A stretch of 64,000 nucleotides of DNA from Candidatus Poribacteria bacterium (GTDB lineage Bacteria; Poribacteria; WGA-4E; PCPOR2b), in assembly GCA_965208325.1 (NCBI GenBank), contig OZ242326.1, positions 2,496,001 to 2,560,000 on the forward strand. Direction: 5' to 3'. This document shows, piece by piece, positions 1 through 64,000 of this stretch (its first letter is position 1; each line of letters opens with the position of its first letter). A program made the position numbers and the translations under genes. The notes under the pieces are model-generated. The model was not told the origin of the DNA and searched no databases. It saw only the letters and a list, made by a program, of their open reading frames with translations.

Positions 1-640
1 GGTTGGTCGAGATGACAATTTCTTTATCCTCCGGAACGACGCCAATGAAATTAATTGATAAAATATCAATTATGTCATCCGGATTCATCATATCACCCGA
101 TTCGACCATTTTAGGCGCAAGGCGGTTGATAATCAACCCCATGTCATCTATTTCCATGTTCATCAACAATCCGATGATTCGATCGGCATCTCTGACTGAC
201 GCAACTTCCGGTGTTGTTACGATAATTGCTACATCAGCACCTGCTGCCGCGTTGCGAAACCCCTGTTCAATCCCGGCAGGCGAATCAACAAGAACATAAT
301 CGTACTCTTCTTTCAACTCAAGACAAATCTTTTTCATCTGTTCGGGTTGAATGTCATTTTTATTATTCTTCTGAGAAGCAGCTAGGAGGTGTAAATCCTT
401 CGTGCGCCTATCCTTGACAAGCGCTTTGTCGAGATCGCAAGTACCCTCAATCACATCCATTGAGGTGTAAACCACACGGCTTTCCAATCCCATAATGACA
501 TCGAGGTTTCTTAACCCAATGTCCGCATCAACAACAACGACCCTTTGGTTCAGTAAGGCCAAAGCAGTTCCTAGATTTGCTGTGGAAGTACTTTTGCCAA
601 CCCCACCTTTGCCGGAGGTAACCACAATTACTTTCCCCAT
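1..640 (-). CDS. minD: Septum site-determining ATPase MinD (3' end beyond window edge)
   Basis: Not in ORF track (runs off edge). Manual translation from ATG at 640: MGKVIVVTSGKGGVGKSTSTANLG...DADIGLRNLDVIMGLE...DSPAGIEQGFRNA...TTPEVASVRDADRIIGLL. Deviant Walker A and MinD motifs; directly downstream of minC. Confidence 0.96.
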   Translation of the reverse strand, partial: MGKVIVVTSGKGGVGKSTSTANLGTALALLNQRVVVVDADIGLRNLDVIMGLESRVVYTSMDVIEGTCDLDKALVKDRRTKDLHLLAASQKNNKNDIQPEQMKKICLELKEEYDYVLVDSPAGIEQGFRNAAAGADVAIIVTTPEVASVRDADRIIGLLMNMEIDDMGLIINRLAPKMVESGDMMNPDDIIDILSINFIGVVPEDKEIVISTN

Positions 641-727
641 GGGTTTTACCATCCTTTCATTCAATTATTCTCATTAGTTGCTCGAGGAAATTAAATTCCA
701 CCTAAAAATTGGATGTATTCATGCAGA

Positions 728-1501
728 TTACAGTCCACTGTAATCCTCAACGATGATGGCCTTTTCGCGAATCCGGGCAATTTCCACTTTCTGACGCGAC
801 GCTTGCCGTCCACTCGGCGGGCGTGTAATGAATTGCCCAATTCTTAATTGGGTCGGTACCAGATTTAAAGCGATTATTACCGATGAGGTGTCACCGAGCG
901 CTCCCGCATGAGCAACACCGCGCAATACTCCAAGCACGATGATGTCGCCAGTCGCTATCACTTCCGCTCCGGGGTTTACATCGCCTAAAACAATCATGTT
1001 CCCCTCTAAGAAGCGTTCAACCTGCCCGGATCGCAAGGTGTGCCGGATATACCGAACTTCCTCTATTTTCGGCAAAAAGTTATTCTTGATGACATTTTCT
1101 TCGCGATGGAGCGCAGGGGCGCCCCTAATCTTTCGATTCGGCGTCGGTTCATTTGCCCAATCTGCGACTGTCTCATGTATCTCATTGTCCGCCGGTTCAT
1201 TTTCACGGCCCATTCCATCCAAAAGCCGTTCAACTTCTAAGCCGTAGGTCTCATGCAGCAGCATTTTGACGCGATTCATCTCTTCATCACTCAGGGTTTC
1301 GTTTCGAATATCAATGTTCATCGTTGTTCCAGCAAGGGAATACCCCAAGTTTGCCATCCGCTTCTTTATCGCGAGTTCTACCTGCTCTATAGATGCATCT
1401 GGTGCAATGATTAACCGTAAGCTGTCACGAAATCCTTTTAGTTCGACAATTGGGTGTGACACGTTCTTCACTGGTAGTCTCCCTGTGCAAAATATCGCCA
1501 A
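728..1501 (-). CDS. minC: Septum site-determining protein MinC
   Basis: C-terminal beta-helix motif TLRSGQ...VLGDVNPGAEVIATGDIIVLGVLRGVAHAG...PTQLRI; adjacent to minD. True start may be a few codons downstream. Confidence 0.93.
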   Translation of the reverse strand: MAIFCTGRLPVKNVSHPIVELKGFRDSLRLIIAPDASIEQVELAIKKRMANLGYSLAGTTMNIDIRNETLSDEEMNRVKMLLHETYGLEVERLLDGMGRENEPADNEIHETVADWANEPTPNRKIRGAPALHREENVIKNNFLPKIEEVRYIRHTLRSGQVERFLEGNMIVLGDVNPGAEVIATGDIIVLGVLRGVAHAGALGDTSSVIIALNLVPTQLRIGQFITRPPSGRQASRQKVEIARIREKAIIVEDYSGL

Positions 1502-1531
1502 TTAACGGGGTAAGGTATACTTACGCCCTAT

Positions 1532-2827
1532 TTAAGACATCTTTTCAACTGTTGCCAAAACGTAGGGACCGTCGGGTATCGCCGCAATTTTCGCGTCCGA
1601 CCCGTGTTTTGAAAGTACGAGTTCAATTCCTTCTTCAAGGGTTGCTACCGGACGCACAAAGAGGTTTTCCATTTGATTGTGTGGAATACCGCCGGCATAA
1701 CAATAAATTGCAGCTTTTCTTACGGCCTTTGCCAGTTCTTCAAGCTGCCACTGATCGATGATAAAGTTCGCCGAGTTGAAAATACCTTGAACAAACTGTT
1801 CAAGGTCCTGGGTTTTCAGGATGAGGTCCGTAAAGGATTCACTACCGATACCCTGACTGCATTCAGCCACAAGAATTATGCTTCCATCGGGCTTGACAAT
1901 CTCCGCGGCAGCCAACACGCCCTTAATCCCTTGATAAAATGTCGCGTCTAGTGGATAACCGGCACCCGACACGACTACCGCGTCTACTGGACGCGGCAGC
2001 GTAGCTTTCACATTTGTCTCAACGAATTTGGCACCGGCTAGGTGTGCTTCAACCAAATCGCCGGCAAATACGCCGGTTAACCTTCGCCGACTATCAATCG
2101 CTGCATTGACACTGAAATCGACACCCGCCATCAGGGCAATTTCTGTGGCTTCGATATGAAATGGATTGTCCTCCAACACGCCAACGGATGCTTTTGGATG
2201 CTCAAGGATTTTCGGACCGTGCATAGTTTTGATCGTTTCGACCGAAACTAAACCTGGACAGACCGCCTTGCGTCCACCAGAATATCCTGCCATCAAATGC
2301 GGTTCAATCAGAGAGGTTGTAATCTTGAGATCGGATTCCAAATAGGTTTTATCAATATGAACGGGTGTGCCATTCCGTGTTAAACCGAGGTATTTGTGTG
2401 TTTGGGGTTCTTGAGCAAGATGATTAACAATCCGGTAGGTATTTAAGATATCGCACCCAACCATCTCCTCCAGCTCTTTCCCTTCATTGGGGCGATGAAT
2501 TCCCGTAGCAATTAAAATTGTAATTTTTTCACGCGGGATGCGTTGTAGTTCCAAAGTTTGCAGGATAGGCGGAAGAATCAATTGATTGGGAACCGGGCGT
2601 GTCACATCCGAAATAACCACACAAGCGGAGGTGCGATTCGCCGCTAATTCGCTCAATGGCGCTGAATCAATCGGCGACTCAAGCGCTTCCCAAATTGATT
2701 GTTCTGCATCGGCAAGCGGTACGGACTGTTGGACAGTTAAAACCCCTGCCAAATTTTGGTCAGGAATTTCAACTTGCAAAGTTCCTCGACCATATCTCAT
2801 GCCGACTCGCACTGGTAAAATCCTCAA
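1532..2827 (-). CDS. larA: Nickel-pincer-dependent lactate racemase family protein (LarA/LarAH)
   Basis: Motifs SDVTRPVP, ATGIHRP, VNH, EPHLMAGYSGGRKAVCPG, GYPLDATFYQ, DQWQ. Substrate specificity cannot be assigned. Confidence 0.88.
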   Translation of the reverse strand: MRILPVRVGMRYGRGTLQVEIPDQNLAGVLTVQQSVPLADAEQSIWEALESPIDSAPLSELAANRTSACVVISDVTRPVPNQLILPPILQTLELQRIPREKITILIATGIHRPNEGKELEEMVGCDILNTYRIVNHLAQEPQTHKYLGLTRNGTPVHIDKTYLESDLKITTSLIEPHLMAGYSGGRKAVCPGLVSVETIKTMHGPKILEHPKASVGVLEDNPFHIEATEIALMAGVDFSVNAAIDSRRRLTGVFAGDLVEAHLAGAKFVETNVKATLPRPVDAVVVSGAGYPLDATFYQGIKGVLAAAEIVKPDGSIILVAECSQGIGSESFTDLILKTQDLEQFVQGIFNSANFIIDQWQLEELAKAVRKAAIYCYAGGIPHNQMENLFVRPVATLEEGIELVLSKHGSDAKIAAIPDGPYVLATVEKMS

Positions 2828-3068
2828 TTCTGCTTGAAAAACATAATGCCGTTACAAACCGGATTGGCGTATCGCGCTAGTCATTTTGAGAAATATATAT
2901 TTTCACTATAACGTAACATAACGCTTAGAGTTTTCAATTGGATTCAAAAAAAACTGGAATTTAATTAGAAAAACACAAATTAATTCCGAATTGAGCTATT
3001 GTTAGTAAGTCCTTTGGCATATTTTCGATTTTCGGTTGGGCACAATTCGATTTTTCAGCATCAACCGT

Positions 3069-3092
3069 CGTAGGCGGGGCATCTTGCACCGC
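3069..3092 (+). repeat. GTAG-type REP-like palindrome
   Basis: CGTAGGCGGGGCATCTTGCACCGC: GTAG head plus imperfect GCGG..GC/GC..CCGC stem. Confidence 0.5.
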
Positions 3093-3105
3093 ATCACTCT
3101 CATCG

Positions 3106-3123
3106 TACAACTGCGTTAGTCCT
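3106..3123. repeat. Short dispersed repeat TACAACTGCGTTAGT (second copy 17245-17259)
   Basis: Identical 15-mer at 3106-3120 and 17245-17259; its reverse complement (AGGACTAACGCAG) resembles AGGACTTACG at ~37374. Probably a MITE-end motif. Confidence 0.5.
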
Positions 3124-3515
3124 AACAATTTTTATTTTGGAACGTTCGCCGCAACAGTTGCATTTTCACATTTCAGAAAGATAGCTTAACACATCCTCAA
3201 TATATTTGCAAGTTACAGGCGTGAGTACCTAGATTGAACCCTGTTTAGAACCGTAATCGGCGGCTCTGCCAACCGCGTGTTCAAACTGTCCGCGCAATTT
3301 CGTTTATGGATGATGACCCAAATGACTCAACGCTTTTCAATTCCATCAATCCTCGACTTTCCAACGACGAAGCGTAATGATGAATTTAAAAATGCCTTGA
3401 CAAAACAAGGTAGAATCGGCAAAAATGCAGTATGATACAATTTCATCTGCGCCAATGTTGAAAACCGTTAACACGAATACCGGTTTAAGAATCGCTTGGA
3501 CGGAGTTGGCAAAAC

Positions 3516-4016
3516 ATGTTTCCCTTGGAAACCGCCAACTACTGGGTGCAAGAGTTTAAATTCAATCGCGGCGAAGGTAGTCGTTTAATACCAACCCCAA
3601 AGGGGAAGACAATCTTAGGGAGAAACGAAACCGTGCAACAGGTAGTTGTTACCACTAAACCGAACGGCGCTGGGCGCAGTTGGTTGGAGGTGGGTAATTT
3701 TGAGACTGATCAATTCAACCGTAAACAGTGGGTAAAACGAAACGTGCCGTATCAGGATCGGCGTTTGAAAACCGATCGTCGATACTCGGATCGGGGCGAA
3801 ACGGTTGATTGGATTATACTCATTCCCGACGATTATCCGATGTCGCTGGTTAAGGTGAATTATGATCGATTAAACCCTAGAAACGTAGAAGTTCTCTGGG
3901 AACCGGCCAGTACATCAGATGTAGACCGGGAAACAAAGGTAAAACGTGCTCTTGAGCTGGCGGCTGGGAATGAAGAGTTGGAAAACTTACTGAAGGAATT
4001 GCTTGCCGCGCAATGA
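3516..4016 (+). CDS. Hypothetical protein (166 aa)
   Basis: ATG with upstream GGAG RBS; protein-like composition; C-terminal amphipathic helix; no recognised family. Confidence 0.7.
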   Translation: MFPLETANYWVQEFKFNRGEGSRLIPTPKGKTILGRNETVQQVVVTTKPNGAGRSWLEVGNFETDQFNRKQWVKRNVPYQDRRLKTDRRYSDRGETVDWIILIPDDYPMSLVKVNYDRLNPRNVEVLWEPASTSDVDRETKVKRALELAAGNEELENLLKELLAAQ

Positions 4017-4227
4017 CAAGCCCGTAACCGGAGAGCGGATGCAATTCGACAACAGCGAGGTACACGTTCAACAACTCTTGTATTAACGGCTCGGGAAACA
4101 TCAGTAAATTTCTCCCGCACCCCCCTAGCGCGGCAGATGGCGGAAATTTCAATCTTCACGGAGTTCCCGATGTCCACGTTTCAATGCAACGGCATCAATC
4201 CATTTTACGATTTCGCAAGGAGTACAT

Positions 4228-5280
4228 ATGAATGACATTGTGACCCGGGAGGAACTTTGTCGAAGTATTGCGCTGGTTCCTCAAGTAGACATTGGTCACT
4301 TCCCAACACCCCTAGAAGAATGTCCCCGCTTATCCGAAGCATTGGGCGGGCCTCGCATTTTTATGAAAAGGGAAGATTGTTCAGGGCTGGCATTCGGTGG
4401 GAACAAGGTCCGACAGTTGACTTTCACAATTGGCGAAGCAGTCCATCGCGGTGCAGATACCATCGTTCACGGTGCAGCGTCACAATCGAACCACTGCCGC
4501 CAAACTGCCGCTGCCGCCGCTCGATTGGGATTGAAGTGTTACCTGCGGTTGTCACGAGGGCAGAAAAGCACTCTGCAAGGAAATCTACTCTTGGATTACC
4601 TCGCTGGCGCAGACGTTGAACTCGTCGATCCCCCTATTGGCCCTGAATTGGATGCGATCAAATACGCCACGGCGCAGCAACTGGAAGCAGCGGGTCTCAA
4701 GCCATACGTCATTGCACACCCCCGATCGACTGCCCTAGCGTCTGTGGCTTTTGCGTGGTGCGTCACTGAAATCCATGCGCAACAGCAGCAATTAGGAATT
4801 GAGGCAGACTGGATTTATGCAGGATCAACCGGCGGAACCCAAGCGGGGTTAATCCTCGGATCAAAAGCGTTAGGAATGAAATTGAAACCCGTGGGAATCA
4901 CTCCGATTCGTTGGGATGATCGGGTCGAGCGAATCCGAAATGCCGCAAATGACGCGGCGAAGATTCTAAATTTAAACCTTCAAATCGCTGATGATGAGGT
5001 AGAAAACTCAGGCGATTACGTCGGGGAGGCATACGGCGTAGTCTCCTCCGAATGCATTGACGCCTTGAAATTGGCCGCGCGGACCGAGGGCATCTTTCTG
5101 GATCCGGTGTACACCAGCAAAGCCCTGGCCGGCTTAATTGACCATGTTAGGAAAGGCAAGATTACTTCCGATGAAACGGTGATTTTCTTGCACACCGGGG
5201 GAACTCCGGCACTATTTGCGTATAATGAAGAGCTATTTGCTACAGATAAACGAGGCAGCCTAATCGAGCTATGGGATTGA
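4228..5280 (+). CDS. PLP-dependent D-cysteine desulfhydrase / cysteate sulfo-lyase family protein
   Basis: KREDCSGLAFGGNKVR (PLP lysine), QSNHCR, GSTGGTQAG, LDPVYTSKA, FLHTGG. Thr at both diagnostic positions rather than the Glu/Leu of ACC deaminase. Confidence 0.88.
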   Translation: MNDIVTREELCRSIALVPQVDIGHFPTPLEECPRLSEALGGPRIFMKREDCSGLAFGGNKVRQLTFTIGEAVHRGADTIVHGAASQSNHCRQTAAAAARLGLKCYLRLSRGQKSTLQGNLLLDYLAGADVELVDPPIGPELDAIKYATAQQLEAAGLKPYVIAHPRSTALASVAFAWCVTEIHAQQQQLGIEADWIYAGSTGGTQAGLILGSKALGMKLKPVGITPIRWDDRVERIRNAANDAAKILNLNLQIADDEVENSGDYVGEAYGVVSSECIDALKLAARTEGIFLDPVYTSKALAGLIDHVRKGKITSDETVIFLHTGGTPALFAYNEELFATDKRGSLIELWD

Positions 5281-5370
5281 AAATTGGGGAAACACATACT
5301 CGGAAAATCCAGTTAGAGGATGGCGCTATGCTGCGCACGGAGTTCTCGTTTGACACTGGAATAGGAAAAA

Positions 5371-6153
5371 ATGGATTTCACCGTACGTCCCATAACGCCA
5401 GATGAGATTGACCGTGTCCCACTGCGTTGTTGGCCGGATCGCGATGCGTTAGCAAAACTCTTCATATCGCAAGAAACTATCGGCATGGCTGCATGGGACG
5501 GGAATCGGTGTATCGCACAGCTTCACTGCTACCGGATTGATTGCCCCGACGATCTCGTCTCCAACTGGCCCAGATGGAATCGGCCGTGGTGGACGGAGAG
5601 TGTTCAGAAAAGTGAAGTCCATCTACAGCTCCCCGCTTGGTGCCATGCATGTTTCCATGTGGGACGAACACTGCAGACCGCCCAAGAAGAGGTTTTGGAA
5701 TTGGTCCATCGGTTTGCTCAACAGTCCGAATGGGATGTCGATCGGATCCATGAAAAACTCAACTTGTTCGACGCCGTCTATCTGAGCCGGAAGGAGGTGG
5801 AAAACGCGGTCCACGAATTGTTCATTTCAAAACGCGATGGTTTCGACACGGAAGCGCCAGAGTATCGCGGTCGTGGAATTGGCACGGCGATGTGCCAAGA
5901 ATCTATCAGATGGGCAACAAACCACGGCTGTGCGGTTGTTGTCGGCTCGGGAGTTCCCAGCGGTATCCCGGTAGCCGCTAATCATGAAGGGGCGCTGCCT
6001 TGGACTACCTATGCGCGACTCGGCTTCCGCAACAAACTCCTGCAACTTATAGTGGACGACCATGCCCCCATTCGCCAGGCTAAGGAAAGAGCTTTAAAGT
6101 CAGGCCGGTCGCAGGAGGATGTCTGCCACCGAATGATGGTATTTGATGTATAA
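5371..6153 (+). CDS. GNAT-fold acetyltransferase-like protein with internal insertion
   Basis: Acetyl-CoA motif A PEYRGRGIGTAM and late YARLGF motif; AGGA RBS. Confidence 0.65.
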   Translation: MDFTVRPITPDEIDRVPLRCWPDRDALAKLFISQETIGMAAWDGNRCIAQLHCYRIDCPDDLVSNWPRWNRPWWTESVQKSEVHLQLPAWCHACFHVGRTLQTAQEEVLELVHRFAQQSEWDVDRIHEKLNLFDAVYLSRKEVENAVHELFISKRDGFDTEAPEYRGRGIGTAMCQESIRWATNHGCAVVVGSGVPSGIPVAANHEGALPWTTYARLGFRNKLLQLIVDDHAPIRQAKERALKSGRSQEDVCHRMMVFDV

Positions 6154-6258
6154 GCATCGCGAAGCATGATTGTGAATACAAACAAATTCAAATCTCTTCA
6201 TTTTCGATTGTTTATGAATTGATCCATTCATCTTCCGATTCTCGCAAATAAACCGTTC

Positions 6259-7338
6259 TCATTGTTGAATCTGATACCGCCGGGCGTCTGCGGCTTCGAC
6301 TACATCGCCGCTTAGAGAGACATCCAACTTCTCTGCCCAGTCCTGTATCTGCCGATAGATGGTGTCCGGCACTTCAACTCCGTGAGCTAGACGCTCAACC
6401 CGCGAATTGTATTCAAAATCTCCAGGCACCAATACTTCATCAAAGCCGCGTGCCGGCGGCGTTTTCTTGATGTCGTCTAGAAACCCGCGAACACGCTGCT
6501 GGTAGGCCTCCAACGGAGCAAAAGCGCGGGGATCAAATACTTGCATAAACGTACCGCCCATTGCTCCCCGCTCAGCGTTGAAGCCTTCAGACAATCCTCC
6601 AAGCAGGCAAATTAGGAGCGAGAGCGCGTAGCCCTTATGTCCGCCGAACGGCAGTAGGAATCCGCCGTCGTAATAATCCTCCGTTTTGACGCTTGGGTTG
6701 CCATGTTTATCAATAATGCAACCCTCCGGAAGTTCGGAATTTTTGCTTTTGGCGACCATGATTTTGCCCCCGGCAATCTTCGCGGTGGCGAAATCAATGA
6801 CGAAGGGAACTTCATCACCCGTGGGAACCCCAACCGCAATCGGGTTGGTTCCCAACATGCCGCTTGCGCCGCCAAAAGGCACAATCTTTTTGCCTACCCG
6901 CTCGCCTCTGCCATAGGTAATGATACCGATGCATCCCGAATGTGCCGCAATTTCTACATATTCCCCCAACCGCCCGATATGTCCGGTACCTACGAAACTC
7001 ACACAACAGACACCGGTTTCTCTTGCTTTCTCAATTGCCAGCTTCGTTGCTTTTCTGGCAGTGTAGTGTCCAAAACCCCACTGCCCATCAATAAATAGGG
7101 TGTTGGCGGTCTCTTTGACTACTTTTGGTTCCGCACTGGGATGGATTATGCCTTTTGAAATATCGGACAAATAGTGGGGCACACGGAGCACACCGTGTGA
7201 GTCATGTCCTGAAAGGTTGGCGTTGACCAGAACCTCTGCCACGACCTCAGCAACGTGACGCAGCGTGCCTGCTGCCGTCAACAATCGCCGGGTAATCGCG
7301 TGAAGATAGCTGGCTTGAAAGCAATGATTTTTTTCCAC
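6259..7338 (-). CDS. Ldh_2 family (malate/L-lactate/sulfolactate/ureidoglycolate) dehydrogenase, paralog A
   Basis: GHDSHGV, GHIGRLGEY, GTNPIAVGVP, DFAT, LPFGGHKGYAL, EVLVPG. GTG start at 7338 chosen by alignment with paralog B and a GGAG RBS. Confidence 0.9.
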   Translation of the reverse strand: MEKNHCFQASYLHAITRRLLTAAGTLRHVAEVVAEVLVNANLSGHDSHGVLRVPHYLSDISKGIIHPSAEPKVVKETANTLFIDGQWGFGHYTARKATKLAIEKARETGVCCVSFVGTGHIGRLGEYVEIAAHSGCIGIITYGRGERVGKKIVPFGGASGMLGTNPIAVGVPTGDEVPFVIDFATAKIAGGKIMVAKSKNSELPEGCIIDKHGNPSVKTEDYYDGGFLLPFGGHKGYALSLLICLLGGLSEGFNAERGAMGGTFMQVFDPRAFAPLEAYQQRVRGFLDDIKKTPPARGFDEVLVPGDFEYNSRVERLAHGVEVPDTIYRQIQDWAEKLDVSLSGDVVEAADARRYQIQQ

Positions 7339-7615
7339 AGCTTCCGCTCCTACTCTGACCGAGCATTTCTGCCGCAAAACGGGTAGCTAACGCGCAATTA
7401 TAGAGGCATTAACAGTGGTAGGTAGTATGAAATCCGCTTGATAATTAAGTACCCATTAGCCTAGGATGATTTGAGTTTCGCGCAGCAAATCGACTCGCAC
7501 AGCGGAGTAGGAACGGACTTTACGAACATCATGCTGGATTTACACTAGAAACAAGGAATAATGCCCAATCTGTAGTGAAATTTACACTATGCGCGTTACA
7601 AGTTGCCTATCACGT

Positions 7616-8695
7616 TCACGATACAAGATATCGATCTACATCGGCGGCTTCGACCACTTCCTCACCCAGAGTAACACCCAACTTATCCGCCCATTCTCGA
7701 GTACGTTTGTAGTAGATGGCGTCCGGTACATCAATGCCGTTAGCCAAGCGGTGCTGACGCGAACGGCGCTCAAAATCACCGGGTACCAGGACCTCGTCAA
7801 AACCGGGTGCCGGCGGCGATGCCTTGATATTGTCCAGGAATTCACGAACATTCCGCTGGTACGCTTCCACAGGCGCAAAAGCATTTATGTTAATCACCTG
7901 CATGAATATACCGCCGACGTAGTCCTCCTCGGCATCGAAGTCTCCATGCTGGAAGCCGAGCAGACAAGTCAGCAGTGAAAGTGCATAACCCTTGTGCCCG
8001 CCAAACGGCAGCAGCGCTCCGCCATCCCAATAATCCGCCGATTTGACGGTTGGATTCCCGTGTTTATCAACAATGCACCCTTCGGGAAGATCTTCGCCTT
8101 TACTGTCCGCAAATTCAATTTTTGCGCCGGCAATCACGCTTGTAGCAAAATCGATGATGAACGGCGTATCATCACCGGTCGGAACACCTACGGCAATCGG
8201 GTTGGTCTCAAGCGCACCCCTTGCACCCCCGAAAGGCGCGACAAACCCCTTGTCTATCCCGCTGTAACCGACCGTGATGATGCCAATGCACCCCGCTCGC
8301 GCAGCAACCTCTGCATACTCTCCCAGCCGGCCGATATGCCCGGTACGCAGGAAACTCACACAGCAGACATCAGCTTGTTTGGCTTTCTCAATAGCCAAAT
8401 CCATCGCCTTCCGTGCAATGTAGTGCCCAAAAGCCTTGTTCCCGTCAATGTGAAGCGTGCTCGCTGTCTCTTTGACCACTTTCGGTTCGGCATCCGGGTC
8501 AAGTCGCCCTTCTGCGATGTCCAACAAATAGCGGGGGACGTGAAGCACGCCGTGTGAATCATGACCGACAAGGTTGGAATTAACCAAAATTTCGGCAACG
8601 GTATCGGCAATATGACGCGGCGTGCCTGCCGCCATGAATAGCTGCCGCGTGATTGCGTGAAGATGGCTGGCTTGAAAGTGATGAGTCGTTTCCAT
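7616..8695 (-). CDS. Ldh_2 family dehydrogenase, paralog B
   Basis: Same motifs as paralog A and colinear with it over the full length. Confidence 0.9.
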   Translation of the reverse strand: METTHHFQASHLHAITRQLFMAAGTPRHIADTVAEILVNSNLVGHDSHGVLHVPRYLLDIAEGRLDPDAEPKVVKETASTLHIDGNKAFGHYIARKAMDLAIEKAKQADVCCVSFLRTGHIGRLGEYAEVAARAGCIGIITVGYSGIDKGFVAPFGGARGALETNPIAVGVPTGDDTPFIIDFATSVIAGAKIEFADSKGEDLPEGCIVDKHGNPTVKSADYWDGGALLPFGGHKGYALSLLTCLLGFQHGDFDAEEDYVGGIFMQVININAFAPVEAYQRNVREFLDNIKASPPAPGFDEVLVPGDFERRSRQHRLANGIDVPDAIYYKRTREWADKLGVTLGEEVVEAADVDRYLVS

Positions 8696-8721
8696 ATCTT
8701 GCAGCGCCCCTTACAATGGTT

Positions 8722-9570
8722 TTAGCTTAACCTGTAAAACTGGATAGCGTTGTCGTGGAATAACTTATTGATTTCATCCTCAGAATAGTCTTGCACCGTC
8801 CACTTCAGGGTATCAACCCACCGCGGATACTCCGTTGCTGCCGTCGAAACAGGCCAATCACTTCCGTACATCACGCGCTCAAAACTGAAGCATTCTATCA
8901 CATGCTCAATGTACGGCTTCATATCGTCCCGAGTCCAATTCTCGTGATCGGCTTCCGTTGCGAGCCCAGAAATTTTGCAGACGATATTCGGAAATTCGGA
9001 CAGTTTTTTTAATTCGCGCCGCCACGGATCGAAGATTTGCCCTTTAATATCGGGTTTTGCAATGTGATCCAATATGAACTGGATGTTCGGACACTGCTTC
9101 ACCATTTGAATGGTATTTGCCAACTGCGGGTGACGGATACAGATGTCAAAGTTGAAACCAAATTCTTCGAGAATCTGCACCCCTTTTACGAAATTCGGCT
9201 GTACGCAAAATTCAATGCTTTCGCCTTCAATGACGTGTCGGACGCCTTTGACTAATTGAATATCAGCCAGTTTTTCGAGTACTGGTCTGACTTCCTCCCC
9301 GTTATAAACAGGTGCCTCCGCTACAATTCCTTTAAGCCTAGCATCGTCTCTTGCCAGAGAAGCCACCCATTCCGCTTCCACGACTCCATCATACCCGCCG
9401 CATTGCACAAAGACCAGCGCTTCAATATTAATTTCTCCATGAGCGGCTCGATATTCCGCTAACGCATGTGGACTAGCAAATGATGGCGGAGCATCTTCAA
9501 GCCACGGATATCTCAACGCACCTTGATCCCATAAGTGAACATGGGTATCAACAATTGGTATATTTTTCAA
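8722..9570 (-). CDS. Amidohydrolase_2 family protein (L-fucono/L-rhamnono-lactonase-like)
   Basis: IVDTHVHLW, KGVRH, ILDHIAKP, CKISGLATEA, MYGSDWPV. TTG start overlaps the mobA stop. Confidence 0.88.
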   Translation of the reverse strand: MKNIPIVDTHVHLWDQGALRYPWLEDAPPSFASPHALAEYRAAHGEINIEALVFVQCGGYDGVVEAEWVASLARDDARLKGIVAEAPVYNGEEVRPVLEKLADIQLVKGVRHVIEGESIEFCVQPNFVKGVQILEEFGFNFDICIRHPQLANTIQMVKQCPNIQFILDHIAKPDIKGQIFDPWRRELKKLSEFPNIVCKISGLATEADHENWTRDDMKPYIEHVIECFSFERVMYGSDWPVSTAATEYPRWVDTLKWTVQDYSEDEINKLFHDNAIQFYRLS

Positions 9571-10208
9571 ATTTCAACCCCTTCCTGAGTAGAATGATTT
9601 ATCCGTCTCACGATGTTAAAATCTTCGGGAGTATTGATGTTAAAAAACGAATGCCCGTGCGGATCAAATTGCCGCCATTCAGAGGGCGGGACAACACGAA
9701 CGGAGATACGATTGTATAATTCATGGACGCGCAGTTCACCCTCGGCGAACATCTGCTTGATGGCAGACAAGCACTTCTTGGAATATACGGCGGACAGTGT
9801 TTGAAATATGGGGTCAGAGGGATCCGAATCCTCGACATACGGAACAACGGCATCGTCTTCGCCCAAGATTGTGGTTAAATAACACAATAGTCTCGGCTGC
9901 AGCAGCGGCATATCACAAGCAACACAGATTACGGCAGGAGTGTCTGCACGGGTGAGACCGGTATATATGCCGCCCAATGCACCCATGTTTGGAACAACAT
10001 CTGTATACATCCGCACGCCTAGATGCCCAAACTGCGATGGGGTGTTCGTAATCAGTAGGACATTAGTCGTGACCAATCTCATTTGACAAAGCGTGTGTTC
10101 AATGAGAGTGGCACAGCCAAGCCGCATTAGCGCCTTGTTCTGCCCCATTCGACGGCTGCTTCCGCCAGCGAGGATGATTCCTGTTGTGGAGTCCTTGACG
10201 GTTTGCAT
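9567..10208 (-). CDS. mobA: Molybdenum cofactor guanylyltransferase
   Basis: ILAGGSSRRMGQNKA, GALGGIYTGL, VACDMPLL, FFNINTPED. Confidence 0.92.
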   Translation of the reverse strand: MQTVKDSTTGIILAGGSSRRMGQNKALMRLGCATLIEHTLCQMRLVTTNVLLITNTPSQFGHLGVRMYTDVVPNMGALGGIYTGLTRADTPAVICVACDMPLLQPRLLCYLTTILGEDDAVVPYVEDSDPSDPIFQTLSAVYSKKCLSAIKQMFAEGELRVHELYNRISVRVVPPSEWRQFDPHGHSFFNINTPEDFNIVRRINHSTQEGVEI

Positions 10209-10356
10209 GATATTTTACCCATCATATCATTCTAGCCTAACCGCGTCAACAGAAAATCTAAAATTTCAGAAATCACCGTTGACGGATTAGAGCTATTCTG
10301 ATAGGCTGCAACTGCTTTGATTTCTGAGTTCAATCCCTCTTTGTAAAGGAAGACTT

Positions 10357-11199
10357 ATGCAGATTGGAATTTTCGCGAAGACGTTCATTCGCCCAACGCT
10401 TGAAGAAACCTTGGATGCTGTGAAGGCATACGGATTGGGTTGCGTACAATTCAACATGGTATGCGCCGGGCTGCCGTCTATGCCTGACCGCATAAAGGTT
10501 GAACACTGCGACGCCATACGCCGAGAGATGTCATCGCGGGATGTTACGATGGCAGCAGTGTCCGGTACGTTCAACATGATTCACCCCGATGTTCAGAACC
10601 GCCGCACCGGGCTGCGGCGGCTGCGTGAACTCGCATCTGTGTGCAATCGGCTTGGCACATCGGTGATTACGCTGTGCACAGGCACGCGGGATCCCGAAAA
10701 CATGTGGCGCCGCCACCCTGAAAACGATTCGCCGCAGGCGTGGAAAGACCTGATCACATCAATGAGGGAAGCGTTGCAAATTGCAGAAGAACACGGCGTC
10801 ACACTCGCTATTGAACCCGAAGTGTCGAATGTAGTGGATTCAGCGGGGAAAGGCCGCCGTCTGCTTGATGAGATGCAGTCGCCGTATTTGAAAGTGGTGA
10901 TGGATGCCGCCAACATCTTTCACACTGGCGAACTGCCGCGCATGCGCGAAATTCTTGACGAGGCGTTCGCTCTCTTAGGCGAGTATATCGTTATTGCACA
11001 TGCCAAAGACTTGAGCCGTGATGGCGAAGCGGGGGATGTAGCCGCCGGTCGAGGCGTATTGGATTACGACTATTATCTGTCCCTGCTACACAGAACCGGA
11101 TTCGACGGCCCCTTGATACTTCACGGCCTTGCGGAAGCAGAGGTTCAAGAAAGTGTGAATTTCCTTCGTGGGAAACTTCAGGGTGTAGATAAGAACTGA
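10357..11199 (+). CDS. Sugar phosphate isomerase/epimerase (AP endonuclease 2 TIM barrel)
   Basis: LAIEPE, VVMDAAN, AHAKD, GRGVLDY metal-binding pattern. Confidence 0.87.
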   Translation: MQIGIFAKTFIRPTLEETLDAVKAYGLGCVQFNMVCAGLPSMPDRIKVEHCDAIRREMSSRDVTMAAVSGTFNMIHPDVQNRRTGLRRLRELASVCNRLGTSVITLCTGTRDPENMWRRHPENDSPQAWKDLITSMREALQIAEEHGVTLAIEPEVSNVVDSAGKGRRLLDEMQSPYLKVVMDAANIFHTGELPRMREILDEAFALLGEYIVIAHAKDLSRDGEAGDVAAGRGVLDYDYYLSLLHRTGFDGPLILHGLAEAEVQESVNFLRGKLQGVDKN

Positions 11200-11232
11200 T
11201 TCTCTCTTGTTTTTTCATTTATGAATGTATTT

Positions 11233-11260
11233 GCCCCGCGGTTGGAAACCGCACCTACCG
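11233..11260 (-). repeat. GTAG-type REP palindrome (related copy 26592-26619, + strand)
   Basis: Minus strand CGGTAGGTGCGGTTTCCAACCGCGG versus CGGTAGGTGCGGTTTCCTAACCGCACCG at 26592. Both lie just downstream of a gene stop. Confidence 0.75.
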
Positions 11261-11432
11261 AAATGTGTGTAAGGAGTTTTCGGCTAGCAGAGCGATGCCG
11301 TTGAGACATCATTCGGTTAATCTAACATAAAATACGGCAATCACATCTACACATGAATCGCCCCGTCAATCGCTCTTTTTCATAGTGATTCAAGTAATAA
11401 TACGTTGAGATTTGCGACCCACCGGATTTTCC

Positions 11433-11462
11433 TTGACACACACTTCCCGGTTATGATACCCT
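11433..11462 (+). promoter_or_regulatory. Putative sigma70 promoter of the leader-hisI-trpE-trpG operon
   Basis: TTGACA (11433-11438), 18 nt, then TACCCT preceded by TG (extended -10). Confidence 0.5.
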
Positions 11463-11491
11463 TTAGCAAATAGCAGCGAAAGGCAAGGCTG

Positions 11492-11593
11492 ATGAAATTT
11501 TCGAATCTCCTCCTCCATTCCAATACGGCAACACACAACTGGCATTGGTGGCATTCAATCTGGAGTCGGAGGAGTATGCCTTTGCTGAAATAG
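11492..11593 (+). CDS. Attenuator leader peptide, His- and Trp-rich (33 aa)
   Basis: Manual translation MKFSNLLLHSNTATHNWHWWHSIWSRRSMPLLK*: 4 His and 4 Trp, core HNWHWWHSIW; AAGG upstream. Below the ORF-track length cutoff. Confidence 0.88.
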   Translation: MKFSNLLLHSNTATHNWHWWHSIWSRRSMPLLK

Positions 11594-11636
11594 AATCCGT
11601 ATTCATTTGATAGTTTTTAGCCGTAGGCATACGTCC
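11571..11636 (+). promoter_or_regulatory. Antiterminator stem of the attenuator
   Basis: GGA-GTATGCCT (11571-11581) is complementary to AGGCATAC-g-TCC (11625-11636), which overlaps the terminator 5' arm. Confidence 0.8.
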
Positions 11637-11656
11637 CGTTGTCTACGGCTTTTTTT
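11619..11656 (+). terminator. Intrinsic terminator (attenuator) upstream of hisI
   Basis: Stem AGCCGTAGGCA / TGTCTACGGCT (11 bp with one G-U), 10-nt loop, T-run to 11656; ~30 nt before the hisI start. Confidence 0.9.
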
Positions 11657-11683
11657 ATGCCAACTGTTAGGAGGAAAATCTCG

Positions 11684-12067
11684 ATGCAAATGCTTGACGA
11701 ACTCAAATTCGATTCAAACGGACTCATCCCGGCAATCATACAAGATTACGAGAACAACGACGTACTGATGATGGGTTACATGAACCGAGAAGCGGTGCGG
11801 CGAACGCTTGAATCAGGGCGCGTCACGTTCTGGAGCCGCTCCCGCCAGAAATACTGGGTAAAGGGGGAGACTTCGGGGCACACCCAAGATGTACGCTCGC
11901 TAGCTTTCGATTGCGATGCGGACACGCTTCTCATCAAGGTCGTGCAGAAAGGCGGGGCATGCCACGTAGGGTACCGCTCCTGTTTTTTCCGGGAAGTCTC
12001 CCCCAACGGCAATTCGGCACGCATCGTTGGTACAAAAGTTTTTGACCCGGGCGCAGTTTATTCGTAA
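11684..12067 (+). CDS. hisI: Phosphoribosyl-AMP cyclohydrolase
   Basis: [54 protein letters not shown]. Start after the AGGAGG RBS. Confidence 0.96.
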
Positions 12068-12145
12068 CCGTGTGGGAGCGGTTTGATGGCCGCAACCAAT
12101 GCCGACATTTGACGGGGCGCCCACAGTTAGCAAGGAGGCTTCTCA

Positions 12146-13630
12146 ATGTATTATCCGACTTTGGAATATTTTCGAGAAAAAGCGCAACACGGCAATTTGA
12201 TTCCCGTTTACAAATCCATCTTGGCGGATATGGAAACCCCTGTATCCGCATTTTACAAAATCGGCGGAGATGAATACGCCTTCCTTTTGGAAAGCGTCGA
12301 AGGCGGGGAAAATCTCGCTCGATACTCCTTCCTCGGCGCAAATCCGTCCACCCTGTTTCAGAGCAAGGGGAATCAGATTAAAATCACGGATGTGCGAACC
12401 GGCAAGATCGTCGAGTGTGAATCGAGGGACGCGCTCACTCAACTCGAAGCACTGATGACTCGCTACCAACCGGTGCAGGTCGAAGGACTGTCCCATTTCC
12501 ACGGCGGGGTTGTGGGCTACCTCAGTTATGATGTCGTGCGGTTGGTCGAAGAATTACCCGATTGCACCGAGGATGACCGGGATTTACCTGATTGCTATTT
12601 CATGACCGCCGATACACTCTTGGTCTTCGACCACGTGAACCACCGGATCAAGGTCATCGCCAACGCACATATTGATGGTGATGTTGACGCAGCGTATGCA
12701 GATGCAATCAACCGAATTGACGTGTTGATTGCGAAACTCAAGCGTCCGCTTCGCACGAATCCCGGCAAGAAAGCGCCAGAGGATAACACCCAAAAACAGA
12801 TTACATCGAATTTCACGAAAGCAGGTTACGAATCTGTCGTCCTTCGCGCGAAGGAGTACGTCGCTGCGGGGGACATCATTCAAGTCGTTCCGTCACAACG
12901 GTTCAGCCGACCGATTTCTGTCGATGCCTTTGAAATCTACCGCGCGCTGCGCACGGTCAATCCCTCGCCCTATATGTACTATCTCAAATTCGCCGGCATC
13001 CAGATTGTTGGGGCTTCGCCGGAGATGATGGTGCGTGTAGAGAACGGACGCGCAGAGACCCGCCCAATCGCGGGTACGAGACCTCGCGGACGCACCCCCG
13101 CCGAAGACGCCGCACTCGCTGAAGAGTTGCTCGCCGATCCGAAGGAACGCGCGGAACATGTGATGCTCGTTGATCTGGGGCGAAACGACCTCGGCAGAGT
13201 CTGCGAATACCACACGGTTCGTGTGAGCGAGATGATGGTAATCGAGCGCTATTCGCATGTCATGCACATCGCGTCGCACGTCGAAGGGCAATTGCGCGAG
13301 GGACAGACCGCTTTTGATGTCATCCGCGCCTGCCTCCCCGCCGGAACGCTGTCCGGAGCACCGAAGATTCGGGCGATGGAGATTATTGAGGAACTCGAGC
13401 CGACGCGGCGGGGACCCTACGGGGGAGCGGTCGGTTACTTTAGTTTCTCCGGCAGCGCAGACACGGCGATTACGATTCGTACCCTCGTCGTCGTGGATGG
13501 TGTTGCCTACATCCAGGCTGGCGCCGGCATCGTTGCGGACTCTGTACCCGAATTCGAATTCGAGGAAACGCTGAACAAGGCGCAGGCGGGATTGAGAGCC
13601 ATTGAATTTGCGGAGGCGGGACTGGAATAA
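12146..13630 (+). CDS. trpE: Anthranilate synthase component I
   Basis: ADMETPV, FLLESVEGG (Trp feedback site), NPSPYMY, GASPE, PIAGTRPRG, KERAEHVMLVDLGRND, PAGTLSGAPK. Confidence 0.96.
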   Translation: MYYPTLEYFREKAQHGNLIPVYKSILADMETPVSAFYKIGGDEYAFLLESVEGGENLARYSFLGANPSTLFQSKGNQIKITDVRTGKIVECESRDALTQLEALMTRYQPVQVEGLSHFHGGVVGYLSYDVVRLVEELPDCTEDDRDLPDCYFMTADTLLVFDHVNHRIKVIANAHIDGDVDAAYADAINRIDVLIAKLKRPLRTNPGKKAPEDNTQKQITSNFTKAGYESVVLRAKEYVAAGDIIQVVPSQRFSRPISVDAFEIYRALRTVNPSPYMYYLKFAGIQIVGASPEMMVRVENGRAETRPIAGTRPRGRTPAEDAALAEELLADPKERAEHVMLVDLGRNDLGRVCEYHTVRVSEMMVIERYSHVMHIASHVEGQLREGQTAFDVIRACLPAGTLSGAPKIRAMEIIEELEPTRRGPYGGAVGYFSFSGSADTAITIRTLVVVDGVAYIQAGAGIVADSVPEFEFEETLNKAQAGLRAIEFAEAGLE

Positions 13631-13693
13631 GCGTTTTTTAAATCGGAAAAAAGATGTGAGAAACTACAGGCATACTTAATTAAGGAAAAAACT

Positions 13694-14257
13694 ATGGTAC
13701 TCATGATTGACAACTACGACTCATTCACTTACAACCTCGTCCAATATCTCGGCGAACTAGGGGCGAATCTTGTTGTCCACCGCAACGACAAAATTTCTAT
13801 TGAACAGGTTGAAGACCTCGCACCTGAGAAAATTGTAATTTCGCCGGGCCCCTGCACGCCGCGCCAGGCAGGCATCTCCTGCGAGTTGATTCGTCGCTTT
13901 GCCGGCCGCTTGCCGCTGCTCGGCGTCTGCTTGGGGCATCAGTGCATCAGCGAAGCCTTCGGCGGCGACGTTGTGCGGGCGGAGCGGCTGATGCATGGCA
14001 AAACATCTATGATTCACCACGACGGCGAGGAAATTTTCGACGAACTGGAAAACCCGTTTGAGGCGACGCGCTACCATTCGCTCATCGTGAAAAAGGAGAC
14101 GCTGCCAGACTGTTTTAAACTCACGGCATGGACCGACCAAGACGAAATTATGGGAATCCGGCACAAGGAACATCCAATCTGGGGTGTGCAATTTCATCCG
14201 GAATCAATTCTGACACACGCCGGTAAACCGCTATTGCAAAATTTCTTGCAAATTTAA
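13694..14257 (+). CDS. trpG: Anthranilate/aminodeoxychorismate synthase component II (glutamine amidotransferase)
   Basis: [40 protein letters not shown]; may be a shared TrpG/PabA. Confidence 0.94.
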
Positions 14258-14355
14258 CATGAAGCCCCGAATGTTTCTGGATTTATCATCGTTTCTTTGG
14301 TATAGTATCATATACTTTTGTTACCTAATCTTCCATTCAGTGACGGATTATACAG

Positions 14356-15762
14356 ATGCCGGACCTTAGCAACATTGATGAAAACCTCGTTCAGAAATTA
14401 TGGAATGATCGACGCTTTTTTGACTTTGAGTTGAAGGCGACGGACGGACGTACTTTGCAAGTGCTGAAAACCGGGCAGTGGAATCATAACGAGGGGCCCG
14501 ACTTCGCTGGAGCTGAAATTCTAGTCAATGGGAAGTTGTTAACGGGTGATATTGAGATTCACGTTTCTTCATCCAATTGGTACGATCACAAGCATCATCT
14601 CGACTCAAAGTATAACCGCGCCGTTCTGCATGTTGTTTTTTGGGATGACGATATCAATCTGCGTACTCGGACTCAAAACGGCAATCGGATTCCGACGTTA
14701 GAACTGTCTCACCGGCTCGACACACCTTTGGTTGAACTAATCGACGAATACAACAATCCAAAGGCGGATCAGCTGGAATGCCGAATAACAGGCAGAAGGC
14801 TGAAGATTGAACCGCTCAAGTCGGTTTTCGATCAACTCGGACAAGAGCGGCTCATCGCACACAAAGAGGCGATGCAAGCGCTGCGCGTTTCGGTCGATTT
14901 TGAGCAGTTGCTCTACGCGGGAATCATGGATGCGCTGGGGTACAAATTAAACCGCGAATCCTTTCGGGAACTTGCGCAACGCGTTCCCATCTCGCAACTG
15001 ATGGGCAAGTCGAATGAGGAAATTCAAGCGATACTGCTCGGGGTTGCGGGCTTACTCCCCTCGCAATCTAGGTTTCCCCATCCCGGCGAAGCCGATACAC
15101 CGTTCATATCTCAGTTAGAAACACTATGGGCTGCTTCTGCGCAATACGAGAATTCCAATCAAATGTCGGGGGATGTGTGGCGGTTCGGAAACACGCGGCC
15201 GCCGAACTACCCCACTCGCCGCATCGCCGCGATGGGTATGCTGATTAATTCCCGGACGGATAGCTTGATGGCGGAATTCGTTCCCCACATCGAAGCCGCA
15301 GCCACGACTGACAAGAGTGGCTTGCTACGAATACGGCGTGAACTGTCAGCGTTATTAATGATTCCCGCCGCCGGTTACTGGTCGAGCCATTCCCATTTTG
15401 GGAAAGGAATTTCACCGGCGGGAACGGCAATGATTGGGAAACCACGGGCTTCTGACATTATCATCAACACGTTGCTGCCGCTGGCGCTTGTATGGGCGGA
15501 AGAGTCGCAGAGTTCCAGATTGTCTGACGCGGTTCAAAAACTCTACGACCGCCATCCAAAACTTCAGGACAACCGTATAACCAAAGACCTTACCGCCCAA
15601 ATCTTCACCGAACAACAACCTATCCAGAGCATCTCACCCACCGCCAAAAAGCAACAGGGAGCAATCTACCTCCACGAAAACTTCTGCAAAAGCCAACTCT
15701 GTGAACTCTGTCCAATCTTCAACAGCGGCGCGGTAGACGACAACGTCGCCCCCAATCCTTAA
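14356..15762 (+). CDS. DUF2851 family protein
   Basis: G.WN...GPDF, GDIEIH..SSNWYDHKHHLD..YN..VLHVV, RPPNYPTRRIA, C-terminal C-x4-C-x2-C. Confidence 0.82.
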   Translation: MPDLSNIDENLVQKLWNDRRFFDFELKATDGRTLQVLKTGQWNHNEGPDFAGAEILVNGKLLTGDIEIHVSSSNWYDHKHHLDSKYNRAVLHVVFWDDDINLRTRTQNGNRIPTLELSHRLDTPLVELIDEYNNPKADQLECRITGRRLKIEPLKSVFDQLGQERLIAHKEAMQALRVSVDFEQLLYAGIMDALGYKLNRESFRELAQRVPISQLMGKSNEEIQAILLGVAGLLPSQSRFPHPGEADTPFISQLETLWAASAQYENSNQMSGDVWRFGNTRPPNYPTRRIAAMGMLINSRTDSLMAEFVPHIEAAATTDKSGLLRIRRELSALLMIPAAGYWSSHSHFGKGISPAGTAMIGKPRASDIIINTLLPLALVWAEESQSSRLSDAVQKLYDRHPKLQDNRITKDLTAQIFTEQQPIQSISPTAKKQQGAIYLHENFCKSQLCELCPIFNSGAVDDNVAPNP

Positions 15763-15769
15763 AGTGCTA

Positions 15770-15815
15770 GTAGGTTGGGTTCAGCTATCAGTTGAGCGGA
15801 TGGGGAAGGCGATAG
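15770..15815 (+). repeat. GTAG-initiated 23-mer repeat element, copy 1 (left edge of accessory island)
   Basis: GTAGGTTGGGT...ATCAGTTGAGCGGATGGGGAA-GGCGATAG; homologous to copies at 16241, 19165, 21694, 23592, 25037, 25150. Confidence 0.6.
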
Positions 15816-15877
15816 ACATAATTGCGCAGTCCAAGGGGAATTGGAATGATAGCGCTGCCGACAATTCAGTGTTTAAA

Positions 15878-15914
15878 GGGAGCGACACCGCCAGGTGTCT
15901 CCCCCTTTTTTTTT
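15878..15914 (+). terminator. Intrinsic terminator
   Basis: GGGAgcGACACC-gcca-GGTGTCTCCC stem followed by 9 T. Confidence 0.8.
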
Positions 15915-16240
15915 CAGGGAAAAATTAGAAAAGAAACGCAATGAAAAATTGGCGATTTACGGGCGAGGCGAGGTTGGTGGTTACCTTTTTTCGAAATGCA
16001 CCGGCCCGCTTGTGGTGCGGGTTCATTGAAATCGTGAGGTAACCAAAAGGTAACCAAGAAAAAAGATCTTTACGTCTTTTGAGACGATTAACATGCGAAA
16101 TTATTAGCATAGTATATAGGAGCAATTTAAGGCTTTCACAGGCAGCGGATTGAAGGGTATGTCAAGGCAATCGAGACGCTAAAAGGGCGGAGCATTTCCC
16201 TGAAGAGTTCGGAACTGGTGGATTTTCAATCTCAGGGAAT

Positions 16241-16376
16241 GTTGATTGGGTTAAGCGACCGATCATGGAGCGAACAAGCGAGCGAGTAGCGCGTGCGATA
16301 GTCTTCTGCGACGAACTATTCCGAATACACAACGACGCTCTTGGCAAGAATCGTAAAGCGTAACCCAACGCTTTTC
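16241..16376 (+). repeat. REP-like composite element (TTGGGTTAAGCG ... GCGTAACCCAACGCTTTTC) containing degenerate 23-mer units
   Basis: Arms TTGGGTTA / TAACCCAA; internal GAGCGAAC..GAGCGAGTAGCGCGTGCGATAGTCTTCTGCGA. Confidence 0.65.
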
Positions 16377-16473
16377 ATGTCTCTCAATTTCTAAGCGACC
16401 AGCCGTTGTATTGCGTTCGCCAAGGAAATAAAGCACCGTATAACCAAGGCACAACCCATCGAGGACCACAAAC

Positions 16474-16799
16474 ATGAATACTGATACGAAATCAATTTGG
16501 TTACCCCAAGCCATTGTCATTGCGACGTTAATGGCCGCTCCTTTTTTGATGGATTCTGACGTGTATTTCGGATTGCTCAAATTGGTTTGCTGTCCGGTCT
16601 TCGCGTATCTTGCATATCACGCGTGGAAATTAAAAAAAATGCTTGGGTTTGGGTTCTTGGGATTACCGCAGTTATATTCAATCCCATTATCCGGGTATAC
16701 TCAATTTGGGACATGTCGCTACTTGTCGTCTTGGCTAGTATTGGAATAGCCTTCGCCTCGCTCTTCGTGTTGAATTCCAATAATGAGGAAAAAGAGTAA
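16474..16799 (+). pseudogene. DUF6804-like small membrane protein, frameshifted in a poly-A tract
   Basis: ...YFGLLKLVCCPVFAYLAYHAWKLKK continues as NAWVWVLGITAVIFNPII in another frame; A8 at 16632-16639 needs A9 to join them. Confidence 0.7.
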
Positions 16800-16829
16800 C
16801 CGTAAACTCGTTAATGAAAGGATATTAAA

Positions 16830-17048
16830 ATGATACCCTTTATAGTGTTTATTGCATCGTTAGTTTATTTTACCTGTTTAAGTGTAATGCTAACGGCGTC
16901 GTTAAAAATTTCGTCGGGCACCGCTGAAATCAGTGATTTAGTCATAACGTGGGGTTTTATCCTTTGTACGTCTGGGTTTTTTGCTCTCATTGCTTGGTCC
17001 TGGTCTCAAGGAAAGAATCAGACCAAGGATCAGTCCAATTCAAATTGA
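16830..17048 (+). CDS. Small hypothetical membrane protein (2 TM)
   Basis: AAGGA RBS; two hydrophobic stretches. Confidence 0.55.
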   Translation: MIPFIVFIASLVYFTCLSVMLTASLKISSGTAEISDLVITWGFILCTSGFFALIAWSWSQGKNQTKDQSNSN

Positions 17049-17333
17049 CCCACAGCGCCGGCACCTAACACGCCAGAAGGCACATTAACCCGGTAGTAGT
17101 CAGCGCGCGAAGGGAGAACTTACCACCATATTTTGGACATGGATGTACGAGGCACAAGGTGGTAAAGTGTTAACGGGAGTGCCCCAACTGATTGGACACG
17201 AAATTGCCGATGTTAAGAAGGTATTTTGAAGTTTCGGACTCACATACAACTGCGTTAGTGCTGCGTAGTTGATTCAAGATGAAAAACCGATTTGAGTTCT
17301 AGTGCGCATTTTACGCAGCCTCGAATTCAGCAG

Positions 17334-17528
17334 GTGAGCGTTGCCGTCGCTGTGGCGTAGCCGCACCGCAGCGACGGTTTCGAGGCGTGCAAGTACGCCA
17401 TGGGTCGGCTTAAGCAAGTTGTGCCAATCTGGAAGCGCGAAATCTGGGTTGAAGGCGCGGAGGAGTGGGTAAAGCCGGATCCTGTTTATTTTGATATCGA
17501 TTGGGGAGTGCGTAGGTCGGATGGATGA
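17334..17528 (+). pseudogene. moaE: Molybdopterin synthase catalytic subunit MoaE, 3' fragment with internal stop
   Basis: Manual translation [45 protein letters not shown] matches the MoaE C-terminal signature (HR..AF.AC...LK..VPIWK.E). TAG at 17358-17360; no 5' part. Confidence 0.85.
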
Positions 17529-17630
17529 CGCTTATAAAATCGCGATCAATGGTTGCAGATTTATTCCCCGTGATAGATTAGTCAGATTGTGAGCTTTCCA
17601 ATACCTCTCAATACTTAGACAATAGTATAA

Positions 17631-18152
17631 TCAGACATTGTTTCGCTCCGATAGAATCTCTCGGATTCTCGTCGGGAGTTTCCTAATGGGGATCATTTCA
17701 TCAAGCCGTTTTGTTAATTTAAACGTTACCCCTTGTCCTTCCGCCATCCGTGCCAATCTGCCTGCTTTACGTTCAGCAACCATTCCTTTACGCCACAGGT
17801 TGAATACTAAATCGTGCGGGCAAATCCCTAAGCAAAGTAGATAATCATACTCCCGATCCAATCGAACATGGTTGAACTGGAATGTTCCATTAGCCCCCAA
17901 TGAAGCTGTCTTGACCTCAAATTGAAGTGTACCAATTCGTATGTCCGTCTCTGAGGTACGGTCTCCGTTTTCGGCCTTGATCCCATTCTGTAGTAGATAC
18001 CGGTGAATGAACTCCTCTCCGATTTCGCCGCGATTTGTGTTGCCAAGCATTCGATACCGGATCAACGGAGAATCTCTCCAAATATCCTCAGGCGAATGCT
18101 CCCGAATGATTGAGACTAGCAGGTCAACTGGATTCACTTGGGAGGCTCCCAT
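17631..18152 (-). CDS. Putative type II restriction endonuclease (PD-(D/E)XK)
   Basis: GEIGEEF helix, TDIRI...FEVKTAS catalytic pattern, FQFNHVR..YDYL; overlaps the 3' end of the methyltransferase gene. Confidence 0.65.
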   Translation of the reverse strand: MGASQVNPVDLLVSIIREHSPEDIWRDSPLIRYRMLGNTNRGEIGEEFIHRYLLQNGIKAENGDRTSETDIRIGTLQFEVKTASLGANGTFQFNHVRLDREYDYLLCLGICPHDLVFNLWRKGMVAERKAGRLARMAEGQGVTFKLTKRLDEMIPIRKLPTRIREILSERNNV

Positions 18153-18994
18153 GCGCGTTTGTCTGATCCGCGTTTCCAGAATACCAGAAAGTACGAGTGG
18201 TTTTTTCGCGCATGAACCTGACGCACTGTTCGACTGACACCAGGCTTGTTCTGACGCATTACTACGAACAGGTCCTCCGCTACGAATCCAATCCGTTCAT
18301 AGGCTTGCATGATTTCAACATGAGTAAATCTCTGGCGATTGGCGCAGACCTCGTCTTGGCATTTCACGATTAGCACACCGCGCTCGCGCAGTACCCTATG
18401 TGCTTCCGCAGCAGCATCCTCGTAGAGCGACAGAACTGCCTCATGGTATTTCTTTGTAGTCCTGTTCCCGGTGCGGTTGTTTCTGTAGTGATGCTCGAAC
18501 GCCTGGTGAACGGTATGAGCCGTTCCTCCGGGAGAATGCATGTATGGCGGATCAAGCACAACGCAGTCGATTTCACCGTCTATGTAAGGAAGATCTCTGC
18601 AATCAACGCCGGTGAGGATGTCGGATGGCCTCAAACTATAAAGATCTTCAGGTATTCGCCTCCAAAATACGCCCTTCCCGTAGGTGACATCAGCGACTAT
18701 GCTGCCCGGAGCAACATACAAACCAATTACATGTCGGAAGACATCATCATTCCCTTCGGAATAGGCACTAAATACAAGATCGTTGGTCGGCTTGCCATTG
18801 CGAACCCGGCGACGTTCTCGCGTTGCTTGCGAAACTCCAGTAATAGTCAGTTGGTTCATGACTGTAATCCCAAATCCAGTCCCGCGTTTTGCGCTACCTT
18901 TAATGATACTTTCATCCGTAACGGCAACTAAAATTTCTTCAATAATTTCTTTATCGGAATTAGGTTCTGTTGACATTTCATCGCAACCGGACAA
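18134..18994 (-). CDS. Amino (m6A/m4C) DNA methyltransferase
   Basis: SAM-binding-like VADVTYGKGVFW followed by catalytic VLDPPY; EAHRVLR..GVLIVKCQD. Start codon uncertain. Confidence 0.8.
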   Translation of the reverse strand: MSGCDEMSTEPNSDKEIIEEILVAVTDESIIKGSAKRGTGFGITVMNQLTITGVSQATRERRRVRNGKPTNDLVFSAYSEGNDDVFRHVIGLYVAPGSIVADVTYGKGVFWRRIPEDLYSLRPSDILTGVDCRDLPYIDGEIDCVVLDPPYMHSPGGTAHTVHQAFEHHYRNNRTGNRTTKKYHEAVLSLYEDAAAEAHRVLRERGVLIVKCQDEVCANRQRFTHVEIMQAYERIGFVAEDLFVVMRQNKPGVSRTVRQVHARKNHSYFLVFWKRGSDKRAWEPPK

Positions 18995-19164
18995 TCAAGA
19001 ACGGTGCGCAGACACATGACCCTTCGTAGGGGTTGGGTCCCCCAACCCTTTTTTCACAATCAGATACGATTTCGGACTGCTGTAGGTTGTTCGACCAAAA
19101 TCGACTCAACCTGTATGGTTGGAAGTTCACTGCCCGCGTTGGTCAATGGGCGAGGTGACCTGAT

Positions 19165-19204
19165 AAACACTATCGCCCTCGCTATTCAATCGGTCGATCC
19201 CCTA
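19165..19204 (-). repeat. GTAG-initiated 23-mer repeat element
   Basis: Minus strand GTAGGGGATCGACCGATTGAATAGCGAG-GGCGATAGTGTTT. Confidence 0.65.
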
Positions 19205-19354
19205 CGATTACAGGCAGCTTCACATGAATGTCAACACGCCCTAGTAGTTTCTCACCCCAAGGTCAACTACTACTAATTCCATTGGAATACGTTTAAGGTT
19301 ATGGCACCGAAGTAGAGAAATGTTAGTGTCGTTGGATAGTATCAGCCGTGAACT

Positions 19355-19606
19355 TTACTTACCCCTATAAGTAACTTTATTGAGAAGTTCTTTTATTTCT
19401 TTTGCCTTAGTTTCAATTTCAACAAAAAAGTCTTTCTGAGCATAATGATTTTCCAACTGCGTTTGAGCCTCCTTCGAATCTCGAACACCATCGGGCAATT
19501 CACCTTTGTTCTGTAAGTTTTCCCGGTTTTCATTATCCTCATGAAATGTATCACAATAGGCTAACAAAACTTCAATAGCACTTACAGCTTGATTTCTATC
19601 CGTCAT
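19355..19606 (-). CDS. Hypothetical helical protein (83 aa)
   Basis: AAAGGAG RBS; AT-rich; coiled-coil-like composition. Confidence 0.6.
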   Translation of the reverse strand: MTDRNQAVSAIEVLLAYCDTFHEDNENRENLQNKGELPDGVRDSKEAQTQLENHYAQKDFFVEIETKAKEIKELLNKVTYRGK

Positions 19607-19668
19607 AATTAAAGTCTCCTTTATGCCTTAATGCAGAGCTGATTAGATAGGCGACTGCTTAAGCCAAT

Positions 19669-20028
19669 TCAATAGTTTTCTCTAGACATTTCTGTATAAG
19701 CTTGCTCTATAATCGGTTTGATTTTATCTACATCACTAACGCTATAGCAATGACATTGAGATTCCCATTAATCTCGACGGCAAACCTCAAAAGGTATTTC
19801 AGGGCTTGCTATTTTATCAAGGTCCAAAGCAATCCTTATCTTTATACAATCACTTAAAGGTTCCGGGCTTATAAATCGCCTCTGCATATCGGGTGTTTTA
19901 TATGAGAAATTCTTTCTAGCATTTGAGACTGATTCCACATCTGGAAGGCTAAGGATAAACTCTTCCAACCCATCAAATATATCAATTACTCTCGTTGGCA
20001 CGTCACTACGCTCCAAATTTGCCTCCAT
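19669..20028 (-). pseudogene. DUF5655-like protein interrupted by an in-frame TAA
   Basis: The ORF ends ...EVCRRD* (19768-19770) but the same frame continues WESQCHCYSVSDVDKIKPIIEQAYTEMSRENY*, resembling the DUF5655 terminal helix. Family call by eye. Confidence 0.5.
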
Positions 20029-20183
20029 TATGAACGTATACTATATCATTCCGGCATGCCCCATTGATAAGTGTTGGTTTTCGTAAGATTGGAATCTAGA
20101 GAGATTTTTGTTTGCTTTAAAGCCAAAATGTACAAATCAAAAATATTTTAACTTTTAAATGAAATGATTTCAAGTCAAAACAC

Positions 20184-21495
20184 ATAACTTACCCCCATCC
20201 TTTAGACAGAAACTAACGAGATTTAAGTAATAAAACCTGACTAATTCTGGTCAATTTTCAACGCCTGAAGTTAGTGAAAATACACCTCGTAAGGTGTACG
20301 GTATTCGAGCGATTGATGTGACCGCTCTCGGTTGTAATAGTTGAAATAATCTCTCAAGCGGCGCCGAGCCGTGTTCATTGAGTCATAGTCGTTGAGGTAA
20401 ACCTCCTCATACTTAACACTGCGCCAAAGTCGTTCAACGAAGATGTTGTCAAAGTAACGGCCTCTGCCGTTCCAACTAATGGCTATGCCAGAGGCTTCAA
20501 GTCTAGCAGTAAACGCCTCGGAAGTAAATTGACTTCCTTGGTCGTTGTTGAATATTAATGGACTCGCTTTACCAAGCGCCCGTTCCAGCGCCGATAGGCA
20601 AAAGAACACGTCAAGGGAGTTTGAAAGTTCCCATGACAACACATAGCGGGAAAACCAATCCATAATGGCTACCAGATAAACAAAGCCATGGCTTAAACGA
20701 ATATAGGTGATATCAGTTGCCCAGACATGGTTCGGTCTGGTAATACTTAATCCGTTCAACAGATAGGGGTACACTTTCGACGGCTTGCCCATTCTGGAGG
20801 TCTTGGGCTTGGGATAAATGGCAACTAATCCCATCTTCCGCATTAACCGTGCGACTCGTTTCGGATTGACCACATATCCTTGACGACGAAGCCAATCCGT
20901 TAACTTAGGCACCCCACACCACGGCGTCTTGGTGTACTGTTCGTCTAACAGACGCATATACAGCAGATTTTGTGGAGACTCCCCTACAGGAGTGTAATAG
21001 AACGATGCTCTAGGCAAGCCTAAAAGCTCGCACTGTCTTGCAATCGACAATGAACGGCACTCCGGTTCAACAAGCTGCCGCCGCTGTTCAACGGAGGCGC
21101 GACGTTTTTTTTTGAAGCCAGTCCAGTTCTACCTTCAACTGACCAATCTGGCGATACAGTTCAGACACTAGCTCGTCGTTGTCGGAAGCTGTTTTTGAAC
21201 GTCCCTTCGCAAAGAGTTGAGGTAATTCCTCAAGCACCTGTTTTTTCCATTGGCTAACTTGTGCCGGATTGACACCGTATTCACTGGCAATTTGACTGAT
21301 AGTCTGCTGATTCTTGATAGCTTCAAGAGCCACTTGCGCTTTGAATCGGCCATCACGCTGAATTCTACGGGACATGGTGGAGAAACTCCTTTCTTTTTCT
21401 TGGCGTTTCCGAGTCCTATTTTCGCTCAGATGATGACCATTTTTCTAGTCGAAAAGATCTCTTATTTAATTGTCTAGTTTTTGGGGGTAATTACA
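20184..21495 (-). mobile_element. IS3-family insertion sequence
   Basis: Imperfect terminal IRs TGTAATTACCCCCAAAAACTAGACA (from 21495, minus) and ATAACTTACCCCCATCCTTTAGACA (from ~20184); orfA/orfB organisation. Left boundary +/-2 nt. Confidence 0.88.
20271..21375 (-). CDS. IS3 transposase OrfAB (programmed -1 frameshift)
   Basis: OrfA 21375-21088 (HTH; ELYRQIGQLKVELDWL); A9 slippery run at 21105-21113; OrfB DDE motifs WATDITY, NNDQGSQF, VERLWRSVKYE. Confidence 0.92.
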
Positions 21496-21594
21496 CCACT
21501 ATCGTTGACTCGTGCAATCCGAAACAGATACAAACCCAAGTGCTTCGCCGTCAACTTTACCTACATTGATAACGTCATCACCCTTATTCTGACC

Positions 21595-21752
21595 GAAGGT
21601 TGGGTTAAGCCGATTCGTGAATAACGCCGCATAAGTGGCATGAGTGCAGAACCTAGATTCCGTCTCAAGATAGTCATGACGCAGCGAACCCAACGATTGA
21701 CCGAGCGAACAGCGTGGGATCGACTGACCGGATAGAGAAGGCGATAGTTTTC
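21595..21752 (+). repeat. ~100-bp REP-like element plus two 23-mer units (direct repeat of 23469-23575)
   Basis: 21597-21695 and 23471-23569 differ at ~9 of 99 positions (hand count); followed by GATTGACCGAGCGAACAGCGTG-GGATCGACTGACCGGATAGAGAA-GGCGATAGTTTTCC. Confidence 0.85.
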
Positions 21753-21779
21753 CCCTTTAAAATCCTCCCCCTTACCAAG

Positions 21780-23433
21780 CTTACTATTACCCACAAGTCT
21801 TCGGAGGTAGTGGTTTTCTATGTTAGTGCTAAGAACTATCGTTCAATTCGACACTGTGAAAAAGGCGAAAGGTGTCAGAAATATCTCTTAACCGCTGCCA
21901 CCCTCGCCAGATAACAGTCACCCCAGGCTCACCGTCGGACCTGCGCGCTAAAAAACCACCGAGCTTGGCAATCCAAATCACTACCTCAGAAACGGTAGGA
22001 ATTTGCTTGGGCAAAGTGCTACGCCGATGAGACACACAATAGAGCGCTTTCCACTCATCAGATGTTAGCACACACCTACAATCCGCAGTCGGGGCATGGC
22101 GGTTCATCATCGTCAGCCAGTACAACCGCCACGCAATCACACTGGTTAGCGCAAAGTATCGTAAAAGCCGACTTTTAGTTTGCAGACGGCACGATTCGAT
22201 TTTGGTGCCGGATTTGAGGACCTTGAAATAGACTTCAATTTGCCATCTTAAACTGTACCAACGTATTCGTTCCAGAGCGTCCGAAAAATTGGCCACTTCT
22301 ACATTCGTGATTAACAGCCATTCAATCGGGGTTGCCCTCGCGGGTGGATTCACCTCTGCTACCCAGATGACATTCACCTCAATTGCAGGTAGATTTGGCG
22401 ATTGTGACGCCTGCGAACGATAGGGAGGAACCAGCGTCGTTGCCGTAAAATGAACACTGACCGTAGCCTCACGAGATGCTTGGTTCCCACGAGCGGGTAC
22501 CTTAACAACTAGCATACCGGAAGCAGGTTGACTTTTGACCAAGGGATTGAGTTTACCCAGCTCATCATCAACAATTCGATTCTGAACCGCTCGAATCACG
22601 AAGGGTGTGTCTTGTGATTCAACAAAAAATTCATAAATATCGGCTTCACGGTCACAGATGGAAATTACCTCAACCCCTGCTGGAGTTTGCGCTTTGATTT
22701 CATTTAACGCTTCAATCCATTTGTAACTCTCTTTTTCAGTCAGTGGCGGATTGGTTTTGCGAACGGTTTGCTCGGAATCTTCCCGGACCCAAACTTTATC
22801 CGTGAGTCACCCCAATGGCAATCCCGACTCAGTGAGCACTAGCGTCGTGTGTTTGACAAACCCGTAGATTTGCTGCGACTTTGTCCCAATTGGACCTAAG
22901 CCCTCGGTCAACGGGTGATGCGTGTAATTCAGATAGGTCGTATCCTGTACTGCAAAAACACGTTGATGTTCACTCATTCGTTCAACAGTACGTTGAAAGT
23001 GAGGCACTAGAATTTTTTCTGCTGTGACCTTCTGGTTATCAAATAAACGATAAGCTGCTTTTGTGGCTGCCCAATCACCACAGGCAGCGTTGATGGAGGA
23101 TTGCGGATAGCCTGATAATTCTTCGGCGACATCAATCAGTCGCTCAGTGAGACGTTTATCTCCCAAATGAATCGTCCCAAATTCTTGGCGACTCCAAGGG
23201 AGCTTGAACTCATCATGGTTTGAAGGCATAGTTGACTCCAATTTCGTAGTGAGGTCGTTATGATTTTCGGTAACCTAGCCCCTCGAATTTATCACATTTG
23301 CTTTCGCCAAGCAAATACTGATTCTCGATTCCGATATGTTACCCGCCTAACTTGCACGCAATCATGTTAGGCAAATAAGAGACGCAAAAAAACGCTCACC
23401 TTCCAGATTACATGACTTGTGGGTAATAGTAAG
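21780..23433 (-). mobile_element. IS4-family (IS50/Tn5-like) insertion sequence
   Basis: Perfect 20-bp IRs CTTACTATTACCCACAAGTC (21780-21799) / GACTTGTGGGTAATAGTAAG (23414-23433); 9-bp target duplication CTTACCAAG at 21771-21779 and 23434-23442. Confidence 0.95.
21829..23241 (-). pseudogene. IS50/Tn5-like transposase with a single in-frame TGA
   Basis: LGDKRL..RL, AAYRLFDN, VQDTT, KESYKW, DREADIYE, Y..RWQIEVYFKVLKSG, LGGFL.R..DGEPG...WRGW. Both ORF-track pieces are in one frame, separated by TGA at 22807-22809. Confidence 0.9.
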
Positions 23434-23468
23434 CTTACCAAGGGGGAGCTAGAGGGGGTTAGTTTTTT

Positions 23469-23643
23469 GTAGGTTGGGTTAAGCGGATTCGTGAACAACG
23501 CTGCATAAGAGGCATGAGTGCCCAACCTAGATTCAGTCTCAAGATAGTCATGAGGTAGCGAACCCAACGCTTTTCTTTGACACAAGTTCCTGTAGGTTGG
23601 AGAGGGCAATCCACCGACCGAATAGCTAGCGCGATCGTTTTCT
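23469..23643 (+). repeat. Second ~100-bp REP-like copy plus a further GTAGGTTGG head with one 23-mer unit
   Basis: GTAGGTTGGGTTAAGCG...GCGAACCCAACGCTTTTC; then GTAGGTTGG at 23592 and ATCCACCGACCGAATAGCTAGC-GCGATCGTTTTC. Confidence 0.8.
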
Positions 23644-23694
23644 CAAGTCTTTCGGTGACCCAATGCTATTTTGAAACAAGGAGAAAATTTCACT

Positions 23695-25026
23695 ATGAAC
23701 CTAACTAATCCCGTCGAATGGGCACGCTATTCCCCCGAACACCGCGAGGGGAAGCTGTGCTACCACAAATGGACAAAGGAGTCGCACCTACCTTTGCGGA
23801 ACGTGCCTGGCGGATCAACGGAACCGAATTACGAGACCATGACTTACAACTATTGCGACGAATGCAACCAGAGAAGCGTTCGCTCCGCGGTCAACAATGG
23901 TTGTTCGCATATTCTGTTTATCACGCGGTATTATGGGAAAAGTCAGCAATACGCGGGACGCCCTTTTATCGTGGGCTATTATGAGATTGGCTGGAAAACC
24001 GAGGTCAATGGCGCAACCGCCGTTCGTCCAAAGCAACTTTCGTTCGTGCGTATTGAGGACGCCTACGAAATCACGCCTGAACGGTGGAAACGCATCAACC
24101 CCTACAGAAAAACGTATGAACTAAAAAATCTCCGCCACGCGACGCAGCGGGTCGAGGGCTGCTTATTTGAGGAAATAATTGACCATCTTGACCAACATGA
24201 CGCCACGACAGCTTTTCTGCTCGAAGTTGCGCGGCTTAAAGCCGAAACTAATCCCTTTGAAGACGTACCGACGGGGCGTATCTTCATAATCAACGTTGGC
24301 GCGAACAGCACCCACCCGCTACAAAGCCCGTTGTTTGAAGACAACAGTTTCGAATTCGTTCCCATCCCTGCTTCGGCCGATGACGGTTACACCCTTGCGA
24401 ATCTTCGCCAGTTCGATGCACCGGACAGACCAATGATTAATCACTTTCGGTCATTAAATATCTCACCGGACACGAAGATTCACAATGATCCGGAGTTCGC
24501 CACCTTCACGTTCGGCGACAGCCCAATTGTTAAGGCCGGGCTTAAATCCATGACAAAAGGCGATTTTCTGTTCTTTCTAGTTCGTTTAGTTCCATATCGA
24601 AACCAGCAATATTACAACCATGAGGGGATATTCGCTTTAATCGGTTTTCTTGAAATCGAAGAGATAATCCCGCTGCCGTTTGACGCGACGATCGACTCGC
24701 TTCTTCCCAGCCCTGCATTCAACCGTAATGCCCATGTCATTCGTTGGTTAAACGACCATGTTCCGTACGACGATGGATATGTGGTTTACAAAGGATCGAC
24801 CAATTCTCGCCGTTTCGGTAAAGCCGTTAAGTTTGACCGCGAGTTTGTAGAGGATATCCCGCTACTTACTGCTGCAGGTGCCCCATGGAACTGGGAAACA
24901 AACACTGAACTCGGCGTTATCAGCTCACACACACGCGGCCCACGCCAACATATTGACCCAAGCGCAGATTCGGAACGGGCCGCCCAGTTCTGGCGGCGTA
25001 TTAGGGAATTACAGGAATGGGTCTGA
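23695..25026 (+). CDS. Nucleotide-modification-associated domain protein (C-terminal Nmad3-like; N-terminal Nmad-like domain)
   Basis: C-half INVGAN...SPLFEDNSFEFVPIP...HNDPEFATFTFGD...GDFLFF...LIGFLEI...NAH. N-half EPNYETMTYNYCDEC...ILFIT...IVGYYEI echoes the same pattern. AGGAG RBS before ATG 23695. Confidence 0.72.
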   Translation: MNLTNPVEWARYSPEHREGKLCYHKWTKESHLPLRNVPGGSTEPNYETMTYNYCDECNQRSVRSAVNNGCSHILFITRYYGKSQQYAGRPFIVGYYEIGWKTEVNGATAVRPKQLSFVRIEDAYEITPERWKRINPYRKTYELKNLRHATQRVEGCLFEEIIDHLDQHDATTAFLLEVARLKAETNPFEDVPTGRIFIINVGANSTHPLQSPLFEDNSFEFVPIPASADDGYTLANLRQFDAPDRPMINHFRSLNISPDTKIHNDPEFATFTFGDSPIVKAGLKSMTKGDFLFFLVRLVPYRNQQYYNHEGIFALIGFLEIEEIIPLPFDATIDSLLPSPAFNRNAHVIRWLNDHVPYDDGYVVYKGSTNSRRFGKAVKFDREFVEDIPLLTAAGAPWNWETNTELGVISSHTRGPRQHIDPSADSERAAQFWRRIRELQEWV

Positions 25027-25036
25027 ACCAGCTTTC

Positions 25037-25107
25037 GTAGCTTGGGTAGAGATCAACTGAGCAAATAGCGGAGGATCGAGCGAATTAAGAGTGAGTATGA
25101 TAGTCTT
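25037..25107 (+). repeat. GTAG-initiated 23-mer repeat element
   Basis: GTAGCTTGGGTAGA-GATCAACTGAGCAAATAGCGGAG-GATCGAGCGAAT...GATAGTCTT. Confidence 0.7.
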
Positions 25108-25149
25108 ATGTTTAACAACCTCCGGCAAAGGATGCCATTTGAAATTAAC

Positions 25150-25292
25150 GAAAAGCGTTGGGTTTCGCAGAAGACTGGTGAAGACTAATGGAAGACTATC
25201 GTCCTCCCTATTCGGTCGGTTGATCCTTCGCTATTCGCTCATTTTATCTATCCGCTCAGTTGATCCCTCTCTATTCGGTAAGATGATCCTAC
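25150..25292 (-). repeat. GTAG-initiated element with 3-4 tandem 23-mer units
   Basis: Minus strand GTA-GGATCATCTTACCGAATAGAGAG-GGATCAACTGAGCGGATAGATAAA-ATGAGCGAATAGCGAA-GGATCAACCGACCGAATAGGGAG-GACGATAGTCTTCC...GTCTTCTGCGAAACCCAACGCTTTTC. Confidence 0.75.
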
Positions 25293-25299
25293 AAGAACT

Positions 25300-25476
25300 G
25301 ACTCCGTTTGAATGTTGAACTTTAACTTATCGAAAAACCCTCACCCTACCCGACTCGTCACCAACAGCAATATACTAGTCATTCGGTGACCAACGAGGCT
25401 TGTGATCCCCGATGTCAGAGCGGCTTCATGAACCGCCCGAGAACGGAGTCGGCCTTGCAATTGCCAGACGCAGACC
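25300..25476 (-). pseudogene. Degenerate duplicate of the 3' end of the WD40 gene (copy of 29252-29430)
   Basis: Colinear high-identity DNA match including the stop codon and downstream bases; the copy has small indels and stops. Confidence 0.88.
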
Positions 25477-25769
25477 AGATGGTTAAAATCTCTCCCGCTA
25501 TTATCCAATGCTTGATGGACACTGCCTGTTATACTGCTTAAATGTACAAAGTCGAGCTTAGCGCAAGACTGAATTGACTGCGAGAAATTTTCCGGGTATC
25601 GTAGAGCCTTGCGAAAATTTGGAAAGGCTCAGGGACGGTTATAAATCGAAAAGTTTGATTCTCTCAATCTTTTACGATATTCTTTATACCACATTAATCT
25701 TCAAGCAGTTAAAGCATTTCTCTGTTTACAGAGGAGTCCGAAACTGGACCGATCAGTGAGGAGGGACCT

Positions 25770-26588
25770 ATGCCAGTTTTTGACGCAGAAGCCTTAGAAT
25801 TTTGGGAAGAGAACGGTTACGTCGTTGTACCGGAGGCGGTACCACTTGAAAATTGCCACGCCGCAGAACAAGCCGTCTGGGATTTTCTTGAAATGGACCG
25901 CGACAATCCAGACAGTTGGTATTCCGATCCACCGCGCGGGAGCATCATGGTGGAGATTTATCAACACCAAGCGTTGTGGGACAACCGCCAATACCCACAT
26001 GTTCATCAGGCGTTCTCGGAAATTTGGGAGACGGAGAAGCTCTGGGTTAGTTTTGATCGTGCGAGCATGAATCCGCCTGAACGTCCGGATTGGAAGTTCA
26101 CCGGTCCTCACTTACATTGGGATATGTCGTTGGATGATATGCCGGTAGGTTTAAAGGTGCAAGGTGTTTTGTATCTGGCAGATACGCCGGGTAATCAGGG
26201 TGCATTCTCCTGTATTCCGGGATTTCATCGGAAGTTGGAGAAATGGTTGGAGGATTTATCTGATGACGCGAATCCGCGGGAAGTTGTCCGAGAATACCAA
26301 GCAGAAGCGGTGCCGGTTGCTGGGAAAGCCGTCGATCTGGTTATCTGGCATAGTGCATTGCCGCATGGAAGTAGACCGAACTCCGCTGAGCGTCCTCGTA
26401 TGGCGCAATATATCACGATGTCGCCTGCGCCAGAGAATGCCAATCCTGAGTCGCGAATTAAAGGGTGGCGCGAACGCTTGACGGGACTCGGAAAAGAGGC
26501 GAAAGAGAAGGAGCATCACCACGGTGAAACAGCGGAATTGGCACCTTTAGGAAAGAAACTTCTCGGACTTGAATCATGGGTTACTTAA
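25770..26588 (+). CDS. Phytanoyl-CoA dioxygenase (PhyH) family Fe(II)/2OG oxygenase
   Basis: FWEENGYVVV, HWD (HxD), VQGVLYL.DT, IWHSALPHGS..N...RPR.AQY. Confidence 0.9.
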   Translation: MPVFDAEALEFWEENGYVVVPEAVPLENCHAAEQAVWDFLEMDRDNPDSWYSDPPRGSIMVEIYQHQALWDNRQYPHVHQAFSEIWETEKLWVSFDRASMNPPERPDWKFTGPHLHWDMSLDDMPVGLKVQGVLYLADTPGNQGAFSCIPGFHRKLEKWLEDLSDDANPREVVREYQAEAVPVAGKAVDLVIWHSALPHGSRPNSAERPRMAQYITMSPAPENANPESRIKGWRERLTGLGKEAKEKEHHHGETAELAPLGKKLLGLESWVT

Positions 26589-26698
26589 ACACGGTAGGTG
26601 CGGTTTCCTAACCGCACCGAGTCTCCGTAAAAACCTATGCATCGGAATATCTCAAGGATTCCCTAACCCCTTAGAAATGTTATGAGGAGAACCTTCTC

Positions 26699-27988
26699 GT
26701 GACAGATTTGTTGGCAGCACGCGCACAGATGGCGATGTCGCTTGCATTTCACATTATTTTTGCGGTGATCGGTATAGCGATGCCGCTGCTAATGGTGATT
26801 GCGGAAGGGCTATGGCTCAAAACGCGAGAAGAGGTTTACCTGACGCTTGCGAAGCGGTGGGCAAAAGGGACGGCGATTATGTTTGCTGTCGGCGCGGTCT
26901 CTGGCACCGTTTTGTCTTTTGAACTCGGTTTGTTGTGGCCCAATTTTATGGCTTACGCTGGTCCGATCATCGGCATGCCGTTTTCATTGGAAGGGTTTGC
27001 ATTCTTCCTGGAAGCGATCTTCTTAGGGCTTTACCTCTATGGCTGGGACCGCATTCCAAAATATGCCCACTGGTATGCTGGGATGATGGTGCTGCTCGGC
27101 GGCACCTTGTCCGGTATTTTTGTTGTCACCGCGAATGCATGGATGAACACGCCTACCGGATTCACTATTGTCAATGGAGAGGTGACGGATGTCGATCCGA
27201 TTGCGGCAATGTTGAATCCCTCCTCGTTTAGCCAAACACTTCACATGACTATCGCTGCTTTTCTGACAGTCGGATTTGCGGTGGCGGGCATTCACGCCTA
27301 TTTTCTGCGACGTGATCCCGACAACCTTTTCCATCGCCGTGCGTTTGCGATTGCCTTGAGTGTTGGCGGTGTGTTCGCACTCCTGCAACCGATTTCGGGT
27401 GACATCAGTGCCAAGAAGCTGGCGAAACACCAACCTATCAAGCTTGCGGCGATGGAGGCGCAGTGGGAGACCGAACGCGGGGCACCTTTACGTATCGGTG
27501 GTATTCCTAACGAGGACACTGAAGAAACTCGATATGCGCTTGAAATTCCGAAGGCACTCAGTTTTCTTGCGTACTCTGACTTCAACGCTGAGGTTATGGG
27601 GCTTAAGGCGGTGCCACCGGAAGACCGTCCGCCTGTGGCGATTGTGCATTTCGCATTTCAAATTATGGTAGCGTGCGGGATAGTGCTGATTGCCGCTGCT
27701 GTTATCGGTGGTTGGCTCGCATGGAAACATAAAAGACTACCGGATCAACGTTGGTATCTTCGGTTCGTTACGTTCTGTACACCGCTTGGGTTTATCGCAA
27801 TTGAGGCAGGTTGGACGGTCACAGAGGTTGGACGGCAACCGTGGATTATTTACAATTACATGCGAACCGCCGAGGCGGTAACCTCAATGCCGAACCTCGT
27901 CGTTCCCTTTCTCGGTTTTACGGTACTTTATATTTTCCTCTCTATTGTCGTTGTTATCCTATTACGTCGTCAGATATTTTTAAGCTAA
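26699..27988 (+). CDS. cydA: Cytochrome bd ubiquinol oxidase subunit I (short Q-loop)
   Basis: FHIIF (heme ligand), FAVGAVSG, EGFAFFLEA, NAWMNTP, QPIKLAAME, FQIMV, GWTVTEVGRQPW. Confidence 0.96.
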   Translation: MTDLLAARAQMAMSLAFHIIFAVIGIAMPLLMVIAEGLWLKTREEVYLTLAKRWAKGTAIMFAVGAVSGTVLSFELGLLWPNFMAYAGPIIGMPFSLEGFAFFLEAIFLGLYLYGWDRIPKYAHWYAGMMVLLGGTLSGIFVVTANAWMNTPTGFTIVNGEVTDVDPIAAMLNPSSFSQTLHMTIAAFLTVGFAVAGIHAYFLRRDPDNLFHRRAFAIALSVGGVFALLQPISGDISAKKLAKHQPIKLAAMEAQWETERGAPLRIGGIPNEDTEETRYALEIPKALSFLAYSDFNAEVMGLKAVPPEDRPPVAIVHFAFQIMVACGIVLIAAAVIGGWLAWKHKRLPDQRWYLRFVTFCTPLGFIAIEAGWTVTEVGRQPWIIYNYMRTAEAVTSMPNLVVPFLGFTVLYIFLSIVVVILLRRQIFLS

Positions 27989-28135
27989 CGCCAAGCGTTA
28001 AACACGATTATTGGTTAAACAACATCTCTTGGATAAGTTCCGCAGGACTCCGATCTTGTCCTGCTGCTTGCCTTTCAATAGATTTTTGCGACGAACTTAC
28101 TGCCAGGCACCCACCGACACGTCGAGAGAACTTTT

Positions 28136-29176
28136 ATGTTGAGTCTTGAATTCTGCATTGCATGTGTAATGCTTATTTCCCTGATTATCTATATGTTGAC
28201 AGGTGGTGCTGATTTTGGCGGTGGCATCTGGGATCTGTTTGCAACAGGTCGCCGTGCGAACGCACAGCGCTCGCTTATCGCACACGCAATTGGACCCATC
28301 TGGGAAGCGAACCATGTCTGGTTGATTGTGATTGTCGTTCTACTTTTCGTGGCGTTTCCTGTTGCATTCGCTGCAATTAGTACGGCTTTACATATTCCAT
28401 TGACATTTATGCTCATCGGTATTGTGCTTCGCGGCACGGCGTTTGTGTTTCGCACCTATGATGTTCAATCGGAAGTAATACACCGCCGTTGGAGCCGAGT
28501 ATTCGCTGTTGCAAGTGTTATTACGCCTGTGATGTTAGGGGTTACGTTGGGCGCGGTCGCGTCCGGCACGATACACGTTGACGTGGAGAGTGGACAGGTG
28601 GACACAGATTTCATCTCGGCATGGTTTGCGCCGTTTCCGTTTTCAAACGGGTTCTTTACCTTGACGCTTTGTGCGTTGCTTGCGGCGGTGTATCTCACCC
28701 TTGAGACTGAGGACACAGAATTGCAGGAGGATTTTCGGCGACGTGCTCTCATCTCGGCAGTGAGTGTCGGTGCGATGGCAGGACTGAGTTTTATCTTGTC
28801 TGCGGAGGGTGCGCCGGCAATTCGACGCGGACTCGGTAGCGCGTCTTGGTCGATCCCGTTTCATATTTTAACGGGCGCGATGGCACTGTGGGCGATCTGG
28901 ACAATTTGGAAGCGCCAGTTTCGCCTCGCGCGTATCCTCGTTCCGATACAGGTTACGCTCATCGTTTTCGGTTGGGGGCTGGCACAGTATCCGTATCTTG
29001 TCACACCGGACTTAACCTTTTCAAATACGGCTGCACCGGATACAGTGTTGCGTCCGTTGTTGATTGTACTGATTGCGGGGGGTGTGCTGTTGGTGCCTGC
29101 TTTCTGGTATCTTTACGCTGTGTTTAAGGGTGCATCTCGGCAGGCGGGGCAAACCAAAGAAGAGAATGGTCCTTAA
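28136..29176 (+). CDS. cydB: Cytochrome bd ubiquinol oxidase subunit II
   Basis: GADFGGG, IGPIWEANHVWL, VLRGTAFVFR, YLYAVF. Confidence 0.95.
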   Translation: MLSLEFCIACVMLISLIIYMLTGGADFGGGIWDLFATGRRANAQRSLIAHAIGPIWEANHVWLIVIVVLLFVAFPVAFAAISTALHIPLTFMLIGIVLRGTAFVFRTYDVQSEVIHRRWSRVFAVASVITPVMLGVTLGAVASGTIHVDVESGQVDTDFISAWFAPFPFSNGFFTLTLCALLAAVYLTLETEDTELQEDFRRRALISAVSVGAMAGLSFILSAEGAPAIRRGLGSASWSIPFHILTGAMALWAIWTIWKRQFRLARILVPIQVTLIVFGWGLAQYPYLVTPDLTFSNTAAPDTVLRPLLIVLIAGGVLLVPAFWYLYAVFKGASRQAGQTKEENGP

Positions 29177-29273
29177 CGTGAATGGGCTGAAAACGCCATT
29201 CCGATTCCACTCGGCATCGGTTAAATAACGAAAGTAAGAACTTGGGCAACCGACTCCGTTAGAATGTTAAACT

Positions 29274-30329
29274 TTAACTTATCGAAAAAACGCTCACCCG
29301 ACCCGACTCGTCACCAACGGCAATAAACTGGTCATTCGGTGACCATACAAGGCTTGTGATTCCCGCTGTCAGCGCCGCTTCGTGAACCGGCCGAGAACGG
29401 AGTCTGCCTCGCAATTGCCAGACGAAGACCCGACCGTCGGCGCCGCCCGAAGCCAACAGTTTTCCGTGATGTTGAAAACGCACAACGTTGAGAAAATCCT
29501 GGTGCCCGGAGAGCGTAATGGGTTTGGTACCGGCGGGCCCGCGGCCGGAACAATCCCACACCGAAATCTCCTCACCGCCTCCCGTCGCCAAGTATCGACT
29601 CGCGGCATCCCACGAGAGTTCTCGCACTTTTGTCGGATAGCCAGACATTTGCAGGTCGCCACCGGTAGACACGATCCAGAAATGTACGGTCGAATCTTGA
29701 TCTCCGGTTGCGATGTATTTGCCGTCGGGGCTCCACGCAATCACCAGTGATGAGCCTATCCATTCCAATCGGCGGACGGCGTCCGGCTGTTGCGGGTCCC
29801 ACAGCGTGACGCCGCCGTAGGCTATCGAGGCGAGTTGCTTGACATGCGGTTTCCACTGGAGTCCAGAAATTGTGCTGTGACCGTCGCGGTATTCGCGAAC
29901 AAGATCGCCGGCAGCGTTCCAGAGTTTCAGCTTACGGCCGGCGGCAGAGGCGAGCATCGGTTTTTTGCCGCCACTCCAAGCCAGGTGCTCGACCCATGCT
30001 GCGCCCCCGTCAAGCGAATGGACGGCTTCGCCAGTTGTCATATCCCACAACCGAATTTTCCCATCTTGTCCCGCGCTTGCAAGCACCTTGCTGTCCGGAC
30101 GCCACGCGATTGACATTGTGCCGAATTCATGCCCTTTGAAAGCATGGATAACGGCTCGACGACGACCTTCAAAAATTGTCACCGGACCGAGAACCGACGC
30201 GGCAGCGATGTATCTCCCATCCGGTGACCACGCCAGGTCAATGACATGGTCGCTGATGGTTGCGGTCCAATTTTCGCGCAGTTGAAGCGGCTGGACAAAG
30301 CGGTTACTTAGGCTGTTCAAGCGAGACAT
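29274..30329 (-). CDS. WD40-repeat protein
   Basis: Repeated GH...WSPDG...LASAGQDG.IRLWD units; overlaps the upstream COG0523 stop. Confidence 0.93.
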   Translation of the reverse strand: MSRLNSLSNRFVQPLQLRENWTATISDHVIDLAWSPDGRYIAAASVLGPVTIFEGRRRAVIHAFKGHEFGTMSIAWRPDSKVLASAGQDGKIRLWDMTTGEAVHSLDGGAAWVEHLAWSGGKKPMLASAAGRKLKLWNAAGDLVREYRDGHSTISGLQWKPHVKQLASIAYGGVTLWDPQQPDAVRRLEWIGSSLVIAWSPDGKYIATGDQDSTVHFWIVSTGGDLQMSGYPTKVRELSWDAASRYLATGGGEEISVWDCSGRGPAGTKPITLSGHQDFLNVVRFQHHGKLLASGGADGRVFVWQLRGRLRSRPVHEAALTAGITSLVWSPNDQFIAVGDESGRVSVFSIS

Positions 30330-31657
30330 GCTTCAAACCCTTCAGTCAATTCTGCCCGGTCGAGGTTGCGCCCGATGAAGATGAGGCTATTGTTGCGCGG
30401 TTCACTGCCCCACGGGCGGTCCGGGCGGCCGTCGAAGAGCATATGAACGCCTTGGAAGACGAATCGGTTTGGCTGACCCTTTATGCTCAGAATACCTTTC
30501 ATGCGGAAGATGTCGAGGCCTTTAGTCTGAAGCAGATCGCCAATCCAACCGTTCAGCCGGTCGGAGTCGAGGTCGCCGGGGATTGTTATGCCGACCGATG
30601 TGACTTCGTCATCATGTTCGTGATCCGGCTTAAATTCGCGTTCAACAACCGGCTTGACATGGTCTCCGCCGCCAAAGAGTTGCGCTTGAAATTCGTCGGG
30701 GTGATGCTCGGTAAACAGCGCGTAAGCGCCGGGGCGGTCGACCTGCACGTCAAAGCGTAATTCGTCCGCCGTGAGATTCAACGCAATGAGCCGTCCACTC
30801 GGTTGAAGGGCGCTACCCGCCCAAAGTTCACGCTCATCGTCGGAGAAAACCATAACGACTGGCTCAACCGCGCCCTCCAAAGCTGCATCGGTTGACTCAC
30901 TTACGGGAATCAATGCGACTTTCATCGTCGGGTCAGGGCCTTCTTGGAGAACCAGTTCATACGTACCAGCCGAAAGGTAATAGACCCCAGCCCATTCGAA
31001 GGGATACTCCGGTTCCATAAACTGTGGGTCCACCTCCATCGCCCGGTCGAGATCGAATCCGCCGACATTGAGAATCTTGTCCATCTCAACCACGGCATTT
31101 TTCGTTCGATAAATCTTCGCCGCAGCGTTCATGCTGCGAATTCTGGCTTCCAGTTGCTCTAACTCCCCCGCGGTCACAAGGTCAATCTTGTTCAACAAAA
31201 TAACATCGGCAAAGGCAATCTGTTCACGCGCTTCGCCGCTGTCATCAATGTGCTGCCAGATGTGCTTGGCATCAACCACCGTCGTGACGGAATCCAGTTG
31301 CAGTTTGTCCTGCATTTCGGCATCCATGAAAAACGTTTGAGCAACTGGCCCGGGATCCGCTAGCCCTGTGGTTTCGACCATGATGTAGTCAAACTTATCG
31401 CGGCGCTTCATCAGATTCCCCAAAATACGGATGAGATCGCCGCGCACCGTGCAGCAGATGCAGCCATTGTTCATCTCGAAAATCTCTTCTTCGGCGCCGA
31501 TGACCAAATCATTATCGACGCCGACCTCGCCAAACTCGTTTTCGATGACGGCGATACGTTTGCCATGGTTTTCGGTGAGAATTCGGTTGAGAAGCGTGGT
31601 TTTACCAGACCCCAAAAAGCCCGTTAACACGGTGACAGGGACTTGATTGTTTAGCAT
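30317..31657 (-). CDS. COG0523/CobW-family G3E GTPase metallochaperone with central insertion
   Basis: GFLGSGKTT, ENEFGE, GCICC, ETTGLADP, NKID, HEHDD, CobW_C (FRMKG...FVFQGVH...IFIGR). Confidence 0.95.
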   Translation of the reverse strand: MLNNQVPVTVLTGFLGSGKTTLLNRILTENHGKRIAVIENEFGEVGVDNDLVIGAEEEIFEMNNGCICCTVRGDLIRILGNLMKRRDKFDYIMVETTGLADPGPVAQTFFMDAEMQDKLQLDSVTTVVDAKHIWQHIDDSGEAREQIAFADVILLNKIDLVTAGELEQLEARIRSMNAAAKIYRTKNAVVEMDKILNVGGFDLDRAMEVDPQFMEPEYPFEWAGVYYLSAGTYELVLQEGPDPTMKVALIPVSESTDAALEGAVEPVVMVFSDDERELWAGSALQPSGRLIALNLTADELRFDVQVDRPGAYALFTEHHPDEFQAQLFGGGDHVKPVVEREFKPDHEHDDEVTSVGITIPGDLDSDRLNGWIGDLLQTKGLDIFRMKGILSIKGQPNRFVFQGVHMLFDGRPDRPWGSEPRNNSLIFIGRNLDRAELTEGFEACLA

Positions 31658-31688
31658 GGCTGAGTTTACCTTTCTCTCCTTGTTGAGT

Positions 31689-31949
31689 TTAGCCGGCGGT
31701 TAAGCTAACGATGTCCGTCTGCTTCACCTCCGCCAGCGGTTTGTGAATCTTGTATTGCCGGGGCTTACCGGGCGTCTCCATGATTGCAATGACCGTTTCA
31801 ATAGGCGGGCAGCCTTCCTCGGTGCATTGCAACTGAGTAACCATCACGGAGACGTCTTCCGATAGGTCAAAGGCTTGGGAGATCCAAGATTTGACTTGGA
31901 CGAATTGCCGCGGGTCACTCTCTTTTTGCGTATTGAAAAAATTCTGCAC
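31689..31949 (-). CDS. Conserved small protein with CxxxGCPPxET motif
   Basis: LQCTEEGCPPIETVIAI...KIHKPL; AGGAGG RBS; GTG start. Confidence 0.75.
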   Translation of the reverse strand: MQNFFNTQKESDPRQFVQVKSWISQAFDLSEDVSVMVTQLQCTEEGCPPIETVIAIMETPGKPRQYKIHKPLAEVKQTDIVSLTAG

Positions 31950-32011
31950 GGTTGTATTGCCTCCTTTCCAAGCATATGATGCTGTTTTAATACCTGAAAT
32001 TTCGCCACGAG

Positions 32012-32062
32012 TCGGTCATCGCACACGGTTCTGACCGAAATTTTCTCAAGACCGTGGTCTCT
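32012..32062. repeat. ~50-bp direct repeat (second copy 32398-32448) with CGGTCA...TGACCG stem
   Basis: TCGGTCATCGCACACGGTTCTGACCGAAATTTTCTCAAGACCGTGGTCTCT versus TCGGTCATCGCACACGATTCTGACCGGATTTTTCTCAAGTCTGCGGTCTCT. Confidence 0.85.
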
Positions 32063-32093
32063 GTTCTGCGGAGGTTGCGTACCCGGCCCGGGA

Positions 32094-32330
32094 TTAACCC
32101 TGATCCGAGTTATTGATGCCGCACGGGCAGATAGTGTTGCCGGGCGCGACATATGATGCCGGCATTTTTCCGCTAGCCGCGGGCTGTATTGGATTCTCAT
32201 AGAATGCGTTCTCGACAACGCAGCGACAATGCGGGTTGGCCGGCTTGGCTGCGGCTATCTCCTTATGACTGGAACACGATGTACACATCAGAACTGCCGT
32301 TATCACGAGGGTGATGCTTAATGTCTTCAT
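32094..32330 (-). CDS. Small Cys-rich putative lipoprotein (78 aa)
   Basis: AAGGAG RBS; MKTLSITLVITAVLMCTSC signal/lipobox-like; HCRC and CPC motifs. Confidence 0.65.
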   Translation of the reverse strand: MKTLSITLVITAVLMCTSCSSHKEIAAAKPANPHCRCVVENAFYENPIQPAASGKMPASYVAPGNTICPCGINNSDQG

Positions 32331-32350
32331 GGAATGCTCCTTTGAAATAG

Positions 32351-32376
32351 GCCGCAAACTAACAGTTTGCGGTACA
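32351..32376 (-). repeat. REP-like palindrome CCGCAAACT-AAC-AGTTTGCGG
   Basis: Perfect 9-bp stem with a GTAC head on the minus strand. Confidence 0.7.
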
Positions 32377-32523
32377 GTCCCTAGAGTTGGCGCCGAATCG
32401 GTCATCGCACACGATTCTGACCGGATTTTTCTCAAGTCTGCGGTCTCTAGGCTGCGGGACGCACGTACGGAACTGCGCCAACGAGTTGCAGAGTCCTCTA
32501 CACCGTCCGTAGCCTAGCTCGTA

Positions 32524-33015
32524 TCAATTCAGTATATCCGTACGAGGGGAACCTGCCCGGCGAACGCTTGGCACGTTGAAGCTTTGCAAATCACGGGCCG
32601 CTTGTTTTTTCTGAAATCGGAACGAGGGAGATCGAAAACGATCAAAACGGTGACTATCAAAGGCTGACGGCAACGGAAGCAGCGCATCTGTTCTTGCCAC
32701 GGCGTCCGCCCAATCAACAAGCCGCGTATAGTGCAGATGGCGTTCTATCTGTCCTAACCACACGACGCCGTGCAGTGATGTGATACAGACGACATTTGCG
32801 ACATCGCACGGTCCAAGGCAGCCTTCGTTGATTGTCAATGTTATTGAAGGGGACAGCCGCCTGTTCCGCCACTCCTGTTTGATCCATTCGACCGGTACCG
32901 GCGGATTTCGTTTCTCTGTCACGCCGCAACAACAACCCTTACAGACCAGTATATGCGCTAAGACACGCCGCCTTGACGCCAGTTTGGGCGGCGATTTGAT
33001 TCCATCTGCTCCCAT
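32524..33015 (-). CDS. Thioredoxin-like (2Fe-2S) ferredoxin-domain protein
   Basis: VCKGCCCG...EGCLGPCDVANV cysteine pattern. Confidence 0.75.
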   Translation of the reverse strand: MGADGIKSPPKLASRRRVLAHILVCKGCCCGVTEKRNPPVPVEWIKQEWRNRRLSPSITLTINEGCLGPCDVANVVCITSLHGVVWLGQIERHLHYTRLVDWADAVARTDALLPLPSAFDSHRFDRFRSPSFRFQKKQAARDLQSFNVPSVRRAGSPRTDILN

Positions 33016-33098
33016 ACCTTGCTCCCGAATGTTACATCAGTGCGAATATACCGATTCATCACTACCCAATCAAGGGTAGTGATGAATTTTCTCGGCGC

Positions 33099-35027
33099 TC
33101 ATTTCAAAATAACCATCCGCTTCGTCTGATGGAAAGATGGCGTGGACAATCGGTAGAAATAGACACCACTTGAAACCGTCTCACCCGCATCATTTCGACC
33201 ATCCCAATAGGCGGCGCGCGCCCGGCCCTGATAGAAACCCGCTGGCTGGATGCCAATCGAAAGCGTTCGCACCGGTCGCCCGTTCGTATCGTAAATTGAT
33301 AGCGTCACAGGGGCTGACTCCGAAAGGCGATACGGAATCCATGTTTCGGGATTGAACGGGTTGGGATAGTTCTGCAAAAGTAGGCTCTGCTTCGGTATGC
33401 CAACCTCCTTAAGCGTAATCGGGAGAACTGCGTTTGCAAGCGTGTCTGGGGTCACAACGAACCTCAAACTCTCCGAAGCAATCTCTCCGGTTGCATCCGC
33501 AACGGTGACTTCCAGCGTGTCGCCAACGCGGACGACGCTCTGGCGTGAGAGATCGGCGGTCACTGCGGCAAAGTAGCCGCCTCGCACACGATTCGTCATA
33601 TTAGCGTTCGTCCGCAGGTTTCGTACAGTGACCAGATAACCTTCAAGGTTCTGCACGCCTTCTAATTGCCCGCTGACAACGAACGCCCAAGTGTTATCTG
33701 GCGAATCAATTGATCTTGCGACCGGTGCGGCAGAAACTTGCGGTTGATTGGTCCAAGGTGCCCCGACAAAGGCAACCTGTCGGGCGTGCGGCACGTTGAC
33801 GATGTATCCCTTTGCTCCTTCGATCGAAAACCCGTTGTCCGGTGCATCAGGCGTCCAGCCAACGAACTCTTGGTTGACATCATCTAGCCCAATTACTGTC
33901 GTGGCGCCAACCATCTCCCCCAACGACCGAGCGTTCACCTGCTGGCGCGGCTTCAGTGGTAAGGAGATCATGTTCAAGCCTTTGGAGAGAGATGCGAAGT
34001 AGACGTGACTGAAGTCATCCTCGTCTATAGGCATTGGCGTGGCAATGAAGCCGTGAATCTGATGTTCGCCGTCTTCCTCGTGAATTTCAAACCAGCCGAC
34101 AATGACGCCTTCATCGTTAATGGATTGTGCTATCGTGGCTTCTGCGCCGGGAATCCCGAACCGGTAGAACTCGCCCTCCGGAGTGCGTAGAAATCCGTGT
34201 ATTTCGGAGAAATCAAGCGGCGCGGTATGACCGACAATCCTCCCATGATTGTCTATGTCATCGGGGAGCGTATGCCGATCTGCGTCAATGGACAGAGTTG
34301 TGAACGCGCCATCCTCGTAAATCAGCCCATCAATTATCTGTGTTGGTGTAAATCCTGATTCAGGCAGATTCCAACCCGCCATCACACCGGCGTTATTGAT
34401 ACCACGAAAAACATTGCCGCCAACACCGCCCGAAGAGGGAACTTGCGCGAAAGTCCCGTCCGGTTCGCGAAGAAAACTGGTGATGACGATGTCGTTTTCT
34501 GTAGGAAAATCGAAATTATACGAAGTGAGTTGACCTGCGTCGTTGATACCCCATGCGTAGTTAAAGGCTGCACCCGGATTGACTGTGATAAACTCGCCGT
34601 CCGGTTCTCTCAGGAATCCGTGCTGCACGCCATCCGCATCTTTATACCGACCCGTGATTTGACCGGATGCATTGATTCCGAATGCGCGTGTGTCTGTTGC
34701 ACCTTCTGGGGCAATCGTCTCGAAGACACCGTTTCTCAGCCAGAATCCTTTCCGAACAGCGTTTGCACCTTCATAGCTCCCGACGATGTCTCCAGCGTTG
34801 TTGATACCGAAGAGTTCGGTCTCTGACGCGCCTGCGAACGGTACATCGACGACCGCAATATGATACGGAATACCGATTGTCAGGTGAATATCACCTGCCG
34901 GGAGGTCGGCGACATGTTCATGGTCGTGGTCATGGTCACCCTGTTGCGCGACGGCTTGCCATGAGATAGCCAAACAAAAAATCGAAACCGTAAGCAGAGC
35001 CAGTGCGGCTCTATTGTAAATACGCAT
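33099..35027 (-). CDS. Secreted protein: His-rich N-terminus, HAF-like extracellular repeats, C-terminal FlgD-Ig/T9SS-like sorting domain
   Basis: Signal peptide ending AVA; DHDHDHEH; repeats GINNAGDIVGSY, GINASGQITGRY, GINDAGQL, SINDEGVIVGWF...HGF; LLQNYPNPFNPETWIPY...YWDGRNDAGETVSSGVYFY. Confidence 0.82.
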   Translation of the reverse strand: MRIYNRAALALLTVSIFCLAISWQAVAQQGDHDHDHEHVADLPAGDIHLTIGIPYHIAVVDVPFAGASETELFGINNAGDIVGSYEGANAVRKGFWLRNGVFETIAPEGATDTRAFGINASGQITGRYKDADGVQHGFLREPDGEFITVNPGAAFNYAWGINDAGQLTSYNFDFPTENDIVITSFLREPDGTFAQVPSSGGVGGNVFRGINNAGVMAGWNLPESGFTPTQIIDGLIYEDGAFTTLSIDADRHTLPDDIDNHGRIVGHTAPLDFSEIHGFLRTPEGEFYRFGIPGAEATIAQSINDEGVIVGWFEIHEEDGEHQIHGFIATPMPIDEDDFSHVYFASLSKGLNMISLPLKPRQQVNARSLGEMVGATTVIGLDDVNQEFVGWTPDAPDNGFSIEGAKGYIVNVPHARQVAFVGAPWTNQPQVSAAPVARSIDSPDNTWAFVVSGQLEGVQNLEGYLVTVRNLRTNANMTNRVRGGYFAAVTADLSRQSVVRVGDTLEVTVADATGEIASESLRFVVTPDTLANAVLPITLKEVGIPKQSLLLQNYPNPFNPETWIPYRLSESAPVTLSIYDTNGRPVRTLSIGIQPAGFYQGRARAAYWDGRNDAGETVSSGVYFYRLSTPSFHQTKRMVILK

Positions 35028-35065
35028 AGATGTAAGCTCCCATTCAATTGAAATTGTTAGTAAAG

Positions 35066-36193
35066 TTAAGAATCAGTTGGATCGTGTGAATTCGTTGGCG
35101 GTTCTTCCAGAAAAAGTTCCCGAAGTAATTCAAAATCGGCGGCGGCATCATGCGCGATAACCTGGTGCGTGTCATTTTCCGTTTCGCACGCATCAAATCG
35201 AGACTGCAACTCGCCATGGTCAATTCCACCAGGCTCACCGATAAAGACTAACTGCGTGCCCGGTTTCTCATCATCCCATGGCGCACCAATGATGACACGC
35301 GCCCGTTGGCCGACAACTTGGACGATTCCCTTTCGATCCGGAGTCTCTTTGAGATAGACAACCCCTTTGGCGCGGTAGATCGCCGGCGGCAAAGTTTTCA
35401 CCGCATGACGCACTGCCCGATGTGACAGCGGTTTCTCGGTCGTATAACTACACGTATTAAAGACCAATGTATGGTCGTGTTCGTGATGGTGTTCATCCTC
35501 GACGCCGTGCGCTTCCCCGTCGGGGTGGACGTGAACATCCAAGCCCGATTTCCCCGAAAAGCGGTGGAGGTCGTATTTCCCTACGCCGAGCACCAAATCG
35601 AGCGGAACCTTGCCGTGCGCGGCTTCCAAGATTCGCGCTCTCGGAACAAGGTTTTTGACGAAGTCTGCCAATTCCGCCCGTTTTTCATCATTGACCAAGT
35701 CAACCTTGTTCAGCACCACAATATCTGCCACAGCGATTTGATCTAACACGAGTTCCCGATGCTTTCTGTCTACATGATAGATTTGCTCGGAATCAACCAC
35801 TGTTAGCATACTGTCCACTCGCACGCTCAACCGCAATTCGCGCGCCAGGAAGGTCAATGAAACCGCCAAAGGGTCGGAAACGCCGCTGGTCTCAAGGACG
35901 ATATACTCCGGCGAATCTGGACTTTGAATCAATTCTACCACGGCCTCAAGCAGGTCGCCGCGAATTGAGCAGCAGATACACCCGTTGGAAAGGTTTATGG
36001 TAGATTCCCCAGAGACACCAGAGATTAATCCGGCGTCAATGTTAACCTCTCCAAAATCGTTGACCAATACCGCCACGCGCAATCCGTGGTCGGCATTCAG
36101 AATGTGGTTGAGCAGGGAGGTTTTGCCCGCGCCTAAAAAGCCGCTGATGATGGTCACCGGAATCGGTTCTTTGAAGTCTTGGATTTCAGCCAT
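35066..36193 (-). CDS. COG0523/CobW-family GTPase metallochaperone (second paralog)
   Basis: GFLGAGKT, VNDFGE, GCICC, ETSGVSDP, NKVD, His-rich HHHEHDH, YRAKG. Confidence 0.95.
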   Translation of the reverse strand: MAEIQDFKEPIPVTIISGFLGAGKTSLLNHILNADHGLRVAVLVNDFGEVNIDAGLISGVSGESTINLSNGCICCSIRGDLLEAVVELIQSPDSPEYIVLETSGVSDPLAVSLTFLARELRLSVRVDSMLTVVDSEQIYHVDRKHRELVLDQIAVADIVVLNKVDLVNDEKRAELADFVKNLVPRARILEAAHGKVPLDLVLGVGKYDLHRFSGKSGLDVHVHPDGEAHGVEDEHHHEHDHTLVFNTCSYTTEKPLSHRAVRHAVKTLPPAIYRAKGVVYLKETPDRKGIVQVVGQRARVIIGAPWDDEKPGTQLVFIGEPGGIDHGELQSRFDACETENDTHQVIAHDAAADFELLRELFLEEPPTNSHDPTDS

Positions 36194-36205
36194 CTTCTTA
36201 TGTCT

Positions 36206-37186
36206 TCATTGTCTCCGATAAGCTAACTCAACTCTTAAGGCGTCCACGATGGTATCTATGTTGTGGCGTGTCATCCCGATATACGTCCCTTGAGGAGTTC
36301 CGGGCGTTCCCATCGCATCGGCGAAAAGCCTGCCGCCGATTTGGACCTCGAACCCTTTTGCGCGAACAGCGGCTTGAACAGCCTCTATGCCCTGAGACGG
36401 GGTTGAAGTTTCGACGAACATCGCGGGGATTCGATGTTCAATAATATACGCCGCTAGATCTCTGACATCGGCGACGCCCGCTTCCGTTTCTGTGTTCAAC
36501 CCTTGAAGCCCGCGCACCTCGAAACCGTAAGCGCGTCCGAAGTAACCGAACGCATCGTGGGTCGTGACGAGAACGCGGCGCTGGGCGGGAATCTGTGCCG
36601 CGAGGTATTGTAGGTCGTCATGCAATGTTTTCAACGCTGCCAAGTATCTCTTCGCGTTAGAAAGATAATATTCGGCATTATCCGGGTCGGCTTGAGCCAA
36701 CGTGTCTCGAACCTTTTCAGCTGCTTTCATCCAGAGCGACACATCGTGCCAGACATGCGGGTCGTAACCGCCCTGAAATTCAGATGTTGTGCGAAGTTGT
36801 GAGCGTAGAGTCCCAGCCGTGACGGCGACTGCCTTCGTTTTATACGTCATCTTATCGAGGACAGCGCCTATGATTTTCGATTCAAGATACAAACCGTTGT
36901 AGAAGATAATCTCAGCGTCCTTCAGCCGTTCGACATCTCCCGCTGTCGGTTTATAGAGATGCGGGTCAACGCCTTCACCGACAATCCCGGTGACGTCAAT
37001 CCTATCTCGGCCAATGTTTTCCACAATGTCCGTAATCATGCTGATTGTTGCGGCGACGCGAAGTTTTTTCTCTGCCGTAGGGTTTGCATTTGCGGGGTCT
37101 TCCGATTTATCCTTTTGACATCCACCGGCAACCACCAGCAGTAACACCAACAAACATAAACTCGTCTTGAGAATTTGCCGATCCAT
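36206..37186 (-). CDS. Zn/Mn ABC transporter substrate-binding lipoprotein (cluster A-I, TroA-like)
   Basis: Lipobox AGGC; metal ligands DPHLY, DPHVW, HDAFGYF, LFADAMG. ATG at 37186 after AGGAG. Confidence 0.93.
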   Translation of the reverse strand: MDRQILKTSLCLLVLLLVVAGGCQKDKSEDPANANPTAEKKLRVAATISMITDIVENIGRDRIDVTGIVGEGVDPHLYKPTAGDVERLKDAEIIFYNGLYLESKIIGAVLDKMTYKTKAVAVTAGTLRSQLRTTSEFQGGYDPHVWHDVSLWMKAAEKVRDTLAQADPDNAEYYLSNAKRYLAALKTLHDDLQYLAAQIPAQRRVLVTTHDAFGYFGRAYGFEVRGLQGLNTETEAGVADVRDLAAYIIEHRIPAMFVETSTPSQGIEAVQAAVRAKGFEVQIGGRLFADAMGTPGTPQGTYIGMTRHNIDTIVDALRVELAYRRQ

Positions 37187-37248
37187 GCTGTCAACTCCTT
37201 GTGAATTTGTTATAAAACCCAAGTTGCCGCCATTTTCAACAGGAGCAC

Positions 37249-37346
37249 AGAAACCGAGTTTTTTCCGATATCGAATCACGATATTGGCGCAAATCAGACC
37301 AAGGTACTTATAATAGGGCGAACCTGAACCAAAAACTCGGTTTCTC
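37249..37346. repeat. MITE/REP-like element with AAACCGAGTTTTT...AAAAACTCGGTTT inverted arms (other copies ~37445-37499, ~46534-46591)
   Basis: Three intergenic copies share the inverted arms but have different interiors. Confidence 0.75.
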
Positions 37347-37561
37347 CGTAATAGGTAGCAACTTGCGTTATTTAGGACTTACGTAACGCGTTCATAAGTC
37401 CCCTTGATGAGGGATTTAGGGGGTTAAAAGTCAAATATGATAGAAAAACCGAGTTTTTGGTTCGCGTCTGCGAAATTTCGTTGTAATAAACTCGGTTTCT
37501 ATACCTCGTCGGACAAAGGTAGTAACTTGGGTTATGCAATAGTATCACACTTGCTTTCAAA

Positions 37562-37580
37562 TATGTTATATTATAACATA
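37562..37580. promoter_or_regulatory. Zur box (perfect 9-1-9 palindrome)
   Basis: TATGTTATA-T-TATAACATA matches the proteobacterial Zur consensus core ATGTTATAnTATAACAT; weaker site TGCAATAGTATCACA at 37535-37549. Confidence 0.9.
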
Positions 37581-37597
37581 CCATTTTCAAGAGTCAA
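37570..37597 (-). promoter_or_regulatory. sigma70 promoter of the zinc-starvation operon
   Basis: TTGACT, 16 nt, TATAAT with extended TG; the -10 lies inside the Zur box. Confidence 0.8.
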
Positions 37598-37699
37598 GTC
37601 AAAAATGGTATCTTCTAGGTTAGAGGCGTTGACTCAACCTTTAACCGAGAAAACAAGACTCGTTCTTATTCCACTAAAAGGCAAGACGATTTGATTTCA

Positions 37700-37728
37700 T
37701 TGACAATCAAGGCGTTACGTCATAACAT
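37700..37728 (+). promoter_or_regulatory. zur promoter overlapped by a Zur-box-like site
   Basis: TTGACA, 17 nt, TAACAT; CGTTACGTCATAACA (37713-37727) overlaps the -10. Confidence 0.65.
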
Positions 37729-37761
37729 AACGTACACCTTCAGTTACAAGGAGCTAGGGTT

Positions 37762-38259
37762 ATGTCTTCTACGGATTCGGAAAACACAACGTTTGAAACC
37801 TTTCCCAAGCCAACCCATGACCATTCTCGGTGCGTCCGAGACGCATTGGCAAACGGTTTGGCAATCTGTAAGGCGCGCGGCGTGCGATTTACCGAGCTGC
37901 GGAAACAGGTTTTTGAACTCGTGTGCGCCAGCCACAAACCCATCGGCGCGTACGATATTCTTGACACCTTTCAAAAACGCGGCCGCAAAACCGCACCGCC
38001 AACCGTCTACCGCGCCCTCGAATTTCTGCTTGAGCAAGGTCTGATTCACAGGATTGCCTCGTTAAACGCCTATATCGGGTGTGACTTCCCACAGGAACCC
38101 CATCGCGGACAGTTTGTCGTCTGCAAATTGTGCGGCGAGGCAACTGAGCTTGTCAGTCACACGATTGAGAAGTGTATCACTGCCGCCGCCGAGAAACTTG
38201 ACTTTCAGGTTCAATCCAGAGTAATCGAGATTCTCGGCATCTGCTCGGTCTGCCGATGA
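37762..38259 (+). CDS. zur: Fur-family regulator, Zur subgroup
   Basis: HDH..C, RFTELRKQV, GAYDIL, APPTVYRALEFL..GLIHRIASLNAY, CKLC and CSVC zinc sites; divergent from zinc-uptake genes. Confidence 0.88.
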   Translation: MSSTDSENTTFETFPKPTHDHSRCVRDALANGLAICKARGVRFTELRKQVFELVCASHKPIGAYDILDTFQKRGRKTAPPTVYRALEFLLEQGLIHRIASLNAYIGCDFPQEPHRGQFVVCKLCGEATELVSHTIEKCITAAAEKLDFQVQSRVIEILGICSVCR

Positions 38260-38383
38260 GTATTTCGCGAGCACAACGCGTGGTAGGCGCGTCTCTCGTA
38301 GCGTACATTTCCGCGCATTGGTGGTTCGTTCAGGTTGCAGATAAGATGTATCTATTTCTCTCGAAATGCGTTTATTTGAAGCA

Positions 38384-38557
38384 AGGTTTGTAAACACCCA
38401 ATCGTCGGAGTCAAATGCGATCCGCGGCGGGTTGGTGGATTTCAACGAAACCGACATCGTCCTCGGAAAGTTTGCTTTCGGCGCCGATGGGGACGTGATT
38501 TGTGACCCGATTGTATTGATTGTGAAAGACGTTAATTTGAGGTCTTCGAGTAGTTGA
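38384..38557 (+). pseudogene. Relic 3' end of a LivJ-like solute-binding protein gene
   Basis: NTQSSESNAIRGGL...DIVLGKFAFGADGDVICDPIVLIVKD aligns with the C-termini of the eight downstream paralogs. Confidence 0.8.
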
Positions 38558-38815
38558 CTATTTATAAACGACTATTCTGTTTTTTTCCTGATTTTTGTTT
38601 GACAACCACTTTAAACTGTGGAAAAATATGATTTGGTTAAATTGTCCATAACGAAACGTCAAAAAGAATTGCGCTGTCCCGCGTTCTTTCTTATGGTAGT
38701 TTTCAGCTTGAACTAAATCCTAATCAATCGATAACGATCGGCCCGGGCGAGGTTTTCTAAATTTTGCCCCGCTTTATTTTTTTTTGAAAACTTTATAAAC
38801 AAAAGGAGATTCAAG

Positions 38816-39979
38816 ATGAATGTTAGTAGATTTACCAAGTTCACGTTTGTATTGGCGATTGTCGCGCTGATTGCAGGACTCTCCGCTTGTGACCAGCTTA
38901 ATCAACTCTTCCCGCCGCCCGAGATGGAGGGGCTTCCTGATGAAATTCTCATTGGCGTGGTTGTAGACGAGACAGGGGCGAACGCTACCGGTTATGGCAT
39001 ACCGATGAAAAAAGGCTTTGAGCTCGCTCGCGACCATATCAACAATTCAGGCATGCTCGGAGATTCACAACTCAAGCTCATCGTTAAGGATGACATGAGT
39101 TCCCGTGAGACTACCGTTGATGTTGTCGATCAATTGATTAATCAATATGGGGTGTCTGTGATTACCGGATTCGCTGTCTCCAGTCAACTCGAACAGGTAA
39201 CTCAAACTGCCCAAGACAGCGGGGTTGTCCTTTTTAGCTCAGTGTCATCTGCCCCGGTATTGGAAGGGCGCGGCAATTTTACCTTCCGCTCAGGACTCAA
39301 CTCAAGTCTGCTTAACCCGCCTCTTGTCCAAGCGACGCACGAGAGATTTGGGTACGAGACGGCAGCTACGATATACCTTGATGGCGATACCTATTCCAGA
39401 TTGAGCGACGAAGCATTCAGAGCTGCGCTCGACATGAACGGTGTCAACGTTGCGACTACAGAGGCTTACCCAGCCGGCGACTATGACGCGGCAGTAACTC
39501 GGATATCGGAATTAAATCCTGATGCCCTCTTTATCTCCACGCTAACAGGGGACATTCCTGAAATTATGAAAAAAGCGCGCGACCTAATGCCTTCGGTATA
39601 CCTAATTGTCCCCGAGCTGACCGATATTGAGGTGGCGGCAGGTGCGGGCGATGCCTCTGAAGGGACGGTTACTTCTATAGGTTGGTTCATCGAAAAGGAC
39701 ACGCCGGGGAATGCAGCCTTCATCCAGAGTTACACCGAGGCGAACAACGGGGAGGAACCGGTCGCTTGGGCGGCGCAATCCTATGCCACGCTGCGTATTC
39801 TCGCCGCGGCAATTGCGAATACACAATCCATTGAGGCAACGGCGATTCAGGGCGCTTTGGCGGACACCATGGATTTCACTACCATTCTAGGAAATTTCTC
39901 CTTTGATGAAGTCGGGGACGCAGTTTACGACCCAATACTGCTTACCGTCCAAAACGGCGAGTTTGTACTTTTTGAGTAA
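38816..39979 (+). CDS. ABC branched-chain amino acid (LivJ-like, Peripla_BP_6) substrate-binding lipoprotein 1
   Basis: Lipobox LSAC; IGVV...GFELA...IN; AAQSYA; C-terminal FSFD.VGDAVYDP. Confidence 0.9.
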   Translation: MNVSRFTKFTFVLAIVALIAGLSACDQLNQLFPPPEMEGLPDEILIGVVVDETGANATGYGIPMKKGFELARDHINNSGMLGDSQLKLIVKDDMSSRETTVDVVDQLINQYGVSVITGFAVSSQLEQVTQTAQDSGVVLFSSVSSAPVLEGRGNFTFRSGLNSSLLNPPLVQATHERFGYETAATIYLDGDTYSRLSDEAFRAALDMNGVNVATTEAYPAGDYDAAVTRISELNPDALFISTLTGDIPEIMKKARDLMPSVYLIVPELTDIEVAAGAGDASEGTVTSIGWFIEKDTPGNAAFIQSYTEANNGEEPVAWAAQSYATLRILAAAIANTQSIEATAIQGALADTMDFTTILGNFSFDEVGDAVYDPILLTVQNGEFVLFE

Positions 39980-40142
39980 TCTTCATCGCCGGATGTGCAC
40001 GATCGGAACCCTGTCATCATTTTTTAGCGTATGACAGGGCTTCGGAAAATTTAATAACCTATTCCAATTATCAATCAACGGGGTTACCAATATAGTCTTG
40101 GTGCTGCCCCGCCTAATCCCTTCAAACCCAAGGAGGTTTTAA

Positions 40143-41303
40143 ATGAACGTTAGAAGATTCACGAAATTCGCATCTATATTGGCGATTGCCGCGCTGATTG
40201 CGGGGCTATCCGCTTGTGACCAGCTTGGGGAACTTCTCATCCCGCCGCCTGATATGGATGGGCTTGGCGAGATTACTATCGGCGTCTCTCTGCAGCTCGA
40301 AGGCGAAGACGCCGCCCGGTACGGTTTACCCATGAAACGCGGTTTTGAGCTCGCGCAAGAAGAGATTAACCAACTCGGCGGCTCGCAAATCACATTCATC
40401 ATTGAAGACGATCAGAGCACTATTGAAGGTGCGACTGCAGCCTTTAACAAGCTGATTCATGAAGATGGTGTTTCCATTATCACCGGTGTCACTTTCTCAA
40501 CTCAGCTGACAGCGTTAATTCCAATAATAGAAGAAAACGAAATTGTATGTTTTAGCTCGCTTGCTTCCGCTGCCGGTCTTAGCGCGCTTAGCGATTTTGT
40601 CTTCCGTACAGGGCTCCCCACAAATGTCCTAAATCCGGAGGGTATTCGGGTAAGTCAGGAGAAACTCGGTTACCAACGGGCGGCGCTGATTTATGATAAG
40701 GACGATGTCTATTCCACGAGTAGCAACGAGGAGGTGAGCAAAGCCCTTACTGCTAGTGGTGTCGATATTGTGATTACAGAGGCCTTCGAAGGCAAGCCTG
40801 CTGATCTTAGGCCACATTTAACTCGGATAATGGAGACAGATCCTCAAGCTATCTTTATCTCCGCCTTATCCGTCCAGATGACTGATATTATGACTCAAGG
40901 GCGTGAGGTCGGTATCCCTGCCTCTGTTCCGTACATTGTTCCCGATCTGACCGGAAACGAAGTACAAATCGCGGGAGAAGCCGCCGAAGGAGCGATTACT
41001 TTTACCAATTGGAGTGCGTCGTCTAACACACCGGGTAATCAAGCCTTCGTCGAGAATTACTTAGCGAAATACGGCATCGAAGCCGATCCCTGGGCGGCAC
41101 AGTCCTACGCTACCCTGTATATACTAGCGGAAGCAATCGGGAATGCACAATCCACCGAGGCAACTGCAGTTCGGGACGCGCTGGCGAATATCATGGATTT
41201 CCCCACCGTTATGGGGAATTTCTCTTTTGATGCAGTCGGAGACGCAGTTTACGACCCGATTGTACTAACCGTTCAAAACGGTGAGCTTGTGGCATTTGAG
41301 TAA
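40143..41303 (+). CDS. LivJ-like substrate-binding lipoprotein 2
   Basis: LSAC lipobox; IEDDQSTIEGA; same fold motifs. Confidence 0.9.
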   Translation: MNVRRFTKFASILAIAALIAGLSACDQLGELLIPPPDMDGLGEITIGVSLQLEGEDAARYGLPMKRGFELAQEEINQLGGSQITFIIEDDQSTIEGATAAFNKLIHEDGVSIITGVTFSTQLTALIPIIEENEIVCFSSLASAAGLSALSDFVFRTGLPTNVLNPEGIRVSQEKLGYQRAALIYDKDDVYSTSSNEEVSKALTASGVDIVITEAFEGKPADLRPHLTRIMETDPQAIFISALSVQMTDIMTQGREVGIPASVPYIVPDLTGNEVQIAGEAAEGAITFTNWSASSNTPGNQAFVENYLAKYGIEADPWAAQSYATLYILAEAIGNAQSTEATAVRDALANIMDFPTVMGNFSFDAVGDAVYDPIVLTVQNGELVAFE

Positions 41304-41409
41304 CCTTCAGCGGTAGATGTACGTAACCGAAGAGCCTGTCATCAGCTAGCGAATGATGGCAGGCTCTTTGAGTTTAATAATGCCTTCAATAAAGACGCGG
41401 GGATTCTGC

Positions 41410-42567
41410 GTGAACGTTGGAAGAATCATATTAATCACGATTGCGTTGCCGATTATCGCACTGATTGTAGGACTTTCCGGCTGTGGGGAATCGCTCGACG
41501 ATTCGCCTCAGACCACAGGCATTGCTGGTGAAATTCGCATTGGCGTCGTCCTTGCCCTGACCGGGCAATTCGCTGACGAGCTTGGGAAACCGATGCAAAA
41601 CGGATTTGAACTTGCTCGCGCGGAGATTAACAGTTCAGGCCAACTCGGTGATGCAAAAATCAGGTTCATTACCGAGGACGATCAGAGCGTGAGCGCCGTT
41701 GAAGCATTTAACAAGTTGATACATGAAGACGGCGTATCCGTTATCACGGGGCTTGCTGTCTCAACCCAAGCCAAGGAAGCGTTTCCTATCACGCAAGAAA
41801 ACCGCGTCGTGGCGTTTAGTCCTGTTTCCACCGCCCCCGGCCTCAGCACGATTGGGGACTATATCTTCCGTGCCTCCCTCACCGTTGATGAGCTAAATTC
41901 CAATGGGGTCAAAATAACTCAGGAAATACTCGGCTATAAAAGAGCGGCAACCATTTATGATGAGACCGATCTCTTCTCTACGAATAGCAATGAAGCGTTC
42001 TTGGATGCGCTTGCGGAACACGGTGTTGAGGTACTTACGACGCAAACCATCCAAACCGGCAATACCGACTTTTCTGTACAATTAACTCTGATTAAGGAAA
42101 CAAATCCTGACGCAATTTTCTGCACAGCCCTACCAAAGGAGATACCCCTGATTCTCACGCAAGGCCGCGATCTCGGTATACCCAACTCGGTTCCTTTCAT
42201 TATACCTCAATTGTCCCAAGCGCTGGTACAAGGCGCGGGGCCTGCCGCGGAGGGTGCGATTTCCCTTATAGCGTGGTCTAGTATCAAACCGACACATGGC
42301 AATGGTGCCTTCGTCCAAAATTATCGGGCGGCATACGGCACGGAACCGAACGCATGGGCAGCACAATCGTATGCAGCGCTTTACATCCTCGCCGCAGCGA
42401 TCGCGGATGCCCAATCCACTGATTCAACTGCGATTCGAGACGCATTGGCAAAAACTATGAATTTCGACACTATTCTAGGCCAATTCTCTTTTGACGCCGT
42501 TGGCGATGCGGTTTACGACCCGCAAGTATTAATTTTCAAAAACGGGGAATTTAAAGCATTCGAGTAG
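41410..42567 (+). CDS. LivJ-like substrate-binding lipoprotein 3
   Basis: GTG start chosen by alignment; LSGC lipobox; DFSVQL. Confidence 0.9.
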   Translation: MNVGRIILITIALPIIALIVGLSGCGESLDDSPQTTGIAGEIRIGVVLALTGQFADELGKPMQNGFELARAEINSSGQLGDAKIRFITEDDQSVSAVEAFNKLIHEDGVSVITGLAVSTQAKEAFPITQENRVVAFSPVSTAPGLSTIGDYIFRASLTVDELNSNGVKITQEILGYKRAATIYDETDLFSTNSNEAFLDALAEHGVEVLTTQTIQTGNTDFSVQLTLIKETNPDAIFCTALPKEIPLILTQGRDLGIPNSVPFIIPQLSQALVQGAGPAAEGAISLIAWSSIKPTHGNGAFVQNYRAAYGTEPNAWAAQSYAALYILAAAIADAQSTDSTAIRDALAKTMNFDTILGQFSFDAVGDAVYDPQVLIFKNGEFKAFE

Positions 42568-42767
42568 GCTCCGATCCAGGAAGAAACCTGGTAGTTGGTG
42601 TGTACAACCTGATTGCGGAATGGATGCAAATTAGATTGGCCGATCGAAAACTGTGAGATTTTTTCAAAACGACACGTGTTATCCAAAAAGAACATCGCTT
42701 TTATTGTGGGTGACTTTAAATTACAGCGTTATCAACTCAATCAGAAACCATAAAAAGGAGATTCAAC

Positions 42768-43949
42768 ATGAGTGCAAGTCCGATTAGATTATTAACATAT
42801 GTATTCGCCTTAGTTTTATTGATGATAGGACTATCCGCCTGTGACCAGCTAGGACAAATTCTAATTCCACCCGAACCGGAAGCGGAAGGGGTTCCCATTG
42901 GCGTGGTCTTGCCGCTCTCAGGTGACTATGCTGCCAATTTCGGTGAACCTATGTTAAACGGCTTTAAATTGGCGGCAAAAGAGTTAAATAATTCACGTGC
43001 AGCCGAAGAACAATTCAGGATTATCCCAAAAGATGATGGTGCTACTGTAGAAGGCGCGGTCACTGCCTTTAACGCACTTATTGAAGAGTATAACGTACCT
43101 GTCATTCTCGGTCCCGGTTTTTCATCACAGTTCGAAGAGACTTCCCTCGTCGCCAATGAACACGGTGTTGTAGGTTTTAGCTCCACCTCCTCAGCCTCTG
43201 GCATTAATGAAGCTGGTGATTTTAACTTCCGCGCCGGGCTAATCACTTTGCGGCTTAACCCTCCCGGGGTCATGATTACGCAGGAAGTGCTAAAGTATGA
43301 GCGGGCGGCAACCATATTTGATGGTGCCGATACCTATTCCACAATAGGGCATGATGATTTGACGGAAGCGCTCAATTCAAACAACGTCAAAATTGTTGCA
43401 ACAGAAGAAATCAACAGCAAAAGCGGGGAAATTGACTTTGCAGACGTATTAGGCCGGTTAATGGAATCTAATCCGCAAGCTATCTTTGCGTCAGTTTTAG
43501 CACGAGAGATGACTCCAATTCTGATTCAAAGCCGCGAACTGGGAATCACTCCTTCGGTGCATCTCATAATTCCTGAATTGTCTAATATTGAGGTGGACGC
43601 CTTGGTTGAGGCAGGTATGGCGGATTCCGCCGAGGGAGTTATCAGCTTTACGGGGTGGGGCAGTCATACGCCGACTCTTGGGAATCAAGAATTCGTACAG
43701 AATTACCGAGCGACTTACGACGCCAATCCCAATCCTTGGGCGGCGCAGTCGTATGCGACGCTCTACATTCTCAATGAGGCGATTACGAAGGCGAATGCGA
43801 CGGATGCAGTATCGATTCGTAACGCATTGGAAGGTATCAGCGATTTTGACACAATTATGGGGACCTTCTCTTTTGACGAGAACGGTGATGCCATTTATGA
43901 TCCCAAGATTCTGATTGTCAGGAACGGCCAATTGGAGGTCTTCGAGTAA
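42768..43949 (+). CDS. LivJ-like substrate-binding lipoprotein 4
   Basis: LSAC lipobox; IGVVLPLSG; VILGP. Confidence 0.9.
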   Translation: MSASPIRLLTYVFALVLLMIGLSACDQLGQILIPPEPEAEGVPIGVVLPLSGDYAANFGEPMLNGFKLAAKELNNSRAAEEQFRIIPKDDGATVEGAVTAFNALIEEYNVPVILGPGFSSQFEETSLVANEHGVVGFSSTSSASGINEAGDFNFRAGLITLRLNPPGVMITQEVLKYERAATIFDGADTYSTIGHDDLTEALNSNNVKIVATEEINSKSGEIDFADVLGRLMESNPQAIFASVLAREMTPILIQSRELGITPSVHLIIPELSNIEVDALVEAGMADSAEGVISFTGWGSHTPTLGNQEFVQNYRATYDANPNPWAAQSYATLYILNEAITKANATDAVSIRNALEGISDFDTIMGTFSFDENGDAIYDPKILIVRNGQLEVFE

Positions 43950-44126
43950 ACCTCGACGACGGACGTGTGCGACTAGCGCTGGCCATTAGTAGGAGAAGGA
44001 TGGCGGGCGCCCCGATTTCAACACCCTATTCTGAATTTTAAAATCTCGATGAATCAGGATTGCGGGACGGGTTTCCTCGAACTGTCCCACGCCTGATTTT
44101 TTAATTTCAAAACAAGGAGGTGCAAC

Positions 44127-45299
44127 ATGAATGTCAGAAGAATAAAAATTTACGCCTATTTACTGTCAACTGTCTTCCTGATGGCGGGACTTTCCGCCTG
44201 CGACCAGCTTCAGCAACTTCTCACCCCTGCACCGCCTCAGATGGAAGAACTTGATGGTGAGATTCCCGTCGGCGTCGTCTTATCAATTACAGGGCGATTC
44301 GCCTCGACGTTTGGCAATCCAAATGAAAAAGGCCTTGAATTAGCGCTCGAAGAGGTTAACAATTCAAAACTCGGAGATAGGAGTATCAAGCTGATTATAG
44401 AGGACGACCAGAGCACTGTAGAAGGCGCCGTTGAAGCATACAATAAGCTGATTGAGCAGGATGGCGTGCCGGTTATCCTCGGACCTGCCACGTCAAGTCA
44501 GGCCAAAGCGGCGTTTCCGATAGCGCAAGAAAACCAGGTCGTAGCTTTTAGCCCCAGCTCCGCCGCGCGGGGTCTGAGCGCGATTGGCGATTTTATCTTT
44601 CGTGCCGCGCTTACCACAGAGGTGCTGATACCGAGCGGCATTGCGGCGACTTCGGCAACACTCGGCTATAAAACAGCGGCAACGTTTTACGATGAAAGCG
44701 ATGTATTCTCCACAGATAGCGATGAGGCGGTGAGGGAAGCACTTGCCGCGAACAGCGTCGAAGTGTTGCTCACAGAGACCTTTCGTGGCGGCGACACCGA
44801 CTTTAGCGAACAATTATCTCGGATAAGGGACGCGAATCCCGACATTATCTTTATCTCCTCGTTATCGCCGGAAAAACCGGGTATCCTGATGCAAGGCCGC
44901 CAACTCGGAATACCCGACTCAGTTCCGTTTGTTGTACGCACCTTGACCACGGCAGACGTTAGCGCGGCGGGTGATGCTGCAGAAGGGGCGATCACCTTTG
45001 TAGGTTGGGCAAGCACGGCAGACACGCCGGGAAATAGTGCCTTCGTCCAGAACTATAGCGCCAAATACGGGGAGGAGCCGAGCAACTACACGGCCCGTTG
45101 GTATGCCGGTCTGCACATTTTGGCGGAAGCCATTGCCAACGCCCAATCCACTGACTCAACCGCAATTAGAGACGGATTGGCAAATATAACAGATTTCGAC
45201 ACTGTTTTCGGTAAATTCTCTTTTGACGCGGTCGGAGATGCCATTTACGACCCGAAGATATTGATTGTGATGAACGGTCAATTGGTAATCTTCGAGTAA
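44127..45299 (+). CDS. LivJ-like substrate-binding lipoprotein 5
   Basis: LSAC lipobox; VILGPATS; GDTDFSEQL. Confidence 0.9.
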   Translation: MNVRRIKIYAYLLSTVFLMAGLSACDQLQQLLTPAPPQMEELDGEIPVGVVLSITGRFASTFGNPNEKGLELALEEVNNSKLGDRSIKLIIEDDQSTVEGAVEAYNKLIEQDGVPVILGPATSSQAKAAFPIAQENQVVAFSPSSAARGLSAIGDFIFRAALTTEVLIPSGIAATSATLGYKTAATFYDESDVFSTDSDEAVREALAANSVEVLLTETFRGGDTDFSEQLSRIRDANPDIIFISSLSPEKPGILMQGRQLGIPDSVPFVVRTLTTADVSAAGDAAEGAITFVGWASTADTPGNSAFVQNYSAKYGEEPSNYTARWYAGLHILAEAIANAQSTDSTAIRDGLANITDFDTVFGKFSFDAVGDAIYDPKILIVMNGQLVIFE

Positions 45300-45371
45300 A
45301 CCTCCAAAACGTAGGAGGAGTAGAGTATATAGAATAATTGGGGTTACAGGAAAAAAGTAAGGAGGATTACA

Positions 45372-46511
45372 TTGAATTTTAGTAGTAGTATCAGATTCCT
45401 GTTTGTCTTGACGATTGTGGGGTTGATGATTTGGTTTTCTGGATGTGATAGTGATATGTCTCAAACGGATGGGCTCAGTGGAGAGATTAACATTGGTCTC
45501 GTCTACCCAGTCACCGGACGGCTGGACACCTTTGCCCTACCGATACAACGCGGCTTTGAGTTGGCTCTTGAGGAAGTAAACAACTCACAACTCGACGATG
45601 TAACGTTTAAGTTCATCGTTGAAGACGACCGAAGCACCGTTGAGGGTGCCGTCGAAGCGTATAATAAACTGATTGGTGCGGATGTCCCTGTTATTTTTGG
45701 GCCCACCACTTCAGGTCAAGCCGAAGCAGCATTTCCAATCGCGCAACAGAATGGGGTTGTGGCTTTTAGTTCATCCTCAAATGCAACAGGCCTTAGCGCG
45801 CTAGGGGATTTTCTGTTCCGCGCCGGACTCACTACAGATATTCTGCTCCCCAGCGGCGTTAAGGCAACGCATGCAAAACTTGGTTATCAGGGGGCAGCAA
45901 TTATATATGATGATATTGATTCCTACTCTATAGATAGCTACGAAAAGTTCAGAGACACGCTTACGGAGATTGGCGTTAAGATTTTGATTACAGAAACTTT
46001 CCAAAGCGGCGACACCGATTTTTCCGCCCAATTGGCTCGGATAAAGGAAGCAAATCCTGAAGCCATCTTTATCGCAGCGCAACAACCGGAGTTAATCGAA
46101 ATTCAGGTTCAAGGACGCCAGCTTGAGATTTCCACCGAAATTCCCTATATTACTAGTCTCATCAGCGATATCAAAAACGCAGGCGAGGCCGCCAAGGGAT
46201 CCATCTCTTTTGCGGGTTGGATTAGCACGGCGGATACACCGGGGAATGCTGCCTTCGTCGAGAATTACCGCGCGGCGTACGGGAGTGAGCCAAACGCTTG
46301 GACCGCGCAGTCGCATGCCGCTGTTCATATTGTTGCGGCGGCGATTGTGGAAGCCCAATCCACCGATCCAACTGCAATCCGGGATGCACTCGCGAACACA
46401 AAAAATTTCGACACGGTTCTAGGGGCATTCTCTTTTAATGATGTTGGGGACGCCGTTTACGACCCAATCGTACAAATTGTCGAAAACGGTGAATTCAAAA
46501 TTTTTGAATAA
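45372..46511 (+). CDS. LivJ-like substrate-binding lipoprotein 6
   Basis: TTG start after GGAGG; FSGC lipobox; GDTDFSAQL. Confidence 0.9.
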   Translation: MNFSSSIRFLFVLTIVGLMIWFSGCDSDMSQTDGLSGEINIGLVYPVTGRLDTFALPIQRGFELALEEVNNSQLDDVTFKFIVEDDRSTVEGAVEAYNKLIGADVPVIFGPTTSGQAEAAFPIAQQNGVVAFSSSSNATGLSALGDFLFRAGLTTDILLPSGVKATHAKLGYQGAAIIYDDIDSYSIDSYEKFRDTLTEIGVKILITETFQSGDTDFSAQLARIKEANPEAIFIAAQQPELIEIQVQGRQLEISTEIPYITSLISDIKNAGEAAKGSISFAGWISTADTPGNAAFVENYRAAYGSEPNAWTAQSHAAVHIVAAAIVEAQSTDPTAIRDALANTKNFDTVLGAFSFNDVGDAVYDPIVQIVENGEFKIFE

Positions 46512-46616
46512 TCTCCTCGACAATCCAAATGACAAAAACCGAGTTTTTGCTGTGGATCGACATTCGTGTCCGTGGAAAAACTCGGTTTTTCTAAGGATGA
46601 AAAGGAATCACAGTAT

Positions 46617-47786
46617 ATGGGTAGCAGAGACGATTTCGGATTTGCGTTAGTCTTGGTGATTGCGGCGCTGACTGCGATTTTTTCCGCTTGTGATCAGATT
46701 CAGCAATTTTTGCTCCCCGGAACAATTCAGATGGACGGACTCGGTGAGGAAATCTCCATCGGTCTTGTCTACCCTATCACCGGGCGGCTTGCGTCCGTTG
46801 GCATGGAAATGGAAAGCGGCTTTGAGCTAGCCCGCGAGGAGATTAATAATTCACTTCTTGGCGATACAAAACTCAGGTATATCACCGAGGACAGCCGAGG
46901 CGATCCGGAGGGCGCTGCCGAAGCCTTCAATAAACTGATTCAGCAAGATGGTGTGTCCGTTATCTTAGGTCCGGGCTCTTCAAGTGCGGCTGAAGCGGCG
47001 TTTCCGATTGCACAACAGTACCGGGTTTTAGCGATAAGCGCCACCGCCGCTGCCCGCGGTCTGAGCGAGATCGGTGATTTTGCCTTTCGCACCATTCTCA
47101 CCACAGACGTATTGATTACCAGCGGCATTGCGGCGACACAAGCAAAACTCGGCTACCAGAAGGCAGCGATCGTATATGATGAAACGGACCTCTTCTCAGC
47201 GGATGGCGCCGAGGTGATGCGGGACACTCTCACTAGAAATGGCGTCGAGATTCTGACCACAGAAACCTTCCAAAGCGGGGATTCCGATTTTTCCGCACAA
47301 TTGAGGCGCATCAAGAACTTTAATCCCGATGTCATTTTTGTGTCCGCGTTGCCGCCGGATAAACCTGAGATTCTGATTCAGGCTGACAAAATCGGCATAC
47401 CCGATTCGGTGACGTTTATCATTAACACGCTGACTATAGCCGATGTGCTAGCTGCGGGTCATTCTGCAGACGGTGCGATAGCTTTTACGAGCTGGGCCGA
47501 TACGGCAGACACTCCGGGAAATGGTGTTTACGTTCAGAAATACAGTGCGAAATACGGCTCCGCACCCAGTATTTGGGCGGCACAGGCGTACGCCACCATT
47601 CACATCTTGGCAAACGCAACCTCAGAAATCCCATCCACCGATTCAACCGCGATTCGTGACGCACTAGCGAATACCACAGATTTAGACACAATTTTAGGTA
47701 AATTTTCTTTTGACGCGGTCGGCGATGCTGTCTATGATCCCGTGGTACTGATTGTCGAAAACGGCGAATTGCGCGTCTTTGAATAA
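46617..47786 (+). CDS. LivJ-like substrate-binding lipoprotein 7
   Basis: FSAC lipobox; EDSRGDP; GDSDFSAQL. Start placed at ATG 46617. Confidence 0.88.
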   Translation: MGSRDDFGFALVLVIAALTAIFSACDQIQQFLLPGTIQMDGLGEEISIGLVYPITGRLASVGMEMESGFELAREEINNSLLGDTKLRYITEDSRGDPEGAAEAFNKLIQQDGVSVILGPGSSSAAEAAFPIAQQYRVLAISATAAARGLSEIGDFAFRTILTTDVLITSGIAATQAKLGYQKAAIVYDETDLFSADGAEVMRDTLTRNGVEILTTETFQSGDSDFSAQLRRIKNFNPDVIFVSALPPDKPEILIQADKIGIPDSVTFIINTLTIADVLAAGHSADGAIAFTSWADTADTPGNGVYVQKYSAKYGSAPSIWAAQAYATIHILANATSEIPSTDSTAIRDALANTTDLDTILGKFSFDAVGDAVYDPVVLIVENGELRVFE

Positions 47787-47881
47787 GTCTCCAAATGTCA
47801 GAAGGATTCGTAGGAACACCCTCTGCCGGTGTTCGACTAGAGGAATAACACGCTCTTTTATAAAAAACAAGGAGGTACAAG

Positions 47882-49054
47882 ATGAAAACCCGAAAATTCG
47901 CCGCATCTGCGTTAATCTTGGTGATTGCTGCACTGATTGCGGGGTTATCTGCCTGTGACCAGATTCAGCAACTTATCCTCCCCGAGACGCCTCAGATGGA
48001 AGAATTTAGCGGAGAGATTTCTATTGGCGCCGTTCATCCTATCACTGGACGACTTGGCTTAGAGAATCCGCCGCTGGGACAGGGATTTGAACTGGCTGTC
48101 ACTGAGATTAATAACTTGCAGCGCAACAACATGAAAATCAAACTTATCGTCGAGGATGACCAGAGCACCGTTGAGGGCGCTGTCGAAGCATTCAATAAAT
48201 TGATTCATCAGGATGGCATTTCTGCCATCCTCGGCCCCGCCACCTCAATGCAGGCGCAAACAGTGTTTCCAATCGCGCAAAAGAATGGAATTGTAGCGAT
48301 AAGCCCCACCTCTGCCGCCCGCGGCCTCAGCGCGATCGGCGACTCCATCTTTCGCATCGCGCTCACCACGGATGTATTGATTCCAAGCGGTGTCAGAATA
48401 ACGCAGGAAAAACTCGGCTACAAAAAAGTAGCAACCATATATGATGAAAGTGATCTCTTCTCCACGGATAGCGAAGCTGTTGTGAAGGAAGCCCTCGCCG
48501 CGAACGGTGTCGAGGTTCTGACTACAGAGACTTTCCAGACCGGCGAGACTGACTTTTCCGCACAATTGACTCGCATCAAGGATTTAAATCCCGATGCCAT
48601 CTTTATCTCGGCGACGGTGATAGAGACCCCAGAGATCCTGATTCAAGGACGCCAACTTGGGATTCCCGCCGATGTTCCGTTCCTTATTATGTTTACGCTT
48701 TCCTCAGGCCAAATTCAACCTGCGGGCGATGCCGCCGAAGGAGCGATCGCGTTTACCACTTGGATCAGCACCGCTGATACACCGGGAAATCGAGATTTCG
48801 TTCAGAATTACCAATCAGCATACGGTATCGAACCGGACGTCTGGGCGGCGCAGGCATATGCCACTGTTTATATCCTCGCTGAAGCAATTGCCGATGCCCA
48901 ATCGGCTGATCCCAACGCAATCCGGGATGCGCTGGCAAACATCTCAGATTTCGACACCATTCTGGGTAAGTTTTCTTTTAACGCGGTTGGCGACGCCGTC
49001 TACGACCCGATTGTATTGATTGTCAAAGATGGCGAATTCGAAGTCTTCGAGTAA
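47882..49054 (+). CDS. LivJ-like substrate-binding lipoprotein 8
   Basis: LSAC lipobox; GETDFSAQL; AGGAGG RBS. Confidence 0.9.
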   Translation: MKTRKFAASALILVIAALIAGLSACDQIQQLILPETPQMEEFSGEISIGAVHPITGRLGLENPPLGQGFELAVTEINNLQRNNMKIKLIVEDDQSTVEGAVEAFNKLIHQDGISAILGPATSMQAQTVFPIAQKNGIVAISPTSAARGLSAIGDSIFRIALTTDVLIPSGVRITQEKLGYKKVATIYDESDLFSTDSEAVVKEALAANGVEVLTTETFQTGETDFSAQLTRIKDLNPDAIFISATVIETPEILIQGRQLGIPADVPFLIMFTLSSGQIQPAGDAAEGAIAFTTWISTADTPGNRDFVQNYQSAYGIEPDVWAAQAYATVYILAEAIADAQSADPNAIRDALANISDFDTILGKFSFNAVGDAVYDPIVLIVKDGEFEVFE

Positions 49055-49085
49055 GCACCCTTTCCGTTATTAAACTTCAAGTGTC

Positions 49086-49228
49086 TGTAGGTTGGGTTAG
49101 CTGGGACTACCCAAACTGTTCACACGAAAATTACCGTTCAGAATGCCGAACCAGGCAATTCGCACAACACGCACATCGCATACAAAATAACCCGCGCATT
49201 TCGTAATCTCCGCTCAACCCAACCTACA
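49086..49228. repeat. REPIN/MITE-like element with inverted GTAGGTTGGGTT arms
   Basis: TGTAGGTTGGGTT at 49086 and AACCCAACCTACA ending at 49228. Confidence 0.8.
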
Positions 49229-49295
49229 AAAACTCTGCGATGGGAACATTTATAGGGACAGACTTTATCCCGTCCTAATTCACTGGAAGGAAGAG

Positions 49296-51547
49296 TTGAC
49301 GATGATTGAATACACCTTACGAGGTTTCCAACTTCCACCGGCTTTGACACAAGAGATTTTGCGCCGAATCCCCGACATCCCGGCGGCTACTGCACCAACG
49401 AGCAAACCACTTGTGCCGTGGATAACCGCAACCGCGCTGGCGGCGGTCATGTTACTCGTCGGTTTGGGAGTTACAACTACGAGATTCCAGTTGCCCTACA
49501 GCCTAATTGCACCCGAATCGGCGACGATGGTTGAAATCGTTGATGCGCCGATAATTGAAATACCGGTTGCAAAGTTCTCAAACGTCAATCGGACAGGGGG
49601 GCGAATGCAGGAATGGCGGGTAATGGAAACCGGGAAAATGATTCGGTTTGGGCGGCTGCGGCGGACTCACGAATCGATACGGAATCAGACAGAAGCGGCT
49701 GGACACAGACAAACGGGCCTTACGGTGGGGACGTTTCTGCCCTTCACGCCACACCCGAGGGAATGCTTTTTGCCGGGACATCCGAAGCGGGAATTTTTCG
49801 ATCGACCGATGGCGGCGAGACGTGGGTGTCTTCCAGCAAAGGCTTGCAAATCTATAAAAACAACTCGATTCCCGGCATCCTCGTATTGGCAAAAAAGGGA
49901 AATACCCTCTACGCCGGCACTGAAGGCGACCTCTTCTGTTCGACCAACGGCGGCGACTCGTGGCGACAACTGACACGGCTGAAGGATGGAGGGGTTAGGG
50001 CGGTGGCGTTGATGAGCGATGCACTTTACATCGGAAGACGCGAAAAGGGCGTCTTTCGCTCAGAAGATGACGGTGAATCGTGGACGCCAATCAACGACGG
50101 ATTGAACCACCTTGACGTACAACGATTAATGGTGAGTGGAGGGGCGCTTTTCGCAAAAACTCCCGACGGTATATTCCGCCTCAAAGCCGGCGCGAACTCA
50201 TGGACACAACTCGTCATCGCGGATGCGTGGAAACTAAATAACGCGGCGTCAGAAATTACAGGGTTTACTGTCTCTGGTGAAATTATTTACGCCGCGACAG
50301 CCGATGGCGATCTATTGCGCTCAAGGGATATGGGTGATTGGTGGAGGTCAATTAAACCCAAAAAATCGATTCGGTATTATGACGGCGAATTGGCGGCGGT
50401 GGGAAACACGATCTTCCATATCGGCTCAGGCTCTGCCGATGGCCGGGTGTATCGCTCGAACGATGCCGGAAGCTCATGGACGATGTTCAACACCAGTTTG
50501 ATTAATCAAACCATCCAATCCATAACGGCGTTATCGGAGAAGACGCTTTACGTGCGCACATTCGATGGTGTATTTCGATCGACGGATGGCGGAGAATCGT
50601 GGATGAAAATCAACACCGGTATCATCAATACATATATTGATAACCTGGTATTTTTCAGAAATGCTCTCTACACTATAATAACAGGAGATGGAATAGTCAA
50701 ATCAGTGGATGGTGGGAATTCGTGGGCGCCGGCGAATGATGGATTGATTGCCAGCTATGGGGGGACGCTGACAGTTTCGGACGGAAAACTCTACGCGGCA
50801 ACGGCTGAAACCAACTTTAGGTGGAACCCATCAACTTCCGGAATTTATCGCTTGGCAGACGACGGGAACTCGTGGCTGCCGATTCAGACGAACATGCAGT
50901 CGGCTAAGGAGAAGATGTATAAGGTTGATCAGTTGGCTAGCGCCGCAAAGACATTCTACGCCATCGCGCAAATGGGGCAGGGACAGCGACTTCTTCGGTG
51001 GCGAGCGGGGGAAACCCTGTGGACGGTTCTTGGGTTAAGGGATCTGCAATGGGGAACCTTGGCTGTATCGGACAGCACCGTCTACGTCGGCGCAGGGAAC
51101 GGGACACTTTTTCGATCGGTTGACGAAGGTGATACGTGGACAGATGTGAGTCAGCGCCTACCGAATTGGGAGTTGCAATCGAAACGGCGTTCCCAAGGTT
51201 TCCCAGAAGGCGGCTACGATCTGACTTTCGTCGGCGGGACGATTTATGCTGAAACTGATGATGGCAATTTTCACTCAAGGAATGGCGGCGAGACATGGAT
51301 GCCAATCGTCGACGGACCAGCCGACAGCGATGTCGACATACAACTTGTCGATGGCACAACACTTTACGGAACAAGCCCTCTTGGGGTCTTCCGCCTAACG
51401 CAAGGTTCTGGTACATGGGAGAAAATTGCATCAATGATACAACCGTATGTACCTTCAAGGTATGTCTATTCTCTGGCATATGATGGAACGACGTTCTACG
51501 TTGGCACGCCGGCAGAGGGGGTATTCCGGCTTTCGCTGGATAAGTAA
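49296..51547 (+). pseudogene. Decapitated, frameshifted ECF-sigma-type fusion: linker + TM + BNR/Asp-box beta-propeller
   Basis: KEELTMI...FQLPPALTQEILRRI...KPLVPW + TM parallels the post-sigma linker of 51597-54440 (KKEMLTMM...LHPAFTLNIVEAI). G6 at 49596-49601 needs G7 to join ORF 49613-51547, which has many SxDGGxxW Asp boxes. No sigma regions 2/4 upstream. Confidence 0.72.
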
Positions 51548-51596
51548 ACTGTGCCCTACATCTCTATCCGTTCAAAATTGGCGAAGTTGATGTGAG

Positions 51597-54440
51597 TCAA
51601 TGGTCACGGAACCCGGAGGTGTCCCAGATTTGAATGGTGCCGCCTGAGTCACCCGAAACCAGCTTTTTGCCATCGTGGCTAAAAGCGAGCGAATTGACTC
51701 GCCCTGCAGATCCGTTAAGGGTTGTCACCTCTGTCCATGTCTTCATATCCCACACGCGAATCTTCGAATCGTCTGCGCCGGCAGCGAGACAACGTCCTTC
51801 GGGACTAAAAGCGAGTGCCCTAATCCATTCCCCTGTGTCCAATGTCCCAATTAACTTGCGCTCCGCTACACTCCACAATTGAATCTCCCTGTGCGTCCCC
51901 GCTGAAGCCAAGGTACTCCCGTCAGGGCTAAACGCTACAGCAAAAATATTGCCCGACTTAGTTTGTACGTGTGTGAATATTTCTTGTCGTTGTTGAACGT
52001 TCCATAAGCGAAGCGTATTGTCAATCCCACCCGATGCCAGCAACGTCCCGTCCGGACTGAAAGCTATCGACTGTATGATGCTGACATCAGGAATCGGCCA
52101 ATTAATCGGGTCTTCTCTGCGTATCCACTTTGAATACATCCTGTCCCAAAAACCGGTTCCTCGGCGTGGTGGTTCCTGTCCCAACACTCCAACGGCTCTT
52201 TTCCGCCGGGTGTCCCAAAGCCGAATGCACCTTTCATCGACTGTAGCCAGGGTCTTCCCATCGGGGCTAAACGCAACTGACCCCACAATCGTATAGCGCT
52301 GCTCAAAGACGGCTATCTGCTTTCTCTTTCGGACATCCCACAATCGAGCGCTGTCTCTCGCGCCTGTGGCGAGGAATCTCCCATCGGGACTGAACGCCAC
52401 AGATTGAACTGTTGCTTTGGGATTTTGCAGTGTCCTCAACCGCTTTCTAGTCTCCATATCCCAGAGTCCAACGACACCGTCTTGATATCCCGATGCGAGG
52501 AGTATTCCATTCGGACTGAGTGCCACTGATTCAATCCCCGCATTGTGGTTCTGCGCCACGGCGATTTGCCTCCGAGTTCTCACATTCCAAAGTCGAAGGG
52601 CCATGTCTCCACCTTTGTGGCCTGCTGTTGCTGCACCCCTACCGTTGAGAGATGCCAGTGTTTTTCCATCCGGGCTAAAAGCGATGGAATTCACACCACC
52701 GGCATCTGTATTTATCACACCAAGCCGCTTTTGAGTATGGACATCCCACAGCCGGATAGTGGCATCATCGCTAGCGGAAGCCAAGATTGCGCCATCCGGG
52801 CTAAAGGCGACGGTGTTTATGTCTTCTAATTCATGTGTATCTGACTGTAGCAACAGTGCGATTTGTGCCCGATTTGCAACATCCCAAAGACGTATAGTGC
52901 TGTCAATGACGCTTCCCGAAGCTATAGTCTTTCCATCCGGGCTAAAGGCCACCGACGATACCCCAGAATCAGGCACCCTTCCATCAAGACGAGGATGTCC
53001 ATCAAACGAGCCCAGAAGCGTCTGAGTTTGCACGTCCCACAAGTTAATCTTCGGGGTTTCGCATCCGCCTGACGCCAACAACCTTCCATCCGGACTGAAA
53101 GCTAAAGTCCATACGACACTTGAATCAGTGTCTAGGAGCGCACTTTTCTGTTGCTTTGCCGTATCCCACAAAGCAATATCTCCATTTGCGTAACCGACCG
53201 CCAAGGTTTTCCCATCAAGTGAGTAGGAAAGGGTTGTCACTCCGCTGCGACCCGGGAATAGCAAACTTCCAACTAGCTTTTGTGTTGACACATCCCATAG
53301 ATAAATGGTACGATCTCTATGCCCGGATGCTAGTGTACGTCCGTCGGGACTGAATGCGATAGTGCGTGCTCCACGCGCTATCATTCCGACCTCTGTAAGT
53401 GATTCGGCGTCATAGAGCCAGATACCGATAGCCCCCATGACAGCAATCAGCTTGCCATCCGGGGAATAGGTTAATTCGGTCACGATACCGTTGCCCAGAC
53501 GAGCTGTCGGCTTATTTCTGCTGTCCGTTTCCACTTCGGTATCAACGTTTGCCGCCCGCACTTCATTGGGCGGCCGAGAACCCTTGATCGGATCCTTTTT
53601 GCCATCGCCGCTTGAAACAACTGAAGTATCCGAAAGCATAACCACATCTACGGGAATCTCGCCGATTTCCGCGACTTTGGTTTCACTTGGCAGCGGCGTC
53701 CCAATCAACTTACCGACTGCCGGAACTTGCTCGAAGGACACGATGAGAAACAACATTGACAATGTCAGCAGGCTGACAGCGGCAATCCCTATGGGAACAG
53801 CGGGTGTCTGCGGACTCGATTGGATTCGTGTTCGCTGAATGGCTTCTACGATGTTAAGCGTAAAGGCTGGATGAAGCTTCCGTTGTTCAAAACTGGTATC
53901 CATCATCGTTAACATCTCCTTCTTCAATTTAGCGCGAGCGCGGTTTAGGCGCATGGCTATCGCATGGGGTGAGGCTCCGAGAAACTGGGCAATCTCTCTG
54001 CAACTCATCCCTCCCAAATAGTGAAGGGACAAGACTTGCCGATGTATCTCGGGCAACTCAGACAGGGCTTCTTGGAGCGTTAGATGGATTTCGTCCTCTT
54101 GGTAAGAGGACATTGAAATCTTGTCCAAGCACTCTTTTTCTTGGTCGGCAAGGTACTCCCCATCGGGACGGCTCGCCTTAGAACGCAAAAAGTCTTTGCA
54201 CGAATTGGAAGTGATCGCGTAAAGCCATGACAGAAATTTGTCGCACTGTTTCAACGTGCGAAGTTTCTGATATGCCTTGAGAAATACCTCCTGCGTTATG
54301 TCCTGAGCGTCGTGGAAGTTACCGAGTTTTGTATAAGCCAACGCGTAGACGCTGCCCTTGTATTTGTCGACGAGTAAGCCAAACGCAGCGGCATCTCCAT
54401 CAAGGCATTTCTGAATGATATAACCATCTTCCGTTCGCAT
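51597..54440 (-). CDS. ECF sigma-70 factor fused to a TM helix and WD40 beta-propellers
   Basis: Region 2 DAQDITQEVFLKAY...FLSWLYAITSN; region 4 LHYLGGMSCREIAQFLG...RLNRARAKL; TM IGIAAVSLLTLSMLFLIV; ~14 FSPDG..LAS...WD repeats. Start after GGAGG. Confidence 0.92.
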   Translation of the reverse strand: MRTEDGYIIQKCLDGDAAAFGLLVDKYKGSVYALAYTKLGNFHDAQDITQEVFLKAYQKLRTLKQCDKFLSWLYAITSNSCKDFLRSKASRPDGEYLADQEKECLDKISMSSYQEDEIHLTLQEALSELPEIHRQVLSLHYLGGMSCREIAQFLGASPHAIAMRLNRARAKLKKEMLTMMDTSFEQRKLHPAFTLNIVEAIQRTRIQSSPQTPAVPIGIAAVSLLTLSMLFLIVSFEQVPAVGKLIGTPLPSETKVAEIGEIPVDVVMLSDTSVVSSGDGKKDPIKGSRPPNEVRAANVDTEVETDSRNKPTARLGNGIVTELTYSPDGKLIAVMGAIGIWLYDAESLTEVGMIARGARTIAFSPDGRTLASGHRDRTIYLWDVSTQKLVGSLLFPGRSGVTTLSYSLDGKTLAVGYANGDIALWDTAKQQKSALLDTDSSVVWTLAFSPDGRLLASGGCETPKINLWDVQTQTLLGSFDGHPRLDGRVPDSGVSSVAFSPDGKTIASGSVIDSTIRLWDVANRAQIALLLQSDTHELEDINTVAFSPDGAILASASDDATIRLWDVHTQKRLGVINTDAGGVNSIAFSPDGKTLASLNGRGAATAGHKGGDMALRLWNVRTRRQIAVAQNHNAGIESVALSPNGILLASGYQDGVVGLWDMETRKRLRTLQNPKATVQSVAFSPDGRFLATGARDSARLWDVRKRKQIAVFEQRYTIVGSVAFSPDGKTLATVDERCIRLWDTRRKRAVGVLGQEPPRRGTGFWDRMYSKWIRREDPINWPIPDVSIIQSIAFSPDGTLLASGGIDNTLRLWNVQQRQEIFTHVQTKSGNIFAVAFSPDGSTLASAGTHREIQLWSVAERKLIGTLDTGEWIRALAFSPEGRCLAAGADDSKIRVWDMKTWTEVTTLNGSAGRVNSLAFSHDGKKLVSGDSGGTIQIWDTSGFRDH

Positions 54441-54473
54441 GGCTACCTCCATTTACCGGAGCCGTGTGGATGT

Positions 54474-54501
54474 TAGACGTATGCCATCGCCGAAATCTCA
54501 C
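54474..54501 (-). promoter_or_regulatory. Possible ECF-type (autoregulatory) promoter
   Basis: Minus strand GTGAGA, 16 nt, CGTCTA, ~35 nt upstream of the sigma gene start; CGTC is a common ECF -10. Confidence 0.35.
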
Positions 54502-54911
54502 CTGCGAAACAAAATCTTTTTTGAGTCGAGAGCAAAATGGTATTTTGAATACGCACTCGGTACCGTCGAGTATTACCACATTATAATTTCTCTTGCATTA
54601 TACCGTCAAACGTGAAAGCGTCTGTTCACATGTCTGAATAACAGAGTTTTCCACAATGCCCAATGGAGTAACTGCCTAGGCTTTTTATGGTGCGTCAGCA
54701 ATCGGGAGTACATTCAGTTAAAAAGTCTATGGAAAGTCGTGACATTTTTGTGTATACTAACCTGGCGATTTACGGAATTAAGATTTCCGGATTTTATTAT
54801 GGATAGTTGGGATTCATCCACCTAATCACCGCAATTCACATCATTTTTCGTCGTAGGTTAAAAGAGGCAATAGTCCATTAACAAAGGGAGGATTAACCAA
54901 TAAAACACATT

Positions 54912-56180
54912 ATGCGACTCAACCGGGTAAGCACACTATTCACAGCGGCTTCACTGATTTTAATTTGTTGTTTAAGTAACAGCATGCTAACCACAGCATT
55001 GGGTGACGGCTCACGCGCCGAATGGCCTCAATGGCGGGGACCCAACCGGGACGGGGTTTCCCAAGAAACCGGGCTTCTCACTAGTTGGCAGCACGATGAG
55101 CCCAATGTCTTATGGAAAATCCCTTTTGGACACGGCTATTCGGGAATCTCCATTTCGGGCGGGCGTCTCTACACTATGTTCGCACAAGGGAATGATGAGT
55201 ACGCGGTTTGCTTGAATGCGTCAAATGGGGAAGAAATTTGGCGATTTCGTACCGGTTCAAAATTCACCAACAACCACGGCGATGGGCCGCGTTCAACGCC
55301 AACGGTGAATGGAGATGTGGTTTTTGTGCTGGGGGCGAAGGGTAAACTCCACGCTTTAGACGCAAGAACTGGCGAAAAATTGTGGGGACACGATTTGGTT
55401 CACGTGTTTGGCAGTAAAATCCCACGGTGGGGGTTCGCCACATCACCGCTTGTTGAAGCCAATCTCCTTGTGGTTGAAGTTGGCGGAAAGGACGGTAAAT
55501 CTGTTGTTGCATTTGACATGAAGAGCGGCGATGTGATTTGGACATCCGCTATTGATGCACCTGCGTACTCTTCGCCCATTGCCATTACATTCAACGGGAT
55601 ACGGCAACTCATAATTCTTACGTCAAACGGTCCGGTTTCTGTATCGCCAACAGATGGGCAGGTTTACTGGAAATATCACTGGTCAAAAGGTATAAACATA
55701 GCGACGCCGGTCTTCATTCCAGAGAGTCAAATTTTTGTCTCCGCCGCTTACGATAAGGGTGCTGCGCTAGTCAAGATGAAAGCCGACAGCGGTGCGGTGA
55801 CGGTTGATGAGGTGTGGAAGAGCCGTGTGATGAAGAATCATTTCAATGCATCGGTGCTACACCGCGATTACCTATACGGTTTTGACAACACCATCCTGAA
55901 ATGTATTGAAGCGAATACGGGCGAAGAGCAATGGGTAGCGCGCGGTTTCGGCAAAGGCAGTCTAATTTTTGCTGACGGTAATTTAATAGTCCTCGGCGAT
56001 GCGGGCAGGCTCGCGTTGGTTGAAGCAACTCCGTCGGAGTACAAAGAAAAAGGGGATATCCAATTGCTGCACGGCAAATGTTGGACGCCGCCAACCCTCG
56101 CTGGCGGCAAACTTTACCTTCGGAACCACGAGGAACTGGTATGTTTGGATGTGACAGGAGGAATTACCGCCAACGAGTGA
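54912..56180 (+). CDS. PQQ-binding-like (BamB-like) beta-propeller protein, secreted
   Basis: Signal peptide; EWPQWRGPNRDG; repeated ALDA.TGE..W; YSSP; WTPP...GKLYLR. Confidence 0.88.
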   Translation: MRLNRVSTLFTAASLILICCLSNSMLTTALGDGSRAEWPQWRGPNRDGVSQETGLLTSWQHDEPNVLWKIPFGHGYSGISISGGRLYTMFAQGNDEYAVCLNASNGEEIWRFRTGSKFTNNHGDGPRSTPTVNGDVVFVLGAKGKLHALDARTGEKLWGHDLVHVFGSKIPRWGFATSPLVEANLLVVEVGGKDGKSVVAFDMKSGDVIWTSAIDAPAYSSPIAITFNGIRQLIILTSNGPVSVSPTDGQVYWKYHWSKGINIATPVFIPESQIFVSAAYDKGAALVKMKADSGAVTVDEVWKSRVMKNHFNASVLHRDYLYGFDNTILKCIEANTGEEQWVARGFGKGSLIFADGNLIVLGDAGRLALVEATPSEYKEKGDIQLLHGKCWTPPTLAGGKLYLRNHEELVCLDVTGGITANE

Positions 56181-56241
56181 ATGGCAGCAGTCGAATTGCG
56201 CTTTACTCTCAATTTTAACACGTTCGGTAAAACACACGGGT

Positions 56242-57066
56242 ATGACTGACAAAAGAAAAGTTCTAGTTACTGGCGCATCGGGATATATCGCAGGCCGGAT
56301 GTTACCTGCGTTTCGTGATCGGTACGATCTGGTGTTGCTTGATGTCAATACGACCAATCGGGACAATGAGACGGTCGATGGTATTCAGATTGTAGATTTA
56401 ACTGTCCCTGACCGTGACGCATACCGCCGTTATTTCAATGGCATTGACGCCGCCGTTCACTGCGCCTTCAAACGCGGCGGCTTTGAAAACGAGTTTGCGA
56501 ACGTGCAGATGGCGTACAATGTTTATCAGACGTGCCTTGAGGAAGACGTTCGACGGGTGGTTGTGTGTAGTTCAAATCACGCGGCGGATTACTATGAAAG
56601 GTTAATCTGGGCGGATGAATGGGATTTTGTAACGCCGGAGATGCGCCCACTGTCTGACAACTTCTACGGATGGGCGAAAGAGGCGTATGAACATCTCGGT
56701 TTTGTGTTCGCCGCGGGGCATGTCAATGGCAAAAAGCTGCAAAATGTTCAGCTTCGAATCGGCGCCCCGCGAGAAACAATCCTTGATGAAGTTCAACCTA
56801 GCAAACTGAAGCGTATTCACCGGGGGCTTGGCGCTTACTTGAGTGCGCGGGATCAGACTCAGCTTTTTATCAAAAGCATCGAAACCGAAAACATCGAAGA
56901 TGAGAATGCGGTTCCCTTTCAGATCTTCTACGGAATAAGCGGCAACTCGCACGGATTCTGGAGCATCGTAAACGCCCGCAAAATCATCGGCTATGCACCT
57001 GAAGACAACAGTGCAGTAAAGTTTGCTGAACGCATTGCGGAGTTAATGGCTGACAGCAAATCGTGA
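56242..57066 (+). CDS. NAD-dependent epimerase/dehydratase (extended SDR, uronate dehydrogenase-like)
   Basis: VTGASGYIA, SSNHA, YGWAK (YxxxK), LRIG, IGYAPEDN. Confidence 0.85.
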   Translation: MTDKRKVLVTGASGYIAGRMLPAFRDRYDLVLLDVNTTNRDNETVDGIQIVDLTVPDRDAYRRYFNGIDAAVHCAFKRGGFENEFANVQMAYNVYQTCLEEDVRRVVVCSSNHAADYYERLIWADEWDFVTPEMRPLSDNFYGWAKEAYEHLGFVFAAGHVNGKKLQNVQLRIGAPRETILDEVQPSKLKRIHRGLGAYLSARDQTQLFIKSIETENIEDENAVPFQIFYGISGNSHGFWSIVNARKIIGYAPEDNSAVKFAERIAELMADSKS

Positions 57067-57135
57067 TGGTTCAGGTTTTGATTGAAAGTCCACGCTAAAA
57101 CACAACCAATTCATTTGTTACGCCTAGGGAGCTGC

Positions 57136-58107
57136 ATGGCAAAAATCAGAATTGGTATCGTTGGATCCGGCGGCATGGCGCGAAGCCACGCCGAACAATT
57201 CGCCGGGCTTGATGCCGCTAAAGTCACCGTCATCGCGTCAAGGAATGTTCACACAGGTACACAACTCGCGCAGCGATTCGATGCAGAATTTGAAGCGGAT
57301 TGGCAAGTTCTGGTTGAGCGCGAGGATTTGGATGGCGTAGTCATCACAACCCATAACGACAGCCATGGCGAAATCTCGATTAATGCGTTGAGCGCTGATA
57401 AACACGTTTTTTCCGAATATCCGCTGGCGCGGTCCATTGCTGAAGGCGAGAAAGCCATCGCTTTGGCGAAATCCAAGCAACGCGTGCTGCGAATCTCCCA
57501 TCCTGAAACTGTGTCAAACCTGCACAAAGCCATTAAGCGGAAACGCCAGAATCTCGGAAATCTGCTGTTAGCATCTTTCTTGCGCCTCACACCGGGGCGC
57601 GGCGGCCGCCCTGAAATCTTGTTTAACCTACCTGTGTCGGGCCCTCCGGCGCACTTCTTCATTTATCATATCTATCCGGTAATCGACTTGTTTGGCGGTG
57701 TCTCGTGGGTTGAGGCAGGCGCCGCTTACGAAGGTTTAACGAACCTTGGGACATACGATCGGTTTGCCAATACCGTCAATGTCGGGTTCAAGACTGGAGG
57801 CATCGGACAATGGACGTGGGCAGGCGGCATTGAGATTAGGGCGGCAGAGCAACGCCAGCACTACGTTATGGCAGACGGGACAATTACCAGCGAAGGCGGT
57901 TGGCGCTGCTCGACCGGATTGCAAATCGAAGAAATCCAGCCGATTGATGCACCGAGAATTTCACTCCAAGAATTGTGGCTGCGAGAAATCCTAGACGGCG
58001 ATACAGGCGCGGCGCATGCGGACGCCGAAACCGCACTTGAGGCAATTAAAGTTAGCCTTTCAGGCGAGCAATCGATACTCGAAAGCCGTCGAATCGTGTT
58101 GCCTTAA
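57136..58107 (+). CDS. Gfo/Idh/MocA family oxidoreductase
   Basis: IGIVGSGGMA, DLDGVVITT...H, KHVFSEYP. Confidence 0.85.
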   Translation: MAKIRIGIVGSGGMARSHAEQFAGLDAAKVTVIASRNVHTGTQLAQRFDAEFEADWQVLVEREDLDGVVITTHNDSHGEISINALSADKHVFSEYPLARSIAEGEKAIALAKSKQRVLRISHPETVSNLHKAIKRKRQNLGNLLLASFLRLTPGRGGRPEILFNLPVSGPPAHFFIYHIYPVIDLFGGVSWVEAGAAYEGLTNLGTYDRFANTVNVGFKTGGIGQWTWAGGIEIRAAEQRQHYVMADGTITSEGGWRCSTGLQIEEIQPIDAPRISLQELWLREILDGDTGAAHADAETALEAIKVSLSGEQSILESRRIVLP

Positions 58108-58181
58108 TTATTCGATCGATACTAAGTGAAAACTCGCCATTCCCCCTATTATGAAGTTGGCTGAGGCTTCTTGTTTAATCG

Positions 58182-58210
58182 TTGACAGTATTGTTACGCT
58201 CAAATATAAT
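58182..58210 (+). promoter_or_regulatory. Consensus sigma70 promoter
   Basis: TTGACA, 17 nt, TATAAT: perfect consensus. Confidence 0.8.
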
Positions 58211-58346
58211 AGCAGGCGATCAAATATGTCGTTGAGATTAGCAACTAGGACACACTCATTCGAGATATAGAATATATTGCATCTAGTCTCGTGAGGAGAC
58301 ACCGTAAAGTTACTGTTCCAGCGATGCGCCAACGTTATCCGATAGC

Positions 58347-59285
58347 ATGGAGGTTTCATCAGTGACGGCGACGCTCGAACTTCGCCCTTTCGGACGGACC
58401 AATGAGCAGGTCACCGTAATCGGCCTTGGCGGGGGCTACCTTGATAAGCACTCTTTGGCAGACGGCATTGCCACTGTACACCGGGCGCTAGACCTTGGCA
58501 TCAATTACTTCGACACCGCACCAGTCTATGGCCAGGGAGCATCGCAAGTGATTCTCGGCAATGCGCTCGAAAAGCGCACGGAGCCTTATTTATTGGCGAC
58601 GAAAATTGGCTTCCTTGCACAATCAGCAGACTATCGGTCGCCGGACGCGCTTCGATCCCAACTTTGGGAGAGCCTGCGAGCGTTACGGCGGAGTCATGTG
58701 GACATTTTGCAGATTCACCTCGCGGAAATGGCTTGTTGGTGGAAGTCCGGCGTTTCGGAAGAACAACTGTTGAACCCTGATGAAGCTTATAAATTCACAG
58801 ATTCCCCAGTGATGGAGGTACTGTACGAGGCAAAGGCACAGGGAATCTGCCGTTTACTCGGAATCACGTCGGACCACGCCGAGCAGATAACACATGTTTT
58901 GCGCGGGATCGAAGTAGATGCTTGTCTAGTGGCTTATGAATACACCCTGCTGCACCGCAATGCGCTTCGCACAGTGCTGCCGTTAATACGGGAAAAGGGG
59001 ACCGCTTATATTCCGGTAGGCGTGTTTAAAACCATTGGGGCAGATCGGGGACAGAGCCCCGTTCCCCGATTGAACGAAATACAGGAAGGCTGCGGTTTGT
59101 CTTTGATTGAACTGACAATCCGCTACCTAATCGCCGACCCGTGTATCACAACCATTCTTGTCGGTGCGTCCACACCGGAAGAATTGGAAGAGAGCGTCCT
59201 GGCAGCCCAGGCCGGTCCACTCCCACCCGATCTTCATCGAACTCTAGACGAATTGGAGACTCCTAATTCAAGCATTGAAGATTAG
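58347..59285 (+). CDS. Aldo/keto reductase
   Basis: GINYFDTAPVYG, LATK, VDILQIH, ILVGASTPEELEE. Start may be GTG at 58362. Confidence 0.9.
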   Translation: MEVSSVTATLELRPFGRTNEQVTVIGLGGGYLDKHSLADGIATVHRALDLGINYFDTAPVYGQGASQVILGNALEKRTEPYLLATKIGFLAQSADYRSPDALRSQLWESLRALRRSHVDILQIHLAEMACWWKSGVSEEQLLNPDEAYKFTDSPVMEVLYEAKAQGICRLLGITSDHAEQITHVLRGIEVDACLVAYEYTLLHRNALRTVLPLIREKGTAYIPVGVFKTIGADRGQSPVPRLNEIQEGCGLSLIELTIRYLIADPCITTILVGASTPEELEESVLAAQAGPLPPDLHRTLDELETPNSSIED

Positions 59286-59677
59286 CGCCACAATACGGCG
59301 TGCTCATATTCAATGGCAGTCTAGGTTATCAGTGCGCAATACGAGAGCAACCTACGTCTCACGGACAGTCATGCGTAATTTTCAACAATCAATTACGGTA
59401 TAATCTCCATCCGACATTGGGAGAGGAGGATTTGACGGCCTCAACCAGCTTACGGATTCATCTAGAATTGGAATTTCATCCAGGGTACAGTTTTACGCCC
59501 CAACTCAGAGATGAATTCCCGGTATCACGCGCTATACAGCAAACAGGATGTTTTAAAACTCCTTTTGGCACATTTCCCATTTTTCAATGCACCTATTAAG
59601 TTCCAGAACACCGGAGAATCTGAATTCTAATGTTTCCTAGTGTCCATTCCCACGTATTCCTTAGGGAGGTTTGATAC

Positions 59678-60214
59678 ATGAAAAATAGAAAAATTCGTGG
59701 CTATTTGCCTTTTTTGTGGGCGGCAACCTACGCCATGATAGTTGGAGTTGGCTGTAGCCATTCAGGCAATACGCCCCAAATTAACAACAGCGCACCGGAT
59801 AAACAGCGTGTTGTGTCCGTAAAGGATTTTGAGCAGCCCAACATCAGCGGCGATTGGACCGGCACTTGGGGCGTATATAATCCGCAACAGACAAATAACG
59901 CCGCTCAGAATACTCAGCAGCTGTTAGACTGCCGCGTGGTGGCGTTAACTCGCGGCGAATGGCAAGCGACATTTGAGGGCGAGTGCGGACGCCCCTATAA
60001 ATACACAATACAAATGCTCGGGCGCCGGACCGGAGAAGTCGTCCTATTTAAAGGGAGTGTGGACCTCGGAGAAAAGGATGGCGGTGTTTACGACTGGATT
60101 GGTCGAGCTACAGAGGAAAAATTTATCGGTTTCTATACCAGCCAAAATTATACGGGGACCTTCCAAATGGCTCGAGTTACAGAATCGTCTGGCACGGAAG
60201 CCGGAAATCTATAG
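59678..60214 (+). CDS. Hypothetical lipoprotein (beta-rich)
   Basis: GGAGG RBS; lipobox GVGC; SGDWTGTW beta-barrel-like start. Confidence 0.7.
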   Translation: MKNRKIRGYLPFLWAATYAMIVGVGCSHSGNTPQINNSAPDKQRVVSVKDFEQPNISGDWTGTWGVYNPQQTNNAAQNTQQLLDCRVVALTRGEWQATFEGECGRPYKYTIQMLGRRTGEVVLFKGSVDLGEKDGGVYDWIGRATEEKFIGFYTSQNYTGTFQMARVTESSGTEAGNL

Positions 60215-60356
60215 CTTCTCGGTACGTCAAAGTTTGAAAGACAATGGAGGAAGGTTCGCCACTGAAAGCTGTTGCTGATATTACCCACCATGCTTCATGC
60301 CTCCGTTCCCCTGAACGTCTAATGTCATAACTCAGACAAATTTTAGGTATCATGCT

Positions 60357-61388
60357 ATGAATAAAAATGATGTACGGCTTTTCGGATTTGTTTTGTTGTT
60401 AGGTTGGTTTTCTCCGATTAGCCTTGCAGAAGAATGGTCCAAGAAAACAGGTATGCCGACCCCAAGACTGTGGTGTGCCGCATGTACATTGAACGGCAAG
60501 ATTTACGCCATTGGCGGCTCAGCGGAAGGGCCTCCGCTTTCGACGATTGAAGAATTCGATCCGGTATCAAACGAATGGACGCAGAAACCGAATATGCCGG
60601 TGGCAAAAGCAAGCATGTCTGCCTGCGTCGTGGATGATGAAATTTACGTCATTGGGGGATGGGCAGCGCTGCCTAATGTTACTTTTCTTGCCACAACAGA
60701 AACTTACAATCCTGTCTTGGAACAGTGGGAAAATAAACGCAATATGCCAACTGCAAGAGCGTTTTTTTCCACGGGGGTAGTGAATGGGAAGATTTATGCG
60801 ATTGGGGGCGTTCCCGACCAACTTGGACCGGTACTCCCCATTGTAGAGGAATATGATCCAATGCTCAACATATGGAGGCGGAAAGCGGATATGTTGACCG
60901 CGAGAGCGGGTGCGTCTGCAAGTGTTGTTGACGGTAAAATTTATGTGATTGGAGGGGTTACTCAGGTGCAGGGGCCTGTGCTTGACACCGTAGAAGCGTA
61001 TGACCCAGTCCTCGACAAATGGACAATAGCGGCTGACATGCCGACCGCAAGGACCGCATTATCCACCAGCGTGGCAAATGGGAAGATTTATGCTATCGGG
61101 GGTACAGCCGAAGTGACAGGGCCGGGGCTTGCAACTGTAGAAGAATATGATCCAGCAAAAGATACTTGGACGAGTCATCCCGACATGCCTACTCCGAGAG
61201 TATTTTTGTCTACTAGCGCCGTAGATGGGATTATTTATGCTATCGGAGGTACTGCAGCAGGAGTCGGCCCGGGGCTTCCAACTGTAGAAAGCTATGGGAT
61301 TGGTTTAGGAGTTGAAGCTAAAGGCTATTTTGTGACATTCCTTGGAACGCTTAAGATGAGTGGAAAGACAGTGACTAGTGGAAAGTGA
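60357..61388 (+). CDS. Secreted Kelch-repeat protein
   Basis: Signal peptide; six repeats MPT.R...GKIYAIGG...VEEYDP...W. Confidence 0.93.
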   Translation: MNKNDVRLFGFVLLLGWFSPISLAEEWSKKTGMPTPRLWCAACTLNGKIYAIGGSAEGPPLSTIEEFDPVSNEWTQKPNMPVAKASMSACVVDDEIYVIGGWAALPNVTFLATTETYNPVLEQWENKRNMPTARAFFSTGVVNGKIYAIGGVPDQLGPVLPIVEEYDPMLNIWRRKADMLTARAGASASVVDGKIYVIGGVTQVQGPVLDTVEAYDPVLDKWTIAADMPTARTALSTSVANGKIYAIGGTAEVTGPGLATVEEYDPAKDTWTSHPDMPTPRVFLSTSAVDGIIYAIGGTAAGVGPGLPTVESYGIGLGVEAKGYFVTFLGTLKMSGKTVTSGK

Positions 61389-61446
61389 TTAGTGGAGAGC
61401 AAGAAGTTTTCAACTCGTCACTCTTCATTAATCACTGCATTTCGAT

Positions 61447-62802
61447 ATGAAAACCAGTTATCTAGATCCTTATGTCGAGACGCTCAACCGGGAAGCGTTA
61501 GAACAAATCCAATTAGAAAAACTGAAATTGTTGCTTGCGCAGGTGTTGAAATCCAATACTTTCTACCAGCGAAAGTTAAAAGACGCCGGCGTAGAAGAGC
61601 CAGAGGACTTACGAACGCTAAAAGATTATCGACAATTACCATTTACCACCAAGGCGGAACTTTCCGCAGATCAGGAGGCGCATCCTCCATACGGAACAAA
61701 CATCACCTTTCCACGAAGCCAGTATATCCGAATCCATCAAACATCGGGCACAACCGGCGAACCTCTGCGTTGGCTGGATACCGAGGAGAGTTGGCGTTGG
61801 TGGGCTCGCTGTTGGGGCGCAGTGTATAACGCAGCCGGCGTGAAATCGGGAGATTCCATCTTTTTCGCTTTTTCATTTGGCCCCTTTATTGGCTTTTGGA
61901 GCGCCCATGAAGGTGCACGGTTAATGGGCGCGTTATCGATTCCCGGTGGAGGAATGACCTCTCTTCAAAGGGTGCGGGCAATTCGCTATAATGACATATC
62001 AGTGTTGATTTGTACGCCTACTTATGCGCTGCACCTCGCCGAAATCGCCGAAGCCGAAGGAGTTGATATCGCTAATTCCAGTGTCCGTATCACGATTCAT
62101 GCTGGGGAACCGGGTGCGAGTCTTCCAGCGACTAAGGCTCGGATCGAAAGCGCATGGGGTAGCCGGTGTTACGACCATACAGGCGCCACCGAGGTCGGTG
62201 CATGGGGATTTGAGTGCCAAGCCCAATCTGGGGTTCATCTGAACGAAGGTGAATTCATCTTCGACGTAATCAATCCTGACACGGAAGAATCTGCGGACGA
62301 AGGCGAATTGGTCGTTACCAATTTAGGCCGTGTTGGTACGCCGGTTATCCGCTATCGGACCGGCGATTGGGTGAAGCTGCAAACAGAGCCTTGCGAATGC
62401 GGACGCAGCTTTAGGCAATTGAAGGCGGGAATCATCGGACGCATAGACGATGTACTTATTGTACGCGGCGTGAATGTCTATCCCAGCGCAATTGAGAACA
62501 TCGTCCGCGGCTTTCCCGAAGTGGGCGAGTATGTTGTGGACGTTTTCCGCAGCGGAGAACTGGACGAAATGGAGATTCGGTTGGAAATCCGGGCAACCGA
62601 TACCGAAGAAATTTTAATCGCTGTCGTCCAAAGAATTCGCAACGCCCTCGGGTTGCGTGTTAAAGCTAAAACCGTACCTCACGGAACGTTACCCCGCTTT
62701 GAACTAAAAGCGAAGCGATTCACTGATCATCGCCGCCTCCATGACAATCACAGCCAGCGACCAGTCGCCAGTGGGTTGGTGACTAGAAAAACTAAACACT
62801 GA
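61447..62802 (+). CDS. Phenylacetate-CoA ligase (PaaK) family adenylate-forming enzyme
   Basis: LPFTTK, TSGTTGEP, AGEPG, GATEVG, IRYRTGD, GRIDD.LIVRGVNVYP. Confidence 0.9.
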   Translation: MKTSYLDPYVETLNREALEQIQLEKLKLLLAQVLKSNTFYQRKLKDAGVEEPEDLRTLKDYRQLPFTTKAELSADQEAHPPYGTNITFPRSQYIRIHQTSGTTGEPLRWLDTEESWRWWARCWGAVYNAAGVKSGDSIFFAFSFGPFIGFWSAHEGARLMGALSIPGGGMTSLQRVRAIRYNDISVLICTPTYALHLAEIAEAEGVDIANSSVRITIHAGEPGASLPATKARIESAWGSRCYDHTGATEVGAWGFECQAQSGVHLNEGEFIFDVINPDTEESADEGELVVTNLGRVGTPVIRYRTGDWVKLQTEPCECGRSFRQLKAGIIGRIDDVLIVRGVNVYPSAIENIVRGFPEVGEYVVDVFRSGELDEMEIRLEIRATDTEEILIAVVQRIRNALGLRVKAKTVPHGTLPRFELKAKRFTDHRRLHDNHSQRPVASGLVTRKTKH

Positions 62803-62825
62803 CCACTGGTACTGCGTCTAGTTTT

Positions 62826-62992
62826 TGTAGGTTGGGTTGAGCGGACAATTCCAATATCGTTCCTACGGCAGTATCCGTTACGGACACCAAACATCGAACG
62901 TGGCAAAATACACGCAGCGTAACCCAACGCTGCTCTGTCGTCTAGAGATTTCAAAAACTTTGGGTTTCGCCGTCGGCTCAAACCAACCAACA
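62826..62992. repeat. REPIN/MITE-like element (GTAGGTTGGGTTGAGCG...GCGTAACCCAACGC...GCTCAAACCAACCAACA)
   Basis: Same arms as 23469 and 49086, different interior. Confidence 0.75.
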
Positions 62993-63022
62993 AGAGTTCC
63001 CCGCTAATCACCGCTTCTAAAC

Positions 63023-64000
63023 ATGAAAACGTCAAACACGTCCAAGAATAATATGTACGACGTAATCGTTATCGGCGGCGGACCTGCGGGAAGCACGGTT
63101 GCAGCATTAGTCGCAGACAAGGGGCACCGCGTATTGCTTTTGGAACGCGAAGAATCCCCGAATTTTAAGATTGGCGAGTCGTTGATGCCCGCGACCTATT
63201 GGATATTTAAGCGGCTGGGACTACTTGAAAAACTGAAAGCGAGCCATTTTCCGAAAAAGTACAGTGTGCAGTTTTATTCAAAATCAGGAAAAGCCTCCGC
63301 CCCGTTTTATTTCTTTGAAAACGATCCACACGAGGCTTCCGTTACATGGCAGGTGTTGCGCAGTGAGTTCGACGAGATGTTGCTCGACCACGCTCAGGAA
63401 AAAGGGGTTGAAGTTCGGCGCGGCACTCGTGTCAACGAGGTATCATTTGACGAAGACCGAGCAGTCGGTGTCCAAGCGAGAGATGCGGACGGTAGTATCA
63501 CCGACCTTGCAGCAAAGGTCATCGTAGACTCGACTGGCCAGAGCGCTATTGTCTCTCGAAAGTTGAAAATCAATATCCCCGAACCCGCACTGAAGAAAGC
63601 TTCGCTGTTTACTCACTTTGAAGATGGGGTTCGTGACACGGGGATAGATGAAGGCGCGACGTTAATCCTGCACACCGAAAATAAGGATTCATGGTTCTGG
63701 TACATTCCATTACCTTATAATCGTGTGAGTGTCGGTGTGGTGGGCGGACTCGACTATCTCATCCAGAATCGGCGGTTACACGGCGACGGGCTTGACCCGC
63801 AAAAGATTTTTGAAGAAGAACTTGACAAATGTGCACCATTGAAACCGCGTATCGAAAACGCAAAGCAGCTGTTTCCCGTCCAAGTGACCAAAGACTTCTC
63901 CTATCGCGCCCGCAAAATCGCCGGCAATGGTTGGGTGCTTGTGGGAGATGCATTCGGGTTCATAGATCCTGTTTATTCCACGGGTCTGTTCTTGGCATTG
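63023..64000 (+). CDS. Flavin-dependent halogenase-like FAD oxidoreductase (3' end beyond window)
   Basis: Not in ORF track (runs off edge). Manual translation: YDVIVIGGGPAGS, IGESL, FPKKY, RSEFD, WFWYIP (63692-63709), GDAFGFIDPVYSTG. Alternative start ATG 63053. Confidence 0.85.
   Translation, partial: MKTSNTSKNNMYDVIVIGGGPAGSTVAALVADKGHRVLLLEREESPNFKIGESLMPATYWIFKRLGLLEKLKASHFPKKYSVQFYSKSGKASAPFYFFENDPHEASVTWQVLRSEFDEMLLDHAQEKGVEVRRGTRVNEVSFDEDRAVGVQARDADGSITDLAAKVIVDSTGQSAIVSRKLKINIPEPALKKASLFTHFEDGVRDTGIDEGATLILHTENKDSWFWYIPLPYNRVSVGVVGGLDYLIQNRRLHGDGLDPQKIFEEELDKCAPLKPRIENAKQLFPVQVTKDFSYRARKIAGNGWVLVGDAFGFIDPVYSTGLFLAL

Follow-up and report, generated by a model that had tools for sequence, protein, structure and literature searches.

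A short open reading frame (ORF) rich in His and Trp codons, followed by an intrinsic terminator and a competing antiterminator, precedes the hisI-trpE-trpG operon of an uncultured, sponge-associated Candidatus Poribacteria bacterium, and is most likely a bivalent leader of this operon, responding to tryptophan as well as histidine. The element lies in a window of 64,000 nt, the whole stretch of DNA that was analysed, and all positions given here are those of the window on the + strand. From its sequence and from modelled folds, the element is probably a classical ribosome-mediated transcription attenuator reading two amino acids, Trp and His, and what is shown here is the anatomy of the element, its conservation, the covariation of terminator and antiterminator, and the co-occurrence of leader His codons with hisI.

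The operon starts with hisI (11684-12067), which encodes a monofunctional phosphoribosyl-AMP cyclohydrolase (PRA-CH; NCBIfam NF000768, 176.7 bits with a curated cut-off of 126), followed by trpE (12146-13630; anthranilate synthase component I, TIGR00564, 601.4 bits, cut-off 517.7) and trpG (13694-14257; anthranilate/aminodeoxychorismate synthase component II, NF005799, 329 bits, cut-off 327), and no terminator-like sites were found between these three genes on the + strand. A DUF2851 gene (14356-15762) follows trpG after a gap of 98 nt, with no terminator-like site in between and a weak promoter-like site at 14283-14311. The hisI gene is the sole PRA-CH gene of the 4.7-Mb genome, and only 27 nt separate the end of the terminator U-run from its start codon, and therefore all hisI expression must pass the terminator. 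The hisG gene, two His_biosynth genes (hisA/F), trpA and trpD are dispersed on the chromosome (G000 C1: 2789020, 2804386, 2949700, 3817299 and 507861), and no comparable leader ORF was seen 5′ of hisG, hisA/F, trpB/A or trpD in this genome. The initial annotation had explained the joint presence of His and Trp codons by a link between two PRPP-consuming pathways, but the position of the only hisI copy behind a Trp-controlled terminator provides a simpler logic.

The leader ORF (11492-11593) consists of 33 codons and a TAG stop codon, and translates to MKFSNLLLHSNTATHNWHWWHSIWSRRSMPLLK, with 4 His and 4 Trp codons and counterparts in relatives. It starts with the ATG at 11492, with AAGG as ribosome-binding site 4-7 nt upstream. 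The regulatory codons are codons 15-21, reading H15-N-W-H-W-W-H21 (11534-11554), with His9 and Trp24 as additional codons, and the two amino acids match the operon products HisI, TrpE and TrpG. Searches with the leader peptide against Pfam (E up to 10) and NCBIfam (E up to 0.01) returned no families, while cmscan of positions 9000-14000 against Rfam (E up to 10) returned six weak matches, with no leader, T-box or riboswitch family among them. The best of these matches, to the osmY RNA, reached 23.7 bits with a gathering score of 46.9, and covered the terminator and the hisI ribosome-binding site (11620-11686); we take it to be a look-alike of the terminator. A genome-wide scan for other His- or Trp-rich short ORFs with a T-run left this leader as the only convincing one, with the five other candidates inspected located inside genes.

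A promoter-like pair of TTGACA (11433-11438) and TATGAT (11452-11457), separated by 13 nt, can be read upstream of the leader, and transcription would begin 5′ of 11474. The sequence TGATAT(G)CTTTA is kept at the equivalent site in relatives, and TTGACA and TATGAT(A) with a spacer of 12-13 nt were also seen 5′ of the leaders in distant genera (L074, L076). The pair at 11433-11457 was not reported by a sigma-70 scanner, and a spacer of 12-13 nt, as read from the sequence, falls short of that in a standard sigma-70 promoter.

The leader RNA contains two nested protector helices, an antiterminator and a terminator. In the outer protector helix P1, the 5′ arm (11474-11485) pairs with 11577-11587 (duplex of -14.0 kcal/mol) and is found in MFE folds; it abuts or overlaps the Shine-Dalgarno-like AAAGG/AAGG of the leader (11479-11488), and in genus g5 the equivalent arm sits 1-5 nt ahead of the AUG. 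The inner protector hairpin P2 (11510-11574) is formed by 11510-11522 and 11561-11574 (-19.1 kcal/mol), with the regulatory codons occupying its apical part. The antiterminator has region 2 (11571-11590) as its 5′ arm, with GUAUGCCU (11575-11582) as the core and GCUGAAA (11584-11590) as an extension in this genome. Its 3′ arm (11613-11636) overlaps the upper half of the terminator 5′ arm (AGGCAUAC, 11625-11632), and the core duplex of 11571-11581 with 11625-11636 has an energy of -14.9 kcal/mol. Finally, the intrinsic terminator (11619-11656) has a stem of 14 bp interrupted by one bulge (11619-11633 with 11637-11650), made up of 11 bp, a bulged U and 3 bp, followed by seven T residues at 11650-11656; the hairpin has an energy of -18.7 kcal/mol and the arm-against-arm duplex of -20.0 kcal/mol. 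The terminator was seen in all 31 leaders analysed. A simple terminator scanner gave no sites over 11100-12200, presumably because the bulged stem falls outside its rule. Folding of 11465-11660 without constraints gave P1 and P2 as nested helices together with the terminator. This fold had an energy of -56.7 kcal/mol (z = -2.04), which 9/200 shuffles equalled or bettered. The initial annotation had proposed the 33-codon ORF with its 4 His and 4 Trp codons as well as the protector, antiterminator and terminator stems; on re-reading, the ORF, its peptide and all stem coordinates proved exact, with the four duplex energies given above, and the unconstrained fold that it had suggested as a check reproduced the protector and the terminator.

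In the attenuation mechanism that we propose, a ribosome would translate the 33-codon leader after transcription has begun. When both tRNA-Trp and tRNA-His are charged, this ribosome would reach the TAG at 11591 and cover region 2 (11575-11590), upon which the terminator (11619-11650) and its U-run would form and transcription would stop 27 nt before hisI. A shortage of either charged tRNA would stall the ribosome within the H-N-W-H-W-W-H codons (11534-11554) and break P2, allowing region 2 to pair with the emerging 11613-11636, so that the terminator would be blocked and the operon transcribed. The need for His codons would follow from the position of hisI, a single-copy gene that has the terminator directly in front of it and lacks space for a separate promoter. 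Ribosome stalling, the response to His and the kinetics of the attenuator are the steps that we infer here.

Switching was modelled by folding transcripts with masks for a ribosome stalled on the regulatory codons (11537-11566) or located at the stop codon (11576-11605). Equilibrium folds of full-length leaders with ribosome masks were uninformative, since the terminator was retained every time, and transcripts ending at the terminator loop were therefore used instead. In the window transcript, 12 nt of the terminator 5′ arm were paired upstream with the stalled mask and 4 nt with the stop-codon mask. Without a ribosome, the window transcript ending at the leader stop codon forms P1 and P2; once the terminator 5′ arm is out, and before the 3′ arm has been made, P2 with an extended antiterminator (11575-11590 with 11613-11633) beats P1 with P2 by 7.8 kcal/mol, and the complete transcript folds into P1, P2 and the terminator. 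The antiterminator state is thus the more stable of the two before synthesis of the 3′ arm, and a function for the outer stem (11474-11485 with 11577-11587) is putative. When a crude masked-fold model was applied to 31 orthologs, the 'stalled' and 'at stop' states were separated in 7/31, and in 15/31 with an initiating ribosome added.

To assess the covariation of the terminator and antiterminator, 31 sequences representing 11 families were aligned with MAFFT. Families f1 and f3 vary hardly at all in the terminator, the 3′ end of the leader ORF and the core of region 2, and therefore the covariation had to come from the other families. The 16 pairs of the terminator were paired in 88.3%, with 10 pairs changed on both sides, and none of 500 shuffles of the 31 sequences reached its covariation score. 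A similar result was obtained for the 8 bp of the antiterminator, which were paired in 88.4%, with 5/8 pairs changed on both sides and a score reached by 0/500 shuffles (31 sequences, 11 families). Sliding the antiterminator arms reduced pairing to 15-24% at odd slides and to 62-64% at plus or minus 2, the latter because the arm has the character of a GU repeat. For P1 and P2 together, pairing was 80.2% over 28 sequences and fell to 35-51% on sliding, and 14 pairs had changed on both sides; this comparison is favoured by the use of a structure derived from a single member of the alignment. Duplex energies discriminated weakly between partners, as the antiterminator means were -16.3 kcal/mol for cognate and -14.1 kcal/mol for non-cognate duplexes, with 252/770 non-cognate partners at least as good as the cognate one, and the corresponding number for P1 was 215/770.

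Both the covariation and the window folds indicate that the terminator and antiterminator are mutually exclusive, and that region 2 can be masked by a ribosome at the stop codon. The attenuator architecture of the initial annotation, with a leader ORF, a terminator, an antiterminator and a protector hairpin enclosing the leader, was thereby recovered, including an antiterminator that covaries across families; the test of stem covariation which it had suggested yielded compensatory changes in the terminator and antiterminator across the 11 families, and the masked folds of the window transcript agreed with its proposed geometry, in which a stalled ribosome keeps the antiterminator and a ribosome at the stop codon removes it.

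In the loci of relatives, trpE follows hisI in 30/30, a Trp-containing leader ORF is located 5′ of hisI in 29/30, and W-H-W is present in 26/30, and this conservation excludes chance. A pattern derived from the terminator matched 38 loci in species-representative genomes, with hisI and trpE adjoining the match in all 38; 37 of these loci are labelled as Candidatus or uncultured Poribacteria and one as 'uncultured bacterium'. Scanning metagenomes for a HHWHWW coding pattern gave 117 loci, none of which had a hisI or trpE match nearby; four matches resembling short ORFs were rejected, as they lie inside other genes.

The trpE gene was located in 172/176 genomes of the phylum and upstream regions were taken for a spread of families, with a leader defined as a short Trp-containing ORF ahead of a hairpin (-10 kcal/mol or better) and a T-run. 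The survey comprised 81 trpE loci in 80 genomes, with hisI preceding trpE at 73 loci, and a leader was detected at 62 of these 73, from 18 genera. The 62 hisI-linked leaders contain on average 3.65 His per 33.5 codons, so that His makes up approximately 11% of their codons, and W-H-W is present in 54/62. The densest stretch of 9 codons contains at least one His codon in 62/62 and at least two in 55/62. The rule found no leader at the other 11 hisI-linked loci, which include g15, g20, g12, g13, g9 and L099. Upstream DNA differs in g15 (three genomes, no leader detected), and of the g20 loci, likewise with no leader detected, one adjoins the end of its contig and a mobile-looking gene lies upstream of the other. 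The automatic rule also missed the short degenerate leaders of g12, which are recognisable by eye, and L099, where the hairpin lacks a T-run. Among the 30 loci of relatives, the leader of one (L022) is interrupted within the Trp cluster and that of another (L023) is without a H/W core.

Several rearrangements were also noticed around the leader. In one genome (G023; L010 = L068 1301-1518) the whole attenuator is present twice in tandem before hisI, with ORFs at -382 and -185 and a terminator motif after each, and in another (G072, L111) a tandem array of GC-rich repeats is found 5′ of hisI where the leader would be. A 10-codon in-frame insertion splits the Trp cluster in G011 (L022/L036; HHW...LVPHCEDPENRE...WH), resulting in a leader of 42 codons compared to 32 in its closest relatives, with the terminator intact. 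REP-type palindromic repeats are located between the terminator and hisI at four loci (L007, L017, L024 and L026), lengthening the spacer from approximately 30 to 110-180 nt. One metagenome-assembled genome carries two different hisI-trpE loci (L054, g5-like, and L056, g1-like), and trpE is matched twice in another genome (G066); each of the two appears to be a mixed bin.

The leader peptide is well conserved, including its C-terminus, which would also fit an element that is not a starvation sensor, be it a functional small protein, a TnaC-like arrest peptide, or an untranslated ORF in front of a constitutive or protein-controlled terminator. We consider this very improbable, as the conserved C-terminal codons coincide with region 2 and their covariation with the terminator arm is that of an RNA rather than a peptide, while the N-terminal half of the peptide varies freely between genera, and the element always precedes trpE or hisI-trpE. 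Induction of the TnaC type occurs with excess Trp, which is the wrong sign for a biosynthetic operon, and a TnaC-like arrest peptide was rejected on this ground and with the conserved C-terminus explained by the RNA.

With attenuation by a stalled ribosome as the preferred reading, it is highly probable from the leader codons and the modelled folds that the leader senses Trp, and on the same basis sensing of His appears likely, with less confidence. The initial annotation had stated that the leader would be a plain trpL if its His codons were not conserved in orthologous leaders. Conservation was found, with CAT and CAC exchanged synonymously, and few or no His codons occur in leaders of operons without hisI. 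Among 28 sequences, the His codon at position -2 is CAT in 21, CAC in 5 and TAT in 2, and the middle His codon is CAT in 22, CAC in 4 and replaced by Tyr in 2. His is thus found at -2 in 26/28, and it is present at -1 in 20/28, again with CAT/CAC variation. The two His codons ahead of the first Trp are located in a predicted hairpin loop, and therefore no pairing explains them.

The main alternative reading concerns the central His codon. The sequence UGG-CAU yields GGCAU, a copy of the GGCAU in the terminator arm, which may pair with region 2 as a 1:2 helix and provides a reason at the RNA level for a His codon at this position. RNAalifold pairs GGCA[UC] with [GA]UGCC of region 2 in 28/28 f1/f3 sequences, and changes on one side preserve the pair in 27/28 (UG 19, UA 4, CG 4, CA 1); W-H-W is the only near-universal His position (54/62). 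The leader might then be a plain Trp attenuator, with Trp codons as the sole sensors, His codons kept for RNA pairing or as passengers, and hisI expressed from basal read-through. The leaders of families f10 and f11, which work with Trp codons alone, are in line with this, as is the leader of G027, which has no hisI upstream and carries UAU in place of CAU, where a wobble with GUGCC is still possible (hand reading, no fold). We nevertheless regard a plain Trp attenuator as rather unlikely. The 1:2 helix has only 5 bp, and the wider stretches of 19 nt and 13 nt give a duplex of -7.0 kcal/mol. Furthermore, the -2 and -1 codons lie in the predicted loop and yet encode His in most sequences, and in family f2 the sequence of region 2 differs, yet W-H-W-W and the upstream His codons persist. 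The His share of the leader codons, at about 11%, and the single-copy hisI without space for its own promoter also argue against it.

The phylum includes five homologous leaders located directly before trpE, without hisI, and these contain 0 (G042), 0 (G043), 0 (G027), 1 (G030) and 1 (G069) His codons. At the site where hisI-linked leaders read H-W-H-W-W, these five have W-R-W-W-W, W-C-W-W-W, R-W-W-Y, R-W-R-H and R-W-C-H, with Arg, Cys or Tyr at the positions of His. In G048, with hisI at a contig end, the leader reads H-R-W-H-W-W. The His codons of the leader thus appear to track the presence of hisI across the phylum, a contrast which is suggestive rather than statistical because it represents approximately two independent lineages (families f10/f11, and genus g10 in f4). 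Some hisI-linked leaders are poor in core His codons: family f2 often has only one or two, g3 reads SYSWYWW, g19 reads CWWPWW and g9 is without a H/W core, with His present only upstream of the core or scarce. Interleaving also halves the fraction of regulatory codons per amino acid. Where the modelling by Elf and Ehrenberg deals with such codons, it stresses a high regulatory fraction (PMC1183508), and interleaving would therefore be expected to cost sensitivity.

One possible history is that hisI arrived behind a Trp attenuator and that His codons were then recruited between the Trp codons, while departure of hisI from the operon, as in genus g10, would let the His codons decay to Arg, Cys and Tyr by single-base changes. 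We give an even chance to the proposal that the codons of the leader co-evolve with the genes of its operon and that the leader functions as a true OR gate across pathways. If true, the amino-acid logic of an operon could be read from its leader, and would change on short evolutionary time scales. The phylum represents a natural codon-swap series, with His codons present when hisI is in the operon and nearly absent without it, and the idea that leader codons are tuned to operon content is directly testable with simple reporters. It also gives an annotation rule for regulatory logic in the genomes of organisms that cannot be cultured.

A search of the open-access full-text literature found no His/Trp leader and no paper on attenuation in Poribacteria. 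At the time of Naville and Gautheret, according to the relevant passages, Proteobacteria and Actinobacteria were the groups with known leader peptides, to which these authors added Firmicutes (PMC2965389). The passages of Seliverstov et al. that concern attenuators in Actinobacteria describe these for Trp, Cys and branched-chain amino acids, and none for His (PMC1262725). Leader-peptide attenuation is a textbook mechanism, described on the former account for the most part in Proteobacteria and Actinobacteria, with a few Firmicutes (PMC2965389), and would here be found throughout an uncultured candidate phylum.

The closest known systems include the trp leader of E. coli and Salmonella (trpL, RF00513). 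The Poribacteria leader shares with it neighbouring Trp codons in a short ORF, a stop codon at which a terminating ribosome would mask region 2, the use of the terminator 5′ arm by the antiterminator, and an intrinsic terminator just before trpE-type genes. No match to RF00513 (Trp_leader) or RF00514 (His_leader) was obtained at E up to 10, and there is therefore no sequence relationship to trpL. Unlike trpL, the leader described here has 3-4 Trp codons interleaved with 3-4 His codons, and the first gene under its control would be a histidine gene. A further difference is the long protector hairpin, which encloses most of the leader ORF and has its outer arm at the leader ribosome-binding site. 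The his leader (hisL, RF00514) resembles the Poribacteria leader in placing His codons ahead of a his gene and in combining a terminator with an antiterminator. In E. coli, hisL contains a run of seven His codons, whereas here one to four core His codons are mixed with Trp codons, and hisI alone, rather than the whole pathway, would be controlled. Multivalent leaders are known in enterobacteria, where thrL contains Thr and Ile codons and ilvL/ivbL contain Leu, Val and Ile codons, and starvation for any of these amino acids relieves termination. The Poribacteria leader shares with thrL, ilvL and ivbL the presence of codons for more than one amino acid in a single leader, here each matched by an operon gene (hisI and trpEG). 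The amino acids of thrL and ilvL belong to one branched pathway, whereas the His and Trp pathways are unrelated and joined only by the make-up of the operon, and, in contrast to thrL and ilvL, the codon content of the Poribacteria leader appears to follow the presence of hisI in the operon.
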